A DNA stretch of 13,190 nt from Candidatus Rifleibacteriota bacterium. GTDB lineage: Bacteria > Muiribacteriota > Ozemobacteria > Ozemobacterales > Ozemobacteraceae. The DNA lies in contig JBNJGH010000091.1 in the NCBI GenBank assembly GCA_051747585.1, positions 1 through 13,190 on the forward strand, written 5' to 3'. The notes below the pieces were generated by a model. The model was not told the DNA's origin, ran no database searches, and was given only the letters and a program-made list of their open reading frames with translations. Of the stretch, positions 1 through 13,190 are shown one piece after another. Numbering within the stretch: position 1 is the stretch's first letter; every line of letters starts with the position of its first letter. The translations under genes and the position numbers were made by a program.

Positions 1-76
1 CCATCGCGACCTTCACGAAGCCGACGGTGTCATAAAAGGAATAAACAGCCTGATTTACCCGGTCAAATTCAAATAA
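1..76 (+). CDS. 3' end of an upstream gene, truncated by the window edge (...HRDLHEADGVIKGINSLIYPVKFK*)
   Basis: Frame starting at nt 2 is open to TAA at 74-76 and is followed by a palindromic repeat. Too short to assign a function or be sure it is coding. Confidence 0.4.
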   Translation, partial: HRDLHEADGVIKGINSLIYPVKFK

Positions 77-83
77 AAACAAC

Positions 84-122
84 GAGATTGCTTCGTCGGC
101 CAAAGCCCGCCTCGCAATAACA
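84..122. repeat. REP-like palindromic repeat, copy A (AGATTGCTTC...TCGCAATRACA type)
   Basis: GAGATTGCTTCGTCGGCCAAAGCCCGCCTCGCAATAACA. ATTGC and GCAAT can pair. Shares both ends with the copy at 7680-7723. Confidence 0.65.
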
Positions 123-172
123 ACGATTACAAGCAAGAGCTCCGCTCAATGACCAATAATATAATGACTGAA

Positions 173-742
173 TTATTGCTTCTTTATTTTTTCGATTAAT
201 TCATTCGGAGTTTTGGCAAACTCAAATAATTCAAAATGCTCCGGTTTTATCGTTTTTTCTGCAAGACCGTGCTGCAGCATTTTCAGCAAGGGCTCGAAAT
301 AATTATTAAGGTTAAAAACAAACATTGGCTTGTTATGCCGCTTTAACTGTTTCATGGCAAGCAAATCGAAAAATTCATCGTAGGTCCCTATCCCACCGGG
401 AAAAACAAGTATTACATCTGAGTAATCCAACATCAGTTGTTTACGATCGCGCAGATCTTTTGCCAAATAAACCTTATCAAGCAATTCATGCTTTATACCA
501 CGCTCAACCATGTATTCGGGTATAACTCCGAAAAGTTGGCCACCGGCATTCTTGTGAGCATCGGCAACAACTTTCATTAAGCCACAGGTAGTTCCGCCAT
601 AAAGCAGATTATAACCGTTTTTTGCAAGCAAACCCGCCATTTGAGCAGCCGACTTTTTTATTTCTTGAGAAACATCCGCACTGGAAGAACAAAAAACACA
701 TACTGTCAGGCCATTATTTTGATTTTCGCTGTATATATTCAT
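173..742 (-). CDS. LOG family (TIGR00730-like) nucleotide 5'-monophosphate phosphoribohydrolase
   Basis: Motifs VCVFCSSS, LLYGG..GLM, GVIP, RK..M and the signature PGGxGTxxE (PGGIGTYDE). I chose the ATG at 742 (189 aa) because the track's TTG at 778 lies in a -35 box. Confidence 0.9.
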   Translation of the reverse strand: MNIYSENQNNGLTVCVFCSSSADVSQEIKKSAAQMAGLLAKNGYNLLYGGTTCGLMKVVADAHKNAGGQLFGVIPEYMVERGIKHELLDKVYLAKDLRDRKQLMLDYSDVILVFPGGIGTYDEFFDLLAMKQLKRHNKPMFVFNLNNYFEPLLKMLQHGLAEKTIKPEHFELFEFAKTPNELIEKIKKQ

Positions 743-749
743 AAGCAGC

Positions 750-778
750 ATTATAAAATCTGCCGCTCGATAGCGCAA
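750..778 (-). promoter_or_regulatory. sigma70-type promoter for the LOG gene, possibly leaderless
   Basis: Minus strand reads TTGCGC-17 nt-TATAAT-7 nt-ATG(742). No Shine-Dalgarno. Confidence 0.6.
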
Positions 779-935
779 TAAAAACTAGAATGCGGACAAT
801 TTATTTTTTCCTAAAAGAGGAATTGTTCCGCGGAATTATGCACAATAAAATCCCCAGCACTATTTAATCCTCTAATTATCCTCTATGTTTTATATAGCCG
901 TTTTTTCGCCAATGTCAATAGCAAAATTTTTGTTA

Positions 936-2429
936 CTAATAATCTCTTGGTTTGTACTGCTCGAAAGCTTTTTTATCGAAAGCTCTTCTAAAGGCTTCCT
1001 GAGGCAGTATTTTTCTTTGTTTAACCAGATCCATCAGCGACTGATCCATTGTCTGCATTCCTGCCTGTTTGCTGGTCTGCATAATAGACGGCAACTGAAA
1101 TGTTTTGTTGTCACGAATAAGGTTTGATACCGCAGGGGTATTTATAAGAATTTCCAGGCAACACATGCGACTCATGCCATCGATAGTTGGGATCAGCTGC
1201 TGGGCAATGATTCCCTGCAGCGCATCGGCCAGCTGTGTTCTGATCTGATCTTGTTGATGAGCCGGGAAAACGTCGACAATACGGTCAACAGACTGCGCAG
1301 CCGACGGAGTATGCAAAGTAGCAAAAACAAGATGCCCTGTTTCAGCTGCAGTTACCGCCAGAGATATGGTTTCATAGTCACGCAATTCGCCGACGAGAAT
1401 TATGTCAGGATCTTCACGCAATGCAGATTTCAGCGCATTGGCGAAGCTCCTGGTATTTGGACCAATTTCGCGTTGATTAACCAGGCAACCCTTGTGCCTA
1501 TGCACGAACTCGATAGGGTCTTCAATTGTCAATATGTGCTCCTGGCGCTCACTGTTTATCTGATCGACCATGGCCGCCAGAGTAGTAGATTTACCAGATC
1601 CGGTGGGTCCGGTAACAAGCACCATTCCCTTGTTTCTTCTTGCGAGGTCGCCTAGAACCGAGGGCAATTTAAGCTCAGCCAGCGACTTGATTTCAGTGGG
1701 AATAACACGAAAAACCGCACCCATACCAAGTCTCGTATAGAACAAATTGCACCTGTAACGTGCGACATCTTCGAGCTCATAAGAGATATCCAACTCGAGA
1801 TGATCTTCGAGACGAGCTCGCTGATCATTATCCAGGAACTGAAAAATCAGACGCCTTGTGTCTTTAGCAGATAAAATCGGCAGATCGGTTGGCCAGAGCT
1901 TGCCCTGCAAGCGAAGCATTGGTGGCGAACCAACAGCCAGGTGTAAATCAGAGCCTTGTTTTTCAACAATAAGCCTTAAAAGATCATCGATACTGTAGTC
2001 TTCGGCATTCGGGCCAGCCTTTGAAGAGGCGGCAGATTTTGAAGCTGCCGGCGGGCGTGCAGGTTGCTGCGACGATGGTGGCGGGTTTTGCGGAACACCC
2101 GTAGGTCTGCTTTGCTGAGAAGGAGCGCCTGGCTGCTGGGGCCTGGCAGGAGCGCCTGAGGGAGCAGAGGGTCGAGCCGGCCCCTGCTGTCCTGGTGCGG
2201 GTCGGCCAGATGGCCTGGCAGGCTCGCCTGGTCGGGCGGGTCCATTCGGCTGTGGCTTCGACGGCTGCGCCGGGCGCTGTTGAGGACGCGCAGGCTGTTG
2301 CGGCCTTGCGGGCGTCGAAGAACCGGCAGGTTTAGATGCAGGTGGTTTAGGGCTCCGAGGCTTTTTTTCGTCCCCGGAATTTTCATCAGAATTTCCGCCA
2401 AATAGTTTTCCAAAAAAATTATCACTCAT
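936..2429 (-). CDS. pilT: Type IV pilus retraction ATPase PilT with a long Pro/Gln/Ala-rich N-terminal extension
   Basis: SDLHL; Walker A GPTGSGKSTT; Asp box TIEDPIE; Walker B LREDPDIILVGELRD; His box TGHLVFATLH; AIRNLIRE-like motif AVSNLIRD; C-terminal GMQTMDQSL. PilT core starts near residue 146. Confidence 0.93.
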   Translation of the reverse strand: MSDNFFGKLFGGNSDENSGDEKKPRSPKPPASKPAGSSTPARPQQPARPQQRPAQPSKPQPNGPARPGEPARPSGRPAPGQQGPARPSAPSGAPARPQQPGAPSQQSRPTGVPQNPPPSSQQPARPPAASKSAASSKAGPNAEDYSIDDLLRLIVEKQGSDLHLAVGSPPMLRLQGKLWPTDLPILSAKDTRRLIFQFLDNDQRARLEDHLELDISYELEDVARYRCNLFYTRLGMGAVFRVIPTEIKSLAELKLPSVLGDLARRNKGMVLVTGPTGSGKSTTLAAMVDQINSERQEHILTIEDPIEFVHRHKGCLVNQREIGPNTRSFANALKSALREDPDIILVGELRDYETISLAVTAAETGHLVFATLHTPSAAQSVDRIVDVFPAHQQDQIRTQLADALQGIIAQQLIPTIDGMSRMCCLEILINTPAVSNLIRDNKTFQLPSIMQTSKQAGMQTMDQSLMDLVKQRKILPQEAFRRAFDKKAFEQYKPRDY

Positions 2430-2431
2430 AA

Positions 2432-4099
2432 TCAGAACAATCTCATAAATTCATCAAGACTTGTTTCACCAGCCAGCAACATTTCGAGTGCTTGCTGCTC
2501 AAGACTTTTAATGCCCTGTTTTCGGGCAAAATTATCAAAATCCTGGTAGCACTGTTTATTAATTATCATCTGCCTTAAAGTCGGGCTATCAGGAATAAAC
2601 TCTATTAATAAGACACGACCGGAATAACCTGTATTATTACAGCCTTCGCAGCCTTTAGCGACAAAAATCTTCTTCTGTTCAGCGTCTGCCGGAACCCTTG
2701 TTTTAAGCTCTTCAGGCATATCAATTTCTTCACAACAATTCTTACATATTTTTCTTACAAGACGCTGACAAAGGAATCCGCAGAGAGAGGAAGCCGCCAC
2801 CACAGGATCAACACCGGTCTGAATAAGCTTCACGATAGAACTCGGTGCGTCGTGAGCAAGGAATGAAGTTAACAAGGTCTTACCGCCAAGGCCGGCGAAA
2901 CCGATTTCTTCAGCCAAAGTCCGGCCATTGAGCTGATCTACGTAAATAATGTCGGCATCTAGAAGCAAAGCAAGCTTCAACCCCTGAACATGATCCATTA
3001 CCCCACCAGTGCCAACCTGAATCTGGGTTGTCCGCGGCAAGGTAGCTATAACCGGCTCTTCAACCGTAACAATTTTTTTGCTGTCGGCATTGTAGCTGCT
3101 TAATAGACAATATTGCGAGGTAGTTCTACCCGACTCTCGAGGGCCGGTAACATATAAAACTCCGTGAGTGGTATGCAAAGTGCGCCCAATTTTTTCAAGC
3201 TCACCTTGAACTGCCTGACCAAGCTGCTCGGTTATAGAACCAAAGTCACTCAGCTTGAGAATAACCATTTCACCATTAATTGTCGGATAAAAAATCGATT
3301 GAATATTTACCTGCCGATTAGAAACGGTTACTCTAAAATGCCCGACCTTCACCGTATCTTTGGGTGGTTCATTTTCAGCAATTTGCGAAAGTTTTTTGAG
3401 GCGCAGCAAAACTTCGTGATGTACCTTCATTGGCACTTCGATTTTACGCGACAAAACATCGTTAGATCTAAACCTGATCAGCACACCCTTTTCGGACGGT
3501 TCAAAATGAATACGATTAACCCGGTTGATTATTGCCTGACCGAGAATATAGTTGATGACCTTTTCGGGGCCTTCCATACCTTTTGGAATTCCCCGTTCGA
3601 GATTCTGTTTTTCGCTACTGTCAAGCTTGTCGAAATTCTGAGCTGAAACCTTATCATCAACATTTATGGGGCCATAAACAGCGCCATAAGTCTGCTCAAA
3701 GTCAAAAAGGGTACATATAGATACAGAAACATTAACCCCGTATTTTCCTTCGAGATATTCGACAGGCCTTGAATCAAGCGGATCAACCATACAGACACTC
3801 AATTGATTGCCGGCCTTGTAAAGTGGCATCAGCCGGTTATCAAGAGCAAACTCAGGGGTTACCATCTGAACTACTTCATTATCGACTATTCCCGGATTAA
3901 GATGGATAAAAGATATATTGAGCTGGTTTCCCAATGCCCATATAATATCATCTTCTGTTACAAGACCCATCTCAGAAAGAGCTTCACCCAGCTTGAGCCC
4001 CTTTTCTCGCTGGAAAGATAATGCCTGTTTAAGCTGCTCTTCCGAGATCAGGTTACAGTCTATTAAAATATCACCAAGACGTTTTTTCTGCGTATTCAT
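2432..4099 (-). CDS. PilB/GspE-family protein with N-terminal MshEN domain and degenerate ATPase motifs
   Basis: Two 24-aa MshEN repeats, IHFEP, QRLVRKICKNC and GCEGCNNTGYSGR identify the family. Walker A reads GPRESGRTT and Walker B reads LLLDADIIYVDQLN. ATG at 4099 (555 aa) preferred over GTG at 4126. Stop is 2 nt upstream of the pilT ATG. Confidence 0.88.
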   Translation of the reverse strand: MNTQKKRLGDILIDCNLISEEQLKQALSFQREKGLKLGEALSEMGLVTEDDIIWALGNQLNISFIHLNPGIVDNEVVQMVTPEFALDNRLMPLYKAGNQLSVCMVDPLDSRPVEYLEGKYGVNVSVSICTLFDFEQTYGAVYGPINVDDKVSAQNFDKLDSSEKQNLERGIPKGMEGPEKVINYILGQAIINRVNRIHFEPSEKGVLIRFRSNDVLSRKIEVPMKVHHEVLLRLKKLSQIAENEPPKDTVKVGHFRVTVSNRQVNIQSIFYPTINGEMVILKLSDFGSITEQLGQAVQGELEKIGRTLHTTHGVLYVTGPRESGRTTSQYCLLSSYNADSKKIVTVEEPVIATLPRTTQIQVGTGGVMDHVQGLKLALLLDADIIYVDQLNGRTLAEEIGFAGLGGKTLLTSFLAHDAPSSIVKLIQTGVDPVVAASSLCGFLCQRLVRKICKNCCEEIDMPEELKTRVPADAEQKKIFVAKGCEGCNNTGYSGRVLLIEFIPDSPTLRQMIINKQCYQDFDNFARKQGIKSLEQQALEMLLAGETSLDEFMRLF

Positions 4100-4107
4100 A
4101 CTGAAAT

Positions 4108-4136
4108 AATTTACCTGAACTGCCACTGTTGAGCAA
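4108..4136 (-). promoter_or_regulatory. Possible sigma70 promoter for the pilB-like/pilT pair
   Basis: TTGCTC-17 nt-TAAATT-8 nt-ATG(4099). Partial consensus only. Confidence 0.35.
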
Positions 4137-4187
4137 GTTTTTATTCGAATAAAATATTGAATTTACAAATAAAACACTTATTGCTGT

Positions 4188-4222
4188 AAAAAAATAAAGG
4201 CCGCCTCACAATGGAAGCGGCC
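4188..4222 (-). terminator. Intrinsic terminator of hup
   Basis: Minus strand GGCCGCTTCCATTGTGAGGCGGCC hairpin followed by TTTATTTTTTT, 14 nt after the HU stop codon. Confidence 0.8.
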
Positions 4223-4236
4223 ATTCTTGCGTAAAA

Positions 4237-4518
4237 CTATTTCTTTTTGTTGATCATTTCTCTTAGATCTTTACCAGGTCTGAATTTTGCTACTTTACAT
4301 GCCGGAATTTTGATGGGTTTTTTGGTCTGAGGGTTGATTCCTGTTCTGGCCTTACGTTGTGTTACCAGAAACGAACCAAAACCGACCAGTCGCACATCAT
4401 CAGACTTTTTCAAAGCTTTTTTAATAATGTTTAATGTTGCGTCTAAAGCTTGATTGGCCTGAGTCTGGGTCATGTTTGTTGTTTTTGCGATTTCACGCAC
4501 GAGTTCGATTTTTTTCAA
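4237..4518 (-). CDS. hup: DNA-binding protein HU
   Basis: 93 aa, basic, with VRLVGFGSF, RKARTGINPQT, IKIPA and FRPGKDLRE. TTG start with strong SD AGAGGAGG at 4528-4535. Confidence 0.95.
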   Translation of the reverse strand: MKKIELVREIAKTTNMTQTQANQALDATLNIIKKALKKSDDVRLVGFGSFLVTQRKARTGINPQTKKPIKIPACKVAKFRPGKDLREMINKKK

Positions 4519-4563
4519 TTTTTGGATCCTCCTCTAACTTAGTTGAGAACTGAAGTTAAAAAA

Positions 4564-4592
4564 ATCGTACCAGCACTTTAAACCTTTGTCAA
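4564..4592 (-). promoter_or_regulatory. Strong sigma70 promoter for hup
   Basis: TTGACA (4592-4587), 17 nt spacer, TACGAT (4569-4564), with an extended -10 TG. Confidence 0.8.
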
Positions 4593-4608
4593 TGCTTTAG
4601 CGCAAAAT

Positions 4609-5784
4609 TTATCTTTTTAAATTGGTTAGATCTCGTAATTTCTGGCGTAAAGCCCTATGTTCTTTTCGCAAGGAAACCTGCTCAACCTGAATTCTGGACA
4701 AGGTTTTCTCCTGACTTGTCGACAAAGGAGCCCGCGATAAAATAGCCGAAATTTCCATTTCATTTTGCCTGATTTTACTCTGTATTCTCAACAACAGATT
4801 TCTATTATTGGCATATTCCCGCCTTAAGGAACGTTGATTTTTCAAAAGATTCTCTGAGCCTGGTTGGGCACCAAGTTCTTTTGTATAATCTTCATCTTTT
4901 TCAACACCGGCTTGAGAAGAGCCAATACTTTCCCCTTCTTTGAGTTGCTGCTCTCTTAAAAATTTTAAAAACCCGGAACGTTGTCGCACAATGATTTCTG
5001 GTTCTTCCCGGGTTTGATATTGCTGTTTTTCTTCAAGCTCTTTTTTTTCCGGACCAAAACTCATTTCATCTCTTATGTATTCAAATTCAATTTCAGGCTT
5101 TAATGGCGGCAAGCCTTTGGTTTTATCCGGGTCTCTGTCTTTAATTATTTCTGCATCATCTTTTACAAGTCTGCGATCCCCCCATTCACTTATGAGTGAC
5201 GCTTCAAGAGTTTCAGGGTTAAATTTTTCGGGTTCCTGAGCAACCTCATTTTTTCTATTAAGCCTGGAACGCATTCCCTTCTGCAAAACCAGCTGCCGAT
5301 CGCTTGAACCCTCTGCGGCTCTTAACGCAACAATTCCGGCAAAAACCCTTACCAATGCCTGACCATAGCGATCGACCTCGACATCGAAGGAAGTCCCGAG
5401 AACCGAACATGAACCCAGAGGAGTAAAAACTTTAAAAGCATCCGACCTGCGCCTTACCTTAAACCAGGCATAACCGAGCTTTAATTGAATACCATCACGC
5501 AAAACGGTAATCATAGCGTTTCTTTTAATTCTGACAACGGTTCCATCGGGGAACATCAACTCGCCGCGACCGGCTCCCTCGACATTAATTCGGTCGCCGG
5601 GCTGCACCTCTACCGGCTGTATTTCTTGTAAAGCCAACCAGTTCGCGCCATCATTCCTGGAAAGCACTGCCCGGCCGGCAAGTTTTCTAAAAATAAACTT
5701 ATTATGCTGTCCTTCAACTGTTAGAGTGCCTGCAAACAATAATGCAAGAACAGCAAAAAACCTTAAAAGATAATTATATTTCAT
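4609..5784 (-). CDS. Secreted FecR-domain protein with C-terminal coiled coil
   Basis: Signal peptide MKYNYLLRFFAVLALLFAGTLTVEG. FecR-like pattern GDRI..ELMFPDGTVVRI...FKVFTPLGSCSVLGTSFDV. Charged helical C-terminus. ATG at 5784 follows GGTGGT; the track start is GTG at 5793. Confidence 0.78.
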   Translation of the reverse strand: MKYNYLLRFFAVLALLFAGTLTVEGQHNKFIFRKLAGRAVLSRNDGANWLALQEIQPVEVQPGDRINVEGAGRGELMFPDGTVVRIKRNAMITVLRDGIQLKLGYAWFKVRRRSDAFKVFTPLGSCSVLGTSFDVEVDRYGQALVRVFAGIVALRAAEGSSDRQLVLQKGMRSRLNRKNEVAQEPEKFNPETLEASLISEWGDRRLVKDDAEIIKDRDPDKTKGLPPLKPEIEFEYIRDEMSFGPEKKELEEKQQYQTREEPEIIVRQRSGFLKFLREQQLKEGESIGSSQAGVEKDEDYTKELGAQPGSENLLKNQRSLRREYANNRNLLLRIQSKIRQNEMEISAILSRAPLSTSQEKTLSRIQVEQVSLRKEHRALRQKLRDLTNLKR

Positions 5785-5945
5785 TTTTACCACCGAATAT
5801 CACAAGTATTAATCGCCAATTATACAGCATATTCTTACAAAAATAACCCCGCAAATCAAACAAAAACCAGGAATTCTCGGTCAATTATTATTAGCTGGTT
5901 ACAAAAAGTTCTGGTTTTATTTCTTTCTGTCAAATATAGAATTTA

Positions 5946-6187
5946 AACCACTGAGGTCACCGAGGGCACAGAGTTGATTTTTTAATCTTTTTCAGCCAGG
6001 ATTTGTCCTGTGGACAAATAGCCGGCGGTTTTACCGCCCGGCTTTTCCTTCTTCAGCAAGCCTTCAGAAAAACACGAGTGGTTTTCTGAAGGCTTGCTGA
6101 AGAAGGAAACAATGGCTGAAAAAAATTCTCTGTGTTCTCTGTGCGCTCTGTGGTTATTTTCTTTGTGGCTTTGAGACTTGGTGTGAG
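5946..6187. repeat. Composite nested inverted-repeat element (MITE/REP-like or structured RNA)
   Basis: Outer 28-nt imperfect IR 5946-5973/6128-6155 (22/28). 11-bp IR 5988-5998/6113-6123. Hairpins 6001-6019 and 6020-6043. Perfect 28-bp IR 6044-6071/6082-6109. Period-8 triad at 6161-6183. Confidence 0.8.
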
Positions 6188-6374
6188 GAATTTTCTTTTC
6201 TGAAACCAACTGATGGTCGCTGACCGAGAATTGCTGAACAAAAACCCCTTGCTTGCAGCTAATTTAAGTCTATGTTAATATTTTCAGAACTTACTTCGAG
6301 GTCCTGATTCAAATTTGAGCTGCTATTTGTCGATGCTCTAAAAAGGAATATAGTCAGCAACAAGGAAATTAATT

Positions 6375-6512
6375 ATGGAAAATAACGAAAACAATGAAAT
6401 AAACCAGCAGCCTCCCAAGCTTGACCCGGCAAAAGAAACAAAACAAAAAATAATATTTTTTGTTGTAGCTGTAATAGTACTTCTGGTTCTAAAATCTTAT
6501 CTGGGCCAATAG
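6375..6512 (+). CDS. 45-aa single-pass membrane microprotein (not in ORF track)
   Basis: MENNENNEINQQPPKLDPAKETKQKIIFFVVAVIVLLVLKSYLGQ*. SD-like AAGGA at 6362-6366, a 14-residue hydrophobic run flanked by Lys, and a terminator immediately downstream. Confidence 0.7.
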   Translation: MENNENNEINQQPPKLDPAKETKQKIIFFVVAVIVLLVLKSYLGQ

Positions 6513-6517
6513 ATACT

Positions 6518-6563
6518 AAAAAACAGCCGACGTAAACATATAAAGTTTGCCGGCTGTTTTTTT
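6518..6563. terminator. Bidirectional intrinsic terminator
   Basis: AAAAAACAGCCG (6518-6529) / CGGCTGTTTTTT (6551-6562) with inner GTAAAC/GTTTGC pairing, between convergent stops at 6512 and 6581. Confidence 0.8.
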
Positions 6564-6580
6564 GTTAGCAAATTGTTAGC

Positions 6581-7498
6581 TTATTGTTTTTTATCTGCTA
6601 CTTTTGCCAGGCTATCCATCGCAGTTTTAAACTCCTGCGCCGGAACATCGAGTACTATTCGAGCAAGATGCTCTCTATTATCTTGAATTTTTGCCTTTTC
6701 CAGCATTGAAGCAAATTCCGGAACAGAAGCTGTCCAGCCTTTAAAAGCATCGAGAAAGTTCTGCAGTCCCGCTACGAATTCCGGTAGCTCATTCTTTTTA
6801 TTTACGAGTCCGGTAAAATGGAAATTGAATTTTTTATCATAACTCAAGGCAAAAAAACCGGTTGATAAATTATTCAAACCCGTAACAGGAACTTTAATAT
6901 TTTTTTCCCAGCCGGTTCCGGCAAGAACTGTTCCCCAGATATTCGCGTCAGTATCGACCCGGCGGATCATGTGGGCAAAGGCGCGATTACCAATAATGCT
7001 TTTATCTCTACGAAGATTGGCTATTTTTTTAAGCACAGTTTCTTTAGCAAAAGCAACTGCGTGTTTATTGAGAAACATCATATTGGCATCAGGGTTTTTG
7101 TTATTTTTTACCGCCTGAAGACCGGCAATTTTGCTTATAGTAAATTTCCCGGCAATTTCAGAATCAGTTTGAATAAGTCGAGAAATTTCATTTGAATCAA
7201 AATTTCCGCTGACTAGAACTCCAACTTCGTTATTGGAAGTCATGAAAACAGTAACATTGCGAATGTCTTTTGCAGGGTTAATGCCTGATCTTTCATAAAA
7301 ATCGGTATAATCTTTCTGCCCGGTTTTAAAGTGCTCATCGACCAACGCTTTTAACTCAGGTTGGGCAAGAATAGAATTCAAATCAAAATTCACAAGCAAA
7401 TAAGCATCTGCGGGAACCAGAGACAACAGGTTATTGGAAAATCCTGTAAGGCCAACCATAAGAAAAGCCATTAATAGAAACAAAGTTCGTAATTTCAC
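6581..7498 (-). CDS. Secreted/periplasmic hypothetical protein (305 aa)
   Basis: GTG start with SD AGGAGG (7507-7512) and N-terminal signal peptide. LLSLVPADAYLLVNFDL is reminiscent of DUF3352-like N-termini (from recall, unverified). Confidence 0.8.
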   Translation of the reverse strand: MKLRTLFLLMAFLMVGLTGFSNNLLSLVPADAYLLVNFDLNSILAQPELKALVDEHFKTGQKDYTDFYERSGINPAKDIRNVTVFMTSNNEVGVLVSGNFDSNEISRLIQTDSEIAGKFTISKIAGLQAVKNNKNPDANMMFLNKHAVAFAKETVLKKIANLRRDKSIIGNRAFAHMIRRVDTDANIWGTVLAGTGWEKNIKVPVTGLNNLSTGFFALSYDKKFNFHFTGLVNKKNELPEFVAGLQNFLDAFKGWTASVPEFASMLEKAKIQDNREHLARIVLDVPAQEFKTAMDSLAKVADKKQ

Positions 7499-7551
7499 GG
7501 TGAAATCCTCCTGAAAAAAAATAGGACTATAATTATTTCGCTGTTTATAAG

Positions 7552-7581
7552 ATTTTACGCTGATTTGCCCTTTTTAGTCAA
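7552..7581 (-). promoter_or_regulatory. Possible sigma70 promoter for the 6581-7498 gene
   Basis: TTGACT-18 nt-TAAAAT on the minus strand. Confidence 0.45.
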
Positions 7582-7679
7582 TTTTTTGCAAATCCACGGC
7601 ATTAATTATCCATTTATTGATACTAGCAAGTTTCAAGACATTTTTGTTTTTTATTAAACATTAAAATTTAGAATATCAA

Positions 7680-7741
7680 AGATTGCTTCTTCGTTCTGCT
7701 TCGCAGAACTCATCGCAATGACAATCAAGGGCTGTCATTGC
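7680..7741. repeat. REP-like palindromic repeat, copy B, plus an inverted partial copy
   Basis: AGATTGCTTC-TTC-GTTCTGC TTC GCAGAAC-TCA-TCGCAATGACA (7680-7723). TGTCATTGC at 7733-7741 is the perfect inverse of 7715-7723. Confidence 0.7.
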
Positions 7742-7765
7742 TGCATATCTACTCGAAAAGCGTGG

Positions 7766-7832
7766 CCCGATCCCGATACCGAACTGCGATCTTTGTTCGG
7801 ATGTCGCTATCGCTATTGATATCGGAATCGAT
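7766..7832. repeat. Inverted pair of degenerate hexamer (ATCGnn) tandem arrays
   Basis: CCCGAT CCCGAT ACCGAA (7766-7783) faces GTCGCT ATCGCT ATTGAT ATCGGA ATCGAT (7803-7832). 7768-7780 versus 7818-7830 match 11/13 as an IR. Confidence 0.6.
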
Positions 7833-7862
7833 AGATCGCCCCAACAGATGAAAGTTTTACAT

Positions 7863-7892
7863 TAGACAATATAAAGACAGCATTGTTATAAT
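7863..7892 (+). promoter_or_regulatory. sigma70 promoter with extended -10 for the prepilin operon, possibly leaderless
   Basis: TAGACA (7863-7868), 18 nt spacer, TATAAT (7887-7892) preceded by TGn, then 7 nt to ATG(7900). No SD. Confidence 0.6.
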
Positions 7893-7899
7893 TGACTTC

Positions 7900-10182
7900 A
7901 TGCAGTGGCTTGCCTTAAAAAAACGGGGAAACATTACCATTATACTTTTAGGTCTTGTAAGTATAATGGTAATAATGGTTTTCGCCCTGTCCAGAAGGAT
8001 GAGCGGACACACTCAGTTATTGACGCTGAGTGATCAAACCCAGATTACCCGATATTTTCTTGAATCTTACGCAGGTGATGTCTTGCAACAAATCACCGCC
8101 TCAGCTAACAAGCTTGATTCAGATAATTTTAAAGTTTTTCGCGAAGCAGTGCGAAACCAGAATCTAGACACAGACTTCTACGAGCCATCTAACCTACTAA
8201 TAGAGCTATCAAACGAGCTTCAAACCGAAATCAAATTACCTCCCGAAATTGTATTCACTCAGGTAGAGAAACTTGATTATCCAACAGGTTACAGTTGCCC
8301 AAACAATTTTCTCGGCAAAGAAAAAAGAGGATTGCTCGAGATTATATGCAAAGCTCAATTCCAGGACCGTGAATACAAACTTAGAGTACAGTATCCATTC
8401 ACGGTGGTTATGCGACTTACTCCTGTAATCAAAGATTTTGTTCTTTTTGCAGATCAAATTGGACGCGAACAGGGACGTGACAAAATCGGTCCCGACGACA
8501 ACCTGAACATAATGTACACGAAAGACGGCGAACATCCTGAAATAATTGACTCGGAAATAATGTCAATAATGCCTCACCGAAGACTCCGACCCGGCATAAA
8601 ATACCGACCATTTATCATACAACCCGCATGGGCCCCCGCAGAGTTTGGCAACGCCGACCTAAGCGGAAAGGTTTATCTGGGTCCCTCAGACGAATCCGTT
8701 TTTCTCAACCTGGCCGGAGACAACCGGGAAATTGCAGAAACGAGTATGGGTGAGCTTTATCTCATTTCACCCGAAACTTTCAAAGTCGCTGACGAAAACA
8801 CTACTTTTGAGCATATAGGTGTTTTTATGAATCAAAATGGCGGTTTTACAAAAATGCTCGGCATGAATATACCATTAAAACACAGTCATATCGCTAAAAT
8901 GGGAGTAATGGGATTCTCTTATGAAATGGTTCCAGCGCTGGGAACAATCTTTGAAGGCTCTGCTTACGAACCTGAAGACTTTTTCAATTCCGGTGGTTCT
9001 TCCAGCGAGTTTTATCAGAAAATTAACAATTATGGTAAAGGTTTTTTAGCTATGGCCAGCGGTCTAAAACTAATGGGAATAAAACCGGAGGGAGGGACTC
9101 TGCCCGCACGTGAAATATATGGCAATGTTTTATCAAGATTCTTTGTCATGACTTTCTGGTGGCCTCCATCTGGGGGTGGTGAACCACTTAAATACGATGA
9201 ATCGAGAGGTTCTAACGATTTTCCCTCCAGAGAAGTTTTTGGGGCTACCACCTACCATTTTGAGCCGGAAAGTCCAGACCAGGAATACCAGGACTTTATG
9301 TCGCGAATGGTATCGGGAAAAAACTGGCTCCCCCGATCAGGCGATCCTCCCAAGGGTTTTCTTCCATACAACATAGACTCCAGAATCACTACGGGAAAAC
9401 AAGCTAGAGCTATTTTTGACCATAGCAATTTCAATGCAAACGATGGGTTTCAGGCTAAAAGCAATCTCGACGAACTGGGCAAAAAATGGTTTGGCGTAAG
9501 AGAACCGGGCGACTTATCACTCACCGAGCCTACGGGAATTGAAACGAGAGTAGGCAGGGTTTTTAACAGTGGCGAAGACTTTTTACAAACAGCCGGCATT
9601 GATGAGGGTAGATTTGATGTAAACGGCATAGTTTATGTTTCAGGCGACCTTGAGGTTCCACCGCTAACAATGACCAACGATAAAATTGGCGGAGGAGTAG
9701 TTCTGGTAGATGGAACAATCAAAATTGCAAATATTACCAGAGGCTACAATGTCGACACCGACACTCTGAACATAGGCGAAGTTGGCAATCTATATCAGAA
9801 ATGGAGCGAAGAAATTACCCAGGATAGTTTTCTTACCTTCGTTTCGTTAAAGGGTGAGCCCATTATGATCAAGGGCGAAGCGCTGATAGGAGTTCAGCTT
9901 GTTAACCTTAATGACCCCTTCGGGCGCCCTTACGACCAGGTTATCTGGAGCTCATCGGTAAATAAAGAAATTTTATTCTGTGGCGGAATTGCTTGTAATT
10001 ACCTGAATCTACCCGAAAGACTTAGAGAATTCGGTCGGATACAAAGTGCCTGCAACATACTTAAAGCACCTTTTTTTCTCTATCATTCGGCAATGGCCGC
10101 TGAAGAACCATCCCTCGCGGTTCAAATAATGGAAGACATGCGCGGCTACCGTTTAACCGCAGGAAAGGCCCAGGATGAGTAA
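7900..10182 (+). CDS. Large PilX/GspK-like minor (pseudo)pilin, 760 aa
   Basis: N-terminus KKRG|NITIILLGLVSIMVIMVFALS resembles a class III signal lacking Glu+5, as PilX/GspK do. Gly-rich beta-type repeats near the C-terminus (VNGIVYVSGDL, GGGVVLVDGTIKI). Overlaps the next prepilin gene by 8 nt. Confidence 0.6.
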   Translation: MQWLALKKRGNITIILLGLVSIMVIMVFALSRRMSGHTQLLTLSDQTQITRYFLESYAGDVLQQITASANKLDSDNFKVFREAVRNQNLDTDFYEPSNLLIELSNELQTEIKLPPEIVFTQVEKLDYPTGYSCPNNFLGKEKRGLLEIICKAQFQDREYKLRVQYPFTVVMRLTPVIKDFVLFADQIGREQGRDKIGPDDNLNIMYTKDGEHPEIIDSEIMSIMPHRRLRPGIKYRPFIIQPAWAPAEFGNADLSGKVYLGPSDESVFLNLAGDNREIAETSMGELYLISPETFKVADENTTFEHIGVFMNQNGGFTKMLGMNIPLKHSHIAKMGVMGFSYEMVPALGTIFEGSAYEPEDFFNSGGSSSEFYQKINNYGKGFLAMASGLKLMGIKPEGGTLPAREIYGNVLSRFFVMTFWWPPSGGGEPLKYDESRGSNDFPSREVFGATTYHFEPESPDQEYQDFMSRMVSGKNWLPRSGDPPKGFLPYNIDSRITTGKQARAIFDHSNFNANDGFQAKSNLDELGKKWFGVREPGDLSLTEPTGIETRVGRVFNSGEDFLQTAGIDEGRFDVNGIVYVSGDLEVPPLTMTNDKIGGGVVLVDGTIKIANITRGYNVDTDTLNIGEVGNLYQKWSEEITQDSFLTFVSLKGEPIMIKGEALIGVQLVNLNDPFGRPYDQVIWSSSVNKEILFCGGIACNYLNLPERLREFGRIQSACNILKAPFFLYHSAMAAEEPSLAVQIMEDMRGYRLTAGKAQDE

Positions 10183-10654
10183 GCTACGCAGAAAAGGCAT
10201 GTCCATGATCGAATTACTTGTCGGGGTAACCATTTTTGGCCTGGCAATGGTTCCTCTAATGTGGCTCGGCACTTCACAAACAAGAGGAGCCTATTCTATT
10301 GGCAAACACATGATGGCAGGTCAGATTGCCGCCAGCTTTCTTGACAGCCTGCTTGGACTGCCATTTGAAGACTGCCTCGAAAAAGTTAAAGAGCTTAAAT
10401 CGCAAGATAAAATTAAAGTGCTTGAAGATGAAAATCTGAAAAAAAGTTTGCAGGCAGTAGCAGATGACAGCGTCAAAAAAGATATGGAAGTTTCTTTCAA
10501 GCATTTTACTTATAAGTTTAACTATGCACTCGATGAAGACAATCGTATATTAAGACTTGATATAGAAGTGTTCTACCGGGTAGTTGAAGGGAAACCAGAC
10601 TCAGAGCAATCAACAAAACTTTCTGTTTTAAAGCACGGTGCAAAAATTGGTTAA
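10175..10654 (+). CDS. Prepilin-type N-terminal cleavage/methylation domain protein (minor pilin, PilV/GspI-like by size and context)
   Basis: RRKG|MSMIELLVGVTIFGLAMVPLMWLG: basic leader, Gly-1, Glu+5, hydrophobic helix. Confidence 0.85.
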   Translation: MSKLRRKGMSMIELLVGVTIFGLAMVPLMWLGTSQTRGAYSIGKHMMAGQIAASFLDSLLGLPFEDCLEKVKELKSQDKIKVLEDENLKKSLQAVADDSVKKDMEVSFKHFTYKFNYALDEDNRILRLDIEVFYRVVEGKPDSEQSTKLSVLKHGAKIG

Positions 10655-11216
10655 GAACAAAAGATTCAACAAATTTGGAGTAACAATGATGGAAATAGTT
10701 ATAGTTGCAGCTATTTCCAGCATGGTTCTGACCATGGCAATGCTCATAATGAATAGAACCACAAGACATTTTAAAAAAGGCACTGACATGCTTAACAACC
10801 AGCGACTGATGGACAACATCGTAGAGCGCATCAGAACCGATGTTAGGTCGCTAAAAAAGACGATAAATTCCGAGTGTAACGATATTTCATTTTCATTTTA
10901 TGCAATTCGCGATGGTGTTGAAAAAAAAATTCACTATCAATATGACGAAAATCGACAAACTCTTTATAGAAACGAAGAAGGCAAAGAAACAAATTTTCAC
11001 GGGGCCAAACAGGTAAAATCCTTTTTGTTTAAACCGGAATATGACAGCAACGGACGATTTAGATTTTTAAATGTGGTTATGCAACTTGTTTCAGATGATA
11101 AAAGCAATTCACAGGGAGGCGAGTCTACCCTGTCGATTGCCTGCCAATTTTATTCTACCTGTGTTGAAGCCGAACTCAACATAGCAAAAATAAGAGAAAA
11201 TAACGACGACAGTTAA
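10638..11216 (+). CDS. Prepilin-type protein (minor pilin, PilW/GspJ-like by context)
   Basis: KNKRFNKFG|VTMMEIVIVAAISSMVLTMAMLIM followed by the helix LMDNIVERIRTDVR. Start uncertain (GTG 10638 or TTG 10647). Confidence 0.82.
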   Translation: MQKLVKNKRFNKFGVTMMEIVIVAAISSMVLTMAMLIMNRTTRHFKKGTDMLNNQRLMDNIVERIRTDVRSLKKTINSECNDISFSFYAIRDGVEKKIHYQYDENRQTLYRNEEGKETNFHGAKQVKSFLFKPEYDSNGRFRFLNVVMQLVSDDKSNSQGGESTLSIACQFYSTCVEAELNIAKIRENNDDS

Positions 11217-11229
11217 CCGGAGGAGATTT

Positions 11230-12279
11230 ATGAAAAAAAGCAGAATTTTATTTTTAATACTAAGCTTTGTTTTTTCGTTGAACTTATTGTTTGCAGCAAG
11301 CGATGCATTAAAAAAGGGACGAGTCCTTGAAAGACAAAGCAAATACGAGCAAGCTCTTGAAGTTTATAAAAAAGCAATCAAACAAAACCCCACTGAGGCT
11401 CTTTATATCGAAGCCGCTGCACTGCTGGGCAAAATGCAGAAATACGAAAATGCCGGCAAAGTATTGGAGCTTGGCCTTAAAGATTTTCCCGATAGTAAAT
11501 CTTTAAAAAATCTGCTTGCTTTGATTATGGTTCGCACAAATCAGAACCAGAAAGCAATCAAACTATTAAAAGAAGTGCTGGAGGCTGACTCCGACAATGG
11601 ATTTGCTAAAAAATGGCTGGCAAAAATTGAGCCCACCGACGAAAGTTCCCCTGACACAACCCAACAAGAAGCGCATCAATCGGTTGACCAATCGCTTGAC
11701 AGCTCGACACCATCATCATCCCCGGACGGCGTCTATCGGGCCAGCAACGAGCTTCCCCTACAGGAACAGAAAGAACTGGCAAAAAAGCTTTATCAACAGA
11801 TGATGGGGCTGGAAAAATGGGAGCTGGATTATTTTAAAGATCTTCACAAAGAAGTTATCGAAAAATGCCCCGAGACCACTCAGGCCGAAGAATCGTGCTG
11901 GCGCTTGTCAAACCTTTATCTGCTTGGCGAAGATCCACCCAACTACCAGGCAGTGATAAATGTCTTAGAACATCTGCTCAAGCAGTATCCCGACACTCCA
12001 TTATTTCCTGATGCTAAAAATCGACTTCTTATTTCATATCAAAAAACGAACCAAACTGAAAAGGTTGTAGAATTGTACCAGGAACTTTTCACCCTCGACC
12101 CCGATCCGATTGACGACAAAGTCTTTATGGTGAGGGCTCTTGAATTCGCCGATGCGCTCAGATCAACCGGCAGAGAGGTTGATGCTCAAGCCTGGTATAT
12201 GAAAATAATTGAAAAAGATGATGGAAAAGGTTCACTTGAAGCAAGAGTAGCACGGCAGCGATTAGAGGGTGAAAACTAA
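11230..12279 (+). CDS. Secreted tetratricopeptide repeat protein
   Basis: SD GGAGGAG, signal peptide ending LFA|AS, TPR motifs (KYEQALEVYKKAIKQNP; NQKAIKLLKEVLEADSDN; VLEHLLKQYPDTP) and a Ser/Asp/Thr-rich central linker. Confidence 0.85.
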   Translation: MKKSRILFLILSFVFSLNLLFAASDALKKGRVLERQSKYEQALEVYKKAIKQNPTEALYIEAAALLGKMQKYENAGKVLELGLKDFPDSKSLKNLLALIMVRTNQNQKAIKLLKEVLEADSDNGFAKKWLAKIEPTDESSPDTTQQEAHQSVDQSLDSSTPSSSPDGVYRASNELPLQEQKELAKKLYQQMMGLEKWELDYFKDLHKEVIEKCPETTQAEESCWRLSNLYLLGEDPPNYQAVINVLEHLLKQYPDTPLFPDAKNRLLISYQKTNQTEKVVELYQELFTLDPDPIDDKVFMVRALEFADALRSTGREVDAQAWYMKIIEKDDGKGSLEARVARQRLEGEN

Positions 12280-12378
12280 CCCAGCCCTTACGCTTTGAGT
12301 CATTTTTTTGTTATGATTATTGTATAAACTCATCTATTGTGTACGAAACTTTTATTTCAGCTTTTCAGGGAGGGCAGA

Positions 12379-13190
12379 ATGAAATTATCAACTAAGAGAA
12401 GGATTTTAATTACGTTGTTTGCACTTTGGTTTGCAGTGCAACCTTTGGCCACGTCAGTGGTCTGGGCAAACGATGCAAATCCCCAGGATTCAATCCCCCA
12501 ACCTGAGTTAAACCCTGAGGGAATCGAAGGGATAGAAGATATTGACGAGATTTTGTCCCCCAATGAATATCTTGAATATATGCTATCCCTCAGAGGTAGA
12601 ACCAAAGAAGAACAGGAAGCAAAAACCTGGGGCGAATGGATGACAAGTCTGACAGGCGCTTACATGCTCATGGATGACGGCTGTACTGATGTATTCAGTT
12701 TTTATGGCGCAATGTCTCAAATGCAACCCCACATGGGTAGAACCCCATTTTATTTTAAAGCTGTAGCAAAATCATCGACAAAAGCCACGTTGGCTTTTTC
12801 CTTTATTGCAAACTCCGGCATAATCGGTGATATTGGCGGCGTAGTCAAAAACACAGGCAGCGCTATTGCCAACTCAAAGGTAGGCGAAGCGAGCAAATGG
12901 GCCGCCAGAGGGGTATCATCAGCCGCAAAATGGACCGGTGGTAAAATTGCAAACACCAGGATTTTTCAAAAAGGCGTTGGTTTTTTTCAACGCAAAGCTA
13001 ATCTTTTCAATGGCTTCAAAAAATCAGGCAAAATGTTTGCCCGAGCCCAGAGTATTTTCAGCGCAAAAAACACTTCTACTTTTTTAACTCACATGGCCCC
13101 CCCTTGCGGATATAGAGCAGGAGTAGGCGAAGGTTTTTATTCTTACTGGCGCTGGGTTGCCCGTAAAACGGGGCTTGAAAACGTGCAACG
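12379..13190 (+). CDS. Secreted hypothetical protein, 5' part (>=270 aa, runs off the window; not in ORF track)
   Basis: SD AGGGAGG, ATG at 12379, no stop to the window end. MKLSTKRRILITLFALWFAVQPLATSVVWA|NDAN is a Sec-type signal peptide. Confidence 0.85.
   Translation, partial: MKLSTKRRILITLFALWFAVQPLATSVVWANDANPQDSIPQPELNPEGIEGIEDIDEILSPNEYLEYMLSLRGRTKEEQEAKTWGEWMTSLTGAYMLMDDGCTDVFSFYGAMSQMQPHMGRTPFYFKAVAKSSTKATLAFSFIANSGIIGDIGGVVKNTGSAIANSKVGEASKWAARGVSSAAKWTGGKIANTRIFQKGVGFFQRKANLFNGFKKSGKMFARAQSIFSAKNTSTFLTHMAPPCGYRAGVGEGFYSYWRWVARKTGLENVQ

Follow-up and report, generated by a model that had tools for sequence, protein, structure and literature searches.

The MshEN extension ATPases, among them MshE of V. 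cholerae, PilB of M. xanthus and Geobacter and PilF of T. thermophilus, have an N1 head, a 53-residue c-di-GMP motif, the PilB fold and a tetracysteine Zn site (PMC5013675, PMC11656802), the motif being formed by two 24-residue RLGxx..G..LxxxLxxQ units with 5 residues between them (PMC5013675). In X. citri, according to the accessible part of the report, PilZ-FimX binds the N-domain of an active extension motor, PilB, and exerts a c-di-GMP-linked control via its ND1 pocket (PDB 7lkm; PMC8389850). CpiA of A. baylyi and the phage protein Aqs1 also bind PilB and are thought to shut it down, and they have no known motor homology (stated for CpiA) and no known second-messenger site (PMC8213720). 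PilU and TfpB are active paralogous ATPases beside the primary motor; in the accessible text PilU binds the N-terminal side of PilT, a surface other than the PilC face (10.1101/2025.10.30.685630, PMC11656802). The choice between pilus extension and retraction is an open question, and MshE, FimX-PilZ, CpiA and Aqs1 all act on the extension motor. Our literature search found no description of a pair formed by a dead PilB and a PilT.

The nearest described locus is mshE (GSU0435)-pilT3 (GSU0436) of G. sulfurreducens, which belongs to the same family as the pair reported here and has the same gene order (PMC5065972, PMC8557921). The protein AAR33767.1 (P0283) was recognized as GSU0435 by the presence of both published primer peptides and the DIxWAL signature. 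In the accessible text of these two papers GSU0435 is treated as a possible active assembly ATPase, with its lost catalytic motifs unremarked, and discussions of Geobacter pili list it among the proteins that might replace PilB (PMC8557921), an annotation that the missing motifs correct. RT-PCR spoke against co-transcription of mshE and pilT3, and PilT3 was functional in P. aeruginosa, where its partner was absent (PMC5065972, accessible text). The term GSU was not found in the two files of the PMC5013675 supplement.

The window is the whole stretch of 13,190 nucleotides that was analysed (Candidatus Rifleibacteriota bacterium, contig JBNJGH010000091.1). Its features are the following:
4237 to 4518, minus strand: hup (HU), conserved upstream neighbour, outside the module
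4199 to 4222, minus strand: terminator-like hairpin (4222-4199 plus a T run) below hup, which parts hup from the pair
4108 to 4136, minus strand: sigma-70-like promoter motif (TTGCTC-17-TAAATT), located 8 nt upstream of the ATG and conserved in 43/48 loci
2432 to 4099, minus strand: gene of the PilB-like pseudo-ATPase, 555 aa (P0002); NCBIfam PilB 266.6 bits, below the cut-off of 675.65
3671 to 4099, minus strand: N1 head (MshEN_N + MshEN_C), aa 1-143, predicted PilT-binding part
3923 to 4081, minus strand: tandem 24+5+24 c-di-GMP-binding motif, predicted from sequence (R7 L8 G9 L23 L27 Q30 / K36 L37 G38 I52 L56 Q59)
3122 to 3145, minus strand: degenerate Walker A GPRESGRT, with Lys replaced by Arg325
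2933 to 2950, minus strand: degenerate Walker B IIYVDQ, with the catalytic Glu replaced by Gln389
936 to 2429, minus strand: pilT, 497 aa (P0001), all catalytic motifs intact; TIGR01420 481.8 bits, cut-off 319.1
2394 to 2429, minus strand: N-terminal amphipathic tip of PilT, MSDNFFGKLFGG, possible membrane anchor, found in 43/44 complete partners
1995 to 2393, minus strand: Pro/Ser/Ala/Gln-rich disordered linker of PilT, 24% Pro
957 to 1136, minus strand: C-terminal face of PilT, aa 432-491, predicted to bind the head (AVSNLIRD, SIMQTSKQ, K470, D485-K486)

The locus has all the features of the GSU0435-PilT3 type, that is, the DIxWAL signature, no Walker A, pilT directly downstream and no pilC, and it differs in that Geobacter PilT3 is unextended and the GSU0435 head lacks the first Arg. 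The layout described in the original prediction was confirmed. On the minus strand the junction is TGA-TT-ATG, with the stop codon of the pilB-like gene 2 nt before pilT, and the pair is below the hup terminator, whose hairpin (-17.5 kcal/mol, z -3.4; 0/200 shuffles equally stable) has similar counterparts in many relatives. A strict sigma-70 scan from 4199 to 4100 was empty and missed the candidate promoter of the pair, the conserved motif TTGCTC-17-TAAATT at 4136-4108. The pattern TTG[ACT]nn-16/18-TAnnnT, 4-20 nt before the ATG, was present in 43/48 family loci (1.5 on average and 5 at most in 500 shuffles), although it was derived from the same sequences in which it was counted, and these are kin and not independent. 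The start at ATG 4099 agrees with all relatives; a GTG at 4126 was rejected because its reading frame crosses the promoter motif. There is no Shine-Dalgarno before this ATG, and an SD-like word appears in 3/48 family loci. Considering a promoter 8 nt before an ATG without Shine-Dalgarno, the pilB-like mRNA is likely leaderless. Eight RNA runs contained 5-17% of the words of the window; the contigs from four runs gave hup and scattered pieces of 150-270 nt of both genes, none of them spanning the junction, and are not informative on operon, level or habitat. As had been claimed, pilC is not alongside: none was near the pair in 52 loci of the host phylum, 80 Geobacter-type and 18 third-phylum loci, while it was near an active PilB in 5/8 control loci. 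pilC-like genes are present elsewhere in this genome. The hup gene and a FecR-like neighbour are conserved beside the pair in the host family only.

P0002 retains the PilB fold (TM 0.86 to 5tsh, normalised to the target) and the N1-N2-CTD arrangement with the tetracysteine Zn motif, and it scores below both curated cut-offs (TIGR02538, 266.6 vs 675.65; TIGR02533, 253.3 vs 630.25). The catalytic decay that had been proposed was corroborated. Walker A (GxxGxGK[ST]) is absent from P0002 and from all 118 Geobacter-type proteins, and the Lys position holds Arg in 46/48 family orthologs and Lys in 2/48. The positions of the Walker B Glu, the second Asp-box Glu, the His box and the Arg fingers, most of the latter missing, are occupied by Q389, I351, K407, L414, L379, H254 and Q267. 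Both His-box histidines are gone (K407, L414), as they are in 48/48 orthologs, and Glu is not one of the five commonest residues at position 389, although L048 does have it. The loss of catalytic residues holds for 48 proteins of the family and for 119 of the Geobacter type. In the top 150 representatives, Walker A was found in 0/21 full-length signature proteins and the signature in 0/30 active ones. By its lost ATP-splitting residues, the upstream protein is thus predicted to be a catalytically dead copy of PilB. It is not a decaying pseudogene, a reading ruled out by a dN far below dS (dN/dS about 0.01-0.08, head and body alike), and E347, T326, H198, R211 and the four Zn cysteines are conserved in 48/48 orthologs.

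The head of P0002 scores 62.2 bits on NF053729 (cut-off 38) and carries the signature of the dead PilBs, C15, D51-I52-x-W54-A55-L56 and Q59. At the ligand-contact positions 10/12 residues are identical, with R-to-K36 and L-to-I52 as the other two, and the turn Gly18 is Asn16; motif positions are retained in 45-47 of 47 family orthologs. Taking into account the 17 GGDEF matches in this genome, c-di-GMP is a plausible signal, its binding to P0002 being a prediction. The control by c-di-GMP cannot be extended to the whole group, because the first Arg of the motif is missing in 73/73 Geobacter-type heads and some third-phylum heads are more decayed still.

In the partner, P0001, the Walker A and B, Asp box and His box are intact. 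It begins with a Pro-rich extension of 146 aa. We discarded the membrane tether of the original prediction in the form of a transmembrane anchor (the maximum hydropathy over 19 residues is 1.24), and what is found is a short amphipathic tip with a hydrophobic moment of 0.49 (range 0.45-0.62), missing only from the one partner that comes from another family. AlphaFold gave no helix for the tip (pLDDT about 40) and a pLDDT below 50 nearly throughout aa 1-142. The tip may resemble a MinD-like membrane-targeting amphipathic helix. The linker and the tip would keep PilT near the membrane as an add-on specific to the family. At the other end, the AIRNLIRE motif is the variant AVSNLIRD (aa 433-440), and the DK-type motif is present in 98/101 partner PilTs.

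The survey of neighbourhoods showed that the pairing is conserved. A dead pilB ortholog was found in 48/50 genomes of the family (Ozemobacteraceae), and pilT is directly behind it in 48/49 loci, the odd one being cut by a contig end; nearly all gaps fall between -1 and 33 nt, two larger ones being 92 and 140 nt. pilT is next in 67/67 informative Geobacter-type loci (GSU0435 head) and in 13/17 of the third-phylum proteins with the same head. These counts leave out other signature proteins (P0070, P0078, P0084, P0087, P0115 and others). The pair is separated in three related genomes (G107-G109). L202 and the top matches of three other families (L120-L125) were rejected as members, being ordinary active PilBs, and a profile search of L203 gave no match. 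For the metagenome scan the Geobacter-type subset and a pattern were taken, because conservation in the broad alignment A3 was nowhere high enough to scan a collection with it. In the ESM Atlas only generic MshEN/T2SSE clusters appeared, and the matches listed in a plasmid search reached only ~22-25% identity. Outside the host family the ATPase body is far more decayed, and in L084, L201 and L339-L341 it is absent with pilT still adjacent; some relatives have gained GAF domains, and head-only and GAF-GAF-head proteins still abut pilT. This genome also encodes a natural cNMP-MshEN_C-PilT fusion. Given that the body decays or vanishes, GAF domains are added and PilT3 has no N-terminal extension, the core of the module is the head plus PilT. 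The extension is not part of the core and could not be kept as a defining half, since the Geobacter partners lack it and the extended PilTs of another clade (L086, L088) have no dead PilB.

A complex of the head with PilT was modelled. The score was 0.61 and the best of 3 controls gave 0.00, although the controls included neither the head of an active PilB nor any unpaired PilT and closely related proteins can pass; the mark used is reached by 116/157 solved pairs and 2/215 mismatched pairs. The runs agreed in at least 91% of contacts, with a partner pLDDT of at least 83. In the model the head docks on the AIRNLIRE face of PilT, and the predicted contact runs between C15-L17, D50-D51, W54-A55 and the ND1 strands of the head and residues 432-437, 445-455, 463-472 and 485-491 of PilT. 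The signature residues W54, D51 and C15 would meet K470, which is invariant (74/74 rows), and all 12 residues of the c-di-GMP motif are outside the interface. In the third phylum C or Y takes the place of W54 and M or N that of K470, and between lineages the interface of the head is no more conserved (5/23) than the rest of it (31/148). It was also possible to map 6/7 residues of the PilZ pocket onto the interface, the offset being inferred. The pocket of the head seems to correspond to the PilZ pocket already described, so the score may reflect a memory of that binding site. Full-length GspE (PDB 4pht) reportedly has a head-to-C-domain contact, which could bias the model as well.

The near-universal pairing, the intact genes, the purifying selection and the complex model support the original idea that a dead PilB with an MshEN head would regulate PilT as part of a conserved two-gene module; platform occupancy, the extension as a defining half and universal c-di-GMP control were not supported. 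The mechanism that we favour, at about even chances, is a c-di-GMP-gated brake on retraction. The head of the dead PilB would bind PilT, the product of the gene directly behind, on its C-terminal AIRNLIRE face and block the docking of PilT on PilC; PilT kept off the platform would mean a brake on pilus retraction. AIRNLIRE is placed at the PilT-PilC interface in the accessible part of 10.1101/2025.10.30.685630, this contact being itself a model. c-di-GMP may fix the two head subdomains that jointly form the PilT site, and so tune the affinity for PilT; in the third phylum the GAF domains may supply the input. The pair would act in trans, on pilus machines whose genes lie at other loci. As PilT3 does not need its partner to function in P. 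aeruginosa, a brake fits better than an obligate adaptor. The selection on the ATPase body, with its invariant residues, counts against a head-only brake, which leaves it unexplained. The wider claim we hold more tentatively, at somewhat less than even: pseudo-ATPases that descend from PilB, an ancient family found in three or more phyla and also in G. sulfurreducens, would be a dedicated signal-controlled inhibitor of PilT whose MshEN head caps the PilC-docking face, with swappable inputs (c-di-GMP, GAF, cNMP in the fusion) and a dispensable body.

The same pairing and complex model also fit a recruiter, where the head binds PilT with its other face on PilM, and PilT is parked at the pilus base and handed to PilC when the signal changes. 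PilM-like genes exist in this genome, there is no overlap between the PilM face and the PilZ pocket in X. citri PilB (PMC8389850, accessible part), the predicted PilT site falls on that pocket, and the pilT3 mutant was late in anode colonisation (PMC5065972, accessible part). We regard it as unlikely, considering that PilT3 retracts P. aeruginosa pili on its own (same source) and that the head would cover the face modelled against PilC (10.1101/2025.10.30.685630, accessible part). Less probable is the clutch of the original prediction, in which the dead bodies form a hexamer that takes up PilC, or else enter the rings of PilB or PilT: the body keeps its fold under purifying selection, with P-loop, E347, R211 and Zn residues invariant in 48/48, but the pairing survives its decay and whole loss, and the linkage to one kind of pilT is left unexplained. 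We give equally little weight to a signalling hub where the nucleotide state of PilT, with c-di-GMP or GAF input, controls matrix or attachment and not pilus motion. Neither pilC nor pilins are linked; the pilT3 deletion delayed attachment and Fe(III) reduction without a hyperpiliation-type biofilm, its authors citing possible EPS effects (PMC5065972, accessible part); and M. xanthus PilB controlling exopolysaccharide is a precedent (PMC11656802). Against this, the partner drives pilus retraction when placed in a foreign host (PMC5065972, accessible part), and we saw no output domain and no third conserved gene, hup and the FecR-like neighbour being limited to the host family. That there is no physical link at all, the dead PilB being an independent c-di-GMP receptor or sink in a persisting old pilB-pilT order, is very improbable. 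In its favour, that order is common (e.g., the C1 cluster of this genome), the pair is split in G107-G109 and, by RT-PCR, the Geobacter genes may not be co-transcribed (PMC5065972, accessible part). Against it, the gaps are short, the pairing has outlasted the loss of domains in three phyla, there is a natural fusion, the PilT C-terminal residues are partner-specific and the complex model passes its mark.

If the retraction brake is true, it would be a second-messenger switch directly on PilT, whereas the regulators found in our literature search act on PilB. P0002 departs from the MshEN extension ATPases in having neither catalytic residues nor pilC linkage and in a head whose predicted target is a separate PilT, not its own ATPase; in PilZ-FimX the regulator binds an active extension motor, while here a PilB-derived head would be the regulator and the retraction motor its predicted target; and PilU takes the N-terminal face of PilT, not the AIRNLIRE face predicted for this head. 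If PilT is bound by a dead PilB, retraction would come under direct control too and the unexplained PilT3 would gain a role, and the residues named above make the idea testable.

As regards descent, the whole-protein and head trees placed the signature proteins on one side of a branch (SH-aLRT 92, 95, 97), the value being 97 when the signature columns were removed; these are quick trees with long branches and no AU test. The body-only tree required 2 changes for the signature proteins. Nine long or gappy rows were left out of the signature-column-removed and body-only trees and four out of the PilT tree. The partner PilTs do not form one exclusive clade (3 changes forced), and the cNMP-MshEN_C-PilT fusion is sister to Geobacter PilT3 at 97/94.

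The PilB-like protein P0002 and the partner PilT, P0001, are encoded on the minus strand of the window with the following layout.

4237-4518, minus strand: hup, upstream of the PilB-like gene
4222-4199, minus strand: terminator-like hairpin between hup and the PilB-like gene
4099-2432, minus strand: PilB-like gene (555 aa), the dead PilB
2429-936, minus strand: pilT (497 aa), starting 2 nt past the TGA of the PilB-like gene

The original prediction had placed the pair below the hup terminator with this 2-nt spacing and without an adjoining pilC, and all three points were borne out; no pilC was detected beside the pair in 52 loci of this phylum, 80 of the Geobacter type or 18 of a third phylum, versus its presence in 5 of 8 control loci. 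The promoter of its own that had been proposed for the pair stood in part. The strict scan yielded no site in the 100-nt gap upstream of the PilB-like gene, while alignment of relatives revealed TTGCnn-17/18-TAnnnT at 6-16 nt from the downstream ATG in 43/48 loci of the family versus 1.5 in shuffles, a pattern derived from the same sequences in which it was counted. This set excluded a locus truncated at its start and three loci from other families. A Shine-Dalgarno-like word was present in just 3/48 loci, and a leaderless message is therefore likely. A FecR-domain gene and hup (4237-5793, minus strand) lie upstream of the pair in most loci of the family; some loci lack hup or show a disrupted order. 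On the opposite strand, about 4-7 kb from the pair, 7900-11216 (plus strand) contains a gene for a 760-aa protein that begins like a pilin, plus two pilin-type genes carrying N-methylation motifs; this group is not kept beside the pair in relatives.

An ortholog of the dead PilB was found in 48 of the 50 other Ozemobacteraceae genomes, the two lacking it being 70% complete. The predicted pairing held, since the extended pilT directly follows in 48/49 loci and in the remaining one the contig ends inside the dead gene. In other families of the phylum the signature DIxWAL..Q of the head (the N1 domain, MshEN_N plus MshEN_C) was detected at E 1e-25 in 3 of 36 genomes. The dead-PilB body is far more decayed in loci L085 and L119, each with pilT next, and in locus L084 the head stands alone in 197 aa, followed by pilT. 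This head-only form (L084:824-1417) closes with a beta-rich domain of about 50 aa where the ATPase would be, and the protein P0041 (196 aa) is similar in length.

P0002 has a PilB-like fold, and its profile scores fell far under the PilB and GspE cut-offs and over that of the MshEN motif. Judged by its residues, it is catalytically dead. Among the 48 full-length family orthologs the Walker A lysine is replaced by arginine in 46, both His-box histidines are lost in all, the RQD arginine is retained in 3, and two other arginine fingers are replaced by His (48/48) and Gln (47/48); the Walker B glutamate position holds mostly His, Lys, Asp or Gln, with Glu in locus L048. As all of these orthologs retain T326, E347, H198 and R211 along with four Zn cysteines, nucleotide binding may still be possible. 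A pseudogene was rejected, with dN of 0.003-0.14 against dS of 0.19 to saturated in eight pairs, dN being low in both head and body. The head carries, with exact spacing, the c-di-GMP motif described in the available part of PMC5013675, a candidate binding site whose R7, L8, G9, L27, G38, I52 and Q59 are kept in 47/47 orthologs.

The head profile was run against 1.84 billion representatives, and it was this search that revealed the signature. Among the best 150, GxxGxGK[ST] occurred in none of 21 full-length signature proteins and the signature in none of 30 active proteins. The Geobacter family makes up one branch of the signature proteins. Among the matches listed, Geobacter-type homologs had the signature in 118/118 and the Walker A pattern in 0/118; G. 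sulfurreducens AAR33767.1 bears both GSU0435 primer peptides of PMC5065972. Of 80 Geobacter-type metagenome loci, 67 had at least 300 nt downstream, with pilT in 66 (tblastn) and a pilT start in the 67th; these partners lack the N-terminal extension. From 25 genomes searched in the third phylum, the best 20 loci comprised 3 active PilBs and 17 without Walker A. pilT adjoins 13 of the latter, one is cut, and three are unpaired, in genomes where a same-clade pilT is present elsewhere. Many of these proteins add two GAF domains and some are GAF-GAF-head only; Cys or Tyr stands at the W54 position, and some have a decayed c-di-GMP motif.

In trees of the whole protein and of the head the signature proteins lay on one side of a branch, and they stayed there once the signature columns were removed (92, 95, 97). 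The body-only tree did not so confine them; because of long branches, their treatment as one group is tentative. In the PilT tree, weakly supported at depth, none of the partner PilTs grouped within the pilB-linked PilT clade, and 98/101 share a C-terminal DK-type motif. They do not form an exclusive clade, a cNMP-MshEN_C-PilT fusion of the source genome being sister to the Geobacter group (97/94). This 610-aa protein (L290:3814-5646; contig C31:4813-6645, plus strand) joins a cNMP-binding domain, MshEN_C (N1) and an intact PilT, and may represent a cyclic-nucleotide form of the module in a single chain.

P0001 has intact PilT motifs and a 146-aa disordered, Pro-rich N-terminal extension with an amphipathic tip, which recurs in 43/44 complete partner PilTs, the sole miss belonging to another family. 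The membrane-tethered PilT originally proposed gained no support from a transmembrane segment, as P0001 has none; the tip may resemble the membrane-targeting helix of MinD. Nor does the extension define half of the system, given the unextended Geobacter partners and the extended PilTs of another clade that occur without a dead gene in L086 and L088. Taken together with the head-only forms beside pilT, this argues that what is conserved is the head together with PilT. The separate clade (L086:7467-8819, L088:5466-6872) has an acidic or Pro/Ala-rich N-terminal extension with a conserved MDxNEWMxEFL tip, and in the third-phylum partners of L339-L341 the Pro-rich tail is C-terminal, not N-terminal.

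The complex of the head (aa 1-148) with the PilT core was modelled from 74-row same-locus alignments, redundancy-reduced from 101 pairs. It scored 0.61, against 0.00 for the best of three controls, among which there were neither active PilB heads nor unpaired PilTs. The model mark is attained by 116/157 solved complexes and 2/215 mismatched pairs, and is rough here, the alignments being our own. The runs share at least 91% of contacts, with partner pLDDT of at least 83, and the model supports binding of the head to PilT. The predicted interface comprises C15-L17, D50-D51, W54-A55 and the ND1 strands on the head, and 432-437 (the AIRNLIRE equivalent), 445-455, 463-472 and 485-491 on PilT, where K470 is contacted by W54 and D51; its list includes none of the 12 c-di-GMP motif residues. 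PilT-side interface residues are common to both lineages in 13/20 cases versus 164/354 overall, and the head side is not enriched (5/23 versus 31/148). AIRNLIRE has been modelled at the PilT-PilC interface (10.1101/2025.10.30.685630, available part). The PilZ pocket of X. citri is a known binding site separate from the PilM face (PMC8389850, accessible text). When the numbering is shifted by 7, a value deduced from match ranges on the assumption of a 21-residue tag, the predicted interface takes in 6 of the 7 pocket residues. This overlap backs the predicted site and also warns of model memory.

As the leading reading, we consider it an even bet that the head caps the docking face of PilT, which would keep a secondary retraction motor from the pilus machine; a signal change would release the cap and free PilT for the machine. 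As far as the accessible text of PMC5065972 goes, PilT3 without its partner restores retraction in P. aeruginosa, and loss of pilT3 does not produce a dense-biofilm phenotype but delays anode colonisation and Fe(III) reduction, which fits a conditionally released motor; RT-PCR there argues against co-transcription of GSU0435 and pilT3. Elsewhere in the source genome there are pilC-, pilM- and secretin-like genes and 17 GGDEF matches, along with roughly ten PilB/GspE genes or gene fragments whose Walker A is intact and some nine further PilT-like genes. A recruiter docked on PilM is a doubtful reading; a dead ring on PilC, the platform role originally suggested, is improbable, and a signalling hub equally so. 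That dead PilB and PilT have no physical link, set against the modelled contact, is very hard to credit. Compared with what is known, the dead PilB-PilT module has its nearest precedent in the Geobacter pair, where GSU0435 was taken as a possible active motor (PMC5065972; PMC8557921 including Table 1, accessible parts), the only two papers found to name GSU0435. No dead PilB regulating PilT was found in the accessible portions of the literature outside subscription papers (including PMC11656802, PMC8213720 and 10.1101/2021.10.23.465551), and the entries available from the architecture table in the PMC5013675 supplement include no dead-ATPase form.

Other unusual motor genes were observed in the source genome. 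On contig C111 (4780-6351, plus strand) a PilC/GspF-like fragment forms a fusion with a PilB-like ATPase whose Walker A is present and whose Walker B is decayed, a second odd PilB unrelated to P0002. Contig C39 (10050-12851, plus strand) encodes 933 aa with a long HEAT-like repeat region, recognized by eye, ahead of PilT; the family and phylum repeatedly show open frames of 910-1050 aa that enclose a PilT match. Two neighbouring PilT-like genes with altered motifs lie on contig C24 (23125-25232, plus strand), some 2 kb away from a pair of intact pilT genes, both PilT-like genes being without the Walker B Glu and the second with GPARSGIST. Finally, two PilB/GspE ATPases have long C-terminal additions which by eye are a repeat region (contig C15:37872-41372) and a histidine-kinase-like tail (contig C127:7608-9275).

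Follow-up and report, generated by a model that had tools for sequence, protein, structure and literature searches.

A catalytically eroded PilB paralog, probably non-hydrolysing, encoded directly upstream of pilT in Ozemobacteraceae

Results

A PilB-fold protein encoded next to PilT

The window analysed here is a 13,190-nucleotide stretch of a Candidatus Rifleibacteriota genome (contig JBNJGH010000091.1, positions 1 to 13,190). It encodes a PilB-fold protein, referred to below as pseudo-PilB, that lies between an HU gene (hup) and a pilT gene; the features of this locus are given in Table 1. The reading frame is open from a GTG at 4126 to the TGA at 2432 on the minus strand, and residues are numbered from that GTG. 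In BLAST, the orthologs align from residue 10 (the ATG at 4099) onwards, in agreement with the start chosen in the first-pass annotation, a reading of the sequence made without database searches.

Table 1 Features of the pseudo-PilB locus
Feature	Position	Strand	Basis
PilB-fold pseudo-ATPase gene	2432..4099	-	555 aa from ATG 4099
MshEN 53-residue c-di-GMP-type motif pair R16-Q68, with family-specific Trp63	3923..4081	-	NF053729 62.2 bits, cut-off 38
N2 Arg positions replaced: R257 to H263, R271 to Q276, R286 to K291 (G. metallireducens number first)	3254..3340	-	Alignment
Rebuilt P-loop GPRESGRTT, Lys to Arg	3119..3145	-	Sequence and ortholog counts
Asp box: invariant first Glu (E356); Ile (I360) in place of the Mg-binding last Glu	3047..3067	-	Alignment
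Walker B region: Asp (D397) for Gly, Gln (Q398) for the catalytic Glu, pore-loop acids unconserved	2924..2968	-	Alignment
His box without His (G414, K416, L423)	2858..2887	-	Ortholog counts
Tetracysteine zinc site, retained	2639..2746	-	Four Cys invariant wherever covered, 93-94/94 sequences
Partner pilT, all catalytic motifs intact, core about 936-2000	936..2429	-	TIGR01420 481.8 bits, cut-off 319
PilT N-terminal extension: short conserved FFGKLF-type start, then 82-175 residue Pro-rich linker	2001..2429	-	21 orthologs
Terminator-like hairpin in the hup-pseudo-PilB intergenic region	4199..4222	-	Consensus scan; 3 such sites vs 4.2 expected in shuffles
HU gene (hup), upstream neighbour in 22/23 loci	4237..4518	-	Conserved context

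Pfam assigns T2SSE and MshEN domains to pseudo-PilB, and Geobacter PilB and Thermus PilF are its closest relatives among solved structures. An AlphaFold model built from a 120-sequence alignment (pLDDT 84.9, pTM 0.64) matched PilB cores best, with TM-scores of 0.87 for 5ZFR_B and 0.85 for 5TSH_E, and the N2D and RecA-like CTD fold with its tetracysteine zinc site is present. The protein scored 266.5 bits against TIGR02538 and 253.2 bits against TIGR02533, below the cut-offs of 675.65 and 630.25, respectively. In the protein matches, orthologs bear the names PilB, TadA or GspE, and motor counts in these genomes are inflated because of such annotations. Searches of plasmids and of the ESM Atlas with pseudo-PilB returned generic PilB/GspE matches only. 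A longer fused form was not found; one weak match of 1021 aa scores like ordinary PilB, which is weak evidence.

The catalytic residues were replaced by another conserved set

Residues were mapped by alignment to 5ZFR; an offset of 14 brings these positions into register with the G. metallireducens numbers used in PMC5424180. In that enzyme, E395 is the catalytic Glu, E357 is a Mg ligand replacing the absent Walker B acid, R271 and R286 sense phosphate, H420 is a gamma-phosphate ligand, R455 makes an open-interface contact, and D398 and E400 are conserved pore residues predicted to meet PilC (PMC5424180). Conservation was counted in 94 sequences, that is, the query and P0001-P0093; P0094 looks frameshifted and was dropped.

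Every motif quoted in the first-pass annotation was found in the sequence. The Lys of Walker A is replaced by Arg, encoded by the AGA at 3127-3125 that it had singled out, and Lys occurs in 5 of the 94 sequences. Walker B reads LLLDADIIYVDQLNG, with Q398 at the place of the catalytic Glu as it had described; this Glu (E395) is kept in 1/94. The His box GGKTLLTSFL indeed lacks both His, and neither H413 nor H420 is retained in any sequence (0/94 at either position). The reported N2 motifs PPKDTVKVGH, NIQSI and VILKL are there as well, with R257, R271 and R286 retained in 0, 1 and 2 of the 94, respectively, and so are the conserved CKNC, CEGC and TGYSGR. The Asp box has to be read in another way. 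The change from EDP to EEP (TVEEPVIA) is present but of minor importance, as Asp persists at this position in 45/94 orthologs; what the box has truly lost is its last Glu, the Mg ligand E357, which is kept in only 4/94. A further substitution had gone unmentioned: the Walker B Gly is Asp in 93/94 sequences and Glu in the remaining one. No sequence keeps more than two of the seven main residues (Walker A Lys, E395, E357, H413, H420, R271 and R286). Canonical PilB controls from 21 matched genomes keep the catalytic residues in 21/21, and since the substitutions are also common to the orthologs, these losses are more than chance.

The replacement residues are themselves fixed (E331 in 94, R334 in 89, D397 in 93, G414 in 94, K416 in 92, H263 in 93 and Q276 in 91 of the 94 sequences), E356 and R455 are invariant (94/94), and position 398, the catalytic Glu site, varies freely. 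Most revealing is that the Asp box lost its Mg ligand while the canonical Walker B acid was regained. Together with the Lys to Arg replacement, this suggests that the pocket may hold Mg-ATP or be self-filled by charges. Judged by the biochemistry of the PilB family, pseudo-PilB very probably does not hydrolyse ATP, and binding of ATP without hydrolysis by the rebuilt pocket is possible. The lost closing Arg and the retained R455 suggest an open-like shape. The pocket also offers a natural experiment on why the Walker B of the PilB family has Gly.

The near-invariance of the new residues (E331, E356, D397, K416 and R334), and the coincidence of the loss of the E357 equivalent with the gain of the very acid that E357 normally replaces, would also fit a rewired, slow ATPase with a RecA-like set, in which the P-loop carries Arg, the first Asp-box Glu acts as base and the Walker B Asp as Mg ligand. 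We regard this as improbable: the two arginine fingers, the catalytic Glu and the two His have been lost, position 398 is unconstrained, and Lys to Arg is the classic change to binding without hydrolysis, as in Rad51 K191R, which binds ATP and is ATPase-deficient (PMC1919488). In addition, the change of the Walker B Gly to Asp or Glu is also found in other eroded motors of the same genome and may be a default of dead pockets.

The losses extend to surfaces outside the pocket. The pore-loop 1 acids are present as Asp in 28/94 and as Glu in 34/94 sequences, compared with 21/21 canonical controls. The Asp of ASDIH is Arg or Lys in 86/93, and the Arg of LRQDPD is kept in 5/94; both are invariant in canonical PilB, where we take them to form an inter-subunit contact. 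The loss of the conserved pore-loop acids disfavours a normal ring that thrusts PilC, and a normal PilC-engaging scaffold is thereby argued against. The same loss weighs against a passive pseudo-PilB ring, seated on the PilC platform, that would link the partner PilT to the machine, a role to which we give a low probability, even though ATPase-dead PilT does still bridge PilU in this manner (10.1101/634048; 10.1101/2025.10.30.685630; PMC11656802).

Distribution and purifying selection

When 87 genomes of the phylum were searched with a profile (E<=1e-90, up to 22 candidates scored per genome), 48/51 genomes of the family gave a single stop-free match and the 36 other genomes gave none. The three family genomes without a match are 64-70% complete, and one of them holds a contig-edge fragment. 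Orthologs are named as proteins of Ca. Riflebacteria, Ozemobacteraceae or Ozemobacter, and identity to the query drops from 44% to 32% at the family edge. When 1.84 billion representatives were searched, the pseudo-PilB motifs were found in only 3 of the best 150 matches.

The first-pass annotation had proposed a maintained, catalytically dead paralog and had asked for evidence of selection and for a canonical pilB elsewhere in the genome. Nei-Gojobori estimates gave pN<pS in all 253 pairs of 23 genes, pairs that are not independent; in the 43 unsaturated pairs (pS<0.70) the median omega was 0.17 and the maximum 0.42, and the ATPase domain alone gave 0.008-0.033 in the three lowest-dN pairs. 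The substitutions are thus shared by orthologs under purifying selection, and none of the 94 is canonical. At least nine PilB/GspE paralogs with canonical Walker A and B are also present in the genome. The proposal is supported on both counts, with orthologs that are non-canonical and evolution that is non-neutral, "dead" being read from the residues. Pseudo-PilB is, by this evidence, a selected, catalytically eroded paralog, a predicted pseudoenzyme with active paralogs in its genome.

Some features could point to a decaying duplicate. Pseudo-PilB evolves faster than canonical PilB in every domain (identity of 0.44-0.80 by domain, compared with 0.87-0.96, in the same 21 genomes), and it lies on a long stem, with no resolved sister, in trees that used eight and seven family members (the second without C111, C53, C74, L023 and eight P rows). 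Its best paralog BLAST match is a C1-type PilB (33%). Decay has next to no probability, being refuted by the omega values, far below 1 even in the ATPase domain, and by the stop-free presence in 48/51 genomes, and the new consensus is fixed.

A c-di-GMP-type MshEN motif is retained

The N-terminal domain has the MshEN layout of tandem 24-residue motifs with a 5-residue spacer and Arg/Leu/Gly...Leu/Leu/Gln contacts, and the contact residues, as their roles are defined in PMC5013675, are retained. Compared with V. cholerae MshE, pseudo-PilB has Asn for Gly18, Lys for Arg38, Glu for Asp41 and Ile for Leu54. From the biochemistry of the family, MshEN is likely, with good confidence, to bind c-di-GMP, and the query genome has 17 GGDEF matches above cut-off. 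It should be noted that the highest identity within the protein is that of the MshEN motif (0.80, compared with 0.60 in the ATPase domain), and that this ranking was rejected as proof of a receptor role because canonical PilB ranks its domains alike (0.96 vs 0.91).

Genomic context and the partner PilT

The pilT gene starts 2 bases past the stop of pseudo-PilB and lies directly downstream of it in 42/45 genomes with both matches; in the other three, the two genes lie on different contigs, and one of the genes is close to the end of its contig. The N-terminus of this PilT has a modest hydrophobic moment (0.28-0.55), so that a role as membrane anchor, by analogy with the MinD targeting helix, is only a guess.

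The stretch from the hup terminator to the pseudo-PilB gene yielded no promoter-like site. A strong sigma-70-like promoter (10/12, extended TG) lies upstream of hup at 4564-4592 on the minus strand, and RNA-library contigs cover hup in 4/4 runs. These contigs, which are short and come from 4 of 8 listed runs in two studies, match pieces of pseudo-PilB in 2/4 and of pilT in 3/4 runs. They were rejected as evidence of co-transcription, as no contig spans both genes and carry-over of DNA is possible.

No pilin or pilC gene was recognised adjoining the pair, the nearest genes with an N-methylation motif being about 6 kb off on the other strand. At window positions 7900-12279 (+), genes for a 760-aa unknown protein, for two proteins bearing N-methylation (pilin-like) motifs and for a TPR protein may form a minor-pilin cluster. 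The query genome has six further PilC-like matches, counting the query. A canonical pilB-pilT pair is found on its contig C1 and in 20/20 relatives fetched, and pilus extension is therefore independent of pseudo-PilB.

With at least nine paralogs with canonical Walker A and B in the genome and the whole PilB architecture retained, including the zinc site and the C2 domain, pseudo-PilB might be a decoy or poison subunit that enters canonical PilB hexamers or soaks up their partners and so brakes extension; ATPase-dead motor alleles do poison their own ring when overexpressed (10.1101/634048). This is quite unlikely, as the linkage is to pilT rather than to canonical pilB, and as the non-catalytic invariant positions in ASDIH and LRQDPD have changed too.

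A candidate c-di-GMP-gated partner of PilT

Given the fixed gene pairing, PilT is the likely client of pseudo-PilB. We propose, giving it an even chance, that pseudo-PilB is a c-di-GMP-gated, non-hydrolysing partner that recruits or restrains the co-encoded PilT. Binding of c-di-GMP to MshEN would switch whether the core is free for PilT, and binding of the core to PilT would time the arrival of PilT at the pilus base and the retraction of pili. The rebuilt pocket (Arg for Lys, Walker B Asp, E331, E356 and K416) would either hold Mg-ATP unhydrolysed or fix one shape through salt bridges. One point against such a partnership is that pilB-pilT adjacency is the ancestral layout of canonical operons, so that the linkage may be partly inherited. 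Others are that neither a pilin nor a pilC gene was recognised beside the pair and that co-transcription of Geobacter mshE and pilT3 was judged unlikely (PMC5065972).

As to the geometry, a stacked or side-on contact between pseudo-PilB and PilT seems, by analogy, at least as likely as a mixed ring. A mixed ring should not be assumed because Vibrio PilT and PilU form separate homohexamers (10.1101/634048). Action of a motor that has lost its ATPase has precedents in PilT K136A, which still supports PilU-driven retraction (10.1101/634048), and in the signalling of M. xanthus PilB K327A (PMC5544727).

Pseudo-PilB could instead work outside the motor cycle, as an apo-like locked c-di-GMP receptor for adhesion or EPS, with PilT in the same non-retraction task. 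ATPase-dead M. xanthus PilB K327A signals and promotes EPS without pili (PMC5544727), a Geobacter pilT3 mutant has delayed attachment and not the dense biofilms of a pilT4 mutant (PMC5065972), and the invariant R455 with the lost closing Arg fits an apo-like state. Such a receptor is nonetheless unlikely, given that the partner PilT keeps every motor motif and that no EPS or chemosensory gene is linked to the pair within the 1.5 kb flanks of 23 loci.

Similar pairs in other phyla

In a survey of 80 PilT loci from 1 of 64 parts of a genome collection, an eroded MshEN-PilB lies directly upstream of an intact pilT in at least 6/80 loci, some loci having little upstream DNA. These six are from Desantisbacteria, Gemmatimonadota (two), Eisenbacteria, Sumerlaeota and one unclassified lineage. 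Canonical PilB was upstream of pilT in 10/80, three of them apparently split.

Some features speak for kinship. Within the Riflebacteria family Trp63 is invariant; it also occurs in 5/6 of the outside eroded proteins, but in only 2/132 and 0/101 canonical domains. A tree of MshEN domains that included 52 canonical rows separates the 14 dead rows from the rest by a single branch (74/95.7, with the bootstrap unsettled) and groups Riflebacteria with Gemmatimonadota (99/94); with all 132 canonical rows the support was 78. The first His-box position is Lys or Arg also in three outside cores that align. Against kinship, four of the six outside proteins score higher on a canonical profile than on that of Riflebacteria; in the Desantisbacteria protein, the Walker A Lys and the Walker B Gly-Glu persist and Cys takes the place of the Trp; and the partner PilTs of the dead MshEN-PilB proteins are not one clade. 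The Desantisbacteria gene (L079:916-3549) encodes a GAF-GAF-MshEN-PilB protein with a partly eroded core and is followed by pilT and then by a canonical pilB; its erosion is common to the relatives P0295-P0302.

One ancient multi-phylum family of dead MshEN-PilB partners of PilT is plausible from these sequences. The fuller version, in which this old family, marked by the Trp of its second MshEN motif, would be a PilT-dedicated c-di-GMP retraction switch made from a dead extension motor and might even include Geobacter mshE-pilT3, is offered tentatively and is on the doubtful side. In a search from the Desantisbacteria protein, no Geobacter-named match was found among the 120 matches listed.

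Relation to known systems

Pseudoenzymes are a known kind of protein, and what is new here is a natural pseudo-PilB tied to a PilT. The protein has the same order of domains (MshEN-N2D-CTD-zinc site) as the MshEN-bearing type IVa extension ATPases (G. metallireducens/sulfurreducens PilB 5TSH/5ZFR, V. cholerae MshE and T. thermophilus PilF; TIGR02538) and has in common with them the fold (TM-score 0.85-0.87, best chains of the solved core), the c-di-GMP motif and R455. Unlike them, it is without the hydrolysis residues and the pore-loop acids and has a dedicated PilT. A likeness in gene layout, on which alone the two are compared here, is seen in G. sulfurreducens mshE (GSU0435)-pilT3 (GSU0436), where a PilB-like gene is likewise directly upstream of an intact pilT and apart from the pilB-pilT4 operon (PMC5065972). 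In the accessible part of that paper, the two genes are judged unlikely to be co-transcribed and Geobacter MshE is handled as an ordinary ATPase, unlike pseudo-PilB.

That a dead motor fold can act as adaptor or signal is known from V. cholerae PilT K136A/E204A and M. xanthus PilB K327A; these are laboratory mutants of working motors, whereas pseudo-PilB is natural, selected and a separate gene. PilU, TfpB and CpiA are likewise extra proteins that tune the pilus motor; unlike pseudo-PilB, the first two are described as ATPases and the third as inhibiting PilB (PMC11656802). The accessible text of this accessory-motor review names no naturally inactive PilB paralog, and the MshEN architecture table (supplement 1), as far as it could be obtained, lists no inactive ATPase type. 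A search of the open literature gave no description of a degenerate, inactive or non-catalytic PilB paralog; for Riflebacteria, the accessible portions returned only general metagenome or taxonomy papers.

In the literature available to us, c-di-GMP control of type IV pili acts via the extension motor and cofactors, and the switching of the retraction motor is much less clear. If our proposal is true, a dead PilB fixed beside PilT would be a direct route from c-di-GMP to retraction. The pair would also serve as a test for mixed or stacked PilB-PilT assemblies, a matter that the accessible text of PMC11656802 (2024) leaves open for motor pairs.

Other eroded or fused motor genes

The family Ozemobacteraceae appears to keep several dead pilus ATPases. 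In the query genome, G000:C111:4780-6351 (L051) encodes a GspE-like core, with an intact Walker A Lys and an eroded Asp box, Walker B and His box, to which a PilC-type T2SSF domain is fused; this fusion is present in 18/51 family genomes and eroded in 12/12 aligned. A second locus, G000:C24:18785-25232 (L052), carries two PilT/PilU-like genes with canonical Walker A/B, a HEAT/TPR gene, then a pair of eroded PilT-like genes and genes resembling pilins. The first of its eroded genes is found in 49/51 family genomes, and both are eroded in 14/14 loci aligned.

The 14 top outside profile matches (P0121-P0134; named members from Parcubacteria/Paceibacterota) are proteins of about 1000 aa with two tandem PilB/GspE modules. 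They were rejected as active-plus-dead fusions, both modules being canonical except for a Walker A Lys change in P0126, which also carries T2SSF domains; among the next 133 modules, 0 were degenerate. Finally, two further loci of the query genome, C39:10050-12851 and C31:4813-6645, encode PilT cores with N-terminal additions of about 535 and 255 residues, respectively.
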